Source of the DNA: an uncultured Acidobacteriota bacterium
GTDB lineage: Bacteria > Acidobacteriota > Vicinamibacteria > Vicinamibacterales > CAVVIG01
Direction: 5' to 3'
NCBI GenBank assembly: GCA_963821285.1
Contig: CAWGDD010000007.1
Location: 148,436 to 212,435, forward strand
DNA: 64,000 nt
Shown here: one piece after another, positions 1-64,000 of the stretch
Position numbering within the stretch: position 1 is the stretch's first letter
Layout of the letters: every line of letters begins with the position of its first letter
Notes under the pieces: model-generated
Databases searched by the model: none
The model's input: the letters and a program-made list of their open reading frames with translations, nothing else
What the model was told of the DNA's origin: nothing
Program-made: the position numbers and the translations under genes

Positions 1-754
1 GCATCAGCACCGTGGCGCACGAGCTCTGGTACTCGCCCTGCACGACCATCAGGTCCTCGTGCGTGACGTTGATCTTGACTGCCGACTGCGGACTGTCGAC
101 TGCCGACTGCTGACTGCTGACTGCTGCCTGCCGACTCTCTTCCGCCTCCCTCGCGACCGCGTTGAGCAGCGTGGCGGCCGCGTCGAGATTCATCGTGTCG
201 CCGAACTCGTACGGCTTCGGCGCGCCGGTCGTTTCGACACCGGTCGCCTGTTCGCGCGTGTCGTGCCGCCCGTAGCTGCTTTTACCGAGCGAGCCCAGCA
301 GATCGCGAAGTGCCCGGTAGCCGAGAAAGTCGAGCGTCTTGTCGGTGACTTCGAACGTGACCGGCGGCTGATCGGGACCCTGCCCGCCGCCGCGGCCGCT
401 CCGGCGCTGCCGCTCGGGTTCGAGGTCCGGCGGCATGGTGATGTAGCCCTGCTCGCCCATCCGTTCGATGATCTGCTGGATGAGCTCCTCGAGCTTCGAA
501 CGCACGTCTTCCTGATCGCCATCCGCCGGGTCGCCCAGCAGCTGCTGGATCGTCTCTTCGGGCAGCACGCCGCCGTTGAACAACGCGTCGAGGATTGCGT
601 CGTGCAGCGCCTGCATCGTCCGCTCCTCTTCGTCACGCCCGTGCGGGTTGCCGAACCCGCTCGCGAGCAGCAGGTCGGACAGCTTCGACACCAGGTCCTC
701 GAGGTCGAGGTCCTCGAGCGGGTCGCCGGTGTACTTGGAGTAGCGATATTTCAT
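1..754 (-). CDS. Partner protein of the ChlI-like AAA+ ATPase (probable VWA-domain protein), N-terminal ~251 codons; 3' end lies beyond the window
   Basis: The frame is open from ATG (752-754, minus) to the window edge, so it is absent from the ORF track. Own translation: MKYRYSKYTGDPLEDLDLEDLVSKLSDLL...VTFEVTDKTLDFLGYRALRDLLGSLGKSSYGRHDT... It lies 45 nt downstream of the ATPase gene, as in ATPase/VWA pairs. The VWA domain itself is not inside the window. Confidence 0.5.
   Translation of the reverse strand, partial: MKYRYSKYTGDPLEDLDLEDLVSKLSDLLLASGFGNPHGRDEEERTMQALHDAILDALFNGGVLPEETIQQLLGDPADGDQEDVRSKLEELIQQIIERMGEQGYITMPPDLEPERQRRSGRGGGQGPDQPPVTFEVTDKTLDFLGYRALRDLLGSLGKSSYGRHDTREQATGVETTGAPKPYEFGDTMNLDAAATLLNAVAREAEESRQAAVSSQQSAVDSPQSAVKINVTHEDLMVVQGEYQSSCATVLM
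75..137. repeat. Imperfect heptanucleotide tandem repeat, consensus CCGACTG (plus strand), 9 units, in-frame inside the CDS
   Basis: Units read ttgactg ccgactg cggactg tcgactg ccgactg ctgactg ctgactg ctgcctg ccgactc. Translated on the minus strand as SRQAAVS SQQSAVD SPQSAVK. Same unit as at 23134-23287. Confidence 0.9.
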
Positions 755-764
755 GTGATTGCGT

Positions 765-803
765 GGGGACTGGAGGCTAGGGGCTGGAGTCCCCAGCCCC
801 TAG
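765..803. repeat. 13/14-nt GGGACT(G/A)GAGGCT-type repeat forming a hairpin (ctaggggctgg / ccagcccctag) across the ATPase stop codon
   Basis: Sequence ggggactggaggctaggggctggagtccccagcccctag has an 11-bp stem with a 5-nt loop. gggactggaggct differs at 1 base from the reverse complement of the two copies at 28198-28224. Confidence 0.7.
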
Positions 804-2293
804 TTGTAATACTTCTTCTTCCCCCCGGGGACCTGAAACCCTTCGTCCATCGGCGGTTCCTCGCGGCGCGCCGTGCGGCGGGGCTGAGGCTCGGTCGCCG
901 AGTAGCCGCGCTCGTCGCTGCGGCTGATCTTCTTCTGCGCGTAGAGGCCTTCCAGGACGAAGTCGATCGCGGACGCGATGGCGGGGGCGGTGGCGCCCGC
1001 GGCGACACCGGCCCGCTCCGCCAGCTCGCGGAGGCCCTGCACGCCGTGCGACTGCGTCACGACGTCGTCGGCCGATGATACGTCGCTGAGCGGCAGCGAT
1101 CCGCCGAGGTCGAACCACTCGACGACCGTTCGCGTGTCCTGGCCCTCGAACATGCCGGTGAATACCGCGCCGACCGCCGACCGGATCAGGTCGCGCGCGA
1201 CCTGCTCCGCACCGCGCAGTTCGCCCTCGTACTCGAGCTCGAACTTGCCGGTAATCGACGGGAGCGCCGCCGCGACGTCGGTCACGCGCGGCACGACGAC
1301 CGTCTCGCCGTTCGAGAGCGCCCGCCGTTCGGCGTTCGACACGACGAGCTCGAGCGTGGTGATGGGCAGACGCTGGCTGACACCCGACCGCTTGTCGATC
1401 TTGCGATCGGCGCGGGCCTGGAACGCCACCTCCTCGACCACCTCGCGGACGTAGCCGGGAATTTCGACGCGCAGGCCGCCGGTCCGCTCGGTCCACGCTT
1501 CCTGTCTGGTGATGGCCATCGCGTTGTGGCGCGTCGCCGGGTAGTGCGTGCGGATTTCAGACCCGATGCGGTCCTTGAGCGGCGTGATGATCTTGCCGCG
1601 CGCCGTGTAGTCCTCGGGGTTGGCCGTGAACACGAGCATCACGTCGAGTTTCAGGCGAATCGGGTAGCCTTTGATCTGGACGTCGCCTTCCTGCAGGATG
1701 TTGAACAGGCCGACCTGGATCTTGCCTGCCAGATCGGGCAGTTCGTTGATGGCGAAGATGCCCCGGTTCGCACGGGGGAGCAGGCCGTAGTGCATCGTGA
1801 GCTCGTCGGAGAGGTTCAGGCCGGCTTGCGCGGCCTTGATCGGATCGATGTCGCCGACCATGTCGGCGATCGTCACGTCCGGCGTCGCGAGCTTCTCCAC
1901 GTAGCGCGCCTCGCGGGGCAGCCAGGCGATGGGCATCGCGTCGCCTTCGCGGGCCACCCGCGCGCGGCACGCCGCGCAGAGCGGCGCCAGCGGGTCGTCG
2001 TGGATTTCGCACCCCGGTACCACCGGAATCTGTTCGTCCAGCAGATCGACCAGACCGCGCAGGATGCGGCTCTTGGCCTGGCCGCGCAGTCCCAGGAGGA
2101 TGAAGTTGTGCCGCGACAGGATCGCGTTGACGAGCTGAGGGATGACCGTGTCGTCGTAACCGATGATGCCGGGGAACAGCGTGTCGCCGTTCTGCAGCTT
2201 GCGCATGAGGTTGTCGCGGATTTCCTGCTTCACCGATCGCTTGGGCAGGCGCGCCTGTCGAAGCTCGCCGAGGGTCGCAATTGTGGCCGCCAT
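800..2293 (-). CDS. AAA+ ATPase, Mg-chelatase subunit I (ChlI/BchI)-like
   Basis: 497-aa ORF. Walker A-like GLRGQAKSR, Walker B region [11 protein letters not shown], and ChlI-like blocks [34 protein letters not shown]. Confidence 0.8.
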
Positions 2294-3122
2294 GGGTCGA
2301 TTCTATCCGAACTGGTGCCTCGTGGCTGACGCGCAGCATCCGTTCTTTGCCGCGTCCCGCCCGCTCGTCTTCGCGCATCGCGGCGGAGGCGGGCTCGGCC
2401 CGGAGAACACCATCACGGCGTTTGACACGGCCGTGGCCCTCGGTGCCGACGGCGTCGAGCTCGACGTGCGCCTGTCGAAGGACGGCGTGGTCGTCGTGCA
2501 CCACGATGCGTCGCTCGATCGCACGACGAACACCCGCGGCGGCGTCGACGCGCTCGATGCCGACGAGCTGGCGCGCGTGGACGCCGGCTACTATTTCCGG
2601 CGCGGCTCCAGCTACCCCTACAGGGCGCAGGGCATCGGCGTGCCGACGCTCGCGGCCGTACTTGCGCGCGTCCGCGACGCCCGCGTCATCGTCGAGCTGA
2701 AGCTGAACGCCCCCGAGCTGGCGGCCCTGGCGCTGGACGTCGTGCGGCGGGCCGACGCGGTGGACCGCGTCTGTTTCGGATCGTTCGGCCGGCGCGTCCT
2801 GCGCGCCGCCCGGGCGGCGGAGCCGGCGCTCGCGACGAGCGCGGCGCGCGAGGAAGTCCGCTGGGCGCTCTACCGGTCCTGGTGCCGATGGCCGCATCGC
2901 CGGCCGGCCTACGCGGGCTTCCAGGTGCCCGAGTGGTCGGGCCGCACGCGCGTCGTGTCCCGCCCGTTCGTTGACGCTGCGCATCGGGCCGGCCTCGGCG
3001 TCCAGGTGTGGACCGTTGATACCGAAGACGTCGCCCGCCGGCTGCTCGGCCTGGGCGTCGACGCCCTCATCACCGATCGCCCTGACGTCATCGTTCCCCT
3101 CGTTCGAGGGCTCCGTTCGTAG
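2292..3122 (+). CDS. Glycerophosphodiester phosphodiesterase (GDPD family)
   Basis: From internal Met 44 of ORF 2163..3122: [47 protein letters not shown] (GDPD HR...EN...E.D signature). Its start codon is back-to-back with the ATPase start (ccATGg). Confidence 0.8.
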
Positions 3123-3150
3123 GACCGGACCCCTCGGACCCCTCGGACCT
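3123..3150. repeat. 9-nt tandem repeat (cggacccct x ~3) immediately after the GDPD stop
   Basis: gaccggacccctcggacccctcggacc. Related to the 9-mers at 5022-5068 and 46563-46616. Confidence 0.7.
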
Positions 3151-3218
3151 GTGTTTGTGGTGTGCGATGTCACCGTCTGGTGACTTGCGTGGCGCGGCGA
3201 CCCGATCAATCGTGGCGA

Positions 3219-4188
3219 ATGCAGCCCCCGAGCCTTGACGATGTGCGCGCGGCGTGCGCGCGCGTCTACCCGTTCATCCAACCCACCCCGCTCATGCGGC
3301 ACCCGCTGCTTGAGGCCGAATCCGGGTTGGATCTGCTGGTCAAGCACGAGAACCACAACCCGACCGGCTCGTTCAAGGTCCGCGGCGGCCTGAACCTCGT
3401 CGGACAGCTCTCGCAGGACGAGCGCCGTCGCGGCGTCATCTCCGCGACGACGGGCAATCATGGCCAGTCGATCGCGCTGGCCTGCCAGCGCGAGGGAGTG
3501 ACCGTGCACGATCGTCACGCCCGTGGGCAACAACCCCGAAAAGAACGCCGCCATGCGGGCGTACGGAGCCGACGTCCTCGAGTACGGCCGCGACTTCGAC
3601 GAAGCCCGTGAGCGCGTCGAACAGCTGCAGGCCGAGCGCGGCCTGCGCTATGTGCACTCGGCGAATGAACCGTTGCTCATTGCGGGGGTGGGCACGCTGG
3701 CGCTCGAGTTGTTCGACGCACAGCCGGGTATCGACGTCGTCCTCGTGCCAATCGGCGGCGGGAGCAACGCCTGCGGCTGCTGCATTGTCCGCACGGGGCT
3801 TGGCAGCCGCGCGCAGATCATCGGCGTGCAGGCCGAGGGCTCCGACGCCTTTGCGCGATCGTGGCGCACGGGCTCACGCGTGGTGGGGGAGCGGGCTGCG
3901 ACGTTCGCCGAAGGCCTGGCCACGCGGGTCACCTTCGACCTGACGTTCGAGATCCTTCGGAAGGGACTCGACGACGTGGTGACGCTGACGGAGGCGGAAC
4001 TGGCCGATGGCGTGCGGCTTGCCCTGCGCACCACGCATAATCTGGCCGAAGGCGCCGGCGCCGCGCCGCTCGCCGCTGCGATGAAGCTGCGCGATCGGCT
4101 GGCCGGCCGGCGAGTCGCCTGCGTGATGAGCGGCGGCAACATTGACGCCGCCACGCTCCGCCGCGTGCTCGGAGATCACAACGGTTAA
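3219..4188 (+). pseudogene. PLP-dependent threonine/serine dehydratase, disrupted as assembled by a +1 frameshift near 3502
   Basis: Frame 1 reads ...HENHNPTGSFKVRGGLN...ATTGNHGQSIALACQREGVT. Frame 2 continues CTIVTPVGNNPEKNAAMRAYGADV...SGGNID. Removing one C from gaCCgtg restores REGVTCTIVTPVGNNPEK. Confidence 0.8.
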
Positions 4189-4268
4189 CACAGAGCACGC
4201 GGAGCACACAGAGTCCTGGGATGGATTTCTTGCCAGGAGAACTCGGCGTGCTCTGTGTGCTCTGTGTT
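4187..4268. terminator. ~80-nt imperfect hairpin built from CACAGAGCAC-type repeats between convergent genes
   Basis: aacacagagca(4187-4197) pairs with tgctctgtgtt(4258-4268). Inner pairs are gagcacacagag/ctctgtgtgctc and tcctgg/ccagga. It lies between the dehydratase stop (4188) and the TonB stop (4280). No U-tract. Confidence 0.45.
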
Positions 4269-4279
4269 GTACGTCAGGG

Positions 4280-4918
4280 TTACTGTGACAGCTGGAAGTT
4301 GACCGTCACCGTCATGATCACCGGCACCGCGATGCCGTTCAGCAGCGTCGGCGTGAACCTCCACCGGCGGACTGCGTCGAGCGCCGCCGCATCGAGCAGC
4401 GGAATGGACCGCAGCACGACGGCCGACTCCACGTTCCCGCGGGTGTCGATCGTTGCCTCGATGATGACGACGCCCTGCACGTGCGACGCGCGTGCGAGTT
4501 GGGGATACTGTGGCGCGACGTGAACAAGCTTTGACGGAGGCCGAACCAGGCCGCCCGGCCTGATTGGTTCCTGCGGCCGTGGCGGAGGAGGCGCTGGCAA
4601 TGCGTCCGGAACGCCGACGCCGTCGATCGCTCCCGTGCCCGACGTTTCGATGCCCGACACCAGCGGACCGGCGACAGCGCCGTCTCGCGCCGAGTCCGGT
4701 GCGACGCCCGTCGGCGCGACGAGCGGCGCGAGCTCCGGCGAGGCCGCTGAGGCTGGCGCGGGCGGGCCAGCCCCACGCGTGCGCGGCGCCCGTGGCAGCT
4801 CGATGTCCTGCAGAGTGGCCAGCCGTGGGCTCTCGGTGAATGCGAGCACTTCGCGCGGCATCGGCCAGTTGGCGATTGGCGACCACCAGGGCGCCGTGCC
4901 GAGCAGCCCCAGCACCAC
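4280..4918 (-). CDS. TonB-family energy transducer (Pro-rich linker plus TonB C-terminal domain)
   Basis: C-terminus reads VHVAPQYPQLARASHVQGVVIIEATIDTRGNVESAVVLRSIPLLDAAALDAVRRWRFTPTLLNG, preceded by a proline-rich spacer. The N-terminus may really begin at MRRKPSVLL (4967) and join through a further +1 indel near 4940. Confidence 0.75.
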   Translation of the reverse strand: MVLGLLGTAPWWSPIANWPMPREVLAFTESPRLATLQDIELPRAPRTRGAGPPAPASAASPELAPLVAPTGVAPDSARDGAVAGPLVSGIETSGTGAIDGVGVPDALPAPPPPRPQEPIRPGGLVRPPSKLVHVAPQYPQLARASHVQGVVIIEATIDTRGNVESAVVLRSIPLLDAAALDAVRRWRFTPTLLNGIAVPVIMTVTVNFQLSQ

Positions 4919-5018
4919 CGCATGAACGGAGATCGAGAATCAGGAGGACCGATGGCTTTCGTCGCATGGCCAACCTCCGTGTAGAGAGTTGGACCCCACG
5001 CGTGCGCGAATGTTCCCC

Positions 5019-5738
5019 CTACCGAACCTCTGGAACTTCCGGAACCCCTGGAACCTCTAGAACCTCTCGAGCCTTCTTGAACACGTCGCCCAGCATGTCG
5101 GCCGTGAGCTTGCCCGTGTTCGTGTTCTGCCGGCTCGGGTGATAGCAGCCGAAGAGCATCTGTCCGTTCGGCAGGCGATGTCCGACGCCGTGACCGAACG
5201 TGGGACGGGGCTTCAGCACGACGCCGTTCCGCTTGAGCAGCTGCAGGTACGCGTCGAACGCAATCTTCCCGAGCGCGACCACGACCGAGACGCGCGGCAG
5301 CGCGGCGAGCTCCGCGCCGAGATGCGGAAGGCAGCGGGCGATTTCTTCCGGCGTCGGCTTGTTGTCGGGCGGCGCGCAGCGAACCGCCGCCGCGATGAAC
5401 GCATCGTGCAACGTGAGCCCATCGTCGGGGTGCTGCGACGTGCGGATGTTGGCGAAGCCCGCATCGCACAAGCCCGCCATCAGGAAATCGCCCGATCCGC
5501 CGACACCGTCGCCGGTGAACACGCGGCCCGTGCGGTTGGCGCCGTGCGCGGCCGGCGCCAGGCCAACGACGAGCAGCCGCGCGCGTGGATCGCCGAACCC
5601 CGGAACCGGCTTCGCCCAGTACGTGTCGTCGCGGAACGCGCGCCGTTTCTCGATCCCGATGCGCCGGCAGTACGCGCGCAGCCGCGGGCACAACTCGCAG
5701 GACACGATCGCCTCGGAGACATCGGTCAACGTCGTCAT
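5019..5738 (-). CDS. Uracil-DNA glycosylase superfamily protein, family 5 (UdgB)/family 4-like, Fe-S type
   Basis: CELCPRL..., GLAPAAHGANRTGRVFTGD, HPSRQN motifs. The C-terminal tail EVLEVPGVPEVPEVR is encoded by the 9-nt repeat. Confidence 0.75.
   Translation of the reverse strand: MTTLTDVSEAIVSCELCPRLRAYCRRIGIEKRRAFRDDTYWAKPVPGFGDPRARLLVVGLAPAAHGANRTGRVFTGDGVGGSGDFLMAGLCDAGFANIRTSQHPDDGLTLHDAFIAAAVRCAPPDNKPTPEEIARCLPHLGAELAALPRVSVVVALGKIAFDAYLQLLKRNGVVLKPRPTFGHGVGHRLPNGQMLFGCYHPSRQNTNTGKLTADMLGDVFKKAREVLEVPGVPEVPEVR
5022..5068. repeat. 9-nt tandem repeat (GGAACCTCT-like, ~5 units) forming the 3' end of the UDG gene
   Basis: ccgaacctc tggaacttc cggaacccc tggaacctc tagaacctc. Confidence 0.8.
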
Positions 5739-5916
5739 GTCCGCTGCCTCGTGCAGTCAGACGCGACAGTTCGGAGTGGAACAGGTGACAGCACGACAAA
5801 AATGAAGGACCGCGAGCAACGCCGCATTGTTCCCTTTTCTCGAACGGAGGTTACAATAAACACAGACCTACAGGTCGAGTGACCGCGAGCCGACACTTCC
5901 GAAAGGAACGCACTTC

Positions 5917-8593
5917 GTGCGACACATTTCCCCCAAAGACGCGGCCGATCTCGACGCGACCGAAACACGCGAATGGCTCGATTCCGTTGATTATGTCCTG
6001 CAGAGCGGCGGCCCCGCCAAGGTCGCCCGCCTGCTCCGCGAGCTGACCCAGTACGCCCGGCAGCACGGCGTCAAGCTTCCGTTCACCGCCAACACGCCCT
6101 ACGTCAACACGATTCCGGCCGACGAACAGGCGCTCATGCCGGGCAGCCCCGACGTCGAGCGCCGCATCAAGAGCCTCGTCCGCTGGAACGCCGCCGCGAT
6201 GGTCGTGCGCGCGAACAAGGCGTCGGAAGGAATCGGCGGCCACATCTCGACGTATGCCTCGGCCGCGACGCTGTACGAAGTCGGCTTCAACCACTTCTTC
6301 CGCGGACACGCCTCCGGCGACCCGGATGTGATCTTCTTTCAGGGCCACGCGGCGCCGGGCATCTACGCGCGCGCGTACCTCGAAGGGCGGCTCGACGAAA
6401 CACATCTCGTGAACTTCCGCCGCGAGCTCAAAGACGGCGGCGGCCTTTCGTCGTATCCGCATCCCTGGCTGATGCCCGACTTCTGGGACTATCCGAGCGT
6501 CTCGATGGGGCTGAGCCCCATCATGGCGATCTACCAGGCGCGCTTCATCCGCTACCTCGAGGATCGCGGGCTGAAGGCGAAGTCCGAGACCAAGGTGTGG
6601 GCGTTCCTGGGCGACGGCGAGACCGACGAGCCCGAGTCGCTCGGCGCCATCACGCTGCCCGCGCGCGAGAAGCTCGACAACCTCATCTTCGTCATCAACT
6701 GCAACCTCCAGCGCCTCGACGGCCCCGTTCGCGGCAACGGCCAGATCATCCAGGAACTCGAAGCCGCGTTCCGCGGCGCCGGATGGAACGTGATCAAGGT
6801 CCTCTGGGGACGCGAATGGGATGTGTTGCTCGCGAAGGATCGCGACGGCCTCCTCGTCAAGCGCATGGGCGACATCGTCGACGGCCAGTATCAGAAGTAC
6901 GCCGTCGAATCCGGCGCGTATCTACGCGAGCACTTCTGGGGCGTCGATCCGCGGCTGCTCGAGATGGTCAAGCACCTGAGCGACGACCAGCTCAAGAAGA
7001 TGACCCTCGGCGGCCACGATCCGGTGAAGGTGTACAACGCCTTCAAGGCTGCCGTGGAACACAAGGGCGCGCCGACCGTCATCCTCGCCCGGACCATCAA
7101 GGGCTACGGCCTCGGCGAAGCCGGTGAGGGCAAGAACATCACGCACCAGCAGAAGAAGCTGAACGAAGACGAGCTTCGCGCCTTTCGTACACGCTTCGGC
7201 GTGCCCATCTCCGACGCCGACATCGGCCACACCCCGTTCTACCGTCCCGCAGAAGACAGCATCGAAACCCGTTACATGCGCGAGCGCCGCACGGCGCTCG
7301 GCGGGTTCGTGCCCGCGCGCAAGGTCCGCAGCGAGGTCGTGCCGGTTCCGGCGCACGAACAGTTCGAGGAGTTCTTCAAGGGCACCGAAGGCCGCAAGGC
7401 CTCGACCACGATGGTGTTCGTGCGGTTGCTGAGCAAGCTCCTGCGCGACAAGGACATCGGCCGGTTGATCGTGCCGATCGTGCCGGACGAGGCGCGCACC
7501 TTCGGCATGGAGGCGCTGTTTCGAGCCGTCGGCATCTACTCCCACGCCGGGCAGGTGTACGAGCCCGTCGACATGGACACGCTCCTGTACTACAAGGAAG
7601 CCTCGGACGGGCAGATTCTCGAGGAAGGCATCAATGAAGCCGGCGCGATGTCGTCCTTCATTGCCGCGGGCACGGCGTACGCCACGCACGGCGTGAACAC
7701 GATTCCCTTCTTCATCTACTACTCGATGTTCGGCTTTCAGCGGATCGGCGACCTGATCTGGGCCGCCGCCGACTCGCGCACGCGAGGTTTCCTCCTCGGC
7801 GGGACCGCCGGGCGCACCACCCTGGCCGGCGAGGGTCTCCAGCACCAGGACGGCAACAGCCAGCTCTTCGCCCTCGCGTACCCGAATTGCCTGCCGTACG
7901 ACCCGGCGTATGCGTACGAGATGGCGGTCATCATCGAAGACGGCATCCGCCGGATGTACGTCGATCAGGAAAGCGTCTTCTACTACCTGACGGTGATGAA
8001 CGAGCAGTACCGAGATGCCGCCGATGCCGGACGGCGCGCGTGAGGGCATCCTGAAGGGGCTGTACCGCTTCCGCGCCACGTCCACGCCGAAGGCGACGCT
8101 CCGGGCGCAGCTCTTCGGCAGCGGTGCCATCCTGCCCGAAGTGGTCAAGGCGCAGGCCCTCCTCGAATCCGACTACGGCGTCGGCGCCGACGTGTGGAGC
8201 ATCACCAGCTTCGTGCAGCTGTACCGCGACGGCTTCACGGCCGACCGCTGGAATATGCTGCACCCGGGCGAGACGCCGCGCGTGCCGTACGTGACGCAAT
8301 GCGTGAAGGACGCGCCCGGCGTCTTCGTCGCCGCCTCGGACTACGTCAAGGCGCTGCCGCACGCGATCGATCGCTGGCTGCCGCGCCCGCTCGAGACGCT
8401 CGGCACGGACGGCTTCGGCCGCAGCGAGAGCCGCGAGAGCCTGCGAGACTTCTTCGAAGTCGATGCCCGCTACATCGTCGTCGCCACGCTTGGCGCGCTG
8501 GCCCGCGACGGACAGCTCGATGTCGCCGTTGTGCAGAAGGCCATCAAGAGCCTGGGCATCAACCCCGACAAACTGAATCCGGCGGTGTCGTAG
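5917..8593 (+). pseudogene. aceE: Pyruvate dehydrogenase E1 component (homodimeric AceE type), disrupted as assembled by a +1 frameshift at 8011-8014
   Basis: ORF 5917..8043 plus ORF 8015..8593. The junction NEQY|(c)|[18 protein letters not shown] resembles my recollection of AceE. Four bases (cgag) separate tac from atg. Confidence 0.9.
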
Positions 8594-9933
8594 TGGCGGA
8601 TCTCACCCTGCCCGAACTGGGCGAAAACATCACCGCCGGTGATGTGCTCAACGTGCTGGTGAAGGTCGGCGACACGCTGGCCAAGGATCAGCCCGTTCTC
8701 GAACTCGAGACCGACAAGGCGACGATCGAAGTGCCTTCCTCCGTCGCGGGCACGGTCACCGCCATCAAGGTGAAGGCGGGCGACAAGGTCAAGGTCGGAC
8801 AAGCGATCCTGACCCTCGCGGACAACGGCGCCGCCGCGGTCGCGCCGGCGCCCGCCGCACCGCCACCCGCGCCTGCTGCGGTCGTCGCGCCGCCAACGCG
8901 AAGCGAAGGTGCCCCCACACTCGTCCGGTCTCGCGATGCGGAGCGGGGCGAAGGGGCCACCAATGTGATCGATATCGCGCGGGGCCCGCGGCACGTCGTG
9001 GCATCCGTCTCCGACGCGGCGTCCGCGCCTGCCGCGCCCTCGGTCCGCCGCATGGCGCGAGAACTGGGCGTCGACATCAACCAGGTCCCCGGCTCGGGCG
9101 ACGCCGGCCGGATCTCGATCGAGGATGTGAAGGAGCACGCCAAGCGCCTCATCACGGCGGCGGCCTCGTCTCCAGCGGGGAGCGTTGCGCCGCGGCCCGT
9201 GGGCGAGCCGCTGCCGGATTTCAGCCGGTGGGGCGCCATCGAGCGTCAGCCGATGCGCGGCATCCGCAAGAAGACGGCCGAGCACCTCGGCGCGTCGTGG
9301 GCGACCATCCCGCTCGTGACGCAGTACGACCTGGCCGATATCACCGGGTTCGAAGAAATCCGGAAGCGGCACACGAAGCAGGGCGGCGCCGGGGCGGCGC
9401 CGCTGACGGTGACGACGCTCGCGGTCAAGATTGTCGCCGCGGCGCTCAGGCAGTTTCCGCAGTTCAACGTGTCCATCGACATGGCCGCCGAGGAGATCAT
9501 CGTCAAGAAATACGTCCACATCGGCGTGGCGGTCGATACCGATCGCGGTCTGCTCGTGCCCGTTGTCCGTGACGCCGACACGAAAAGCCTGATGCAGATT
9601 TCCGAGGAGGTGGCGGCGCTGGCCGAGAAGGCGCGCAGCCGGAAGCTTTCGCTCGACGAGATGCAGGGCGGCACCTTCAGCCTCTCCAATCTGGGGGGCA
9701 TCGGCGGGACCTCGTTTACACCGCTCGTCAACGCGCCGGAAGTCGCGATTCTTGGGATTTCGCGCGCGCGCATGGAGCCGGTGTTCAAGGACGGACAGTT
9801 CATCCCGCGACTGATGCTTCCGCTGTCGCTGTCGTACGACCATCGCGCCATCGACGGCGCTGACGGTGCGCGATTCCTGCGCTGGGTCGCCGACGTCTTC
9901 GAGCAGCCGTTCCTGCTCTCGCTTCAGGGATGA
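8593..9933 (+). CDS. aceF: Dihydrolipoamide acetyltransferase E2 (one lipoyl domain, E3-binding domain, catalytic domain)
   Basis: A GTG start overlaps the aceE TAG by 1 nt. LELETDKATIEVPS lipoyl motif, PSVRRMARELGVDINQV E3-binding motif, SLSYDHRAIDGADGARFL catalytic motif. Confidence 0.9.
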   Translation: MADLTLPELGENITAGDVLNVLVKVGDTLAKDQPVLELETDKATIEVPSSVAGTVTAIKVKAGDKVKVGQAILTLADNGAAAVAPAPAAPPPAPAAVVAPPTRSEGAPTLVRSRDAERGEGATNVIDIARGPRHVVASVSDAASAPAAPSVRRMARELGVDINQVPGSGDAGRISIEDVKEHAKRLITAAASSPAGSVAPRPVGEPLPDFSRWGAIERQPMRGIRKKTAEHLGASWATIPLVTQYDLADITGFEEIRKRHTKQGGAGAAPLTVTTLAVKIVAAALRQFPQFNVSIDMAAEEIIVKKYVHIGVAVDTDRGLLVPVVRDADTKSLMQISEEVAALAEKARSRKLSLDEMQGGTFSLSNLGGIGGTSFTPLVNAPEVAILGISRARMEPVFKDGQFIPRLMLPLSLSYDHRAIDGADGARFLRWVADVFEQPFLLSLQG

Positions 9934-11351
9934 TCGCCGTTCAAGTCGTCGTCGTGGGCGGCGGCCCGGGCGGCTACGCCGCCGCGTTTCTCGCGGCCGA
10001 CCTCGGCCTCAAGACCGCACTGATCGATCCCGAGCTCAATCCCGGCGGCGTCTGCGTGTACCGGGGCTGCATCCCGTCCAAGGCGCTCCTGCACGTCGCG
10101 AAGCTTGTCGCCGAAGCGCGCCACGCGAACGCCTGGGGCATCACCTTCAGCGAGCCGACGATCGATCTGGACAAACTGCGCGCGTTCAAGAATCAGGTCG
10201 TCGCGCGCCTGACCGGCGGCACGGGGTTGCTCGCCAAGAGCCGGAAGGTGCAGTACCTGCAGGGGCTTGCATCGATCGAAGATGCGCACACGTTGCGCGT
10301 GAAGCTCGTGTCCGGCGGGGAAGAGACGGTGCAGTTCGAGCATGCGATCCTGGCGACCGGATCGGTGCCGGCCGTGCCGGCGTCGCTCCGCCTGCCTGGA
10401 GGGGATGACCCGCGCGTCATGGACTCGACGGCAGCGTTGAACCTGCCCGCCATCCCGCCATCCCTGCTCGTGGTCGGCGGGGGATACATCGGCCTCGAAC
10501 TCGGCACGGTCTACGCCGCACTCGGCAGCGCCGTCACCGTGGTCGAAATGACGCCAGGCCTGCTGCCCGGCGCCGATCGGGACCTGGTGGACATCCTGGC
10601 CAAAGGCATCGGCAAGACGATGAAGGCCGTGCTGCTCAACACGCGCGTCGTGCAGATGAAGGCCGAGCCAGGCGGAATCCGCGTGACCTTCGACGGCGGA
10701 CAGTCCGGCGACGCGGTGTTCGATCGCGTGCTCGTCGCCGTGGGCCGTCGGCCCAACGCCAGCGTGCCCGGCCTCGACCGCACGCAAGTCAGGCTCGACG
10801 AACGGGGCTTCATCGTCGTGGACGGGCAGATGCGGACGGCCGAGCCGTCGATCTTCGCCATCGGCGACGTCGTGGGCGAGCCGATGCTGGCGCACAAGGC
10901 GTCGCACGAAGGGCGGACGGCCGTCGAAGTCATCGCCGGCCACAAGGCCGTGTTCGAGCCCCAGGCGATTCCCGCTGTCGTGTTCACCGACCCCGAACTG
11001 GCGTGGGCCGGATTGACAGAGGCGCAGGCTCAGGCCGCCGGACGGACGGTGAGCGTGGCGAAGTTTCCGTGGGCGGCGTCAGGCCGCGCGATCACACTCG
11101 ACCGCGTGGACGGCCTCACCAAGCTGCTGATCGATCCGGTGACCGAGCGCATCCTGGGTGTCGGCCTCGTCGGCAGCGGCGCCGGCGAATTGATCGCCGA
11201 GGCCGTCGTGGCGATCGAGATGGGCGCGACCGCGTCGGATCTGAAGCTGTCCATCCACCCGCATCCCACTCTGACCGAGACGCTGATGGAGGCCGCCGAA
11301 GTGTTCTTCGGCCAGGCGACGCACGTCTACAAGCCGAAGCGGCCGTCCTAG
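9930..11351 (+). CDS. lpdA: Dihydrolipoyl dehydrogenase E3
   Basis: VVGGGPGGYAAAF, redox disulfide GGVCVYRGCIPSK, C-terminal HPHPTLTE. ATGA overlap with aceF. Confidence 0.9.
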   Translation: MIAVQVVVVGGGPGGYAAAFLAADLGLKTALIDPELNPGGVCVYRGCIPSKALLHVAKLVAEARHANAWGITFSEPTIDLDKLRAFKNQVVARLTGGTGLLAKSRKVQYLQGLASIEDAHTLRVKLVSGGEETVQFEHAILATGSVPAVPASLRLPGGDDPRVMDSTAALNLPAIPPSLLVVGGGYIGLELGTVYAALGSAVTVVEMTPGLLPGADRDLVDILAKGIGKTMKAVLLNTRVVQMKAEPGGIRVTFDGGQSGDAVFDRVLVAVGRRPNASVPGLDRTQVRLDERGFIVVDGQMRTAEPSIFAIGDVVGEPMLAHKASHEGRTAVEVIAGHKAVFEPQAIPAVVFTDPELAWAGLTEAQAQAAGRTVSVAKFPWAASGRAITLDRVDGLTKLLIDPVTERILGVGLVGSGAGELIAEAVVAIEMGATASDLKLSIHPHPTLTETLMEAAEVFFGQATHVYKPKRPS

Positions 11352-11677
11352 GCCGCGCCGGTCCGCAGTTCCTGTTCGGCGAACGAACGCGCGGCCATCA
11401 TCCACGCGTTGCTGACCCTCAGCCCATACGCCGTCGGACGGTACCAGCGCCGCGGGAGGCCGATAGCGCCCGGGGGGAGCGGCTCGGTCCGCGATTCGAC
11501 GTAGCCCTTGTCCTGCATACGGCCGAGCGTGACGTACACGGTGCCGCGTTTCAGCGCGCCCTCGGAGCGGTCCACCAGCTGCAGGCCGAAGAGTTCCCCC
11601 TGGCGCAGCAGATCCAGAATCAGACGTTCGGTGCCCGAGAGCCGCGGAACCGGTCGAGACATGTCATTCGTCATCAT
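11348..11677 (-). CDS. PadR-family transcriptional regulator
   Basis: 109 aa; LILDLLRQGELFGLQLVDRSEGALKRGTVYVTLGRMQDKGYVE winged-helix pattern. Confidence 0.7.
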   Translation of the reverse strand: MMTNDMSRPVPRLSGTERLILDLLRQGELFGLQLVDRSEGALKRGTVYVTLGRMQDKGYVESRTEPLPPGAIGLPRRWYRPTAYGLRVSNAWMMAARSFAEQELRTGAA

Positions 11678-12131
11678 TCCCTCACTTGGAGAGCCAAGGC
11701 ACCATTCCGAGTGTTCGTACCCGGCGAAGCGTCCATATATCGACAGAAGAGCAAGACTGGCTCCAATCGGCGCGCCGGCCGGTTTTCAACGAGTTCGACG
11801 TTTTCAGGCCTGATTTCGACAATTGTGCCTGTCCACCTGCCGTCCGGAGGGCTCCTCCCGGGCGACAAGAACGTGGAACCGCGTGTCAGCGGAGACATTC
11901 ATGTTGTCCTCGACGGGAGGCCGGACCGGCGGATCGCCCGGGCTGACAGCGGGAAGGACGGCAAGTCGGAGCCTGACCGACAAGAATGTGTGAAACAGCT
12001 TTCGACACGACGCTTCTGTCCAGATCGGCGCCATATCCCAGCCCTGCCCGTGCCACCCGGACAGTGTCATCAATCGGATTGTCGCTGGGGTGATGGGAGT
12101 GATCAGTTCACGTAACAACCGCGCCGCGCGC

Positions 12132-13034
12132 CTACGAACCGGCGGCGGCTTGCCAGGCGTCGGCGGTTTCGTGCGCGTGATACGAGCTGCGCACGAGGGG
12201 GCCTGACTCGACGTGCACGAACCCGAGGTCGAGCGCGATCTGCTTGAGCTCGCGGAACTCGTCGGGGTGGTAGTAGCGGGTCATCGGCGCGTGTTCGCTC
12301 GAGGGGCGCAGGTACTGTCCGATCGTGAGGATCTGGCAGCCGACACCGCGCAGATCGCGGAACGTGGCGACCAGCTCGTCGTGCTCCTCGCCGAGACCGA
12401 CCATGACGCCGGTCTTCGTCGGGATCTCGGGCGCGTACCGTCGCGATCGATCCAGGAGTTCCAGCGTCCGCGTGTAACGTCCGCCCGAACGCGCCATGCG
12501 GTAGAGCCGTGGCACCGTTTCCGTGTTGTGATTCATCACGTCCGGGCGCGCGTCGAGGACGGTCCGGAGCGCGGCCTCGTCCCCCTGAAAATCGGGAATC
12601 AGCACCTCGAGCCGGCACCCGGGATGGAGCGCGCGCGTCTGGCGGATGGTGTCCGCGAAGATCGAGGCCCCGCCGTCCTTCAGATCGTCGCGGTCCACCG
12701 ACGTCACGACGACGTAGCTGAGGTCGAGCGCGTGGATGGCGTGGGCGACGCGGGCGGCCTCATCCGGATCGGCGGGTGCGGGCCGGCCGTGCGAGATGGC
12801 GCAGTAGGCACAGGCGCGCGTGCAGACCTCGCCGAGAATCATGAACGTGGCGGTGCCGTGGTTCCAGCACTCACCGATGTTGGGGCACTGCGCTTCTTCG
12901 CACACGGTATGGAGCTTCAGCTCGCGCATCAGGCCCTTGAGCCGTGTGTAGTTCGGCGACCCGGGCGCGCGCACCTTCAGCCAGGCCGGTTTCGGCGGCC
13001 TGGGCGCCGGCACGAGCGGGATCAGGGAGCCCAT
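12132..13034 (-). CDS. lipA: Lipoyl synthase
   Basis: VCEEAQCPNIGECW and CTRACAYC radical-SAM cluster motifs; 300 aa. Confidence 0.9.
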   Translation of the reverse strand: MGSLIPLVPAPRPPKPAWLKVRAPGSPNYTRLKGLMRELKLHTVCEEAQCPNIGECWNHGTATFMILGEVCTRACAYCAISHGRPAPADPDEAARVAHAIHALDLSYVVVTSVDRDDLKDGGASIFADTIRQTRALHPGCRLEVLIPDFQGDEAALRTVLDARPDVMNHNTETVPRLYRMARSGGRYTRTLELLDRSRRYAPEIPTKTGVMVGLGEEHDELVATFRDLRGVGCQILTIGQYLRPSSEHAPMTRYYHPDEFRELKQIALDLGFVHVESGPLVRSSYHAHETADAWQAAAGS

Positions 13035-13042
13035 GTCGCCAA

Positions 13043-13699
13043 TTATATCGGGCGCAGGCCGGCGATGAGGTAATCGGCAAACCGGGTGGCGATCTGATCG
13101 GAGCTGGCCGGGCCCCCCGGGTTGAACCAGCGGGCAATCCAGTTCAGGGCCCCCAGCATGGCAAAGCCCACGAGTTTGGGGTCTCCGGGCGCAAAGACGC
13201 CCGTGGCGATGCCCTCCTCGAGAATCATGCGCATGCCCCGGTCGAAGCGGTCGCGCCGCACGATGACGGCTTTGAGATGCGCCGGCGTGAGCGCTTCGAG
13301 ATCGAGCAGCAGCGCCGTACCGTGCAGCTCGTCGAGAATCACGTGGACGGTCGACACGATGAGCCGCCGCAGCTTCTCATCCGGCGGCGCCGTGCTGCGC
13401 ACGACCTGGTCCAGCAGTTCCTGCAGCCGATCGTGCGAGTACTCGTGGCAGGCGAAGAGGATCTCTTCCTTGTTGCGGAAGTAGTAGTAGAGGTTGCCCT
13501 TCTTCATCCGCAGGGCGGCGGCGATCTGCTCGACTGTGGCGCCGTGGTAGCCGAGCCTGCGGAACGCCGCGGCGGCGCTCTTGAGGATCTCGACCCGCGT
13601 GGCTGCGCTGACCTCGCTCCGACGCCCGCGCGGCACCCGGCGCCGCGCCCGCCGGCGTTTCACGCCCGCGGCGGCTGAACTGGAATCGCCCGTCTCCAC
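13043..13699 (-). CDS. TetR/AcrR-family transcriptional regulator
   Basis: N-terminal HTH ILKSAAAAFRRLGYHGATVEQIAAALRMKKGNLYYYFRNKEEIL. Confidence 0.8.
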   Translation of the reverse strand: METGDSSSAAAGVKRRRARRRVPRGRRSEVSAATRVEILKSAAAAFRRLGYHGATVEQIAAALRMKKGNLYYYFRNKEEILFACHEYSHDRLQELLDQVVRSTAPPDEKLRRLIVSTVHVILDELHGTALLLDLEALTPAHLKAVIVRRDRFDRGMRMILEEGIATGVFAPGDPKLVGFAMLGALNWIARWFNPGGPASSDQIATRFADYLIAGLRPI

Positions 13700-13765
13700 T
13701 GCAGTTTCAAGATTACCCGATTACGCGCGGCAGCGGGCCCCAATCGCCGGATTGCCGGCTTCTGC

Positions 13766-15013
13766 CTACCGATGCGTCACCAGCATCAGCACCGTCAGCA
13801 GCACCATCACCACGACCGTCGTCCAGGCGATGGTGTTGAAGCTGCGTGAGTTCGTGTAGCTGCCCATCAGCTCGCGGTCGTTGGTCAGCAGCAGCATGAA
13901 CACGAGCACGAGCGGCAGCACGATGCCGTTGGCCACCTGCGACAGCACCGATACGTAGACGAGCGGCAGCCCCGGCACGAGCAGCACGGCGGCGCCGAGC
14001 ACGATGATCACCGTGTAGAGCCAGTAGAACACCGGCGCCTCGCGGAACTTCTTGTCGAGGCCCGACTCGAAGCCGAGGCCTTCGCACACCGCGTACGCCG
14101 TCGAGATCGGGAGGATCGACGCCGCGAACAGCGAGGCGTTGAAGAGGCCGGCGGCGAAGAGCAGGTAGGCGTACTCGCCGGCGAGCGGCCGGAGGGCCTG
14201 TGCGGCGTCCGCCGCGCTGCCGATGTCGTGATGGCCGTTGGCGTAGAGCGTGGCCGCGCAGGCGACGATGATGAACCACGCGACGATGTCGGTGAAGATG
14301 CACCCGAGGATCACGTCCCACCGTGACGCGGCGTACTGCCTGGCGGTGATGCCCTTCTCGACGATCGAGGCCTGCAGGTAGAACTGCATCCACGGTGCGA
14401 TCGTGGTCCCCACGAGGCCGATCACCATGTAGAGGTAGCCGTAGTTCCGGATCCCCGCCGCTTCGGGCCGCGTCACGGTGGCGAAGGCCGCCGCCTTCCA
14501 GTCCGGATGCGCGAGCAGTCCGGCGATGATGTATGCGACGTAGAACGCCGACGCGGTCAGGAAGATCTTCTCGATGCTGGCATAAGTGCCGCGGACCACG
14601 AGCAGCCAGACGACGAACGCCGCCAGCGGCACCACGATGTACCGCGACAGCCCGAACAGCTCGAGGCTGCTCGCGATGCCCGCGAACTCGGCGACGACGT
14701 TGCCGAAGTTCGTCACGATGAGCGTCACCATCACGATGAACGTCAGCCGGAACCCGAACTCTTCCCGGATGAGATCGCTCAACCCCTTGCCGGTGACGGC
14801 GCCCAGCCGCGACGCCATCTCCTGCACCACGATGAGCGCGATCGTGATCGGGATCATCGTCCAGAGCAGCGAGTAGCCGAACTGCGCGCCGGCCTGGGAG
14901 TACGTGAAGATGCCGCCCGCGTCGTTGTCGACGTTGGCGGTGATGAACCCGGGCCCGATGACGGCCAGCAGGAGCAGCAGCCGGGTCTTCCAGTGCTTCA
15001 GCGTGGACCGCAT
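13766..15013 (-). CDS. NRAMP/SLC11-family transporter with NRMT-like (Mg2+-type) substitutions in the metal site
   Basis: 415 aa. TM1 GPGFITANVDNDAGGIFTYSQAGAQFGY (DAGG in place of DPGN). TM6 GLVGTTIAPWMQFYLQ (T..A-P-W in place of A..M-P-H). Confidence 0.75.
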   Translation of the reverse strand: MRSTLKHWKTRLLLLLAVIGPGFITANVDNDAGGIFTYSQAGAQFGYSLLWTMIPITIALIVVQEMASRLGAVTGKGLSDLIREEFGFRLTFIVMVTLIVTNFGNVVAEFAGIASSLELFGLSRYIVVPLAAFVVWLLVVRGTYASIEKIFLTASAFYVAYIIAGLLAHPDWKAAAFATVTRPEAAGIRNYGYLYMVIGLVGTTIAPWMQFYLQASIVEKGITARQYAASRWDVILGCIFTDIVAWFIIVACAATLYANGHHDIGSAADAAQALRPLAGEYAYLLFAAGLFNASLFAASILPISTAYAVCEGLGFESGLDKKFREAPVFYWLYTVIIVLGAAVLLVPGLPLVYVSVLSQVANGIVLPLVLVFMLLLTNDRELMGSYTNSRSFNTIAWTTVVVMVLLTVLMLVTHR

Positions 15014-15015
15014 GG

Positions 15016-16254
15016 CTACCGTCTGTGGCGCAGCATCGTGATGACGTCGTCCGCCGTGATGATGCCGGCGAGCCGTTCGTGCTCGTCGAGGACGGCCAGG
15101 GTGACGAGGTTGTACTTGTCGAAGAGCGCCGCAACGTCATCATCCGGCGTGTCGGCCGCGCAGGTAACGGCCGGCTCGACCAGCTGAGAGAGGGGCGTGG
15201 TGGGCGGCGACAAAGCGATCTTCACGAGCGGCACGGCGCCCACGATCTTGTAGGCGACGTTGTAGAGGTAGACCGTGGCGACGGCCTCGCGGCTGCCTTC
15301 GAACTGCCGCAGCGCTTCGATTGCGTCGTCCACGATTCCGTGATCGCCGACGGCGACGAACTCGGTCGTCATCCGGCCGGCGGCGGTGTGCTCGCCGAAC
15401 TCCAGGAGCTGAGTGACCTCCTGGCGTTCCTCCGGCTCCATCTCCTTGAGGATGGCGCCCGACCGATCTTCCGGCAGCTCGCCGAGCAGGTCGGCCGCGG
15501 CGTCGGGGTCCATTTCCTCGACGATGTCGGCCGCGCGGTCGGAGTCCAGCGACTCGACGATCGAGACCTGGACTTTCGGGTCGATCTCTTCGAGCGCCTC
15601 GGCGGCGACCTCCTCGTCGAGGGTCTCGAAGACGGCCTCGCGCTCGGCGTGCGGCAGGTCCTCGACGATGTTGGCGATGTCCGCCGGGTGGAGCTTCGAG
15701 AGGCCTTCGTAGACGATCTTCAGCTTGACGCGGCGCGCCGGGTCCGTTTCGAGCAGATCGACGTACGCCCACGGGATGACTCGCGGCGGAATGCGGTCGA
15801 GCAGCGTGCGCAGGGTGAACGACGGCACGATGCCCTTCGTGAGACGCCGGATGGCGCCGCGGGCGCCGACATCGACGGCGACCACGCTGAGGACGACGTG
15901 GCTGTTCAGGGGTGTGGAGTCGAGCTCGACGTCGTTGACGCGGACGACCTTTCGCCCGTGGACGTCGATGATCTGCTGATCGAGCAGGTCGCGCTTGAGG
16001 AGCAGGACGCCGTCAGAGGCTGCGTACTTCTCCCAGGCCGAGCCATCGTCGTCTGTGCGGACGATGGCCCCGCACGACTTGAGCACTGTGGACGGGAGCA
16101 CGCGCTCGCCGTCTGATGTCTTGACGATTAGATAGGCGATCCGGGTGGGGTGGTCCTGCGGGGCGATCGCGATCTCGCGCACGCGTCCGAGAACGGCGCC
16201 GGTGGCACCGCGCACGGGAGCGCCGAGGAGTTCGGAGAGCGCGACGAGCGACAT
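15016..16254 (-). CDS. Soluble PRC-barrel + MgtE N-terminal domain + CBS-pair protein (no membrane pore domain)
   Basis: 412 aa. MgtE_N-like acidic helices LHPADIANIVEDLPHAEREAVFETLDEEVAAEALEEIDP...DIVEEMDPDAAADLL, then a CBS pair (...LAVLDEHERLAGIITADDVITMLR). It ends 2 nt before the transporter gene. Confidence 0.7.
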   Translation of the reverse strand: MSLVALSELLGAPVRGATGAVLGRVREIAIAPQDHPTRIAYLIVKTSDGERVLPSTVLKSCGAIVRTDDDGSAWEKYAASDGVLLLKRDLLDQQIIDVHGRKVVRVNDVELDSTPLNSHVVLSVVAVDVGARGAIRRLTKGIVPSFTLRTLLDRIPPRVIPWAYVDLLETDPARRVKLKIVYEGLSKLHPADIANIVEDLPHAEREAVFETLDEEVAAEALEEIDPKVQVSIVESLDSDRAADIVEEMDPDAAADLLGELPEDRSGAILKEMEPEERQEVTQLLEFGEHTAAGRMTTEFVAVGDHGIVDDAIEALRQFEGSREAVATVYLYNVAYKIVGAVPLVKIALSPPTTPLSQLVEPAVTCAADTPDDDVAALFDKYNLVTLAVLDEHERLAGIITADDVITMLRHRR

Positions 16255-16299
16255 TGATGGAAATCCCGCATGAGTGGACTCCCTCAGAATAACAGCATT

Positions 16300-17532
16300 T
16301 CAATGCCGGTGAGCCCTCGAATCGTGCGGCTGCGGACGATAGCGCACGAACACGTGGAACGAGTGCGGCGAGGTGCCGTAGTAGTCGATCATGTTGTCCG
16401 GCACGTGGTAGAACGTCGCGTCCCCGCCGAGGCCGAGACGCCCCCATGGTTTGTTTACGACGTCGTGGACATAGCCGAACGTCGCGGCCGCGACGTGTGA
16501 AATGCGATGAAAGGACACGAAGCCGGGCGGATCCGGAAAGCCCAGGTCGAGCAGATCCTTGGCCGAGGCTTCTGCGCGTCCGTAGAAGTGCCCGCGCCCG
16601 GCGATCGGCGTGTCCCATTCGAAGAGATATCCGTCGAGGGGACCGTGGATCTCGCGGTTCTCGCCCCAGGCGAGCGTGGCAGCGACGGGATGCGACCGCA
16701 CCGTTCCGTTGAATTCGATTGAGGCCGTGATGCGCGGGATGTCGTACGGCTCGAACCATGCGGGCTCGTGCAGAATGCCGCCCGACACCTGGGCCATCCA
16801 CGGACCGCGCTGCCATTTCCCTTGAACCGACCAGGAGTCGAGCCACGGCCGGCCGATGTCCAGCCGGTTCTCGTCCGGCTCCTGTCCACGGAACCACGAC
16901 GCCAGGAACGTCAGGGCCCCCGCCTCGACGCCCCCCGTCACCACGCCCGGTGTGATGTGCGTGGAATCGAGTTGGTGGTGGGTGAGCGGGGCCTGCGGGT
17001 TGTTGCGGGCCGACTCGCGGTGCATGAACGGCGTCGGCCCGAGCGCGGCGGGCCCGACCAGGTCGGCTGACATGATGAGCGTGGCGTGTGGCCCGCGCAG
17101 CCGGTAGGTGGCGCCGAGCTCCATGAACAGATCGTGCGGATGCTGGCGATCGATGAGCGGGCCCCTTTGGTACGACTCGCCAGTCTGGAACAGCTGCGGG
17201 GAGCCGATGCCGCGCATGGTGAACGGCTCGAGCGAGATCATGCCCTCCACCTGAAACGCTCCGCGGCCGAGTCGCCGCGCGCCGTGCAGCATGAACCAGT
17301 TCTGCGACTCCCAGGCCGACTGATCTTTGAACTCGCGCTGCTGGTAGTTGTAGCCGAAGAACACGTTGGCGTCGGGCGACCACGACCACGTGGGCAATTC
17401 CGCCGGCGTGGCGCCGCGCGCGGTGTCGTGCACGTGATCGGCGGGGGAGGTTGCGGGCTCTTGCGCCGCCGCCGGGGATGCGAGGGCCCGGAGGAAGAAG
17501 GGCATGAGGACGACGAGCGGCGGCAGGCGCAT
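16300..17532 (-). CDS. Secreted His-rich protein, putative outer-membrane beta-barrel
   Basis: Start set at MRLPPLVVLMPFFLRALASPAAAQEP (signal peptide) because the upstream part of the track ORF overlaps the -24/-12 promoter. Alternating beta-strand-like pattern, DRQHPHDLFMELG. No family recognised. Confidence 0.45.
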   Translation of the reverse strand: MRLPPLVVLMPFFLRALASPAAAQEPATSPADHVHDTARGATPAELPTWSWSPDANVFFGYNYQQREFKDQSAWESQNWFMLHGARRLGRGAFQVEGMISLEPFTMRGIGSPQLFQTGESYQRGPLIDRQHPHDLFMELGATYRLRGPHATLIMSADLVGPAALGPTPFMHRESARNNPQAPLTHHQLDSTHITPGVVTGGVEAGALTFLASWFRGQEPDENRLDIGRPWLDSWSVQGKWQRGPWMAQVSGGILHEPAWFEPYDIPRITASIEFNGTVRSHPVAATLAWGENREIHGPLDGYLFEWDTPIAGRGHFYGRAEASAKDLLDLGFPDPPGFVSFHRISHVAAATFGYVHDVVNKPWGRLGLGGDATFYHVPDNMIDYYGTSPHSFHVFVRYRPQPHDSRAHRH

Positions 17533-17560
17533 CAGGGTTCGGACGGACCGGTTCTTGCCA

Positions 17561-17575
17561 CGCAAGGGAAGTGCC
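17561..17575 (-). promoter_or_regulatory. Sigma-54 (-24/-12) promoter candidate: cGGCAC-ttccc-TTGCG
   Basis: Minus strand reads gcggcGGCACttcccTTGCGtggc, with exact GG-N10-GC spacing. The -12 element is 30 nt upstream of ATG 17532. Confidence 0.55.
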
Positions 17576-17697
17576 GCCGCTCGCCGGCAAAAGCTGCGAG
17601 GTTCGACGGAAGGCTATCCTGCCAGCTTACGCGTTCAGTAAGGTATTGCGGAACGGGTAAGCGGGGGGATCGTATCGGGGGCTGGGGACAGGAGAAC

Positions 17698-18153
17698 ATG
17701 ACGCTGAGCCGACTGTCGATCGTCGCGCTGCTTGCCGTGACCGTGGCGTGTGCAAGCGAGCCCCCGAGTCAGCCGCCGACGCCGGCGGCTCCGACGCCGC
17801 CGGTCGTTCCGGCGGGTCCGCCGAAGCCGCTCGAGGGCGCCACGATCACGATTACTTCGTCCGGCTTGCGGCTCGACAGCGCCTCAGCGGCTGCGTATTC
17901 CATCAACGATCTGCACGTCTATGCCGGTGCACGTCTCACCTTCGTCAACAGCGACAATGATCCGCACGACATGCTGTCGGGTCCGCTGGGATTGCACAAC
18001 GACTGCCCCGAAATCAACATCGCCGGCTACCTGGTGCCCGGCCAGTCACGCGCGACCGATCCGCTCACGCATCTCATGCCCTGCGAGTTTCACGATCACA
18101 CGCACGAAGGCAATCCGGCGTTCGGCGGCCGGGTGACGGCCGAACCGCGATAG
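17698..18153 (+). CDS. Lipoprotein with cupredoxin-like domain (paralog of 19942..20370)
   Basis: Lipobox LLAVTVAC. LTFVNSDNDPHDMLSGPLGLHNDCPEINIAGYLVPGQSRATDPLTHLMPCEFHDHTH aligns residue-for-residue with the paralog. Confidence 0.55.
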   Translation: MTLSRLSIVALLAVTVACASEPPSQPPTPAAPTPPVVPAGPPKPLEGATITITSSGLRLDSASAAAYSINDLHVYAGARLTFVNSDNDPHDMLSGPLGLHNDCPEINIAGYLVPGQSRATDPLTHLMPCEFHDHTHEGNPAFGGRVTAEPR

Positions 18154-18212
18154 ACGATCCGGCCGGGCGGCGGTCTTGACCGTCCGGACAGGTCGGGATT
18201 ATGCTCGTTCTT

Positions 18213-18232
18213 GAAAGTGAGACTCATTCTCA
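18213..18232 (+). promoter_or_regulatory. Fur-box-like operator upstream of the PepSY gene
   Basis: gaaagTGAGActcatTCTCA. 14/19 matches to GATAATGATAATCATTATC and 12/15 to the 7-1-7 core. AT-rich island 56 nt upstream of ATG 18288. Confidence 0.45.
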
Positions 18233-18287
18233 TCTATGTCTCGCTTCTCGATTCCTCTACCTAAAACTGACGTCGCCGGGCCGATCG

Positions 18288-19445
18288 ATGAAACCGTTTC
18301 GTACCGCTCTGTTCTGGCTTCACCTGGCCGCCGGCGTCGCTGCGGGCCTCGTCATCCTCGTGATGTCGGCGACCGGCGCTGTGCTGGCGTTCAAGCCGCA
18401 GATTCTCGACCGCGTGGACCGCGCCGTGCGGTTCGTCGATCCCGCCGGCACGCCGCGGCTCGAGCCGTCGCGGATCCTCGCGGCGGCTCAGGCTGCCCGG
18501 CCCGACGGCCAGCCGGCGACGCTGGTGCTCGACCGCGATCCGTCGGCGTCGGCCGCCGTCGGCTTCGGCCGCGACGGCACGCTGTACGTGAACCCCTACA
18601 CGGGCGCCCAGCTTGGCGCGGGCTCGGCCGTCGCCCAGCAGTTCTTCCGCGCCACTGAAGACCTGCACCGCTGGCTGAGTTTCAGCGGCGACAACCGCGA
18701 TACGGGGCGCTCGCTGACCGGTGCATCCAACCTGGCGTTTCTGGGCCTGGCCATCACGGGCCTGTTCCTCTGGTGGCCGCACAAGTGGCTCCCGCAGCAC
18801 CTGACGGCGATCCTGCTCTTCCGGCGCACAGCCACAGCGCGCGCCCGCGACTTCAACTGGCACAACGTCATCGGCTTCTGGTGCGCGCCGGTCCTCATCG
18901 TGCTGACGGCGACGGGCGTCGTGATGTCGTACCCGTGGGCGAACCGGCTGCTGTATCAGATGGCCGGCAGCCCGCTGCCCGCCGCACGGGGTCCGCAGGG
19001 TCTGCGAGGTCCACAGGATTCACAGAGGCCGCGCGTTGATGTCGATGCGCTCTGGGCCCGCGCCGAACAGCAGCTGCCGACCTGGCAGACCGTGACCATG
19101 CGGCTGCCCGAACGGCCGCGCGCGCCCGTGTCGTTTACAATGAACGACGCCCGGCACTGGAACACGTTCGCGCGATCGCAGCTGACCCTGGACGCCGCAA
19201 CCGGCGACATCGTCCGCTGGGAGCCGTACGCCGAGAACAGCCGCGGCCAGAAATGGCGCGGCTGGGTCCGGTTCGGGCACACGGGTGAACTGGGAGGCAT
19301 CGTCGGCCAGACGCTCGCGGGCATCGCGTGCGTGGGGGGCGTGGTGCTCGTCTGGACGGGCCTGGCCCTGGCATTTCGGCGGCTCGTGGGCTGGCAGCTC
19401 TGGCGCCGAATGAACACGGAAGCGGCTCGACGCGTTCGAGCCTAG
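18288..19445 (+). CDS. PepSY-associated TM-helix protein (PiuB/FoxB-like putative ferric reductase)
   Basis: MKPFRTALFWLHLAAGVAAGLVILVMSATGAVLAF..., HRWL, FGHTGELGG, four TM segments. Confidence 0.7.
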   Translation: MKPFRTALFWLHLAAGVAAGLVILVMSATGAVLAFKPQILDRVDRAVRFVDPAGTPRLEPSRILAAAQAARPDGQPATLVLDRDPSASAAVGFGRDGTLYVNPYTGAQLGAGSAVAQQFFRATEDLHRWLSFSGDNRDTGRSLTGASNLAFLGLAITGLFLWWPHKWLPQHLTAILLFRRTATARARDFNWHNVIGFWCAPVLIVLTATGVVMSYPWANRLLYQMAGSPLPAARGPQGLRGPQDSQRPRVDVDALWARAEQQLPTWQTVTMRLPERPRAPVSFTMNDARHWNTFARSQLTLDAATGDIVRWEPYAENSRGQKWRGWVRFGHTGELGGIVGQTLAGIACVGGVVLVWTGLALAFRRLVGWQLWRRMNTEAARRVRA

Positions 19446-19461
19446 ACTGGGAGACAGCGGA

Positions 19462-19941
19462 ATGAAGGGCAACGACGCGATCATCGCAAAGTTGAACGAG
19501 GCGCTCCGCGAGGAGCTGACCGCGATCAATCAGTATTTCGTCCACGCGGAGATGTGCCACAACTGGGGCTATCACCGGCTGGGTAACTACATCAAGAAAC
19601 AGTCGATTGGCGAGATGAAGCACGCTGAGGAGATCCTCGAGCGCATCCTGTTCCTGGACGGGATCCCGTCGATGCTGCCGCTGCCGCTGACGATTGGCGC
19701 CGACGTCAAGGCCCAGATCGAAAACGATCTGAAGCTCGAGCTGAACGCGACGGTGATGTACAACGCGTCGGTCAAGGCGGCGCGCGACGCGGGCGACAAC
19801 GGGTCCGCCGACCTGTTCGAGCGGCTGCTCAAGGACGAGGAGGAACACGTCGACTTCCTCGAGGCGCAGATGCACCAGATCGGACAGCTCGGCTACGAGC
19901 GCTATCTCGGGCAGCAGCTCGATGGCGGCGAGGCGAAGTAG
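19462..19941 (+). CDS. bfr: Bacterioferritin
   Basis: MKGNDAIIAKLNEALREELTAINQYFVHAEMCHNWGY...EMKHAEEILERILFLDG; 159 aa. Confidence 0.9.
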   Translation: MKGNDAIIAKLNEALREELTAINQYFVHAEMCHNWGYHRLGNYIKKQSIGEMKHAEEILERILFLDGIPSMLPLPLTIGADVKAQIENDLKLELNATVMYNASVKAARDAGDNGSADLFERLLKDEEEHVDFLEAQMHQIGQLGYERYLGQQLDGGEAK

Positions 19942-20370
19942 CTACCGAACGGTAATGCTCCCCTGAAGCCCCGCCACATCGGCCATGATGTGGTCGTGGT
20001 AGCCGCAGATCCGCGCGGTGGTGAGGTTGCCGGTCTGCCGCGACTGGCCGGGGTTGAGGAACCCCGCTTGCGAGATTGCCGGACACTCGGTGTGCTCCGG
20101 GTGCGGGTTGGACTCCATGTCGTGCTGCCGGTTGTCGTTGTTGATGAACGTCACCTGGCTGCCGAGCGGTACGATGATGTCCTTCGGCGTGGCGACGTTG
20201 TTCACGATCGTGATCGTGGTCGTGTTCACGGCGCCCGCCGGGGTCGTCGGCGGAGTCACCGGCGACGGCCCGGCCGGGTTGCTGTTGGTGTTGCTGCTCC
20301 CGCCGCACGCGGCCAGCAGCAGCGCCAGCCCGCACGACGCGAAGAACCCGCCCGCCATCCGTGATCGCAT
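19942..20370 (-). CDS. Lipoprotein with cupredoxin-like domain (possible type-1 Cu ligand set H/C/H/M)
   Basis: Lipobox LLLAAC. VTFINNDNRQHDMESNPHPEHTECPAISQAGFLNPGQSRQTGNLTTARICGYHDHIM. Confidence 0.55.
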   Translation of the reverse strand: MRSRMAGGFFASCGLALLLAACGGSSNTNSNPAGPSPVTPPTTPAGAVNTTTITIVNNVATPKDIIVPLGSQVTFINNDNRQHDMESNPHPEHTECPAISQAGFLNPGQSRQTGNLTTARICGYHDHIMADVAGLQGSITVR

Positions 20371-20390
20371 GATGTCACCCCTGATCGGAA

Positions 20391-20440
20391 CGCGGGGCTG
20401 AAAGCCCCGCGCTACAGTAGTGCGGCCCTTTCAGGGCCGC
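20391..20440 (-). terminator. Two GC-rich stem-loops downstream of the DUF5777-like gene
   Basis: cgcggggctgaaagccccgcg (20391-20411) and gcggccctttcagggccgc (20422-20440). No U-tract. Confidence 0.35.
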
Positions 20441-20449
20441 CGCCAGAGT

Positions 20450-21304
20450 TCAGTAGAACTTCCTCGTGAGGTTGAATCCCAGATACCAGTCTGTGCCTTC
20501 CGTGCCGTTCACTCTCGTGGTGCGCGTGCCGCCCCGGGCGATCTGCCCGAACGTGGATGCGAACGAATCGGTGAAGTTGAGCTGGAAGATGTGGCCACCC
20601 GCCCGCTTCTCGATGGCGAAGCCGCCGTGGTTGACGCCCGGCGCGTAGCCGGCGCGGGGCGCGTACTCCCCGACCAGATAGACGGTGTCGAGCACGCGGA
20701 CGCGGGCGCCGAAACCGGTCACGAACGTGTCGTTCTCCGGTGTCGACGAATCGTACAGGTTGGCGTGGTGAATCCAGATCGGCTGGACGTACAGCGCGGC
20801 ACGTTCGGCGATCCGCCTCGACACGATCACGCCGAGCACCGGCTGCGACTGGCTGTCGACGCCGGACCGGCCGACGTCGCTCCAGTCCACCGCGAGCAGT
20901 GCCGACGCCTCGATCGGCGACGTCTTGCCCTGGCGCAGGAACCCGTACTGGCCGAACAGCTCGATGGTCTTGTCGCTGGCGCGATGCACGCCGACCTCAG
21001 TGTTCGGCATGATCCCGTAGCGGTACTCGAGCCCGATGCGTGCGCCGAAGTCCATGCCGAAGGCGTCGGCGGCAAGGCTGTTCGGACAGAGATCGCAGCT
21101 GAGCGGGCGGGTGAATCGGTGCGTCAGGCGGAACGCGCTCCCGTTGACGGGGAGCCGCAGCGACGTCGGCAGGCTGACCAGCGTGAAGTCGGGTTCCGCC
21201 AGCTTCAGCACCCGGTCGTCCCCCTCGTCCGTGTTCTGGGCGTAGCCGGCCGTCGCGGCGAGCAGCGAGAAGAGCAGTGTGCAGAGAATGCGGGTGTTTG
21301 TCAT
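20450..21304 (-). CDS. DUF5777-like outer-membrane beta-barrel protein
   Basis: Signal peptide MTNTRILCTLLFSLLAATAGYAQ, LTHRF..., IGLEYRYGI, C-terminal ...LGFNLTRKFY. Confidence 0.55.
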   Translation of the reverse strand: MTNTRILCTLLFSLLAATAGYAQNTDEGDDRVLKLAEPDFTLVSLPTSLRLPVNGSAFRLTHRFTRPLSCDLCPNSLAADAFGMDFGARIGLEYRYGIMPNTEVGVHRASDKTIELFGQYGFLRQGKTSPIEASALLAVDWSDVGRSGVDSQSQPVLGVIVSRRIAERAALYVQPIWIHHANLYDSSTPENDTFVTGFGARVRVLDTVYLVGEYAPRAGYAPGVNHGGFAIEKRAGGHIFQLNFTDSFASTFGQIARGGTRTTRVNGTEGTDWYLGFNLTRKFY

Positions 21305-21379
21305 GGGTTGTTCGTGTCGAACGTCATGGTCGGGTGAATGAGTCTGATGGCCGGAGGAGTTCCACGTCGCAGCCGTCTA

Positions 21380-21395
21380 CGCAAGCCGGATGCCG
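21380..21395 (-). promoter_or_regulatory. Sigma-54 (-24/-12) promoter candidate: cGGCAT-ccggc-TTGCG
   Basis: Minus strand reads acggcCGGCATccggcTTGCGtag, with correct spacing. About 78 nt upstream of ATG 21304 and directly downstream of the NtrC-type activator gene. Confidence 0.5.
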
Positions 21396-21493
21396 GCCGT
21401 TGCCGGGACCCTTCGTCGGGAACGCCCGGCGGGACGGCGCCCGGTTTACAGAAGCCGTAACGGGTTTCCGTCCCCGTAATATGTCTTCCGGGC

Positions 21494-22861
21494 TCAGTCG
21501 AGACGGTACTTGGCCAGATAGTACGACAGCGCGCGCTGGCTGATCCCCATCAGTTCCGCGGCATCCTTCTTCACGCCGCCCGCGCTCTCGATGGCCCGCC
21601 GGATGGTCTCGCGCTCGACCCACTCGATGTTCTGCCGGAGTTTCAGCGAGGGGAGAGTGGTTGCCTGCGGCGCCGCCGCGCCCAGCACCGAGACGGCGCG
21701 GGCGCCGATGACGTTTCCCGTCGAAAGCACGACGGCGCGTTCGATCGTGTTCTCGAGCTCGCGGACGTTGCCCGGCCAGTCGTACTGCTGCAGGCCGGCC
21801 ATCACGCTGTCTTCGGGGCGATCGATGCGGCGTCCGACGCGCTGCGCGTGTTTCCGGATGAAGTGCTCGACGAGCGACGGGATGTCGTCGCGCCGTTCCC
21901 GCAGCGGCGGGATTTCGATCGGGATCACGTTGAGGCGGTAGAAGAGGTCTTCCTGGAACTTGCCGTCGGCCACCATCTGTCGGAGATCGCGGTTGGTGGC
22001 GGCGATGACGCGCAGGTCGACCTTCTCGGTCCGCTCCGACCCGAGCGGCTCGAACTCGCGCTCCTGCAGGACGCGCAGGAGCTTGCTCTGCAGCGGCGGG
22101 CTCATGGTGCCGATTTCGTCGAGGAAGATCGTGCCGCCGTCGGCGAGCGCGAACTTGCCTTTCTTGGTGGTCGTCGCCCCGGTGAACGCGCCGCGCACGT
22201 GGCCGAAGAGCTCCGACTCGAGCAGCGTTTCGGGAATGGCGGCACAGTTGACCTTGATGAGCGGCATGTCGCGCTGGGCGCTGCGGTCGTGGATGGCGCG
22301 GGCCACCAGTTCCTTGCCGGTGCCCGTTTCGCCGGTGATGAGGACGGTGCTCTTCGTCTCGGCCACCAGCTCCGCGCGCCGGATCACTTCCTCCATGGCC
22401 CGGCTGCGCCCGATGATGCCGTAGTGGTCGAACTGCTCGTCGCGCTCGCTGAGCAGATAGCGGTGCTCCGTCCGAAGGCGCTGATGATCGAGCGCGCGCC
22501 GTACGACGACGATCAGCTCGTCGATCTCGAACGGTTTGATCAGGTAGTCGAGCGTCCCCAGCTTCATCGCTTCGATGGCGCTCTCGACGGTCGCGTGCGC
22601 CGTCATCATCAGGATCTGCGCGCGTTCGCCCTCCGGCGCCGACCCGATGTACTCGCGAATCAGGTCAAGCCCGCTCAGCTCGGGCATCATGTTGTCCACC
22701 ACGAGCAGGTCGAACGGGCGCTCGGCCAGCAGCCGCTGCGCCTGACGTGGGCTGGTCGTGTCCACGACGGCGTGGCCGGCCTCGCGCAGGGCGCGTCCGA
22801 GCGACTTCAGGATCTTCTCTTCGTCATCAACGATCAGGATCGAGCCGCGGCCGTGGGTCAT
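21494..22861 (-). CDS. Sigma-54-dependent response regulator (NtrC family: REC + AAA+ + HTH)
   Basis: ILIVDDE...DLLVVDNMMP receiver, GETGTGKE Walker A, GAFTGA loop (HVRGAFTGA), C-terminal HTH AAELMGISQRALSYYLAKY. Confidence 0.9.
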   Translation of the reverse strand: MTHGRGSILIVDDEEKILKSLGRALREAGHAVVDTTSPRQAQRLLAERPFDLLVVDNMMPELSGLDLIREYIGSAPEGERAQILMMTAHATVESAIEAMKLGTLDYLIKPFEIDELIVVVRRALDHQRLRTEHRYLLSERDEQFDHYGIIGRSRAMEEVIRRAELVAETKSTVLITGETGTGKELVARAIHDRSAQRDMPLIKVNCAAIPETLLESELFGHVRGAFTGATTTKKGKFALADGGTIFLDEIGTMSPPLQSKLLRVLQEREFEPLGSERTEKVDLRVIAATNRDLRQMVADGKFQEDLFYRLNVIPIEIPPLRERRDDIPSLVEHFIRKHAQRVGRRIDRPEDSVMAGLQQYDWPGNVRELENTIERAVVLSTGNVIGARAVSVLGAAAPQATTLPSLKLRQNIEWVERETIRRAIESAGGVKKDAAELMGISQRALSYYLAKYRLD

Positions 22862-22865
22862 GGGG

Positions 22866-24774
22866 TTATCCGGAGACGCCTGCGGGGAGGCTGATGCGGA
22901 TCTCGGTGCCCGTACCGGGTGCGCTGTTCACGCCGATCGTGCCGCCGAGCCCTTCGACGATGTTCTTGGCGATGGCCAGCCCCAGGCCCGTGCCGCTGCG
23001 CTTCGTCGTGAAGTAGGGCTCGAACACCTGGGGCAGGTGAGCCGGGTCGATGCCCGCGCCGCGGTCGGCGATGACGATCGTGACGCGGCCATCCTTCGCC
23101 AGCGTGCTCAGCGTCACAAGCGGCTCGTTGGTCGTGGCTGGTGGCTCGTGGCTCGTGACGGCTGACTGCCGACTGCCGACGGCTGACTGCCGACTGTCGA
23201 CTGCCGACTGCGGACTGCCGACTGCCGGCTGCTGACTGCCGACTGCCGGCTGCTGACTGCCGACTGCCGACTGCTGACTGTCGACGGCATGGCGCGCGTT
23301 GACGAGCATGTTCACGAGTGCAATCCGCAGCCGTTCGGCGTCCGTCGTGACGGGCGCGGCGCCCGGGTCGAGTTCCAGGTGCACGGCGGCACCCGGCCCC
23401 GAGGCCACAGACGCCGCTGCCGACTCGCGGCAGAGCACGTTCAGATCCGCCGGCGCGAGTTCGAAGCGGATGGGCCGCGCGAAGTCGAGGACCTCGTTCA
23501 CGATCCGGTTCAGCCGCTCGACCTCCTCGTCGATGTCGGCCACCGCCTCGCGCATGGCCGCCCGGCTCACGTCCGGCTGGCGCAGCGCGTGCAGCGATCC
23601 CTTGATGATCATCAGCGGGTTCCGCACTTCGTGGGCGATGACGGTGGACAGACGGCCGAGCGACGACAGCCGTTCCTTCTGCGACATCTCGCGCTGGAAG
23701 CGCGCGATCGAGTCCGTCAGGGTGTTGAACGTCGTGGCCAGCAGCTGGGCGTCCTCGTCGTGCCAGCGGCGGCCCTCGCCGACGGCGATCTTGCGCGTCA
23801 GATCGCCGGTGGCGGCCACCTCGCGCATGACGTCGGTGATTGCCGCCAGCGGCCTCGTGATCGTGCGGGCGACCGCGAAGCTGAGGAGCGTCGCGAGCAG
23901 CACGGCGACGATGGCGGTGACGGCGAGACCCGTGTGGATGGCGTCGAGCGAGCGGAGTTGCTCGGTGCGCGATCGCAGGATCAGCGGCCACCGGCGCTGC
24001 GCGGCTCCCGGGCTGCGCCGATCCGAGCGCCAGGGCCAGCGCGACGTACTCGTCGGAGCCGAGCGTCACCGTGGAGACCCCCGAGCCGTGGAGTCGGGCC
24101 GCCAGCGCGTGGTCGTACTCGCGCGGCAGGGTCGTCGTCAGCACATTGGCGCCCACTGCGAAGGCGATGTCGCTGCCGGTAATCGCCTTGAGCTGGCTGG
24201 CCAGTGCGTCGTTGAGGAGGAAGCCCACGCTGACCGACCCTAGAATCTGCGGCTGCGTGAGCCCGATGACGATCGGCACCGTCACCACCTGCAGGATGCC
24301 GTCCGGCTCGGGGAGCAGGTCCACGGTTTCGTGTCCGAGCAGCGCGTCCCGCACGGCGGGCCAGTCGCCCGCGACGAGACCGGCCGGGGCCGAGTCTCCC
24401 AGCGCCGCGAGCACGCGGCCCGTCCCGTTCGTCACGACCAGCAGGTTGGCGGATTTCAGGGGCTCCTGATAGTCGCGGAGGTTGTCTTCGACCGTGGGCG
24501 GATCGTTCGTGAGGACGGCGGCCTTGAGCTTGGGCAGGTCGGCGATGAGCCGGGCCATCACGGTGTAGGTGTCGATGCGGGTCTTGCGAAGCTGGTCGAC
24601 GAGCGCACCGGTGGCGCGGATCTCGCGCTGCAGGGCACTCTCGGCCTCGCGCGTGACCCGCTGGTTGACGACGTAGATCGCGGCGACGATCGAGAGCACC
24701 GCGAGCAGCGCGCTCGCCAGGAAGATTCGTCCCCGGAGGGAGCTGACGAGCGTTGCCCGAAGAACCGCGTTCAT
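22866..24774 (-). pseudogene. Sensor histidine kinase (periplasmic sensor, HAMP, HisKA, HATPase_c), disrupted as assembled by a +1 frameshift near 23990-24012
   Basis: N-terminal frame MNAVLRATLVSSLRGRIFLASALLAVLSIVAAIYVV...LALALGSAQPG. The C-terminal frame continues (QRRWPLILRSRTEQLRSLDAIHTGLAVTAIVAV)LLATLLSFAVARTITRPL...STVIAHEVRNPL...DRGAGI...GTGLGLAI. Confidence 0.85.
23134..23287. repeat. Heptanucleotide tandem repeat, consensus CCGACTG, 22 units (17 core units 23162-23280), in-frame inside the kinase ATP-binding domain
   Basis: Counted units: gtggctg gtggctc gtggctc gtgacgg ctgactg ccgactg ccgacgg ... ctgactg tcgacgg. Translated as SQQSAVG SQQPAVG SQQPAVG SPQSAVD SRQSAVG SRQSAVT between the N box (NMLVNARHAV) and the G1 box (DRGAGI). 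Confidence 0.9.
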
Positions 24775-24787
24775 GCCCAACGACGGA

Positions 24788-25234
24788 TTATAGCCCCCGG
24801 TTTTCGAGCACGTAGCGGATGACCAGCGTGCCGGGCACAAGCGCGGTGAAGGTGCGGTTAGGGTAGGGCGATACGTAGGTCATCGACACCAGCACGCGGC
24901 CGTCGCGCAGCCATCCGCGCGCGACGCGCGCCCGGCGGGCGCCGTACAACCTCGCGAGCGCCGAGCGATCGTACGGCCCCGATGTGCCGAACGCGTCCAG
25001 CGGGTCCAGGGCGTCCACGGTGCCGACCTGCGCGCCACGCGTGCTCATGTCCGCCCGCACCACGTCTTCGAGCGGCGACAGGGTCGTGCACACATGGTAG
25101 GTCCCCAAGAGGGGGCGCCGTGGCGTGAAGAGCGCCGTCAGCGCCGTGTCGCAGTCGTACGCCGGCCCCGGTCCAGGCGGCCTGGCGGGAGCGGCCAGCT
25201 CAGCTAGTAGAATGAAGAGGATGGCGTATATCAT
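24788..25234 (-). CDS. Hypothetical secreted protein, first gene of the kinase/regulator operon
   Basis: From Met 26 of ORF 24788..25309: [22 protein letters not shown]..., no family recognised. It ends 14 nt before the kinase start. Confidence 0.4.
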   Translation of the reverse strand: MIYAILFILLAELAAPARPPGPGPAYDCDTALTALFTPRRPLLGTYHVCTTLSPLEDVVRADMSTRGAQVGTVDALDPLDAFGTSGPYDRSALARLYGARRARVARGWLRDGRVLVSMTYVSPYPNRTFTALVPGTLVIRYVLENRGL

Positions 25235-25502
25235 CTGCGAGCCCTGCGTGGGCACCAAGGATACGGCCTGCGTGGATGTGTGTCCCGTGGACTGCATCCA
25301 CCCGCGCAAGGACGAGGCCAGCTTCGCGGCGGCCGAGATGCTCTATATTCACCCGGACGAGTGCATCGATTGCGGCGCCTGCGTCCCGGCGTGCCCGGTC
25401 GAGGCCATCTTCTCGCTCGACGAGACGCCGCACAAGTGGGCGGGCTTTATTGACAAGAACGCCTCATACTATGATATGATCGTGGTTGAGGTTAGAGGTT
25501 AG
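25221..25502 (+). CDS. Ferredoxin (FdxA-like, 3Fe-4S/4Fe-4S type)
   Basis: [26 protein letters not shown]...[20 protein letters not shown]. The tail is encoded by a gaggtta duplication. Confidence 0.85.
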
Positions 25503-25522
25503 GGGTCCGGTGGACTATCCGA

Positions 25523-26059
<537 letters not shown>

Positions 26060-26060
<1 letters not shown>

Positions 26061-26530
26061 TGCAGACCCTCATCCGATTCTTCAACACGATCTTCCTCGT
26101 GGACCTGCTCAAGGGCATGTGGCTCACGATGAAGTACACGCCGCAGCCCGCATTCACGTTCCAGTATCCGGCCGAGCGAAGGCCGACGGCCCCGCGGTTC
26201 CGCGGCGTGCTGCGGCTGCAGGTCGAGCCCGCGAGCGGCGCCCAGACGTGCATCGTCTGCGACCAGTGCGCCAAGGCGTGCCCCGACGATCTCATCGCGC
26301 TCGGCGGACACCGCGAGCCGGGCATGAAGATCAAGGTGCTCGACTACTTCGACTTCAACCTCTCGCGCTGCAGCTTCTGCGGGCTGTGCTCGGAGGTCTG
26401 TCCGACCAAGCCTATCAAGGCGCTCATCATGAGCGAGGACTACGAGCTGGGGAGCTACAGCCGCGACACCCAGATTCTGCGGGTGGACCAGATGTACGAC
26501 GGAGTGCCGATCGAACAGTACACTCGTTGA
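26060..26530 (+). CDS. nuoI: NADH-quinone oxidoreductase subunit I-like 2x[4Fe-4S] protein
   Basis: TGATG overlap with nuo[40 protein letters not shown]. Confidence 0.8.
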
Positions 26531-26666
26531 AACAGGGATTTCGATTTCCGAAAGCCCTTCAACCGGTTACAGTATCCAGGACGCGGTTTGGGCGGGCGCG
26601 GATCTTGAATAGGGGCGCCCGAGTCTAGCTGTTCACTCTGACGCTTGCGCTGGAGAAGAGGGGACC

Positions 26667-28176
26667 ATGCAGGTGCGGTTCCGGTCGTTGGCTGTCCTCG
26701 TCGTCGTCGCGGCGGCTTCGCTCGCCATTCACGCCGACGGCCCCTCGCAGGCGGCCGACGTCCAGTTTCAGCTCGGCACGCTGCTCTATTCAGAAGGACG
26801 GTACGTCGAGTCTCTCGAGGCCTTTCAGAACGCCCTGAAGTCGCAGGACGCGCTCCTGCTGCGCGGGGCGCGGGCGGGCGTCGTTCAGGCGGCGCTGCGT
26901 GTGGCGGAGTTCGACACGGCGCGGAACGAGGGCGAAGCCCTGGCCAAGGCCGCCCCGCGCGACGCCGATGCCATCTCGCTGTACGGCGATGCCCTCTGGG
27001 CCTCGGGCCTGTTCGAGGAAGCCGAGCTTCGGTATCGGGACGCCCTGGCGCTCACGCCGGGGCTGCCGCGCGGCCTCCACGGCATCGCGCGGTCGCTGCT
27101 CGCGCGCAGCCAGCTCGACGAAGCCATGAACCAGGCGCAGGCGGCGCTCAAGCTCGCGCCGCGCGACCTCGAAGTCCATCACACCGTCGGCGCGATCTAC
27201 GAGCGGATGCACAAGTACCGAGGAAGCAGCCGCGGCGTACGGCAACTACGTCAATCTGCTGCCCAACAAGGACACGAGCGAGAAGGCCGCGTGGTCGAGG
27301 GCGGAAATCCGCTTCCTCCGATCGTTCGCGCAGCGCGTGCCGTTCCAGGCCGACCCCGGCACCGACGACCAGGTGTTCACCGTCGACTTCCGGCTGGTGA
27401 ACGACAAGGTCGTCGTGCGCGCGCGGGTGAACGACGCCAGCGCCCAGGACTTCGTCGTCGACACCGGCGCGGAGAGCACGATCATCACCGAGCCGACGGC
27501 CCGGCGCCTCGGCATCGCGCCGATCACGTATACGCTGAGCGCGGGTGTCGGCGAAACCGGTCTGCGCGGCCTGCAGCTCGCGCGCGTGGACTCGCTCGAG
27601 CTCGGCACGCTCAAGCTGCGCAACGTGCCGTGCATCATCAAGAGCCCGCCGCTGCGCGACCTGCCGTCGGGCGAAACCGAGAGCCTGTCGCCGATCTCTC
27701 TCGGCTACTCGATGATCATCGACTACCAGTCGCACAAGCTCATTTTCGGCAAGCACCTGCCGATTGAAACCGGGGATCTCGAGCTGCCGCTGCGCGTGTA
27801 TCGGCTGGTCACCGTGCGCGGCCTCGTCGGGAGCCAGCACCAGGCGAACTTCGTTGTCGACACGGGCGGCGAGGTGATTTCCATCAGCCAGGCCACCGCG
27901 AACCGGCTCCCGGTCAAGGAAGGCGCGCGCAAGATCGCGCTTCGCGTCTACGGATCGTCGGGCTGGGATCGCGACGCGTTCCTGATGCCGGGGGTGGACC
28001 TGGCATTCGACAAGATCAAGTACACCAACTTCCCGGTCGTCGTGCTGAACCTGAACGCGCCGAGCGCTCTGCTCGGCTTCCAGCTCGGCGGGATCGTCGG
28101 GCACAAGTTCCTCAGCGGCTACCGCGTCGGCATCGATCTCGAACGCAGTGTCCTCAGGCTGAAAGCGATCTCGTAG
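26667..28176 (+). pseudogene. Secreted TPR-repeat protein fused to two retropepsin-like aspartyl-protease domains, disrupted as assembled by a +1 frameshift at 27219
   Basis: Signal peptide plus TPR helices up to ...AIYERMHKY. After removing one C the frame continues EEAAAAYGNYVNLLPNKDTSEKAAWSRAEIRFL...DFVVDTGAESTII...NFVVDTGGEVISI. Confidence 0.75.
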
Positions 28177-28227
28177 GAGGTGGAGGCTAGGGCCCCGAGC
28201 CTCTAGTCCCCAGCCTCTAGTCCCTAG
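28177..28227. repeat. Direct 13-nt repeat agcctctagtccc x2 plus related flank, filling the gap between two convergent stop codons
   Basis: Copies at 28198-28210 and 28212-28224. Their reverse complement gggactagaggct nearly equals gggactggaggct at 766-778. Confidence 0.75.
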
Positions 28228-31200
28228 AAGTCGTAGCCGATCCACACCGCGAAACGCGGGTGGTGGAATTCCTGGGCGCCGCTGACGCAGGCGCCGGTCG
28301 GCAGGACGGTGACGCAGGAGAAGACCACGTTTTCCCAGTCCTGGTTCATCATCGTGCGCCACGACCAGTCGAAGTGGATGGGGAAGCCGAGCGCGAAGGT
28401 CTCGAGCCCGATCCCGTACGACGCGCGGCCGTCCTGCAGGCGGAAGCCGTCGATCTGCCGCGCCGTGTAGGTGAGGGCCGGCGACTGGAGGCCGGTGACC
28501 GGGTCCGTGTTGAAGACGAGGTTGCCGAACGCGTCGACCTTGGCGCCGGTGGTGACCTGGCAGACCTGAGACGCGTTCGAGAAGAACCTGAAGTTGTCTC
28601 CCTCTTTCGCGCAGGGGGTTTGCGACTTCTGATCGCTGAACCAGGCGCCGCCGGCGCCCGCGAAGAGCACGCCCCGGATGCCGCCGATCACGCCGATGGG
28701 CGTGAGCGCCGCTTCGATGAGCGGAAAGCGCAGCTCCACGTTGGCCTGAAGGACGTTCTGGCCGGTGAACTGGAGGTAGTCGTAGCCCCGCAGGTCGCCG
28801 TTACCGCCGAAGTACTGGAAATCCGGGAAATCGCCCCGGCTCCTGAACCCATGGAACCGCGTGGCCAGCACCCCCGTCGATCCGAGCCGCGTGTAGTGGC
28901 GGATGTCGGCGTTGAACGTGCGCCGCGACAGCAGGCCGGCACCGCCCGGCGAGTAGTCCCCCGCAATCCGCATGGTGCTGCCCGCCAGCGGTCCGAATTC
29001 GCGAAACACGGTCGTCTCGCGGACGAACGCGGCGCCGAGCGGCATCAACGTGCCCGTATTCGCGAGCTGCTGACCGCCGGTGATCGATGACTGGTATTGG
29101 GACGAGTACGCCTGCAGTGTCGGGTCGTTGAACGTCTGGCTGAGGTGTACGAGGCTGCCGCTCACCTCAATCCTGTTGTACCGGTCGAGCGGGTAGATGC
29201 CGAACGCCGTGCCGCCATAGGTCGTGCTGGTCGACTGCGCCGAATCACGGCTCAGGAACGGCGTGTAGGCCGGATCGTAGAAGGCGCCGCCGACCTGGCC
29301 ATAGTAGAACACAGTCTGGGAATAGCCCTGCAGGCCGTACTGGAACCGCTTGGACAGGTTCGTGTAGGACAGTGAGAACGTGCGGTACTGCGAGATGGAG
29401 GCGAAGTAGAAGTTGAATTGCTTGTCGCCCAGCACGTCGCCGAAGGTCACGGCCGTGCCACCGTAGATGTCGCCGCTGCTCGTCACGCCCAGGTTCACCG
29501 GCGGCCGCCCGTCGAGGAACATCTTCTCGAAGGTCTTCTTCTTCCGGACGTTGTCCGCCACCAGCGTGTGCTGGAGTGGCGCCTGGAAGTCGATGATCGG
29601 GCCGGGCGAGCCGAAGTCGGACGCCGACGCGGTGTGGAGCGGCTCCTTGCGCTCGAGCGTGCGTATCGTGTAGTCGCCCTTGTAGTAGCTGATGAAGGCG
29701 ATGCGGCCGGCGTTCGCGCCGTCCCGGAGCACGGCCGGCGACCAGTTGCCGCCGAGCGTGTCGGTGTACTGCCGCATCTCGCCGTTCTTCAGATCCATCG
29801 TCCAGATGTTGTAGATGTTGCCGTTCTTTGCGACGTCGGGATCGAGCGGCACGTTCGGATCGGTGGCCGTGGACGAAAACACCAGGGTGTTCTCGTCGAT
29901 GAACTGCGCCGCGGTTTCATCCACGGTGCCGAAGGTGATCTGGGTCGGCTTCTTCGTATCGAGATCGAGCCGGAACAGTTTCTGGTTGCCGCTCACGCGC
30001 GCGTTGTAGACGATGAACTTGCCGTCCGGCGAAAAGGTCGGTCCCGAGTTGGCGAACTCGTCCTCGGTGAGGTTGGTGACCTTCTGCGTCGCCAGGTCCA
30101 CGAGGAAGATGTCGCCGACGGCGTTGCGCAGCCCGGCGAACGTGATCGTCTTGCCGTCTGGCGAGAATGACGGCGACTCGGGTTCGTCCACCGTCTTCAT
30201 GTCGATGCGCTGCTCGATGGTTCTGGTCAGCACGTTCTGGATGATGAGCGTGCGCTCCTTCGCCGTGCGCACGAAGTACGCCAGGCGGTCGCCCTTGGGC
30301 GACCACGCCATCCAGGGCATCTCGAACCGCTCGCCGAGCTGGACGATGTGGTCGAAGCCCATGTCCTTGTCGAAGCCCTTGGTCAGGTTCCGGACGATCG
30401 ACCCGTCCTTGCTCGAGATGAGGATGATGTCGATCTCGCGATCCTCGCGGTTGAACGTCATCGCGGCAATCAGGTCGCCCGATGGCGACGGCGCAATCGA
30501 GAACGCTTCGGCGAACGACGTCTTCTCTTTGTTCGGCGACAGGTCGCGTCCGTAGTCGGCGGGCCGTTCCTTGTCGCGGAACGGCTTGAACCGTTCCTTG
30601 AGGTAGCGCTCGAAGTTCTGATCGAACTCGTCCTTCTTCATCTTGAGCGCGTCTTCGTAGGCGTCCTCGCCGCCGCCGACCACGCTCTTGCGCAGCGCGA
30701 ACATGAACTGCCGGATGCCTTCGCGGCCGAACTTGGCTTCGATGAACTCGAACACGGCGTGACCGAGGTTGTAGGGGACGAACCGGGCGTTGCTCGCGTT
30801 GCCGTACGCCTCCGTCTCCGTCATCTTCGGCACGATGTCGGCGACGGCGGCGTCGCGGACGGTCATCAGGTCGAGCGGCGTCCACTGGCCGCGTTCGAAC
30901 TCCGACAGGCCCTCGTTCACCCAGAGCGGGACGTTCCGGCGGATGAGCCCCTGCGGGATGATGTCGAACTCGAACTGGTGCGTCAGTTCGTGGACGATGA
31001 GGCCGTAGAGCTGGTCGGGCGGCGCGTCGATCGGCATGACCATGCGCAGGCGGGTCGGCTCGGCGAAGGCGCCGACGCCCTCCTGGCCGGCCGACGGGTC
31101 CACGTTCTCCTGCTCGAACTCGCTGTGGGTCTTGAACAGGATGAGCTGAATCTTGTTCGGCAGCTCCTTCTTGAGGTCGGCGCTGATCTGCTGGTAGGCG

Positions 31201-31430
31201 CTCTCCGCGTACCCGGCGACCCGCTCGAGATGCTGTTTCATCTCGGGGTAGTAGTAGATCTCGAAATGGTCCGTCGTGTAGATCTCCCAGTTGAACGTGT
31301 CGTAGTGGATGTTGTTCTTCCCGTAATACGGCACGTACGGCGTCTGCGCGGCGGCGAAGGCCGACCAGCCGGCCAGGATGGCGGCGAGGAGAACGGGACG
31401 GCAAGGCGGCAGGAGGTGCCGGACGCGCAT
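28224..31430 (-). CDS. Large outer-membrane protein: MA-clan metallopeptidase-like domain + TolB/PD40 beta-propeller repeats + Omp85 (bacterial surface antigen) beta-barrel
   Basis: 1068 aa. Signal peptide, HELTHQF...NEGLSEF, WSPKGDRLAYF / FSPDGKTITFAG / FSPDGKFIVYNA, FGGNGDLRGYDYLQFTGQNVLQANVELRFPL, C-terminal ...VWIGYDF. Confidence 0.75.
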   Translation of the reverse strand: MRVRHLLPPCRPVLLAAILAGWSAFAAAQTPYVPYYGKNNIHYDTFNWEIYTTDHFEIYYYPEMKQHLERVAGYAESAYQQISADLKKELPNKIQLILFKTHSEFEQENVDPSAGQEGVGAFAEPTRLRMVMPIDAPPDQLYGLIVHELTHQFEFDIIPQGLIRRNVPLWVNEGLSEFERGQWTPLDLMTVRDAAVADIVPKMTETEAYGNASNARFVPYNLGHAVFEFIEAKFGREGIRQFMFALRKSVVGGGEDAYEDALKMKKDEFDQNFERYLKERFKPFRDKERPADYGRDLSPNKEKTSFAEAFSIAPSPSGDLIAAMTFNREDREIDIILISSKDGSIVRNLTKGFDKDMGFDHIVQLGERFEMPWMAWSPKGDRLAYFVRTAKERTLIIQNVLTRTIEQRIDMKTVDEPESPSFSPDGKTITFAGLRNAVGDIFLVDLATQKVTNLTEDEFANSGPTFSPDGKFIVYNARVSGNQKLFRLDLDTKKPTQITFGTVDETAAQFIDENTLVFSSTATDPNVPLDPDVAKNGNIYNIWTMDLKNGEMRQYTDTLGGNWSPAVLRDGANAGRIAFISYYKGDYTIRTLERKEPLHTASASDFGSPGPIIDFQAPLQHTLVADNVRKKKTFEKMFLDGRPPVNLGVTSSGDIYGGTAVTFGDVLGDKQFNFYFASISQYRTFSLSYTNLSKRFQYGLQGYSQTVFYYGQVGGAFYDPAYTPFLSRDSAQSTSTTYGGTAFGIYPLDRYNRIEVSGSLVHLSQTFNDPTLQAYSSQYQSSITGGQQLANTGTLMPLGAAFVRETTVFREFGPLAGSTMRIAGDYSPGGAGLLSRRTFNADIRHYTRLGSTGVLATRFHGFRSRGDFPDFQYFGGNGDLRGYDYLQFTGQNVLQANVELRFPLIEAALTPIGVIGGIRGVLFAGAGGAWFSDQKSQTPCAKEGDNFRFFSNASQVCQVTTGAKVDAFGNLVFNTDPVTGLQSPALTYTARQIDGFRLQDGRASYGIGLETFALGFPIHFDWSWRTMMNQDWENVVFSCVTVLPTGACVSGAQEFHHPRFAVWIGYDF

Positions 31431-31636
31431 AGGCGGTTACCTCTGAGTAGGTAAACGAATCTTACTGTGACGCCCCGTGGCCTGCAAACGCCGATCCCGG
31501 CAGATCGGGTCTGCGGGCGCCGTTCTGTCCTCAGTCCGGAGCAGAGGCGGGCCCGGTCTGACGCCACGAGGGTACAGGGTATACTCCGGAATAATGGAGG
31601 GCGCGCCCGGGTTTACTGACATGGCGCCCATGGAGG

Positions 31637-32221
31637 ATGCGAACGCACGGCCCTAAGGGAGCAGGTCCGAACCGGATGACCCCGCCGGGCACGTTCGAGG
31701 CCGACGCCTTGGCGTGTGTGGACAGCTTGTACCGGACGGCGCTGCGGCTGACGCACGTCCCTGCCGACGCCGAGGATCTTGTCCAGGAGACCTACCTGAA
31801 GGCGTTTCGGGCGGCCGATCGCTTTCAGGCGGGCACGAATTTGAGGGCCTGGTTGTTTACCATCCTTCACAACACGGCCCGCAACCGCGCGCGCGACCGC
31901 GCGCGCGACACGGTCACCGCCGACAGCGAGGCGGTCGATCGCGCGGACGACAGCAGCGGGGTCTGGTCCGGCAGCGGCCGCGGCGAGAATCCTGAAACGC
32001 TGCTCCTGCGCGACACGCTCACCCCGGACCTGCAGGCCGCCGTCGAGGCGCTCCCCGACGCGTTCCGCCAGGCCGTCTGGTTACGGGACGTGGAAGAATT
32101 TTCCTACGCCGAAATCGCGGAGATGCTGGCGATTCCTGTCGGGACGGTGATGTCGCGCATTTCGCGCGGCCGCCGCCTGCTGTTCGATCGCCTCCAACAC
32201 TTAAGGCCGGTCAATGCCTGA
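31637..32221 (+). CDS. ECF (sigma-70 family) RNA polymerase sigma factor
   Basis: [40 protein letters not shown] (region 2) and [25 protein letters not shown] (region 4). The start may be Met at 31676. Confidence 0.85.
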
Positions 32222-32999
32222 TTGCACGTCGATCGATTCCCTCATCACGCCGTATGTCGACGGCGACATCGGCGCGCCGGAGCGCCGCCTCGTCGACGAG
32301 CACGTGCGCGCGTGTGCCCCCTGTTACTCCCGCGTGGCGGCCGAACGTGCGGTGTTCGAGCTGATGAAGACCAGGCGCGGCGATCTAGCCGGTGACACCG
32401 CCTCGGTGGCGCTGCGCCTTCGGTGCGAGGCGCTGCGGCGTCTGTCGTCGGCAGCCGCCGCTGGTGGGGGCTCCGTGAAGGCCTGGCGCACCAGGCTCGC
32501 GCCGCTCGCCGTCGCGGCGGGCGTCGTGGCCGCCGCGGGTGCGGCGGTGTATTTCCTGACGGATCGTTCGTCGGAGCTGCTGGCCGCGGAGTTGACGGCC
32601 GATCATGTGAAGTGCTTCGGCCTGAAGTCCGTGCTGCCCGTGGACGCCGATCCGGCGGAAGCGGAGCGCACGATGGCGTCCACCTTCGGGTGGCACATGC
32701 CCCTGCCGGAAGCCGCCGCGCGGGCCGGCATGGAGCTCCTCGGGGCGCGTGTCTGCCTCTACGGCCGGGGACTGGCCGCCCACCTCATGTACCTGCACAA
32801 CGGACAGCCGGTGTCGGTGTTCATGATCCCGAAAACGTCGCGGCCCGAAACGGTGGTGGACGTCATGGGCCACGAGGCGGCGATCTGGTCCACTGGCGGC
32901 CGGACGTTCGTGCTCGTCGCGCGCGAACCGGAGAACCAGGCGGCAGCGGCGGCGGACCTGTCGCGCATGACGGCCGTTGTTCAGGCCGCGCTGCACTGA
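32214..32999 (+). CDS. Anti-sigma factor (zf-HC2, single TM)
   Basis: Overlaps the sigma gene by 8 nt. [12 protein letters not shown] zinc-finger motif; [23 protein letters not shown]. Confidence 0.7.
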
Positions 33000-33023
33000 G
33001 CTAAGATCGGGAAGGATATAGCG

Positions 33024-33563
33024 ATGCGAGTGCGATGGATTGCCGCAACGGTGGCCGCGCTGGCCCTGGCCCTGCTGACGCTCGACAGCTCGGAGCTGTG
33101 GGGCGGCGGGACAGCGCTGGCGAGCGGCGGCGTGTGCCCGGCGGACGCGAAGCGGGCCAACCTCAACTTCACGCTCAAGGACGTCCAGGGCAGGAACATC
33201 AGGCTGGCGGACTACAAGGGCAAGGTCATCCTGCTCGACTTCTGGGCGACGTGGTGCGGGCCCTGCAAGATCGAGATTCCCTGGTTCATCGAGTTTCAGA
33301 AGACCTACGGGCCCCAGGGCCTGCAGGTCATCGGCGTGTCGGTCGACGATACGGTCGAGAAGCTGCGGCCCTACGTGAAGGAATACAAGATGAACTACCC
33401 GGTGCTCCAGGGCCTGCACCACGACGACATCCAGGATGCGTACGGCCCGCTCTGGGGCATTCCCGTGACGACCATCATCTCGCGCGACGGGAAGATCTGC
33501 GCGAAGCATGCCGGGATCTCGTCCAAAGAGAACTTCGAAAAAGAGATCAAGTCCCTTTTGTGA
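33024..33563 (+). CDS. TlpA/redoxin-family thiol:disulfide oxidoreductase
   Basis: VILLDFWATWCGPCKIEIPWF; signal/anchor at the N-terminus. Confidence 0.85.
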   Translation: MRVRWIAATVAALALALLTLDSSELWGGGTALASGGVCPADAKRANLNFTLKDVQGRNIRLADYKGKVILLDFWATWCGPCKIEIPWFIEFQKTYGPQGLQVIGVSVDDTVEKLRPYVKEYKMNYPVLQGLHHDDIQDAYGPLWGIPVTTIISRDGKICAKHAGISSKENFEKEIKSLL

Positions 33564-33581
33564 TGGTATGATCGCCATCTG

Positions 33582-33806
33582 ATGGCTAAAGGGTTCACAC
33601 ACGCGCGGCTGGCTTGCGGGTGCCGTGTCACATTCCGTGACGGGGTCGAAGGCAGCCCGGTGACCGTCGTGGTCGATACGAAATCGCCCGCGTGCACGCT
33701 GTCCCTGCACGTTCGCGACCTGCCGATCTACGACTATCGTGAAGCCCTGCGGCCGTCCACGCGCCTCGGCCCGCCTGAAGAGGAAGAGTTCGAAGAAGAA
33801 GGCTGA
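33582..33806 (+). CDS. Hypothetical small protein with acidic tail
   Basis: 74-aa ORF with three Cys and a C-terminal PPEEEEFEEEG tail. No family recognised; position within a co-directional gene string. Confidence 0.3.
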   Translation: MAKGFTHARLACGCRVTFRDGVEGSPVTVVVDTKSPACTLSLHVRDLPIYDYREALRPSTRLGPPEEEEFEEEG

Positions 33807-33845
33807 CGCGCCTCCTTCCCCCCGGTCTTCCGTACTTTTCTCCAC

Positions 33846-34796
33846 TTGCTCACGTTCACCGCTATCGTTGTGTTCTGGACCGTGCAGGCCTCTGCGCTGC
33901 TCGCGTTCTTCGTGCCGCTGTCAGGGCCGCTGGCGGCCCTGTGGGCCGCTTCGCATTTCGTGCGCGCGATCGGCCTGACGCTCGCGTTCCACCGCTACTT
34001 CGCGCACCGCGCCTTTCAGATGCATCGCGCCGCGCGCTTCTTCTTTACTCTCATCGGCACGGCCGCGATGCAAAAGGGGCCGCTCTGGTGGGCCGGCCAC
34101 CACGTGAACCACCACCGGTTCGCCGATCGCGACGGCGATCCGCACAGCCCCGCGGTCAGCGGGTTCTACTACGCGCACATCGGCTGGTTCCTGACCGACG
34201 CGCGTCACGACCGCGTCGAGTCCGGCAACGCCGTGATGCGCGACTTCGGCAGCGTGCCCGAGATCGCGTGGCTGGATCGGTACTACTTCGCGCCGCCGCT
34301 GGCACTGGCCGCCGGCATGTACCTGGCCGGCGGCTTCGAGTGGCTCGTGTGGGGCTTCTGCGTGCCGACCGTGACGCTCGCGCACGCCACCTTCGCCATC
34401 AACACCGTCAATCATCTGTTCGGCTCGCGCCGGTTCGACACGATGGACGACTCGCGCAACAACGCCGTGACGGCGGTGTTCGCCGTCGGCGAGGGATGGC
34501 ACAACAACCACCACCGGTATCAGCGCGCCGCGCGCAACGGGTTCTTCTGGTGGGAATTCGACCCCACGTGGTACGTCATTCGCGCCATGGCGGCGGCGGG
34601 GCTCGCCTGGGACGTGCAGGCCGTGCCCGCGCGTATCTACGCCGAGGCCCGCGCGCGCCGGGCAGGGCGGCGTATGATGGGGCGTGCGCCAACGCCGCTG
34701 TCCCACGACCGCCGTGCGGATCGCAGCCTCGATGCTGCTCGCGGTCGCGCTGGTGTCGGCCTGCTCGAAGAAGACCGTCCCTCCGCTTCAGCTTGA
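33846..34796 (+). CDS. Acyl-CoA/acyl-lipid delta-9-type fatty-acid desaturase
   Basis: Histidine boxes HRYFAHRAF, HHVNHHRFADRDGDPHSP, WHNNHHRY. The last ~40 codons overlap the next gene and may be an indel artefact. Confidence 0.8.
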   Translation: MLTFTAIVVFWTVQASALLAFFVPLSGPLAALWAASHFVRAIGLTLAFHRYFAHRAFQMHRAARFFFTLIGTAAMQKGPLWWAGHHVNHHRFADRDGDPHSPAVSGFYYAHIGWFLTDARHDRVESGNAVMRDFGSVPEIAWLDRYYFAPPLALAAGMYLAGGFEWLVWGFCVPTVTLAHATFAINTVNHLFGSRRFDTMDDSRNNAVTAVFAVGEGWHNNHHRYQRAARNGFFWWEFDPTWYVIRAMAAAGLAWDVQAVPARIYAEARARRAGRRMMGRAPTPLSHDRRADRSLDAARGRAGVGLLEEDRPSASA

Positions 34797-35112
34797 TTCC
34801 GGTCGGCTCACCGTCACCAACACCACGAAGGACGACTGGAACAAGGTCGAGATCTGGGTGAACCGGCAGTACCGGCTCACCGTCGAGTCGATCCCGGCCG
34901 GACAGCAGCTGCAAGCCCCGCTCAGCATCTTCATCGAAGCGTACGGCCGCCGGTTCGACTTCGCGCGCCAGCAGCTCAAGGATCTCCGGCTGTCGGCCAC
35001 CACGAAGAGCGGCGCACCCGTGGACGTCCGGCTGGATCTGAAAGGGAGCGGCCTCGCCGGCCTCGCCGGCGTCGGCGTCTTCACGAGCAAAGAGAAAGAG
35101 GGAAAGAAATGA
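34684..35112 (+). CDS. Hypothetical lipoprotein
   Basis: GTG start; MRQRR...MLLAVALVSAC lipobox; no family recognised. Confidence 0.5.
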   Translation: MRQRRCPTTAVRIAASMLLAVALVSACSKKTVPPLQLDSGRLTVTNTTKDDWNKVEIWVNRQYRLTVESIPAGQQLQAPLSIFIEAYGRRFDFARQQLKDLRLSATTKSGAPVDVRLDLKGSGLAGLAGVGVFTSKEKEGKK

Positions 35113-35414
35113 CGCCGCGGCTCAAGTCCGAGATCGAGGTTTCGTGCCCCTGCTGCCAGTCGGTGCTTGTGATCGACACGAACCTCGGGCGCGTCGTGTC
35201 GCACAGCGAACCCGAACGTGGGAACAAGCCCGAACTGGGTGACGCGCACCGGATCCTCGCTGAGGAAGCGGCACGCCGCGAAGCCGTCTTTCAGCAGTCG
35301 GTGGACGCGGAGAAGACGCGGGGCGACGCCTTGTCCCGGCGGTTCGAAGAGGCGCTGAAGCAGGCGCGCCAGGAGCCGGTCACGAAGCCCACGCGGGATT
35401 TCGATCTCGACTAG
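35109..35414 (+). CDS. Hypothetical protein with N-terminal CPCC zinc-ribbon-like motif
   Basis: ATGA overlap with the lipoprotein gene. EVSCPCCQSVLVID followed by a charged helical tail. Confidence 0.4.
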   Translation: MTPRLKSEIEVSCPCCQSVLVIDTNLGRVVSHSEPERGNKPELGDAHRILAEEAARREAVFQQSVDAEKTRGDALSRRFEEALKQARQEPVTKPTRDFDLD

Positions 35415-35417
35415 GCA

Positions 35418-36080
35418 CTACCAACTCGCCAGGCTCCCTTGCGGCAGCTCGGTCCACCGGTCACGGCCGCGGTACCACAGCGGCTTGCGGCCCGGATACG
35501 CCTTCTTGAACGCCCGATAGTTCGCGCGCAGCCGGTTCGCCCGCGCATCCGACGTGACGATCCGGCGGTGCGGGTAGTCGAGCAGCATGCGTTCGACCTT
35601 CCACACGTTCGTCTCCGCCAGTCTCCAGTCGTACGTGCCCATCTCGCGCGCCACATCGACGACCGCATAGCCCGTCACGCGTCCCGTGAGATCGATGTAC
35701 GGATCGCAATAGCTCCGCGCGAGCGCGCCCGGTGTGGCGAAGACCGGCTTGCGCCCGTGGAGACCCGGATCGCGCGACCGCGCGACGGATCCCCATCGTC
35801 CGCGCTGCTGGTAGACGAAGATGACGTGATCCAGGTGGTCGATCGACTCGAAGCTCAGGAGGAGCGGGGGATAGCCGTTCTGTTCGAGGGCGACCGTCGC
35901 AAACAGCGCCGCCTCGAGGCAATGCGCGCAGCCGTGTTGGAGCACGCCCCTGAAACTGCGCAGTGTCGCGCGCCCTCCCGGCTCGTTGTTGTACGGCAGC
36001 CGGTTTAGATAGTGCTGAACGGCACTGGGCGTGCGGAGCCGCGCGAGCAAGCCGCGCTCTGCACGCGTGAATCTAGTCAT
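35418..36080 (-). CDS. Hypothetical protein (weak papain/transglutaminase-like Cys...His pattern)
   Basis: 220 aa; GCAHCLEAALF ... HLDHVIFVY. The family assignment is only a guess. Confidence 0.35.
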   Translation of the reverse strand: MTRFTRAERGLLARLRTPSAVQHYLNRLPYNNEPGGRATLRSFRGVLQHGCAHCLEAALFATVALEQNGYPPLLLSFESIDHLDHVIFVYQQRGRWGSVARSRDPGLHGRKPVFATPGALARSYCDPYIDLTGRVTGYAVVDVAREMGTYDWRLAETNVWKVERMLLDYPHRRIVTSDARANRLRANYRAFKKAYPGRKPLWYRGRDRWTELPQGSLASW

Positions 36081-36149
36081 CTGGTCATTTAGTCATCTGG
36101 TCATTTCTGTCATCGGAAATGACCAAGTGACCAGATGACTAGATGACTA
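36074..36149. repeat. AT-richer inverted array: tagtcatctggtcatt x2 facing aatgaccagatgacta-like copies (hairpin)
   Basis: Direct copies at 36074-36089 and 36090-36105. The complementary arm is 36117-36149. The left arm holds the start codon of 35418..36080 and the right arm encodes the last 13 codons of 36110..37036. Confidence 0.8.
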
Positions 36150-37036
36150 AATTCATGAAGCCGCGCATTGGCCGTCGGCTTGAGGTCTTCGAGGATGTCT
36201 TTCGGCGTCCACTGGTTGCCGGTGTACATCTTGAGGAGCTTGCCCTCGGCCGAGATGACGGCCGTCCGGAGGTTGTGCGTGATGTCGCGCGGGTCGTTCG
36301 GCGCCCGCGCCACGCTCATGCCGAACCGCGTGGCGAACTTGTCGATGTCGTCGCGATCGCCCGTCAGGAACGTCCAGCGCGTGAGGTCGGCCTCGAGCTC
36401 GAGCGCGTGCTTCTTCAGCACGGGCGGCGTGTCGACGGCCGGGTCGAAGCTCACGGTCACCAGATGCACGTCCTTGAGCGCCGGGTCGTCCTGGAAGTGC
36501 TCCTGCAGCGTGACGAAGTGCCGATCCATCATGGGGCAGAATGTCGGGATGGGGCACTTGGTGTAGATGAACGTGAGCACGACCCTCGATCCGCGAAACG
36601 CCCGGAATGTCTTCTTCTTCCCGTCCTGATCGACAAAGGCCGAATCGGGGACGGTATCCCCGGGCTTCAGGAGCTCGAGGCCGGACGAAGCGGCCGTGGC
36701 CACGATCGTCTCCGGAGGCGCCTGCTCGATCGGGGCTTCCCCGATCCGTTTGACCTTCGTCAGATACGCGTCGTTCTCGACGATGACGAGCGTGCCGTCG
36801 ACGATGTCGCCGGGCTTGACGGCGTTGAGCTCCGCCTTCTCCTTGAACCTGTACGGCATCGTCATCGCCGGCATCAGGCCCTTGATCTCGCCGTGCTTGA
36901 TCGTGGCCTCGCTGCGATCGGGCGTGATCGCGATGACCTGGCCTTCGACCGGAAACGTTCGCTCGGTGGGTTTCGTCCCGCCGCAGGCGGCGACCAGCGC
37001 GGCCAAAACGAAGACGGGAAACGTGCGCCGTTGCAT
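36110..37036 (-). CDS. Lipoprotein with CusF-like Cu(I)-binding domain fused to a SCO1/SenC thioredoxin-fold domain
   Basis: Lipobox LVAAC. HGEIKGLMPAMTMPYRF (CusF-like). VVLTFIYTKCPIPTFCP ... ITHNLRTAVI (SCO-like). Confidence 0.7.
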   Translation of the reverse strand: MQRRTFPVFVLAALVAACGGTKPTERTFPVEGQVIAITPDRSEATIKHGEIKGLMPAMTMPYRFKEKAELNAVKPGDIVDGTLVIVENDAYLTKVKRIGEAPIEQAPPETIVATAASSGLELLKPGDTVPDSAFVDQDGKKKTFRAFRGSRVVLTFIYTKCPIPTFCPMMDRHFVTLQEHFQDDPALKDVHLVTVSFDPAVDTPPVLKKHALELEADLTRWTFLTGDRDDIDKFATRFGMSVARAPNDPRDITHNLRTAVISAEGKLLKMYTGNQWTPKDILEDLKPTANARLHEFSHLVIWSLGHFR

Positions 37037-37050
37037 GTAATCTAGTCTAC

Positions 37051-37752
37051 ATGTTCTGGGTGGGCACCTCGGGTTACAACTACCCCGAGTGGAAGGGCAG
37101 CTTCTATCCCGACGATCTTCCGGCGAAGAAGATGCTGCCGTACTACGCGGCGCGATTTCCCACCGTCGAAATCAACTACACGTTCTACCGCATGCCGACC
37201 GAGAAGCTGGTGGCCGGCTGGGCCGAGCAGACGCCGTCCCCCTACAAGCTGACGCTGAAGGCACCGCGGCGGATCACGCACGACAAACGGTTGAAGGACG
37301 TCGGCGACGACGTGAAGTTCTTCTGCGACGTGGCGGCGACGCTCGGCGACAAGCTCGGGACGCTGCTGTTTCAGCTGCCGCCGTTCCTGAAGAAGGATCG
37401 GGCGCTGCTGGATGCGTTTCTTGCCGGGCTGCCGGCGAACGTCCGGGCGGCCTTCGAGTTCCGGAACGTCTCCTGGTTCGACGACGAGGTCTTCGCACGC
37501 CTGGCCGCACGGAACCTCGCGATCTGCATCGCCGACAGCGAGAAGCTCTCGACGCCGGTGCGCATCGCCGGCGACTACGCGTACTTCCGCCTCCGCGACG
37601 AGGGGTATCAGCCGGACGACATCAAGCGTTGGGCTGACACCATCGCGAGGGATGCGGCGGGCTGCCGGGACGTGTTCGTGTATTTCAAACACGAAGAGTC
37701 GGGCAAGGGGCCGGAGTTCGCCCGCCTGCTGATGGATCATCTAGGCCTGTAA
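37051..37752 (+). CDS. DUF72 (UPF0759) family protein
   Basis: VGTSGYNYPEWKGSFYPDDL...YYAARFPTVEINYTFYRMP...LFQLPP. Confidence 0.8.
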   Translation: MFWVGTSGYNYPEWKGSFYPDDLPAKKMLPYYAARFPTVEINYTFYRMPTEKLVAGWAEQTPSPYKLTLKAPRRITHDKRLKDVGDDVKFFCDVAATLGDKLGTLLFQLPPFLKKDRALLDAFLAGLPANVRAAFEFRNVSWFDDEVFARLAARNLAICIADSEKLSTPVRIAGDYAYFRLRDEGYQPDDIKRWADTIARDAAGCRDVFVYFKHEESGKGPEFARLLMDHLGL

Positions 37753-37760
37753 GGGGAAAC

Positions 37761-38135
37761 ATGTCACTCCGTTCACGCAAGATCGTTGCGTTCGTGGCGA
37801 CTTCCTCTCCCGCGAAGGCGAAGACGTTCTATCGCGACAAGCTGGGCCTGCGCCTCGTCGAGGAGGGCCCGTTTGCCCTCGTCTTCGATGCGCACGGGAC
37901 GATGCTGCGTGTGACGCCCGTGGAGAAGGTGGCCGCGGCGGGTTACACCGTCCTTGGCTGGCAGGTGCCCGATATCGAAGACACCGTGACGCGGCTCAAG
38001 AAGGCCGGCGTCCGGTTCCAGCGTTACGCCGGGATGGGTCAGGACAGGCAGGGGATCTGGCAGTCGCCTGGCGGCGCGCGGATCGCCTGGTTCAAAGACC
38101 CTGACGGCAACACGCTGAGCGTCTCCCAGCACTGA
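37761..38135 (+). CDS. VOC/glyoxalase-family protein
   Basis: 124 aa; FYRDKLGLRLV...AWFKDPDGNTLSVSQ. Confidence 0.7.
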   Translation: MSLRSRKIVAFVATSSPAKAKTFYRDKLGLRLVEEGPFALVFDAHGTMLRVTPVEKVAAAGYTVLGWQVPDIEDTVTRLKKAGVRFQRYAGMGQDRQGIWQSPGGARIAWFKDPDGNTLSVSQH

Positions 38136-38165
38136 GTCGCGGCCTCGCCGGAAAGGGAGGAACGC

Positions 38166-39674
38166 ATGACGTGGCGCCCCGTTGCCGCCTGGGTGGCTCT
38201 TCTCGGCCTGTCGGCTTGCGGGCCCAGCCAGCCTGCTGACACCTCGCTCCTCAGGGCCGGCGACGTCTGGATTCAGGATGTCACGCTGATTTCCCCCGAG
38301 CGTCCGGCGCCGCTGCCGCACGCGCACGTGGTGGTGCGTGACGCCCGGATCGTTTCTGTCGGCGACGGCCTGCCCACGGCAGTCTCCGGTGTCACGATCG
38401 TCAACGGAGCGGGGAAGTATCTTGTCCCCGGCCTCATCGACGGCCATGTCCACCTGGCCGGCGTGCCTGGCATGACGCCCGAGCAGGAAATCGTCATGCG
38501 GGAGGCCGTGGCCGCCTACGATCGGCAACTGCCACGCAGCTACCTGTACTTCGGTTTCACGGCCGTCGTGGATCTCAACGTCGTCGATCGTCCGCGATTC
38601 GATCGGCTGAAAACCACGGATGTCGGCCCCGCGGTGTTCGATTGCGGGAATGCGCTCGCGTTCGCCAACGGCTATCCGATGGCGTACACGCCGCCCGCGC
38701 TGCGATGGGACGCCTACCCGAACTTCCTCTACGACCCGCGTCAGGCGAGCTCGATTCCCGAGAGGTATTCGGCCGCCGATCACTCGCCCGAGGCGGTCGT
38801 CACGCGCGTCGCGGCCGGCGGAGGCGTGTGCGTCAAGGCGGCCTACGAGCCCGGCTTCGATCCCAGGGTCGGCAAGCTTCCCGTACCCACCGCCGTGATG
38901 ATGAGCGAGGTGCGCGAGGCGGCCCATCGCCGGAAGTTGCCGCTGCTCCTTCATGCGAACTCCCTCGAGGCGCATCGCTTCGCCGCCGAGGTCAAGCCCG
39001 ACGCGGTTGTCCATGGCATGTGGAACTGGGGACAGGACGGCACCAGCGGGACGGAGATGCCCGCCGCCGTCAGGGCGACACTCGACGCGGAGCGCATGGC
39101 CGGCATCGCGATGATGCCGACGTCGCGCGTGATTGGCGGCCTCGCCGATCTCGCGGTCCCGGCCTTTCTGGACGATGGGCAACTGCAGCATGTGCTGCCC
39201 GCTCCCGTGGCCTCGTGGTACCGCCTCCAGGAGGGGCAGTGGTTCGCACGGGAGATCGTGCAGGGGATGGGGCTGCCTCGAGACCGGGCACACGCTGTTC
39301 TTGCCGATATCCAGGCGCGTGGACAGCGGGCCGCGGTCTACTTCGCCGGCGCAGGCGGCAGGATCCTGTTCGGGAGCGACACGCCTTCGGCGCCTACGTA
39401 CGCCAACCCGCCCGGCTACAACGGATACCTCGAGCTGCGGGAGTTGGAGGCCGCCGGGATCTCGACGAGACAATTGCTGTCTGCCGCCACGATCGAGAAC
39501 GCGCGCTTCTTCGGCCTGGCAGACTATGGGACGGTCGAGCCCGGGAAGGTCGCCAGCCTGCTCGTGCTGCGAAGCGATCCGCTGGCGTCAACCGCCGCAT
39601 TCGACACGATCGAGACCGTCATTGTGAAGGGGAAGGTCGTCCAGCGCGAGGCGTTGTCGGCACAGCCGCGCTGA
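38166..39674 (+). CDS. Amidohydrolase-family lipoprotein
   Basis: LLGLSAC lipobox; PGLIDGHVHL metal-binding motif; GSDTP near the C-terminus. Confidence 0.75.
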   Translation: MTWRPVAAWVALLGLSACGPSQPADTSLLRAGDVWIQDVTLISPERPAPLPHAHVVVRDARIVSVGDGLPTAVSGVTIVNGAGKYLVPGLIDGHVHLAGVPGMTPEQEIVMREAVAAYDRQLPRSYLYFGFTAVVDLNVVDRPRFDRLKTTDVGPAVFDCGNALAFANGYPMAYTPPALRWDAYPNFLYDPRQASSIPERYSAADHSPEAVVTRVAAGGGVCVKAAYEPGFDPRVGKLPVPTAVMMSEVREAAHRRKLPLLLHANSLEAHRFAAEVKPDAVVHGMWNWGQDGTSGTEMPAAVRATLDAERMAGIAMMPTSRVIGGLADLAVPAFLDDGQLQHVLPAPVASWYRLQEGQWFAREIVQGMGLPRDRAHAVLADIQARGQRAAVYFAGAGGRILFGSDTPSAPTYANPPGYNGYLELRELEAAGISTRQLLSAATIENARFFGLADYGTVEPGKVASLLVLRSDPLASTAAFDTIETVIVKGKVVQREALSAQPR

Positions 39675-39777
39675 CAGACGGTCGCTACAGCCTCAGGCAG
39701 AATGTCGGTCCGCCCATCATTGCCTTTCCGAGCTGGTCGTTCTTCCGCGTAGAAGAGCCGGCGCAGGTCGAGATCCA

Positions 39778-40299
39778 TCACCGCGCCTTTCTCGAAGCCG
39801 GCCGCTTCGTGCGCGGCGCCCCGTCCCCGTCTTCAGGAACCACCGTGATGCGCATCGCTTCGCGCTCGTGCGTCGCGTCGTGCATGGCCGAGACAATGTC
39901 GCGTGTCAGAGGAACCGGCGTCGACGCCCGGTTCCAGACGTACTGATGTGATCCCGGTGTCCTGGGGAGGAACCGCAGCTCGCCGGAGCCGTTCAGCCGT
40001 TTCAGGATCGTGTGCACGGCGGCCAGGTCGTTCGCGTACTTCGACATGTCGATGCCGATCGAGGTCAGCCGGTCGCGCACCTGGACCGGCGTCATCGGCT
40101 CGCCATGGCGCAGGATCATGCGGCAGGCGTCTGTCAGCCCGAGCGGCACGGTCGGCGTCAGGCCGAGGAGGCGGGTGAGGGTGCCGATGGTCTGGCCGAG
40201 CTGCGCCAGGCGATCGTCAATCGCGCCCTTCTCCAAGCCGAGGGTCTCGTATTCCTTGATCGCCGCGTCGAGGGCGGCCCGGTAGTCTTCTTTCGTCAT
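39778..40299 (-). CDS. Hypothetical protein with probable winged-helix domain
   Basis: Start set at MTKEDYRAAL because the upstream ATG lies inside the palindrome. MTPVQVRDRLTSIGIDMSKYANDLAAVHTILKRLNGSGEL resembles a wHTH. Confidence 0.4.
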   Translation of the reverse strand: MTKEDYRAALDAAIKEYETLGLEKGAIDDRLAQLGQTIGTLTRLLGLTPTVPLGLTDACRMILRHGEPMTPVQVRDRLTSIGIDMSKYANDLAAVHTILKRLNGSGELRFLPRTPGSHQYVWNRASTPVPLTRDIVSAMHDATHEREAMRITVVPEDGDGAPRTKRPASRKAR

Positions 40300-40304
40300 G
40301 ACCG

Positions 40305-40331
40305 CAGACTTATACAATATGTATAAGTCTG
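40305..40331. promoter_or_regulatory. Perfect 12-bp-arm AT-rich palindrome CAGACTTATACA-ata-TGTATAAGTCTG (operator candidate)
   Basis: All 12 arm positions were checked pairwise. It lies 6 nt upstream of the ATG at 40299 and is the most AT-rich spot in the locality. Confidence 0.6.
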
Positions 40332-40369
40332 TGTCAATGCGCGGAAGTCGATCAGGCTGGCAGCGACGG

Positions 40370-40984
40370 TCACTGGCGGTGCGGATGGAGGAGCTTGACC
40401 GTGCTCGCCTGCGGTCCCTTCTCGCCGGGTTCCTCGACGAAGGACACGGCGCTGTCCACGGCCAGGCGATCGAAGGCGCCCTTCAGCACGCTGCTCTTCT
40501 GAAAGTACACCTCGTGCCCGTCCTCTGCCTCGATGTACCCGTACTCGTCGATCGGAGACAGCCGCGCGACGCGGCCGCGAGGTTGCCGCGCCGAAACCTT
40601 CACGGCTCCGCGCTGCCGACGCGTATAGTCCTGCAGCCGGCGCCGGACGATGTCGAATGCCTCATGAATCGCCACGCTCGCGTGCTGCCGCTCCGGGTCG
40701 GCTGCGTCCTCCTTCGTGAGTTTCGGCGAGTCGATGTCCTGCGCCGGCCCATGAAGGCTTGCGTCGTGCGAAACGACGATTTCCTCGCCCGGCACGGTCA
40801 GGTCGATCCGGACATGGTAGTGGTTGCCGCGTTCATGATGGCGTGCTCCGAGCTCGACCAGGACGTGGCAGCCCAGAATGGAGCCGCAATACGTCTCCAG
40901 CTTGTTGATGCGCCCACGAATGTCGCTTTCGAGCGGCGCCGGGGAGCCGAGGCCCCGAAACGTGATGGTCGGTGTGAGTTGCAT
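40370..40984 (-). CDS. HPF/RaiA-like ribosome-associated domain fused to a cold-shock (CSD)-like domain
   Basis: MQLTPTITFRGLGSPAPLESDIRGRINKLETY...YHVRIDLTVPG (RaiA-like), then GRVARLSPIDEYGYIEAEDGHEVYFQKSSV...GEKGPQASTVKLL (CSD-like). Confidence 0.6.
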   Translation of the reverse strand: MQLTPTITFRGLGSPAPLESDIRGRINKLETYCGSILGCHVLVELGARHHERGNHYHVRIDLTVPGEEIVVSHDASLHGPAQDIDSPKLTKEDAADPERQHASVAIHEAFDIVRRRLQDYTRRQRGAVKVSARQPRGRVARLSPIDEYGYIEAEDGHEVYFQKSSVLKGAFDRLAVDSAVSFVEEPGEKGPQASTVKLLHPHRQ

Positions 40985-41273
40985 GGCAGCCCCCTTCATG
41001 TGCCGGAACCCCGGCAGTCGTGGCTCTCTTGATTCACTGATGCAAGGACCCTGCTCGCAGGCTCGCGCGTCGGTTCCGGCCTCCACGCGCTGGCCCTTCG
41101 CTCAGGTCGCGCGAAGCCGTGGCATTTCCCACTCGCCGCGCGGGAATTTCCGCTGTCCCTCACTCATGCCGGTCCCGGAGTCCCCGCCCGGCATTGCGCG
41201 GGGCCTCTGGCTCGCGGCGGCATGGCCGTTGCCTTCGTACGTCAGGAGTTGGTATGTGAAAGGAGTGAAAGCC

Positions 41274-41729
41274 ATGAAGGTTCGCGATCTGATGACGAGC
41301 CAGGTGAGGACGTGCCGGCCTGACATGAACCTGGCGGAAGCGGTCAAGGAGATGTGGGACGGTGATTGCGGCGCGCTGCCTGTCGTGAACGACGAAGGTC
41401 GCGTCACCGGTGTGATCACGGACCGGGACATCTGCATCGCCGTGGCGACCAGAGGGCGGACGGCCGATCGGATCGCGGTCCGCGACGCGGCGTCAGGCCA
41501 CGCGCACACCTGCCTGGTGGAGGATGACTTGACGGCCGCGCTACAGGCGATGGGGCTACACAGGGTTCGACGGCTGCCCGTCGTTGACCAGGAGGGTCAC
41601 ATCCGCGGCATCCTCTCGCTGAACGATATCGTGACGCACGCCGGCGCCGCCTCCCCAAAGCAGGTGGTGAGCGCCCTGGCGGGCATCTGCGAGCATGAAC
41701 GGCCCGTCGTGAGCACCGACGCCGCGTAG
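41274..41729 (+). CDS. CBS-pair domain protein
   Basis: aaaggag RBS. MKVRDLMTSQVRTCRPDMNLAEAVKEM...LPVVNDEGRVTGVITDRDI...LPVVDQEGHIRGILSLNDI. Confidence 0.8.
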   Translation: MKVRDLMTSQVRTCRPDMNLAEAVKEMWDGDCGALPVVNDEGRVTGVITDRDICIAVATRGRTADRIAVRDAASGHAHTCLVEDDLTAALQAMGLHRVRRLPVVDQEGHIRGILSLNDIVTHAGAASPKQVVSALAGICEHERPVVSTDAA

Positions 41730-41744
41730 CGCCGCGACCTGGTG

Positions 41745-42203
41745 CTACCAGGCGCCCCCTGCGCGGTGCTGCTTCTTGTGCGGCACTCGAAAGTGCAGCG
41801 ATGGCGGCGTGTTGCGGTGATGTCGCCGGGCCTCACCGACCAGGTCGAGGAGGTCCGCGAGGGTCACGATCCCGACCGCCTTCCCCTTGTCGACGACGAT
41901 CAGGCACCCGATCGAATGCCCGCGCATCAGGTTGGCGGCCTTGTGCACCGACGTGTCCGGGCCCACGGTCACGACATGCCGCGACATGTAGTCGGCAAGG
42001 ACGACCCTTCTGGCCTCATTGCCGCGACGCGCACCTCGCCGGAGATCCCGGGCCGATACGACGCCGACCAGCTCAGCCCCTTCCTGAACCAGAAGGTGGT
42101 GGATCTGTTTCGATCGCATGCGCTCGAGTGCGCTCGCGGCGGCCGTGCCCGGCCTCATCGTCTGCACCCCGGCCGTCATGATTTCAGAGACTGTCGTTTT
42201 CAT
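41745..42203 (-). CDS. CBS-pair domain protein
   Basis: VSEIMTAGVQTMRP...HHLLVQEGAELVGVVSARDL...CLIVVDKGKAVGIVTLADL. Confidence 0.8.
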   Translation of the reverse strand: MKTTVSEIMTAGVQTMRPGTAAASALERMRSKQIHHLLVQEGAELVGVVSARDLRRGARRGNEARRVVLADYMSRHVVTVGPDTSVHKAANLMRGHSIGCLIVVDKGKAVGIVTLADLLDLVGEARRHHRNTPPSLHFRVPHKKQHRAGGAW

Positions 42204-43156
42204 GTTGTTCCAGTTGGCAACAACGATGCCAGAACGTGCTCACGAATTCAACGATCTGGTTCTCCGCCCAGTACCCGTCGTCTTCTGCCGACGCCGGGCC
42301 GACGAAGCCGCAGTGGCCGCCGTGCTCGCAGATGGCAAGCCGGACGCACGGGTTGCCGGTGAGCTTCGCATCGTGGAACGGCTGCGACGGAACGAACGGG
42401 TCGTCGTCGGCGGTGATGACGAGCGCGGGGACGCCGATGCGCTCGACGATGCGCATCGCGCTCGCGCGGTGGTAGTAGTCCTCGGCGCCGGCGAAGCCGA
42501 AGTAGGGCGCCGTATAGGCCTCGTCGAACTCGCGCACGGTCCTGATCTGGCGCAGCTTGCTCAAATCGAAGCGCCCCGGCCAGAAGCGGTCCTTGCGTCG
42601 CATCCGCCGCTTGAGATCCTTCACGAAATTCCACTGGTAGAGCCAGTTGTCCGGCTGTTCCAGCGCCTTGACGCACTCGCCGATCTCGATGATCGGCGAC
42701 ACGGCGGCGACGCCGAGCAGCGCTCGACGGCGGCGCGTCGCCGTACTCGGCGGCCAGCTTCAGCGCGAGGTTGCCGCCGAGCGAATACCCGGCGACGGCG
42801 ATTGCCGTCAGGCCATCGACCGCGATCAGCTCCGCGATGACATGCGCGGCGTCGGCGGTGAGGCCCGAGTGGAAGAGCCCGGCGGACAGATGTTCGGTGT
42901 CGCCGCAGTTACGCTGGTTCAGGCGCACGACGTTCATGCCGCGCGCGAACGCCTTCGCGGCGATGCCGCGCATGTAGTGCGCGTCGCTCGATCCGTTCAG
43001 TCCGTGCAGCGCGATGATCGTGGGACGCGTCCAGGGCTCCGCCTGCCAGTGGCAGTCGGCGACGACGCGCGCGTCGTGGTCGACGTCGAAGTAACGCCGG
43101 ACCGGCGGCGGCAGGCGCGGGAAGTAGCGGGGATTACCCCAGCTGTAGAGCGTCAT
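42184..43156 (-). pseudogene. Alpha/beta hydrolase (YheT-like), disrupted as assembled by a +1 frameshift near 42722-42727
   Basis: IIALHGLNGSSDAHYMRG...VAGYSLGGNLALKLAAEYGDAPPS | ALLGVAAVSPIIEIGECVKALE...ITADDDPFVP...CEHGGHCGF. Confidence 0.75.
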
Positions 43157-43217
43157 GCGGTGACCGCTCGCAGAGCCAGGGCCGCGGGACGAATGGCACG
43201 GTCACAGGTATGCTGGG

Positions 43218-43711
43218 TTACCCTTCGTCTGCCGACGGCCCGTAAATGGCCGGCACGGGGACGTCGTTGAGTCGCAGATACACGCTGAGCTGACCCCGAT
43301 GGTGCACGAGGTGATAGAGGACGAAGGTTCGAAATGCCGCGGCCCTCGGCATCGTGAACATTTCCTGCCCGCCGCGCTTGAGCGCCCAGTGCGCAAGGTA
43401 CTCGGCGTCGGTCTTGTCCATCTTCGCGCGCGTGGCCTTGATGGCGGCATCGAAGGCCGCCAGCACGTCCGCGACGCGATCCCTTCGCCTCCAGGTTGGG
43501 CGGCGCAGACGCGAGGTCGAACGACGGGTCGTCCAGGATCGTCGCGCCCCAGTTCGGGATGTTGGCGAGGTGCGTCGCGATGCCGCCGAGCGACATCGAT
43601 TTCTCATGGGGCTTCCACGTGAGCCGCGTCGTCGGGAATCCGCTCGAGCAGCCGCCGCGTCGTCGCCGTCTCGTGGTCGAATTCGGCCAGCAGCGCGTCC
43701 TTGATCGCCAT
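43218..43711 (-). pseudogene. DinB-family protein, disrupted as assembled by two +1 frameshifts (~43620 and ~43482)
   Basis: MAIKDALLAEFDHETATTRRLLERIPDDAA | TWKPHEKSMSLGGIATHLANIPNWG...PPNLEAK | DRVADVLAAFDAAIKATR...FVLYHLVHHRGQLSVYLRLNDVPVP. Confidence 0.75.
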
Positions 43712-43767
43712 GCGATCTAGTCTACTGCGGCTCCTGCGGCCGATGTGCCTGCTGGGTCGTCCTGGCC

Positions 43768-46039
43768 GTGCCCGCGTGCCGCCGGCCGGCGCCGCCGGCC
43801 GCCGTTCCCGCCGTCGTGCCGCTGCCGCAGGTGTCCGGTTCGCTGGCGGTGGCCGGTGTCAGCGAGCCGGTGCGCATCGTGCGCGATCGGTGGGGTGTGC
43901 CGCACATCTACGCGCGGAACGAGCACGATCTGTTTTTCGCGCAGGGCTTCGTGCAGGCGCAGGACCGGCTGTTCCAGATCGACCTGTGGCGCCGGTCCGT
44001 GCAGGGCCGGCTGTCGGAGGTGCTCGGGCTGAACTTCGTGGAGCGCGACGCCGCGACCCGCCGCATTCAGTACCACGGGGACACCGCTGCCGACTGGGCG
44101 AGCTACGGACCTGGCGTGAAGGCCATCGCCGAGGCCTTCGTCGCCGGCATCAACGCGTGGGTGGACGAGGCGCGCGTGCACGTACCGGAAGAGTTCATCC
44201 TGGCGGGCTGGCTGCCGGAGAAGTGGAGCCCGGAGGATCTCCTGAACCGGACGGACGCGTTCGTGGCCGCCGGCGCCGACGCGGACGTCTTTCGCGCCCG
44301 TCTGGTCGCGGCGCTGGGCGAGCAGCGCGCCGATGTGTGGCTGCCCGCCGGAGCGCCGTATCGCAAGCCAGCCGGCCTCGCCATCGACTCGGTGTCCCCG
44401 GCTGTCGGTGAGGCGCTGCGCCGGGCCGGCACGGCGCCGTTCTTCCTCGGCCTCGCCGCCCCCGTCGTTTCGCCAGCGGATCGCGGCGCCGGTTCGAACG
44501 CGTGGGTCGTGAGCGGCGCGCGGTCGGCCACTGGTGCGCCGCTGCTCGCGAGCGACCCGCACCGTGCGTTCGCGCACCCGTCGCTTCGCTATCTCGTTCA
44601 CCTCAACGCGCCGGGGTGGAACGTCATCGGCGCGGCCTCGCCGTGGCTGCCCGGCGTCGTCATCGGGCACAACGAGCGCATGGCGTGGGGGATGACGGCG
44701 TCTTCCGCTGACGTCGCCGACGTGTACGTCGAGCACGTCAACCCGGCGAACGCGCATCAGGTGGAATACCGCGGACGATGGGCCAATACGACCGTCGTGC
44801 CCGATCCGATCGTCATGAAGGGCCAGGCGAAGCCGTTTCCGTTCGAGCGCGAGCACACACCAAACGGCGTGATCGTGGCGACCGATTCCGAGCGCCATCT
44901 GGCGTTCTCGGTGAAGTGGTCCGGCAGCGAGCCTGGCACGGCAGGTGAACTGGCGGCGCTTGCGCTCGCACGTGCGGATTCCGCGTCCAGTTTCCGCGCA
45001 TCGCTCGCGCGGTGGAGGTTGCCGGCCGTCGAGGTCGTTTACGCCGCGGTTGACGGCGCGTCAGGCCGCCAGGCTGTGGGCCTGCTGCCCATCCGGAGCG
45101 GCTGGGACGGCGCGCTGCCGGCGCCCGGCTGGGACGGGAGCGTTCGAGTGGCGGGGATGGCGCCGCCCCGACGAAATGCCGCACGCGCTGGCACAAGCGG
45201 ACGGGGGCTTCGTCGTGTCCGCGAATCAGAACATCGCACGGACCAACCGTCTTGAAGAACGGCTCGGTGACACTCGCCAGCACACGGTTGACGATTTCAA
45301 ACGGCTTCAGCTCGACACGACCGCATGGAACGCCGGACAACTCGTGCCCCTGCTCGCGAATCTCGCGGCGGACCGAAGTGAGGTCGAGGCGGCACGCAGG
45401 TCGCTGCTGCAGTGGGACAGGCGCATCGCCGCGGATTCAGCAGCGGCTACGCTGTACGTGTTCTGGGAAGAGGCGTTCGTGTCGAAGCTGGCCGAATCGC
45501 GCCTGGCTCCTGACCTGCGCAACGACTACGTGGCGCGGGCGGGCCTGCCCGTTGCGGCGGTGACGAAGCCGTCCCGCGCGTGGTTCGACGGCGATCCGGT
45601 CCGGGCTCGCGATCGCCTGTTGCTCGAGGCGCTGGCCGCCGCGGTCGATCGCGGGCGTGCCGCCGGCACGGACGGTCGTGCAGCGCCCTGGGGCAGCCTG
45701 CACACGCTGATCTTCAAGCACCCGCTTGCGATTTCGCAGGCAGCCCGACGTCGATTCAACGTCGGCCCGTTCGAGCTAGCCGGCTATGGCGACACCGTCA
45801 TGTCGACGTTTCCATCGACTGATGTGACCGGCGGCGCCTCGTTCAGGCAGATCGTGGATTTGTCCAACTGGGATCGCTCGGTCTGGACCAACGCTCCGGG
45901 CCAGTCCGGCGCGCCTGGCAGCCGCCACTTCGCCGACCTCGCCAAACCCTGGTCGGCCGGCGAATACTTCCCGATGGCCTTCAGCGATGCCGCGGTTGAA
46001 GCCGCGGCCGAAACGACCCTGACGCTGACGCCTCGCTGA
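43768..46039 (+). pseudogene. Penicillin/AHL acylase-family Ntn hydrolase, disrupted as assembled by a +1 frameshift near 45138
   Basis: RDRWGVPHIYARNEHDLFFAQGFVQAQDRLFQIDLWRR...GSNAWVVSG...PAPGWDGS | AFEWRGWRRPDEMPH...GPFELAGYGDTV...NAPGQSG. A lipoprotein signal (MRSSLLRLLRPMCLL|VVLAVPAC from 43710) may join through another +1 indel at ~43755. Confidence 0.8.
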
Positions 46040-46067
46040 ACGTCTACAATCACCGCACGGAGGTCCC

Positions 46068-46529
46068 ATGCGCCTGTTCACGCGACTCGTGTTCGTCGTC
46101 GTCCTTGTCAGCCTTGCGGTCGCATCGAGCGAGCGACATGTCGCGGCCCAAAAGCAGGTGACGACGACCGTCACGCGACTCTACACGGGCGCCGACGGTC
46201 AGTCGCACGCCGAGGACACCGAGGTCGCATGGCGGCCGGCAAAGCTGCACCCGGAACTCAACGACTCGGAATCGGTGAGAGTGACCGCCGCGCAGTTCCT
46301 CCGCTGGCCACGCGGCTTCGTGTGGGCGGGCCACCCGGCGTCGAAGCGCCAGTACGTGATTATCGTGAGCGGACGAGGCGAGGTCGATGTCGTCGGCGGG
46401 AAGAAGGTTCAGCTCGCGCCGGGGCGGGTTCTGTTGGCGGAGGACGTGACGGGGAAAGGTCACACGACGCGCGTCGGCGCCGACGAAGATCTCGTGATGC
46501 TCCTGGTGCCGCTCGCGGGAAAGCCCTGA
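46068..46529 (+). CDS. Secreted cupin-like protein
   Basis: Signal peptide MRLFTRLVFVVVLVSLAVASS. HPASKRQYVIIVSGRGEVDVVGGKKVQLAPGRVLLAEDVTGKGH. Confidence 0.5.
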   Translation: MRLFTRLVFVVVLVSLAVASSERHVAAQKQVTTTVTRLYTGADGQSHAEDTEVAWRPAKLHPELNDSESVRVTAAQFLRWPRGFVWAGHPASKRQYVIIVSGRGEVDVVGGKKVQLAPGRVLLAEDVTGKGHTTRVGADEDLVMLLVPLAGKP

Positions 46530-46562
46530 TCAGCGTGAGCTGGCTGGATCCTCGTGGCGCAT

Positions 46563-46616
46563 CGGACCGCTTGGACCTCGTGGCCCCATTGGACCTCTCG
46601 GACCTCTTGGACCTAT
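46563..46616. repeat. 9-nt tandem repeat (GGACCTCTY-like, 6 units) between convergent genes
   Basis: cggaccgct tggacctcg tggccccat tggacctct cggacctct tggacctat. Confidence 0.8.
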
Positions 46617-47557
46617 TTAACGCGGTGGCAGTGATAACACCCGAACGTGAAGTGTGATCGGTTGAACGCGTACGGCTGCGTGAAATCGTAGGCGGGCCGC
46701 CCGAGCAGCTGCGCCATCCCGGGCATGATGACCTCGCGCATGTAAGCGGCGCGCGAGGCCCGGTCCGATTCGGCGCCGTACCCGTAGATCGCGTTGCGCA
46801 TCTGGTCGTCCATCGTGCCGCCGTAGTTTTCCCATCCGGCGAGGCGCACCGCGGGCCTCGGCAGCGCCGCGACCGCCGGCATGTGCCAGCCGGCGTCCCC
46901 GGCGTCCGCGCCGTGGCACGTGTGGCACGTCACGAGGTCAGGCGCGCCCACGATGGGCGCCAGCGCCTGGCGCGCCCACGGCATCACGCGCTGCTCCATG
47001 AACCGCACGATCTCGTCGTGGTCCCTCTTCCGCCCGCCCGGATAGATCGCATCGTCGGCGGGGTAGCTGATCGGCGCGCTGGTGCCATGGACGCCGGTGA
47101 CGACGCCGAACGCGATGGCGGCCGTGGAAATGACGGCGGCGATACCGGTGAGCGATGCGCGTGCGCCCGGAGTCCGGATCCTCGGCTCCCAGGTCATCAC
47201 GGCGAGCGCGGCCCCGACGGCTCGCGGGTTGGCTCGCGCGACGGGATCGGTGGCCAGCAGTTCGATCAGCGCCGCGAGTTGTGGCGCACGCCTGACGCCG
47301 CGAATGACGAGCGTCCGGGCGCGATCACGATGGCGGACTTCGAGGGTCGAGACGCCGAGGATACGCTCGAGCGGCGTCTGACTCCGGGCGACCTCGCCGA
47401 TGTCGCAGGTCGCCAGCTCGTCGACGCCGGTCCTGGAGATGCGCACCAGGCGCATGTCCGTGAGCACGTAGCGATCACGGCGGAGGTGAAGCCACGGCAA
47501 GAGGGGCGTGGGGCGGGCGTTCCACAGCAGCCGCTCCCACGGCAGCGGGACGGTCAC
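46613..47557 (-). CDS. Bacterial PH-domain + TM helix + periplasmic di-haem c-type cytochrome-like domain
   Basis: YVLTDMRLVRISRTGVDELATCDIGEV...STLEV (bPH-like). TM LTGIAAVISTAAIAFGVVTGV. CHTCH and CYHCH haem motifs. Confidence 0.55.
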   Translation of the reverse strand: MTVPLPWERLLWNARPTPLLPWLHLRRDRYVLTDMRLVRISRTGVDELATCDIGEVARSQTPLERILGVSTLEVRHRDRARTLVIRGVRRAPQLAALIELLATDPVARANPRAVGAALAVMTWEPRIRTPGARASLTGIAAVISTAAIAFGVVTGVHGTSAPISYPADDAIYPGGRKRDHDEIVRFMEQRVMPWARQALAPIVGAPDLVTCHTCHGADAGDAGWHMPAVAALPRPAVRLAGWENYGGTMDDQMRNAIYGYGAESDRASRAAYMREVIMPGMAQLLGRPAYDFTQPYAFNRSHFTFGCYHCHRVK

Positions 47558-47561
47558 ATGT

Positions 47562-48141
47562 CTACGAGGCGGGCTTCCCGAAGTTCACCTTCGGCACCTG
47601 TTTCGCTTCGGGGGGCGCCGCGAAGAACGGATATTCCTTGAACCCGAACAGCTTCGCGGTGATATTCGACGGGAACTGGCGCTTCGCCGTTTGATACTCC
47701 TGAACGCGCTCGTTGTAGCGCATCCGCTCGACGGCGATGCGGTTCTCGGTGCCCGACAGCTCGTCCATCAGCCCGTTGAACTGCTCGTTGGCCTTGAGGT
47801 TCGGATAGTTTTCGACGATGACGAGCAGGCGGCCGAGCGCGCTCGACTGCTGGTTGGCCGCGGTGATGGTTTCCTCGGGCGACTTCGCGCCCGAGCAGCC
47901 GCGAGCGCGACTCGGCGATCTCCTTGAAGACGCCTTCCTCGTGGGACGCGTAGCCCTTCACGGTTTCGACCAGGTTCGGGATCAGATCGTTGCGCCGCTG
48001 GAGCTGGTTCTCGACCTGGGCCCACTGCGCTTTGATCGCTTCCTCCTGGCTGACGAACTTGTTGTACGAGCAGCCGGACACCGAGAACGCGACGAACCCG
48101 AGCAGGAAGATCTGTGCGGCAAATCGACGTGTGGTCTTCAT
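47562..48141 (-). pseudogene. lemA: LemA-family protein, disrupted as assembled by a +1 frameshift near 47889
   Basis: Lipobox VSGC. QWAQVENQLQRRNDLIPNLVETVKGYASHEEGVFKEIAESRSRLLG | AKSPEETITAANQQSSALGRLLVIVENYPNLKANEQFNGLMDELSGTENRIAVERMRYN. Confidence 0.85.
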
Positions 48142-48162
48142 GGTTTCAGTTTACAACCTCCC

Positions 48163-49009
48163 TCACCAGCTTGAACCGCCTCCGCCTCCGCCGCTTCCCC
48201 CTCCGCCGAAGCCGCCGAAGCCCCCGCCCCCGCCGCCGAAGCCCCCGAACCCGCCGCCGAAGCCCCCGCCGCCGCGGCGTCCGCCGCCGAAGGACCCCAC
48301 GCCGCTCGACCATCCGCTCCACGGACCCAGGGCCCAGAACGGAAAGCCTCCGCCCCCGCCGCCGCGGCCGATGCGGCTGATGATGAGGATGGCGATGAAG
48401 ATGAGAATCGGCAGGAGCGGCCAGATCGACCCGCCGCCTGGCTGAGCTGTCGCGCTCGCGGGCCACGCCTTCCAGCCGGACCTGCCGGCCGTCGGCAATC
48501 CGGTTGACGATGCGCGAGGTGCCCGCGACGAGGCCGAGGCCATACGAGCCGTTCCGGAATTGCGGCACCATGTACTGGCGGCTCGTTTCGCCGGCGAATC
48601 GATCCGTGATCCAGGGCTCGAGCCCGTACCCGACCTCTACCCAGACTTTCCGCTCCTTGATCGCGAGGAGAATCAGCAGCCCGTTGTCCTTCTCCTTATC
48701 GCCGATGCCCCGGCCGTGGTTCTCGAACATCTTCACGGCGTATTCGCGGATGTCGCCGTAGCCTTCGATGGTCGGGACGGTCGCGACGACGACGATGTCG
48801 CCGCTCGCGGCCTTCAGTGCGCGGCTGAGCTGATCGATCTGCGCGGCGCTTCTGGCGTCGATGACGTGCGCGAAGTCGTTCACGGGCGCGACGAGCTCCG
48901 GCGGCGCGTCGGTGGCATGGAGCGTCGCGTAGAGCAACGAGCAGAGGGCAAAGGGCACAGCGAAACGCACGGCGAGACGCGGCCCGCGGCGGCTCATCGC
49001 GTCTTCCAC
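48163..49009 (-). pseudogene. TPM-domain (YgcG-like) protein with TM and Gly-rich tail, disrupted as assembled by a +1 frameshift near 48445
   Basis: VNDFAHVIDARSAAQIDQLSRALKAASGDIVVVATVPT...LLILLAIKERKVWVEVGYGLE... | QPGGGSIWPLLPILIFIAILIISRIGRGGGGGGF...GGGGSGGGGGGSSW. The start may be Met at 48997. Confidence 0.8.
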
Positions 49010-49737
49010 CGATCCACGTACGCCGTGAGCCGCTCCACCGCGTCGAGATAGCCGGGGAAGATGCGCAGCGCTTCAGCCGACGGGATTTCCTGCACGCCCA
49101 CGAGCTTGACGACCTCTTCGACGCCGTTGGTGACGGTGAGCAGGCGCTCGACGTGGCGGGCGGCCGCGGTCCGATCGTGCGACGAGTGCCCGTCGAGGCG
49201 CGCCACGTTCTGCAGCAGCGACGCCCAGGCTGGCGCCGATCGCACGATCAGCACCGCGAGCGCATCGGCCCGTCCGCGTGTTTCCATGAAGGCCTGCCGC
49301 AGGTGCAGGAGATGGCCGCGCACCTGCACCTCGCAGGCCCGCCGCAGGTCGGCGGCCTCGACACTCAGGCCCTCGAACGGGTTCGTGCCCGAGACGACCA
49401 CGTGGTCGGCGAGGATGGCGCTCAACTCGAACGGGAAGACATCGAGCGACCGCGCGAACTCGTCCGACGCCAGCAGGAGCGGCGTGGCCAGGCCGAGGTC
49501 GTGCCACTTGGTCAGGCGCACCGCGCAGGTCCGCAGGTCGTCGGACGCGAGCGAATCGACGACGACCAGCGTGTGCACGAGCGGGGCGTGGTCTCCGTGG
49601 CCATGGCCGTCGCCGGCGTGGCGGCGTTCGGCTTCGCGCGCATGGATTCCGTAAACGACGACCGACCGGACGCGGGCGCCGAACACCTCGCGCAGGTCGC
49701 CATCGAGTGTCCGCACGGCCGCTGGGATCTCGGGCAT
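48994..49737 (-). CDS. Hypothetical protein, possibly a degenerate nucleotidyltransferase-fold protein
   Basis: 247 aa; ...SVVVYG...VVVDSL...SLDVFPFELSAILADHVVVSG. First gene of the TPM/LemA string. Weak assignment. Confidence 0.3.
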   Translation of the reverse strand: MPEIPAAVRTLDGDLREVFGARVRSVVVYGIHAREAERRHAGDGHGHGDHAPLVHTLVVVDSLASDDLRTCAVRLTKWHDLGLATPLLLASDEFARSLDVFPFELSAILADHVVVSGTNPFEGLSVEAADLRRACEVQVRGHLLHLRQAFMETRGRADALAVLIVRSAPAWASLLQNVARLDGHSSHDRTAAARHVERLLTVTNGVEEVVKLVGVQEIPSAEALRIFPGYLDAVERLTAYVDRWKTR

Positions 49738-49755
49738 ATGAGTATTATGTAGCGC

Positions 49756-50727
49756 ATGCGTCTTCGCGAGTTGAACGTCGGGTGCTTTGGCGGCGGTACC
49801 GGGATGCCGAGCGTGCTCGGCGGGCTCAAGAACAATCCCTGGTTGAAGGTCAACGCCGTGGTGACGATGTTCGACAGCGGCGGGAGTTCCGGGCAGCTGC
49901 GAGACGAACTCGGCGTCCTGCCGCCGGGCGACATCCTGAAATGCGCGCTCGCGCTGTCACGGAACGCGCGCGAGGCGCGGCGCGTGCTGCTGGCCCGGCT
50001 CCCCATGCTCGAGCACGCGAAGCTCGGCGGCCACACGGGCGGCAACCTCCTGCTCTCGATGATGCAGCAGTACAGCGGCGACTTCCTCGATGCCGTGGAC
50101 GGCTTGAGCGCGCTGCTGGGCTGCCGGGGGCACGTCTGGCCGGTCACGGTCGAACAGGCGTCGGTGTGCGCCGAGTACGGCGACGGCTCGGTCACCCGCG
50201 GCGAGGTGGAAGTGGACGCGGGGCAGTCCTCCGGCCGCCTGGTCCGGCGCATCTGGCTCGAGCCGCCGGTGTCGATTCACCCGGCGGTCACCGCCGCCAT
50301 CAGCACGCTCGACGCCGTCGTCATCGGGCCCGGCAGCTTCTACACGAGCCTGATGCCGATCTTCCTGGTCCGCGGCGTGGCCGAGGCGCTGGCCGGCATG
50401 CGCGGGCCGATCATCTTCATCGCGAACCTGCTGACGGAAGGCCGCGGCATGGCCGGCTTCACGGCGGCGGAGGCCGTCGCCCGTATCGAAGACGCGACGC
50501 GCCGTCACGTGGACGTCGTCATCACCAACACAGTGTGGCCGGCCGCCGCCGTGCTCGAGCGGTACGCGCAGGAGCACAAGCAGCCGCTTCTGGCCGGTGA
50601 CGTGCCCGCCCACTGTGAGGTGGTCGGCGGCGAGTTCTGGACCGGGGAGATCGCCCGCCACGATCGTCTGCGGCTCGCCTACGCGCTCTGGAGCATTCTG
50701 TCGCGGCGCCTGCTCAGCGACAGCTAG
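49756..50727 (+). CDS. YvcK/CofD-family (UPF0052) protein
   Basis: VGCFGGGTGMPSVLGGLK...VVTMFDSGGSSGQLRDELGVLPPGD...VVIGPGSFYTSLMP. Confidence 0.8.
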   Translation: MRLRELNVGCFGGGTGMPSVLGGLKNNPWLKVNAVVTMFDSGGSSGQLRDELGVLPPGDILKCALALSRNAREARRVLLARLPMLEHAKLGGHTGGNLLLSMMQQYSGDFLDAVDGLSALLGCRGHVWPVTVEQASVCAEYGDGSVTRGEVEVDAGQSSGRLVRRIWLEPPVSIHPAVTAAISTLDAVVIGPGSFYTSLMPIFLVRGVAEALAGMRGPIIFIANLLTEGRGMAGFTAAEAVARIEDATRRHVDVVITNTVWPAAAVLERYAQEHKQPLLAGDVPAHCEVVGGEFWTGEIARHDRLRLAYALWSILSRRLLSDS

Positions 50728-50732
50728 TGATC

Positions 50733-50832
50733 ACGACGTGGAACGCAGAGGCCGCAGAGCTCGCGGAGAATCTTCAATCTCTTGTACAGAAAACATCTCT
50801 GCGGGCTCCGCGTTCTCTGCGTTCCACGTCGT
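50733..50832. terminator. 100-nt hairpin with an 18-bp perfect outer stem between convergent genes
   Basis: acgacgtggaacgcagag (50733-50750) pairs with ctctgcgttccacgtcgt (50815-50832). Further inner pairing (gccgcagag/ctctgcgggc) and an AT-richer loop. Confidence 0.55.
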
Positions 50833-50834
50833 TG

Positions 50835-51656
50835 TCAGGCCCCCATCGCGGCGGCCAGCGCGTTGAAGTCCTGCGCCACGACGTCGAAGACTGGATCGGC
50901 GGTGAAGTTCCTCTCGCCGTTGGGCCCTTCCTGAGGACGTGGAACGAACGCCGTCCTGAACCCGACGCCGCGCGCGGCGCGCAGGTCGTTCTGGTGCGCC
51001 GCGACCATCATGAGCTCCGAGGGCTTGAGGCTCAGGAGGTCAGCCGCCGTGAGGTAGACCTCCTTATCGGGCTTGTAGTGCCGCGCGAGCTCGGCGCCGA
51101 GGATCAGGTCCCAGGGCAGCCCGGCGTGTTTGGCCATGTCGGTCATCAGCGACACGTTGCCGTTCGAGAGCGGCGCGATGATGAACTTCTTCTTCAGGCG
51201 CGTGAGGCCGCTCACGGCGTCAGGCCACGGCTTCAGGCGGTGCCAGACGCGGTTCAGGTTGTCGATCTCGGCCTCGCTCAAGCCCTTCACGTTGAAATCG
51301 GCGAGCACTTTGTCGAGCATCATGCGGTGGAGGGCGTCGAGCTTGGTCCAGGGCAGCTCACCCTTGCGGACGCGGTCCATCGCGGGCGCGTAGGCGCCGC
51401 GCCACGCGTCGGCGAACTTTGCCCAGTCGACGGTGAGGCCCTTGGCTTTACCGAGCGCTTCGCCTTCGCTGATGATCGTGCTGCGATAGTCGACCACTGT
51501 GCCGAACGTGTCGAACACGAGCGCCTTCACAGCGCCCAGATCGCGTGCCGTCCGGCTGGCCGTCTGCCCGGCCGCGCCGAGCGGCACCGCCGACAAGGTG
51601 CCTCCGACGATCGCGATGGAACCCGCCTGAAGAAATTCGCGGCGCGTGGCGCTCAT
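50835..51656 (-). CDS. Haloacid dehalogenase type II-like HAD hydrolase with Tat signal peptide
   Basis: MSATRREFLQAGSIAIVGG (twin-arginine signal); LVFDTFGTVVD (DxxGT nucleophile motif); later HAD motifs. Confidence 0.7.
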   Translation of the reverse strand: MSATRREFLQAGSIAIVGGTLSAVPLGAAGQTASRTARDLGAVKALVFDTFGTVVDYRSTIISEGEALGKAKGLTVDWAKFADAWRGAYAPAMDRVRKGELPWTKLDALHRMMLDKVLADFNVKGLSEAEIDNLNRVWHRLKPWPDAVSGLTRLKKKFIIAPLSNGNVSLMTDMAKHAGLPWDLILGAELARHYKPDKEVYLTAADLLSLKPSELMMVAAHQNDLRAARGVGFRTAFVPRPQEGPNGERNFTADPVFDVVAQDFNALAAAMGA

Positions 51657-51666
51657 GCGTGCACTC

Positions 51667-52362
51667 CTATCGCTTGTGCCGTTTCGCTTTGATGGCGGCG
51701 GCCCGTTCGATGACGCCGGCCAGCATGGCGGCCGCTTCGCCGCCCTTGGTCGGCCCCTTGGAGATCCAGATGGCCGGTGTGTCCTCGGCGAGGATATCCT
51801 CGAAGTCGCCGTCGCTCTTCACGCTTTTGGGCGCGAACTCGGTGATGTCGAGATCGCCGGACCACTCGTCGCGGTGCTTGATGAGCAGCCAGCTCCTGCT
51901 GCTGCCCCCCGGCCCGGTCTTCGCGCCGGGCCAGCCCTTGGTCCGGACCAGCACCCACGATCCCTTGAGCTTGTAGCCGTTAAGCGTGAACTTCAGATCA
52001 CCCTTTGCGAGCGCGGCCTCGACGTCGTCGGATTCGGGCGTCCAGGTCCCGCGATCCCAGAGCATCACGATCCCGGCGCCGTATCCCTCGGGGATGACGC
52101 CCTCGAACTCGCCGTACTCGATCGGGTGATCTTCGACGTGCATGGCCAGCCGTTTGGTTTTCGGGTCGAGCGACGGTCCCTTCGGCACGGCCCACGAGAG
52201 CAGGACGCCGTTCAGTTCCAGCCGGAGGTCGTAATGCAGGTGACTGGCCAGGTGCTTCTGCACGCAGAAGAAGAGGGCCTTGCCTTTCTTCTTCGCGACC
52301 TTGCCTTCCGGTTCCGGCGACTTCTTGAAGTCGCGTTTTCGCCGGTATTCCTCTAGGGCCAT
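51667..52362 (-). CDS. Stand-alone DNA ligase D 3'-phosphoesterase (LigD-PE) domain protein
   Basis: FCVQKHLASHLHYDLRLELNGVLLSWAVPKGPSLDPKTKRLAMHVEDHPIEYGEFEGVIPEGYGAG. Confidence 0.8.
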   Translation of the reverse strand: MALEEYRRKRDFKKSPEPEGKVAKKKGKALFFCVQKHLASHLHYDLRLELNGVLLSWAVPKGPSLDPKTKRLAMHVEDHPIEYGEFEGVIPEGYGAGIVMLWDRGTWTPESDDVEAALAKGDLKFTLNGYKLKGSWVLVRTKGWPGAKTGPGGSSRSWLLIKHRDEWSGDLDITEFAPKSVKSDGDFEDILAEDTPAIWISKGPTKGGEAAAMLAGVIERAAAIKAKRHKR

Positions 52363-52380
52363 GGGCGGATCTTAAAATCT

Positions 52381-52456
52381 GGTCATTGGTCATCGGTCAT
52401 TCTGTCATCTCCCTTGGCAATTGCACAACGAGACAGATGCAAATGACAGGACCAAT
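52381..52456. repeat. Heptamer array ggtcatt ggtcatc ggtcatt ctgtcat facing a complementary arm (hairpin), downstream of the POT transporter gene
   Basis: Left arm 52381-52411, right arm gagacagatgcaaatgacaggaccaat 52430-52456. Shares GGTCATT(T)CTGTCATC with 36098-36114. Confidence 0.75.
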
Positions 52457-52460
52457 TCGC

Positions 52461-53715
52461 TCACCCCTCTGCGCGCGCGATCGTTCTCTTGATCTGAGGG
52501 GTGAGGAGCGAGAGCGGCACGGCGACGGCGATCAGGATCGCGACGACCATGAAGAAGAACCGGCTGTGCGGCATGGCGTCCCAGATAGCGGCCGACGTAG
52601 CCCGACAGATAGCCGCCGAGGCCGAGGCTGGCGAACCAGCCGCCCATCATCAGGCCGCGGAGTTGCGGCGGCGACAGGCTGTTGACGAGCGACATGCCCA
52701 TCGGGCTGAGGGCGATTTCGCCGACGGCGATGAGCAGGTTCGCCGAGATCAGCCACAGCGGCGACACGCGGCCCGCGTCGCCGCCGAGGGTCCCGGCGGA
52801 GCCGAGCAGGCTGAACGCGGCGCCGACGAAGAAAACGCCGATCAGCATTTTCACCGGCGTGGACGGCTCGGATCCGCGCTTCTGCAGCCACGCCCAGAGG
52901 GCCACGAGCACCGGGGACAGCAGAATGACGCCGAGCGGTTCGAACGGCTGGAACGTTTCAGGCGCCCACGACGTCGCGGTGTTGTCACGGGCCCAGAAGG
53001 TGAACGTATAGAAGATCTGGTAGAACGCGATCCAGAACACCAGCGAGATCCCGAAGATCGCCATCAGCGTGACGACGCGCGAGCGGACTTCATCCGGCGG
53101 AAGCGCCCTGGAGTCCGCGGACCCTTTGTCGGCCTTGACCCCCGCCTCCGCCACGTGGTGCTTGAACGCCACGAACGTAATGAGCGAGAAGATCATCGCG
53201 ACGGCTGCGGACATGAACGCGACGCTCCAGCCGTAGTGCGCGCGCAGCCAGGCCACCGACAGCGGCGACACGAACGCGCCGATATTCACGCCCATGTAGT
53301 AGATGTTGAAACCCTGGTCGCGCAGCTCCGGACGGTCGCGGTAGAGGTTGCCGACGAGCGTCGACACGTTGGGCTTGAGCAGCCCGCTTCCGCACGCCAG
53401 CAGCACGAGGCCGGAGTAGAAAAACGGCAGCGCCTCGACGCCCAGCACGAGATGGCCGAGCATCATCAGCACCCCGCCCACGATGATCGCCCGGCTGAAA
53501 CCGAGCAGTCGATCGGCCAGCAGGCCGCCGACGACCGGGAGGATGTAGACGCCCGCGGTGTACAAACCGTAGACGCGCCCGACACGCGCGATGTCGAAAT
53601 GCAGCGATTCGTTCATGTAGAGCGACAGAATCGCCATCATCGAATAGAAGCTGTAGCGCTCCCACAGCTCCGTGAAGAACAGGACGTAGAGTCCGGGTGG
53701 ATGCTTTGTCGCCAT
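52461..53715 (-). pseudogene. Proton-dependent oligopeptide transporter (POT/PTR2, DtpT-like), disrupted as assembled by a +1 frameshift near 52589
   Basis: MATKHPPGLYVLFFTELWERYSFYSMMAIL...GGLLADRLLG...; tail ...GGYLSGYVG | AIWDAMPHSRFFFMVVAILIAVAVPLSLLTPQIKRTIARAEG*. The upstream 1.5 kb of track ORF 52405..55236 is antisense to the radical-SAM gene. Confidence 0.8.
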
Positions 53716-53787
53716 GGTTTCTGTCGCGTCCGGCCTGAGCCGGACGGAGCATAGCAGACACTGTGACAGAATGTTCCGGAGACCCGC

Positions 53788-55161
53788 ATGCGTGCGCTGC
53801 TCATTTCCACGTACGAGTTGGGGCGTCAGCCGTACGGCCTGGCGTCGCCGGCCGCCTGGCTGCGCCGCGCGGGCTGGGACGTCGTCTGCGCCGACGTGAC
53901 CAGGGAACGGCTGCAGCGAGCCAGCATCGAAGGCGCCGATCTGGTCGGCTTTCACCTGCCGATGCATACCGCGACCCGCCTGGCCGGCCCGGTCATCCGC
54001 ACAGTCAGGCAGATCAACCCGTCCGCTCGTATCTGTGCGTACGGGTTGTACGCACCGCTCAACGGCGGCTGGCTCCGGTCGATTGGCGTCGATGCGGTGT
54101 TTGGCGGCGAGTTCGAGGAAGAGCTGACGACGTACGCCACGCGAGCAGACGACGGCAGCCCGGCCGCGCAGAGCGCCTCGCTCCCGCGCATTCACTACCT
54201 CGTGCCCGATCGCCGGGGGCTTCCGCCGCCGGCGTCGTATGCGGTGCTTCACATGGGCGATGGGCGGCAGAAGGTCGTCGGATCGACGGATGCGAGCCGG
54301 GGGTGCAAGCACCTCTGCCGGCACTGTCCCGTCGTGCCGATCTACCACGGCCAGTTTCGCATCGTGCCGCCCGAGGTCGTCCTGGCCGACGTGACCGCCC
54401 AGGTCCAGGCCGGGGCCGAACACATCACCTTCGGCGATCCCGATTTCTTCAACGGTCCGACGCACGCGATGCGGGTGGTGGACGCGCTGCACGCAGCGCA
54501 TCCGGACGTCACTTACGACGTCACCATCAAGGTCGAGCACCTGCTGCGCCACCGCGACCTGCTCCCCAGGCTGTCCGCGAGCGGCTGCGCCTTCGTCACG
54601 AGCGCGGTTGAATCCATTGACGACGGGGTGCTGCGGATGCTGGAGAAGGGCCACACGCGTCAGGATTTCGTGGACGCGGTCGCCGTGTGCCGCGAGGCGG
54701 GCCTGACCTTCGTGCCCACGTTCGTCGCGTTCCACCCGTGGCTCACGCTCGGCGGCTACTGCGATCTGCTCGATCTCATCGATCGTCTCGACCTCATCGA
54801 CCATGTGGCGCCCATCCAGCTGGCGATTCGCCTGCTCATCCCCGAAGGGTCCCGGCTGCTCGAGCTGGACGACGTGCAGGCGCGTATCGGGCCGTTCGAC
54901 GCGGAGACGCTCGCGTATCCCTGGGTGCATCCGGATCCTCGGGTGGACGATCTCCACCGCGAGATCGGCCGGCTGGTCGGCGTGAGGGTTGCCGCCGATC
55001 GGCGGGCGATGTTCGACGAGATCGGGGCCATCGCGTACGAGCGGGCCGGCAGACCCTCCAGGCACGTGGGGCCGCGGCGCGAGCGGAGAGCCGTGCCGCA
55101 GCTGAGCGAGCCGTGGTACTGCTGCGCCGAACCCGACCCCGATCACCTGAGCCTCGTGTGA
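53788..55161 (+). CDS. B12-binding-like domain/radical SAM protein with C-terminal CCAEP tail
   Basis: CKHLCRHC (CxxxCxxC) cluster motif. N-terminal Rossmann-like domain. The tail SEPWYCCAEPDPDHLSLV matches what I recall as the CUAEP/CCAEP-tail radical SAM family name. Confidence 0.75.
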   Translation: MRALLISTYELGRQPYGLASPAAWLRRAGWDVVCADVTRERLQRASIEGADLVGFHLPMHTATRLAGPVIRTVRQINPSARICAYGLYAPLNGGWLRSIGVDAVFGGEFEEELTTYATRADDGSPAAQSASLPRIHYLVPDRRGLPPPASYAVLHMGDGRQKVVGSTDASRGCKHLCRHCPVVPIYHGQFRIVPPEVVLADVTAQVQAGAEHITFGDPDFFNGPTHAMRVVDALHAAHPDVTYDVTIKVEHLLRHRDLLPRLSASGCAFVTSAVESIDDGVLRMLEKGHTRQDFVDAVAVCREAGLTFVPTFVAFHPWLTLGGYCDLLDLIDRLDLIDHVAPIQLAIRLLIPEGSRLLELDDVQARIGPFDAETLAYPWVHPDPRVDDLHREIGRLVGVRVAADRRAMFDEIGAIAYERAGRPSRHVGPRRERRAVPQLSEPWYCCAEPDPDHLSLV

Positions 55162-56456
55162 TGGGCGCGCGCCGCGTTCTTCTCTTCGCGACCACCACCG
55201 GCTACCAGACCCGCAGTTTCGGCGACGCCGCCGCACGGATTGGCGCCGATCTCGTCTTCGCGACCGACCGCTGCGACATGCTCGAGGACCCGTGGCAGGA
55301 CGCGGCCATCCCGGTGCGGTTCCACGAAGAAGACCGATCCGTTGCCGTCATCCTCGAGCGGGCTCGCACCCATCCTGTCGACGGCATCCTGGTTGTCGGC
55401 GACCGCCCGACGACGATCGCCGCCCTGGTCGGCGAGGCGCTCGGACTGCCCGGGCACCAGCCCATGGCCACGGCTGTCGCGCGCAACAAGCTGCTGACCC
55501 GCGAACGGCTGCGCGACAGCGATCTGCACGTGCCGTGGTTCTTCCCGACCGATGCGGCCGCCGACCCGGAGCAGCTCGCCCCCGGCCTGACATACCCGTG
55601 CGTCGTCAAACCGCTGTCGCTGTCGGCAAGCCGCGGCGTCATGCGTGCGGACGACGAGGCGTCGTTTGTCGAGGCGTTCCAGCGCCTGCGGAAACTCCTC
55701 GCCTCGCCCGACGTTCGCGCCGAGCGCGACGAGGCGCATGACGGCATCCTCATCGAGGGCTTCATCGAGGGATGGGAGTTCGCCCTCGAGGGGCTTCTGC
55801 ATCACGGTTCGCTGTACGAGCTGGCGCTCTTCGACAAGCCCGATCCGCTCGACGGTCCGTTCTTCGAGGAGACGATCTACGTGACGCCGTCGCTCGCGCC
55901 CGAGCCGATGCAGCGCGACATCGTCGACGCGATCGCCCGCGCCGCGGCCGCCATCGGCCTGACGCACGGCCCGATTCATGCCGAGTGCCGCGTCAACGAC
56001 CACGGCGTTTACGTGCTCGAAGTGGCGGCCAGGCCCATCGGCGGGCTGTGCGCCGGCGCGCTGCGGTTCGAGAAGCACGAGGCGCGCGGGAAGCCCGGCT
56101 CGATCTCCCTCGAGGAGCTTCTGCTGCGCCACGCGCTCGGCGAATCGCCCGAGGACTGGCGGCGCGAGGCGGCGGCGTCGGGCGTCATGATGATTCCCAT
56201 TCCGCAGCCGGGCATCTATCGCGGCGTCGAGGGCGTCGAGGCTGCCAGGGCCGTGCGGGGCATCGACGACGTGCGGATCACGGCCAAACCCGACCAGAAG
56301 CTCGTGCCGCTGCCGGAGGGCGCCAGCTACCTCGGGTTTATCTTCGCCCGGGGCGTCACGTCGGCGGATGCCGAACAATCCCTGCGGGACGCCCATGCGT
56401 GTCTGGGCTTCGCCATCGATCCCGAGGTCCCGATGGTAAGATCACCAAATGGCTGA
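55161..56456 (+). CDS. ATP-grasp domain protein
   Basis: TGATG overlap with the radical-SAM gene. YPCVVKPLSLSASRGVMRADD...GILIEGFIEGWEFALEG...GPIHAECRVNDHGVYVLEVAARPIGG. Confidence 0.75.
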   Translation: MGARRVLLFATTTGYQTRSFGDAAARIGADLVFATDRCDMLEDPWQDAAIPVRFHEEDRSVAVILERARTHPVDGILVVGDRPTTIAALVGEALGLPGHQPMATAVARNKLLTRERLRDSDLHVPWFFPTDAAADPEQLAPGLTYPCVVKPLSLSASRGVMRADDEASFVEAFQRLRKLLASPDVRAERDEAHDGILIEGFIEGWEFALEGLLHHGSLYELALFDKPDPLDGPFFEETIYVTPSLAPEPMQRDIVDAIARAAAAIGLTHGPIHAECRVNDHGVYVLEVAARPIGGLCAGALRFEKHEARGKPGSISLEELLLRHALGESPEDWRREAAASGVMMIPIPQPGIYRGVEGVEAARAVRGIDDVRITAKPDQKLVPLPEGASYLGFIFARGVTSADAEQSLRDAHACLGFAIDPEVPMVRSPNG

Positions 56457-56775
56457 TGCCTGCGAACCCACTCCGCCCAAGCCGCCCGCCGGCAACACGA
56501 GCGGACGCAAAGTGAAATGCGCGAAGCTCCAGCGGGAGTTGCCGGCGCTCGACTCGCCGCCGTGGCCGGGCGAACTCGGCCAGCGCGTCTACGAGAACAT
56601 CTCCGCCGAAGCCTGGAAGATGTGGGAAGAGCGGATGAAGATGATCCTCAACGAGTACCGCCTGATGCCGTGGCAGAAAGAGGCGCAGGACCTCGTCGCG
56701 AAGCACATGGAGGAATTCTTCTTCGGCGAAGGTTCGGCCCTCCCGCCTGAATACGTCCCCCAGCAGGCGAAGTAG
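56449..56775 (+). CDS. yggX: YggX-like Fe(2+)-trafficking / oxidative-damage protection protein with a ~20-aa N-terminal extension
   Basis: 8-nt overlap with the ATP-grasp gene. VKCAKLQRELPALDSPPWPGELGQRVYENISAEAWKMWEERMKMILNEYRL. Confidence 0.7.
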   Translation: MADACEPTPPKPPAGNTSGRKVKCAKLQRELPALDSPPWPGELGQRVYENISAEAWKMWEERMKMILNEYRLMPWQKEAQDLVAKHMEEFFFGEGSALPPEYVPQQAK

Positions 56776-56820
56776 GGCCGGCCTTCAGGCCCGCGTCGTT
56801 GGACGGTCGCAATGGCCGGA

Positions 56821-57261
56821 TCACCGTCCGACGATGTAGCCCTGCAGAAACTGGATGGTTTCTCCTTGCGTCGAAATGATCCGGCGCACCAGGTCGCCGA
56901 TCGAGACGACGCCCACGACCGTCTCGCCCTGAACGACTGGAAGATGGCGAATGCGCCTGGTGGTGACGATTCTCATGCAGTCCTCCACGGTGTCGTTCGG
57001 CCCAACGAACACCACCGGGTTCGACATGATGTCGCGCACGGGCGTGTCTTTCGATGACTTGCCGAGCAGAACGACTTTGCGGGCATAGTCGCGCTCGGAC
57101 ATCATGCCGACCAGGGCCCCGCCCTCCATCACGAGCAGGGCGCCAATGCCCCTCTCGGCCATCAGCCGGATGGCCTGCAACACCGAGTCGTCAGGGCTCA
57201 CCGACCAGACGTCGTGGCCCTTGTCGCGCAGAATCGAGCGGACCGTATCGGCCATCGGCAT
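56821..57261 (-). CDS. CBS-pair domain protein
   Basis: TVRSILRDKGHDVWSVSPDDSVLQAIRLMAERGIGALLVMEGGALVGMMSERD...RHLPVVQGETVVGVVSIGDL. Confidence 0.8.
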   Translation of the reverse strand: MPMADTVRSILRDKGHDVWSVSPDDSVLQAIRLMAERGIGALLVMEGGALVGMMSERDYARKVVLLGKSSKDTPVRDIMSNPVVFVGPNDTVEDCMRIVTTRRIRHLPVVQGETVVGVVSIGDLVRRIISTQGETIQFLQGYIVGR

Positions 57262-57266
57262 TCACC

Positions 57267-57685
57267 CTAAGCGAGCCTGGCGTCCATCGTGATCGTCGCG
57301 TTGAGCAGCCTCGAAATCGGGCACCCGCTCTTGGCGGCCTCGACGGCCTTCTGAAAAGCGGCCTTGTCGGCGTTCGGGATCTTCACCGTCGTCTCCAGGT
57401 GGCTCGAGGTGACGGTGAAGCCCGCATCGGTCTTGTCCAACGAGACCGTCGCCTTCGTGGCGATGTTCTCCGCCGTCATTCCGGCCTCCCCCAGGATCAT
57501 GGAGAGCGCCATGGAGAAGCACGCCGCGTGCGCTGCGGCGATCAGTTCCTCGGGGTTCGTGCCTTTCTCGTTCTCGAACCGCTTGCTGAAGTTGTAGGGT
57601 ACGGCGGACAGGACGCCGCTGTCGGTCGACACGGTGCCCTTTCCATCCTTCAGTCCGCCACTCCACGCCGCGCTCGCGCTTCGTT

Positions 57686-57689
<4 letters not shown>
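57267..57689 (-). CDS. osmC: OsmC-family peroxiredoxin
   Basis: NPEELIAAAHAACFSMAL...SGCPISRLL. ATGA overlap with the PFOR stop. Confidence 0.85.
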
Positions 57690-62404
<4,715 letters not shown>

Positions 62405-62958
62405 GACACCTCTCCACGCCGGTGTGGTGAGTACGCGGGACGGTCGCTGCCGCCGCCGCGCCTCGGACGGAGTTTCTTGTCGGCCGTGCGGCGGCCGTCC
62501 GAAGGTGCCGACGACGGGCTTCGCCAGCTCGGCGAAGTCGCCGTAGTGCATGCAGATGGCTTCCGTGTGGGTGCCGGCGTTGAAGACCATCTCCGGCTCT
62601 CCGACGAGGCACCGGTCCACGAACACCCGCTGTCCGTACGCCGCGCCGAACGGGGGCATCGCGCCGACTTCGCACTCGGGGCAAAGCGCCGCGATCTCGT
62701 CCTCCTGCGCCAGGCGCAGCGCGTTGGCGTTGGCGAGCAGTCGGAGTTGCTCGAAGTCCACCCTGTAATGCGCCGGGAGCACCGCCTGTACGGGAACGTC
62801 GTCAGCGATGCAGATGACGACTTTGGCCCAGCACCGTTGATGGATATGGGACAGCGGCGGCTTCTTCCTGGGCCGTATAAGCCGGGACATGCGTGAAGCA
62901 GGTATACGGCACCCGCTCCTGCTCTCAGCAGTTCCGCGATCCAGGAAATTAGCGGCAC
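62405..62958 (-). pseudogene. YbaK/ProX-like aminoacyl-tRNA editing-domain protein, two +1 frameshifts (~62910, ~62855); 3' end unresolved (frame runs into the PFOR start without a stop)
   Basis: GTG 62958 follows aagggggg. (M)PLISWIAELLRAGAG | PYTCFTHVPAYTAQEEAAA | SHIHQRCWAKVVICIADDVPVQAVLPAHYRVDFEQLR...EVGAMPPFGAAYGQRVFVD...FNAGTHTEAI. Confidence 0.5.
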
Positions 62959-63124
62959 GACGTCCCCCCTTGCTCCAACGGGTCTCACTTGTTGGCCTCG
63001 GCGACGTGGCGACGACGGACGACGGGCCCGGCCTGCGGGGCCAGGAATGCCGACCGTTATACACCCGACCGTGCGCGATGGGGATGCTTTTTCGCGACCC
63101 GCGGGTCTGGCGGAAAAGCGGCGT

Positions 63125-64000
63125 TTACGCCGTAGGAAGGGACGCGACCTGCACGCGCGCGTCGTTGAAGCACGCGCCGCCCGCGATATCCGTCAGCGCA
63201 TCCGGGACGAGCGACGTGCCGGTCGCGCCGTTGCGCGTGCTGCGGCGCCAGAGACCCTTCGGCAGGCTGATCGTGCCCGGGCGGATGGAGGGCGCCACCT
63301 GCAGCGGGCAGTGCACTTCGCCTAGATCGTTGAAGATTCTGACGAGATCCCCGTCCGACAGCCCTCGCGCCTCGGCGTCCGCCGGATGCATCAGCAGCTT
63401 CACGTCGGGGCGGGGCAGCTGTCCGAGCGTCGAGCTGATCGTCCGCTCGCTGGCGGGCGAGATGAGCGCCAGCGGATACTGGCCCGTCGCCGGATCCGGT
63501 TGAAACGCGTAGAGCCCCATCGGCGCTGACGATTCGTACTCGGCGGGAAAGAGATCGACTTTGCGATCGCGCGTGTTGGGGAACACGTCCACGAACTGCA
63601 CCGGTGCCGGACCGCAGGGCGCCGTGGGCGGCACGTCCGCGCTCAGGTCAGCCCCCATCGTGCCCGGCAGCCCGTCGAGGACCTTGACCAGGAGATCGAG
63701 CTCGCCGGTCGCTTCGCCAGGTTGAAGCAGATCGAGCCGTGACGCCAGATCGCCGAACACGTCGGCGTTCGACCGCGACTCGCCGACGACGTCCACAATC
63801 GGACGCGCCAGCCCCATATGAATCGGTCCATATGCCTTGGCGAAGTCGTATCCCTCGAGAAAGGTCGTGTTCGGCAGCACCACGTCCGCGTAGAGCGCCG
63901 TGTCCGTCATCACCTGCTCGAACACGACCGTGAACAAATCCTCACGCTCCATCCCCCGGACGATGCGCCGCTGATCGGGGACGGTCGCGACGGGGTTGCA
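63125..64000 (-). CDS. Molybdopterin-dependent oxidoreductase (DMSO-reductase family), C-terminal part; 5' end beyond the window
   Basis: The frame stays open to the window edge (CNPVATVPDQRRIVRGMEREDLFTVVFEQVMTDTALYADVVLPNTTFLE...). The C-terminal MopB_CT-like part reads MHPADAEARGLSDGDLVRIFNDLGEVHCPLQV. Confidence 0.75.
   Translation of the reverse strand, partial: CNPVATVPDQRRIVRGMEREDLFTVVFEQVMTDTALYADVVLPNTTFLEGYDFAKAYGPIHMGLARPIVDVVGESRSNADVFGDLASRLDLLQPGEATGELDLLVKVLDGLPGTMGADLSADVPPTAPCGPAPVQFVDVFPNTRDRKVDLFPAEYESSAPMGLYAFQPDPATGQYPLALISPASERTISSTLGQLPRPDVKLLMHPADAEARGLSDGDLVRIFNDLGEVHCPLQVAPSIRPGTISLPKGLWRRSTRNGATGTSLVPDALTDIAGGACFNDARVQVASLPTA

Follow-up and report, generated by a model that had tools for sequence, protein, structure and literature searches.

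On sequence grounds, the nearest studied relative of the radical SAM protein described here is ArsL, the maker of the carbon-arsenic bond of arsinothricin, which is the main mechanistic lead and, to our knowledge, so far the sole CxxxCxxC radical SAM enzyme to cleave SAM 'the wrong way'. [quoted passage not shown] An engineered ArsL with its tail cut to M-C-C-A was the most active variant on methylarsenic, so two vicinal thiols are enough for ArsL chemistry (PMC13598754). A literature search retrieved no published sequence determinant of C-gamma-S versus C5'-S cleavage, and non-canonical cleavage is therefore not readable from sequence. The family treated here, named after its CUAEP or CCAEP tail, was called uncharacterised in the Haft 2022 preprint, which linked CU motifs to heavy-atom chemistry, and the literature search found no later paper on it. 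Its gene neighbours also have described counterparts, one being YggX of E. coli and Salmonella, a Fe(2+)-trafficking protein that protects against oxidative damage. The others are the L-amino acid ligases (BL00235, BacD/YwfE, DdaF), which join free amino acids to dipeptides, many of them 'Trojan-horse' antimetabolites.

A three-gene operon in a soil acidobacterium

The stretch of DNA analysed (64,000 nucleotides, hereafter the window) comes from a soil acidobacterium and contains a three-gene operon, conserved in relatives, that runs from a radical SAM gene through an L-amino-acid-ligase-type ATP-grasp gene to yggX. The features are as follows.

52405..53715, minus strand: POT/PTR2 di/tripeptide:H+ symporter (PF00854 match; TIGR00924, 270.8 bits)
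53716..53787, no strand: divergent intergenic region of 72 nt between the POT gene and the operon (direct reading)
53788..55161, plus strand: CCAEP-tail radical SAM gene (ORF1), 457 aa (NF040546, PF04055 and PF02310 matches)
54304..54327, plus strand: CKHLCRHC, the CxxxCxxC [4Fe-4S]/SAM motif, aa 173-180 (direct sequence reading)
55108..55134, plus strand: tail motif E-P-W-Y-C-C-A-E-P, aa 441-449 (direct reading; homologue alignments)
55120-55125, plus strand: vicinal Cys445-Cys446 pair, TGC TGC (direct reading)
55161..56456, plus strand: L-amino-acid-ligase-type ATP-grasp (ORF2), 431 aa (Pfam domains; 3VOT match)
56449..56775, plus strand: YggX/Fe(2+)-trafficking protein (ORF3), 108 aa (NF003817, PF04362)

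The A of TGATG at 55159-55163 is common to the ORF1 stop codon (TGA, 55159-55161) and the ORF2 ATG (55161-55163), and by this arrangement the ligase gene is predicted to be translationally coupled to the radical SAM gene; an alternative in-frame ORF2 start is GTG at 55158. The ORF2 stop codon (56454-56456) and the ORF3 ATG (56449) share an 8-nt overlap, ATGGCTGA. A GGAG lies 6 nt 5' of the ORF1 ATG, and the 72-nt region in front of the operon, in which neither a sigma-70 consensus nor an Rfam match was found, is presumed to be the promoter region. The downstream flank measures 45 nt (56776-56820), and inspection of both flanks revealed no precursor-sized ORF that would fit.

The POT symporter gene, transcribed divergently from the operon, is a candidate for a transporter tied to it: in 37 acidobacterial loci a POT gene is the divergent neighbour on the upstream side, a PutP-like SSF symporter taking this place in 12, and the association could be mere inherited gene order. 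Farther upstream, the synteny with YvcK, LigD phosphoesterase, LemA and TPM is plainly a housekeeping gene order.

ORF2 matched ATPgrasp_N (37.3 bits), ATP-grasp_4 (103.4 bits) and LAL_C2 (55.6 bits), all above the Pfam cut-offs, and so has the three-domain composition of the known L-amino acid ligases; its closest solved structure is that of BL00235 (3VOT; E 2.6e-39 over 358 residues, 44-401). It reached none of the NCBIfam equivalog cut-offs and is, by its domains and its similarity to a solved ligase, an L-amino-acid-ligase-type ATP-grasp, which differs from the known ligases in that its gene is linked to those of a radical SAM enzyme and an iron protein. ORF3 exceeded the equivalog cut-off of NF003817 (114.8 versus 74 bits) as well as that of Iron_traffic PF04362 (111.2 versus 27 bits), and contains, within KVKCAKLQ, the counterpart of Cys7 of E. 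coli YggX. In contrast to the E. coli and Salmonella proteins, ORF3 is tied by its position to one particular radical SAM enzyme, and its N terminus is longer by about 17-20 aa, which include a Cys and a Pro-rich linker and follow the pattern M-x-x-C-x-P...Pro-rich...N-K-S-G-R, conserved in most loci. An earlier note on this DNA, made from the letters and predicted reading frames, had pointed to both ORF overlaps, a CKHLCRHC motif, an ATP-grasp ligase, a YggX homologue with 20 extra N-terminal residues and flanks free of any precursor-peptide-like ORF, and all of these readings were borne out, the overlaps at exactly the positions given above.

The radical SAM protein and its Cys-Cys or Cys-Sec tail

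Against NF040546 (rSAM_CUAEP), an equivalog model with a curated cut-off of 500 bits, the ORF1 protein scored 623.4 bits (E 2.3e-187) over profile positions 2-465 of 468, and by this profile search it is a member of the CUAEP/CCAEP-tail radical SAM (seleno)protein family, whose name the earlier note had rightly given; the agreement is far beyond chance. Radical_SAM (PF04055) gave 51.9 bits, and the B12-binding-like N-domain that had been read from the translation was confirmed by a bare pass for PF02310 (32.6 versus 32.1 bits). The protein thus consists of an N-terminal Rossmann/B12-binding-like domain, a radical SAM core and a C-terminal tail, ending ...SEPWYCCAEPDPDHLSLV, which is probably flexible because in the AF2 model (pLDDT 91.8) the pLDDT falls to about 65 at the tail motif. 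The best PDB fold matches of this model were AprD4, OxsB and TsrM, with MiaB also matched. AprD4 (PDB 6FD2; TM-score 0.68-0.71, E 1e-20, 20% identity), the closest solved fold, likewise joins an N-terminal cobalamin-binding-type domain to a radical SAM barrel, but is a canonical 5'-dA diol dehydratase without a Cys/Sec tail.

C173, C177 and C180 were invariant in three homologue alignments (A1, A3 and A4), and family-wide only five Cys are invariant, namely these three of the cluster motif and the CC pair; hence an auxiliary cluster and a SPASM domain are both absent. A RiPP-maturing radical SAM (SPASM/twitch) system was rejected, as auxiliary-cluster Cys are absent, the RiPP models gave 17-24 bits against cut-offs of 282-750, and neither the 72-nt nor the 45-nt flank holds an adjacent precursor-peptide gene. 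Likewise rejected were the B12-dependent radical SAM methyltransferases, whose models gave 16-36 bits against cut-offs of 250-650, those of PhpK, HpnR, MgmA and others giving 30-36 bits against 360-650.

The second-best model for ORF1, and the best among those of characterised families, was that of ArsL (NF040542; 259.2 bits, E 7.7e-77), a homology that had escaped the earlier note; alignments with annotated ArsL/RCCLKC proteins over about 390 aa show 32-34% identity. Both have an N-terminal Rossmann-like domain, a single CxxxCxxC cluster, no auxiliary-cluster Cys and a flexible C-terminal tail, in which the vicinal CC of the ArsL RCCLKC motif aligns with the CC pair of ORF1. Membership of ArsL itself was rejected, since the score falls below the cut-off of 450 bits and the ORF1 tail offers two thiols (or Cys-Sec) and no third Cys, whereas RCCLKC contributes three that bind As(III); the frame of the tail also differs (W-[YF]-C-[CU]-A-E-P), and roughly 60 extra residues precede it in ORF1. 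The protein therefore falls outside the characterised families, as the earlier note had supposed. The gene context differs as well: true ArsL loci have an arsM/arsQ/arsN/ars context and lie on arsenic islands or plasmids, whereas the ORF1 gene lies on the chromosome and occurs very widely among Acidobacteriota and Chloroflexota. No arsM, arsQ, arsN or ars resistance gene was found within about 7 kb on either side in the window, and the conserved neighbour families of 82 loci, as far as they were annotated (several were not), included none of these genes either.

The tail motif W-[YF]-C-[C/U]-A-E-P was present in essentially all full-length homologues inspected and was kept down to 31% identity; its conservation, which the earlier note had stated for the family, thus persists in homologues down to 31-35% identity, and the Sec-containing orthologues that the note had proposed to look for turned out to be the majority. 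In 54 of the 77 acidobacterial orthologous loci that could be scored, the second Cys codon is replaced by TGA, followed 14 nt downstream by a covarying hairpin with compensatory changes, in which 84.9% of cells were paired (41-52% for slid partners, used as a control). By this evidence the second Cys is selenocysteine in most orthologues, and in the CUAEP/CCAEP family as a whole in about half to two thirds of members, the Cys/Sec swap being confined to the second position of the pair. The window copy is not of the selenoprotein form, having TGC TGC instead of TGA and no SECIS-like hairpin downstream. A vicinal C-U pair that can be exchanged for C-C and lies in a flexible C-terminal stretch is shared with the tail of thioredoxin reductase and with the CU motifs of HgcA and SAO, a resemblance only, as the folds are unrelated and the frame around the pair is different.

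These properties of the tail bear on a first rival explanation, according to which the enzyme makes a canonical 5'-deoxyadenosyl radical that abstracts a hydrogen from a small molecule or a ligase-made dipeptide, while the Cys-Cys or Cys-Sec pair acts as a swinging redox arm that delivers a hydrogen atom or electrons and cycles through a vicinal disulfide or selenenylsulfide, in the manner of the thioredoxin reductase tails GCUG (mammalian) and SCCS (Drosophila). It would suit the canonical CxxxCxxC and class-B-like radical SAM fold, whose best match AprD4 makes 5'-dA, and the exchange of Cys and Sec at the second position only of a flexible tail, an interchange mirrored in thioredoxin reductases; in some clades, moreover, a flavin reductase and a luciferase-like monooxygenase adjoin the radical SAM gene and hint at redox chemistry. 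We nevertheless consider it unlikely: in ArsL, the sole homologue that has been characterised, the aligned CC pair serves substrate binding and not redox chemistry, no thioredoxin or reductase partner was conserved in the loci examined, and nothing in the tails of thioredoxin reductases corresponds to the strict aromatic/acidic frame of W-[YF]-C-C-A-E-P.

Conservation of the gene neighbourhood

Among acidobacterial loci long enough to tell, the ligase gene is the next gene after the radical SAM gene in 62 of 69 and lies within three genes of it in 66, and yggX is adjacent, after the ligase, in 61 of 68. Outside this group, in distant metagenome loci, the ligase adjoins the radical SAM gene in 22 of 80, on either side of it, in clades where the radical SAM proteins are 41-56% identical, and in 19 distant loci the position equivalent to that of YggX is taken by Nfu, an unrelated Fe-S carrier. 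In all five distinct Thermomicrobiales/Chloroflexota loci examined, the radical SAM gene stands alone, without ligase or YggX; the ligase is therefore not an obligatory partner. The suggestion of the earlier note that the three genes serve a dedicated pathway is supported, and none of the findings that the note had named as refuting it was obtained; the trio is not universal, however, and in 35 loci yggX is convergent and not co-transcribed.

Such exceptions would be expected if the neighbours were no partners at all, the radical SAM enzyme working alone, as in Thermomicrobiales, and the ligase and YggX standing beside it in Acidobacteriota by inherited order and operon economy. The five solitary loci and the convergent yggX genes agree with this second explanation, as do the absence of all four recurrent partners from half (13) of the 26 distant loci whose flanks are long on either side and the housekeeping order of the upstream genes (YvcK, LigD phosphoesterase, LemA, TPM). 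We hold it to be very improbable, as the trio remains intact where all other flanking genes differ (loci L054, L072, L073, L078, L079 and L044), several distant clades have the ligase next to the radical SAM gene in either order, the operon genes of the window overlap at their start and stop codons, and a ligase-type ATP-grasp is met again in islands of the sister family, ArsL. This last parallel concerns three Bacillota plasmids (of Bacillus, Priestia and Alicyclobacillus), whose ArsL-type islands contain a CMD and LAL-type ATP-grasp pair, which in Alicyclobacillus runs in the same direction as arsM, the radical SAM gene and a gene for an MFS transporter; the ATP-grasps are only 22-24% identical to ORF2, and the parallel is therefore analogous and not orthologous.

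The recurrence of Fe-S supply proteins beside the gene (YggX and, in distant loci, Nfu) also speaks for a third explanation, the formation of a carbon-sulfur or carbon-selenium bond, in which the CC/CU pair carries a persulfide or perselenide, or transiently ligates a sacrificial Fe-S cluster supplied by Nfu or YggX, and the sulfur or selenium is attacked by a carbon radical, either ACP or one formed on a substrate. The product, a homocysteine- or selenohomocysteine-like amino acid or a thioether, would pass to the ligase and yield a dipeptide, for example a low-molecular-weight thiol or selenol. NfuA regenerates the cluster that lipoyl synthase sacrifices, the preference of BL00235 for Met or Leu in the N-terminal position would agree with an amino acid shaped like Met or Hcy, and the fold match to the methylthiotransferase MiaB points the same way, as does a DsrE-like ORF directly downstream in three loci, which is below the Pfam cut-off (20.4 versus 22.7 bits). 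Yet with only five invariant Cys and none for an auxiliary cluster, with no cysteine desulfurase, SelD or rhodanese conserved near the radical SAM gene in the loci examined, and with homocysteine from SAM being metabolically circular, we judge this explanation improbable.

Proposed pathway and its significance

The reading that we prefer, and advance tentatively, is that the three genes form one pathway operon in which ACP transfer on the CC/CU pair would give a gamma-substituted 2-aminobutyrate, the ligase would turn this into a dipeptide and YggX would maintain the cluster. By homology with ArsL, (i) the single [4Fe-4S] cluster would cleave SAM at the C-gamma-S bond to methylthioadenosine and an ACP radical or Fe-ACP species, and the ACP group would be transferred to a soft, thiophilic atom held on Cys445-Cys446 (Cys-Sec in most relatives) of the flexible tail, giving a gamma-hetero-substituted 2-aminobutyrate; the acceptor could be As (e.g. 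as methylarsenite, for which two thiols suffice), Sb, Se or S. As domain family and conserved adjacency suggest, (ii) the ligase would convert the carboxylate of one amino acid to an acyl phosphate and join the new amino acid to a second one. Finally, (iii) YggX, whose place is taken by a Nfu-type carrier in other clades, may supply iron to, or repair, the radical SAM cluster, which is labile to oxygen and turnover, in these aerobes. The dipeptide, or the components from which it is made, may be carried by the divergent POT transporter. The broader proposal, that CCAEP/CUAEP proteins are a second natural family of ACP-transferring radical SAM enzymes, forming C-As, C-Sb, C-Se or C-S bonds on a two-ligand tail, with the ligase of Acidobacteriota leading to an organo-metalloid or organo-chalcogen dipeptide, is possible but rather doubtful.

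Two peptide patterns alone matched at least 583 species representatives, and this core-gene-like distribution is more in keeping with a housekeeping function than with an antibiotic. To judge from 633 clusters at 50% identity (E <= 1e-30), a count that may include ArsL-type sequences, the CUAEP/CCAEP sister family is larger than the 147 sequences listed for the ArsL model, and it is housed in the dominant soil phyla Acidobacteriota and Chloroflexota. Being of the Cys form, the window copy needs no selenocysteine machinery for expression in E. coli, and the question can thus be put directly to the test. Since ArsL-family enzymes repeatedly occur together with amino-acid ligases, arsinothricin-like compounds are also predicted to exist in peptide forms, which would parallel bialaphos, tabtoxin and bacilysin. 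If the chemistry of ArsL is shared, the family would represent new carbon-heteroatom bond formation and a new class of amino-acid or dipeptide metabolites in soil, and would offer a reason for selenoproteins in aerobes; and if ACP transfer to a heteroatom followed by dipeptide formation is the true reading, the makers of these compounds would be some of the most abundant bacteria in soil.

The operon and its encoded proteins

The three overlapping ORFs, the radical SAM motif and the vicinal-cysteine tail that the earlier note had read from the DNA alone were all present in the sequence, as follows.

Genes of the operon
53788-55161, plus strand: ORF1, radical SAM protein, 457 aa; CKHLCRHC at aa 173-180; C-terminal end ...SEPWYCCAEPDPDHLSLV
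55161-56456, plus strand: ORF2, ATP-grasp protein, 431 aa; its ATG has one base in common with the ORF1 TGA
56449-56775, plus strand: ORF3, YggX protein, 108 aa; its ATG overlaps the ORF2 stop by 8 nt

The family name given in that note was correct: ORF1 scored 623.4 bits (cut-off 500) against NCBIfam NF040546, "CUAEP/CCAEP-tail radical SAM (seleno)protein", and the gene is a member of this named, uncharacterised family. Its Pfam matches were Radical_SAM and a B12-binding domain barely over threshold, and the nearest named relatives of the protein were found in Vicinamibacterales/Acidobacteriota MAGs; one database entry, on a 334-kb contig, has exactly its sequence. An AlphaFold2 model (99 sequences; pLDDT 91.8, pTM 0.90), confident save for the tail from about residue 441, matched best in the PDB to the fold of AprD4 (TM 0.68-0.71), followed by OxsB, TsrM and MgmA. 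A B12-dependent methyltransferase was rejected, the corresponding models scoring well under their cut-offs.

ORF2 displays the complete ATPgrasp_N, ATP-grasp_4 and LAL_C2 architecture, and its alignment with BL00235, an L-amino acid ligase of known structure (3VOT), spans 358 residues (E 2.6e-39). Used as a query, ORF2 retrieved close acidobacterial orthologues only, none informatively named. ORF3 belongs to YggX/Iron_traffic (114.8 bits; cut-off 74). Its additional N-terminus, which the earlier note had pointed out, is kept across loci as M-x-x-C-x-P, a Pro-rich stretch and N-K-S-G-R, and is translated sequence rather than the product of a mis-called start. Both operon flanks (72 nt and 45 nt), read directly, are free of ORFs, precursor-like ones included, as had been noted. 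Scanning for promoters and terminators gave nothing usable, and no Rfam match was obtained in the window at the gathering threshold.

Two other genes of the window deserve mention. A nifJ-like pyruvate:ferredoxin oxidoreductase gene (57686-62890, minus strand) is split into at least 4 reading-frame segments, and is either a pseudogene or the result of local assembly indel errors.

Segments of the nifJ-like gene
60398-62890, minus strand
58751-60259, minus strand
57754-59265 / 57762-58754, minus strand
57686-58057, minus strand

At 50835-51656 (minus strand), a homologue of type II haloacid dehalogenase has an apparent twin-arginine signal at its N-terminus (MSATRREFLQAGS...), an unusual feature in a family whose members are normally cytoplasmic.

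Selenocysteine in the tail

An exhaustive profile-free search (E <= 1e-30) placed the family at 633 clusters at 50% identity, a count that may include ArsL-type sequences (ArsL being the RCCLKC-tail radical SAM enzyme of arsinothricin biosynthesis). Among full-length representatives, CCAEP occurs in 29, while 30 end immediately after W-[YF]-C, as is characteristic when a selenocysteine codon goes unrecognised. We surveyed the tail in 80 species-level genome loci, one metagenome locus and the window. The codon of the second cysteine was TGA in 54 and the pair was CC in 23, the window included, with 5 unscorable; at the TGA loci a conserved AEP...VALV tail follows in frame. Selenocysteine is encoded at the second tail cysteine in two thirds of the acidobacterial orthologues (54 of 77 scorable loci). 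The selenocysteine-containing orthologues that the earlier note had proposed to look for were thereby found, together with a hairpin 14 nt past the TGA (consensus CAGAGC-AGGUG-GCUCUG, loop A-G-G/U-U). Pairing is kept in 84.9% of cells, vs 41-52% with the partners slid, both partners have changed in 34 cells, and covariation scores 0.30 (slid controls, 0.03-0.13). Single-sequence folding z-scores were not significant; it is covariation that supports the hairpin. It matched no Rfam family, and nothing meaningful was returned by Rfam around the TGA-type tail.

Example of a TGA and 50-nt region (among L008-L081)
L081, 11354-11400

Gene callers and RefSeq cut TGA-type proteins short at ...W-Y-C; this includes the Thermomicrobium roseum protein WP_012643191, which is annotated to end in ...SWFC and whose gene reads on through TGA into AEP.

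Gene neighbourhood in the Acidobacteriota and beyond

We clustered the genes of 82 loci, called with a home-made gene caller with start trimming. Of the 69 loci of sufficient length, 62 have the ligase gene directly after the radical SAM gene in the same orientation, and 4 more have it two or three genes away. L052 (with IS elements to either side), L076 and L058 (where the ligase is 7 kb off) depart from this arrangement. In four Terriglobia loci (L059, L062, L063 and L077) a DUF169 gene follows the radical SAM gene before the ligase position, L059 stopping short of any visible ligase. YggX comes after the ligase in 61/68 loci (26 co-directional, 35 convergent). The trio is intact in L054, L072, L073, L078, L079 and L044, despite all other flanking genes differing. 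Upstream synteny (YvcK, LigD phosphoesterase, LemA, TPM) reflects the ordinary arrangement of housekeeping genes; a link to coenzyme F420 was dropped, the "CofD" homologue having turned out to be YvcK. A POT transporter, divergent in 37 loci, or a PutP-like symporter, co-directional in 12, may or may not be part of the system.

Two further genes adjoin YggX. One, in 13 loci, encodes a small protein (about 70 aa) in which four cysteines are invariant (RHRxCWY...C.HPM...FDVRNCxxC); it has no Pfam match and is absent from the window. The other, in 25 loci, encodes a Mo-bisPGD oxidoreductase of the DMSO-reductase superfamily. This enzyme is cytoplasmic, lacks a signal peptide and starts with an Fe4S4 domain; it stayed under every equivalog cut-off, with formate dehydrogenase and DMSO/selenate-family reductases as top partial matches. 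In 8 loci the gene after it encodes a pyridine-nucleotide-disulfide oxidoreductase weakly like the "N-terminal-to-SelD" family.

Genes adjoining YggX
Four-Cys protein: L005, L007, L010 (11143-11367), L019, L021, L025, L032, L033, L047, L064, L067, L081
Four-Cys protein, one more copy: L060, opposite strand
Mo-bisPGD oxidoreductase: window 63125-64000, minus strand, running off the window end; also L064 7032-9059

A second scan covered 80 loci of divergent members, whose identity to the window protein is 31-56%; in metagenome loci of mixed GC, ORFs were picked by cross-locus conservation. In 22 of the 80 loci the same ligase family adjoins the radical SAM gene, either before or after it. Other neighbours in the 80 loci were an Nfu_N+NifU Fe-S carrier (19), YggX (8) and DUF169 (7).

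Example Nfu and DUF169 neighbours in distant loci (among L093-L172)
L135, 2538-3134
L093, 100-891

The best evidence for YggX servicing the cluster of the enzyme is that two unrelated Fe or Fe-S helpers take up this same neighbourhood. As for the view that the neighbours have no functional coupling to the radical SAM enzyme, the gene stands alone among unrelated neighbours in all five distinct Thermomicrobiales/Chloroflexota loci examined, and, among distant loci with long flanks, half have none of the four partners; set beside the persistence of the trio, we consider this view very unlikely.

A low-GC clade (GC 0.31-0.35; 31-33% identity to the window protein; tail ETWFCC[AS]EP) has its radical SAM gene flanked by luciferase-like monooxygenase and flavin reductase genes (L100, L101, L106, L109, L137, L138 and L142), a pair that looks like a two-component monooxygenase of the type used on organosulfur compounds. 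In L094, L097 and L119 (9409-9780), a small convergent DsrE/DsrF-like ORF lies directly past the radical SAM gene; at 20.4 bits, below the Pfam cut-off of 22.7, it hints faintly at a partner that relays sulfur or selenium.

Relation to ArsL and a possible reaction

The second-best model for ORF1 is ArsL (259 bits, E 7.7e-77), under its cut-off of 450, which agrees with the placement of the gene outside any characterised family. Annotated ArsL proteins on plasmids share 32-34% identity with ORF1 over about 390 residues (tblastn), and in our alignment the tail CC falls on the CC of RCCLKC. ArsL membership nevertheless fails on score, tail and context, so that the window enzyme may be said to work like ArsL, not to be ArsL. 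Only five cysteines are invariant in the wider family, three of the cluster and the tail pair, and therefore the family has no auxiliary cluster; C83, C267 and C301, considered as a second cluster site, are not invariant. RiPP maturation was likewise discarded, there being neither a precursor gene nor auxiliary-cluster cysteines. Formation of a C-S or C-Se bond, with a sacrificial cluster or a persulfide or perselenide on the tail as the source, appears quite improbable.

ArsL cuts SAM at C-gamma-S to yield methylthioadenosine and a 3-amino-3-carboxypropyl (ACP) radical or Fe-ACP species, and joins ACP to As(III), the arsenic being held by the RCCLKC cysteines (bioRxiv 10.1101/2024.02.01.577332; bioRxiv 10.64898/2026.04.29.721666). 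An ArsL variant with the tail cut to M-C-C-A had the highest activity on methylarsenic (PMC13598754), and thus a two-thiol tail is chemically sufficient for ArsL-type transfer. On the CCAEP family, the only statement in the literature searched is by Haft (2022), who calls it uncharacterised and sees in CU motifs a suggestion of heavy-atom chemistry; searches on RCCLKC and on arsinothricin with ATP-grasp gave nothing further. In the literature looked at, no sequence determinant of the SAM cleavage site is known, and a canonical 5'-deoxyadenosyl (5'-dA) enzyme whose tail serves as a thioredoxin-reductase-like redox element is an alternative that we regard as unlikely, though worth keeping in mind.

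In three ArsL-type islands on plasmids, an ATP-grasp gene comes after a gene of the CMD family.

ArsL (RCCLKC) islands (CMD, AhpD-like)
L090, 1139-2667: Bacillus cereus plasmid
L091, 4430-5964: Priestia filamentosa plasmid
L092, 4118-9272: Alicyclobacillus acidocaldarius plasmid; co-directional order CMD, ATP-grasp, MFS, arsM, radical SAM

The B. cereus ATP-grasp, the only one domain-scanned, has ATP-grasp_4 and LAL_C2. Identity to the window ligase, computed for this protein and that of Alicyclobacillus, is 22-24%. An amino-acid ligase is therefore recruited by each of the two sister radical SAM families, a pattern that would fit a product that is an alpha-amino acid later made into a peptide, as in bialaphos and tabtoxin, which are likewise glutamine-synthetase-type antimetabolites. 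The island ATP-grasp suggests peptide derivatives of arsinothricin, a link for which the literature searched yielded no paper.

Overall, the observation of the earlier note is real and its interpretation is supported, the neighbourhood conservation that it had called for included. The best-supported reading, which we advance tentatively, as possible rather than probable, is that the enzyme would transfer ACP, in the manner of ArsL, to a thiophilic atom held out by the CC/CU pair, that the resulting gamma-substituted 2-aminobutyrate would be ligated into a dipeptide, and that YggX would maintain the iron or cluster. We found no description of a conserved ligase and iron-helper partnership in the searched literature; the system is best described as akin to the ArsL kind, with this partnership added.
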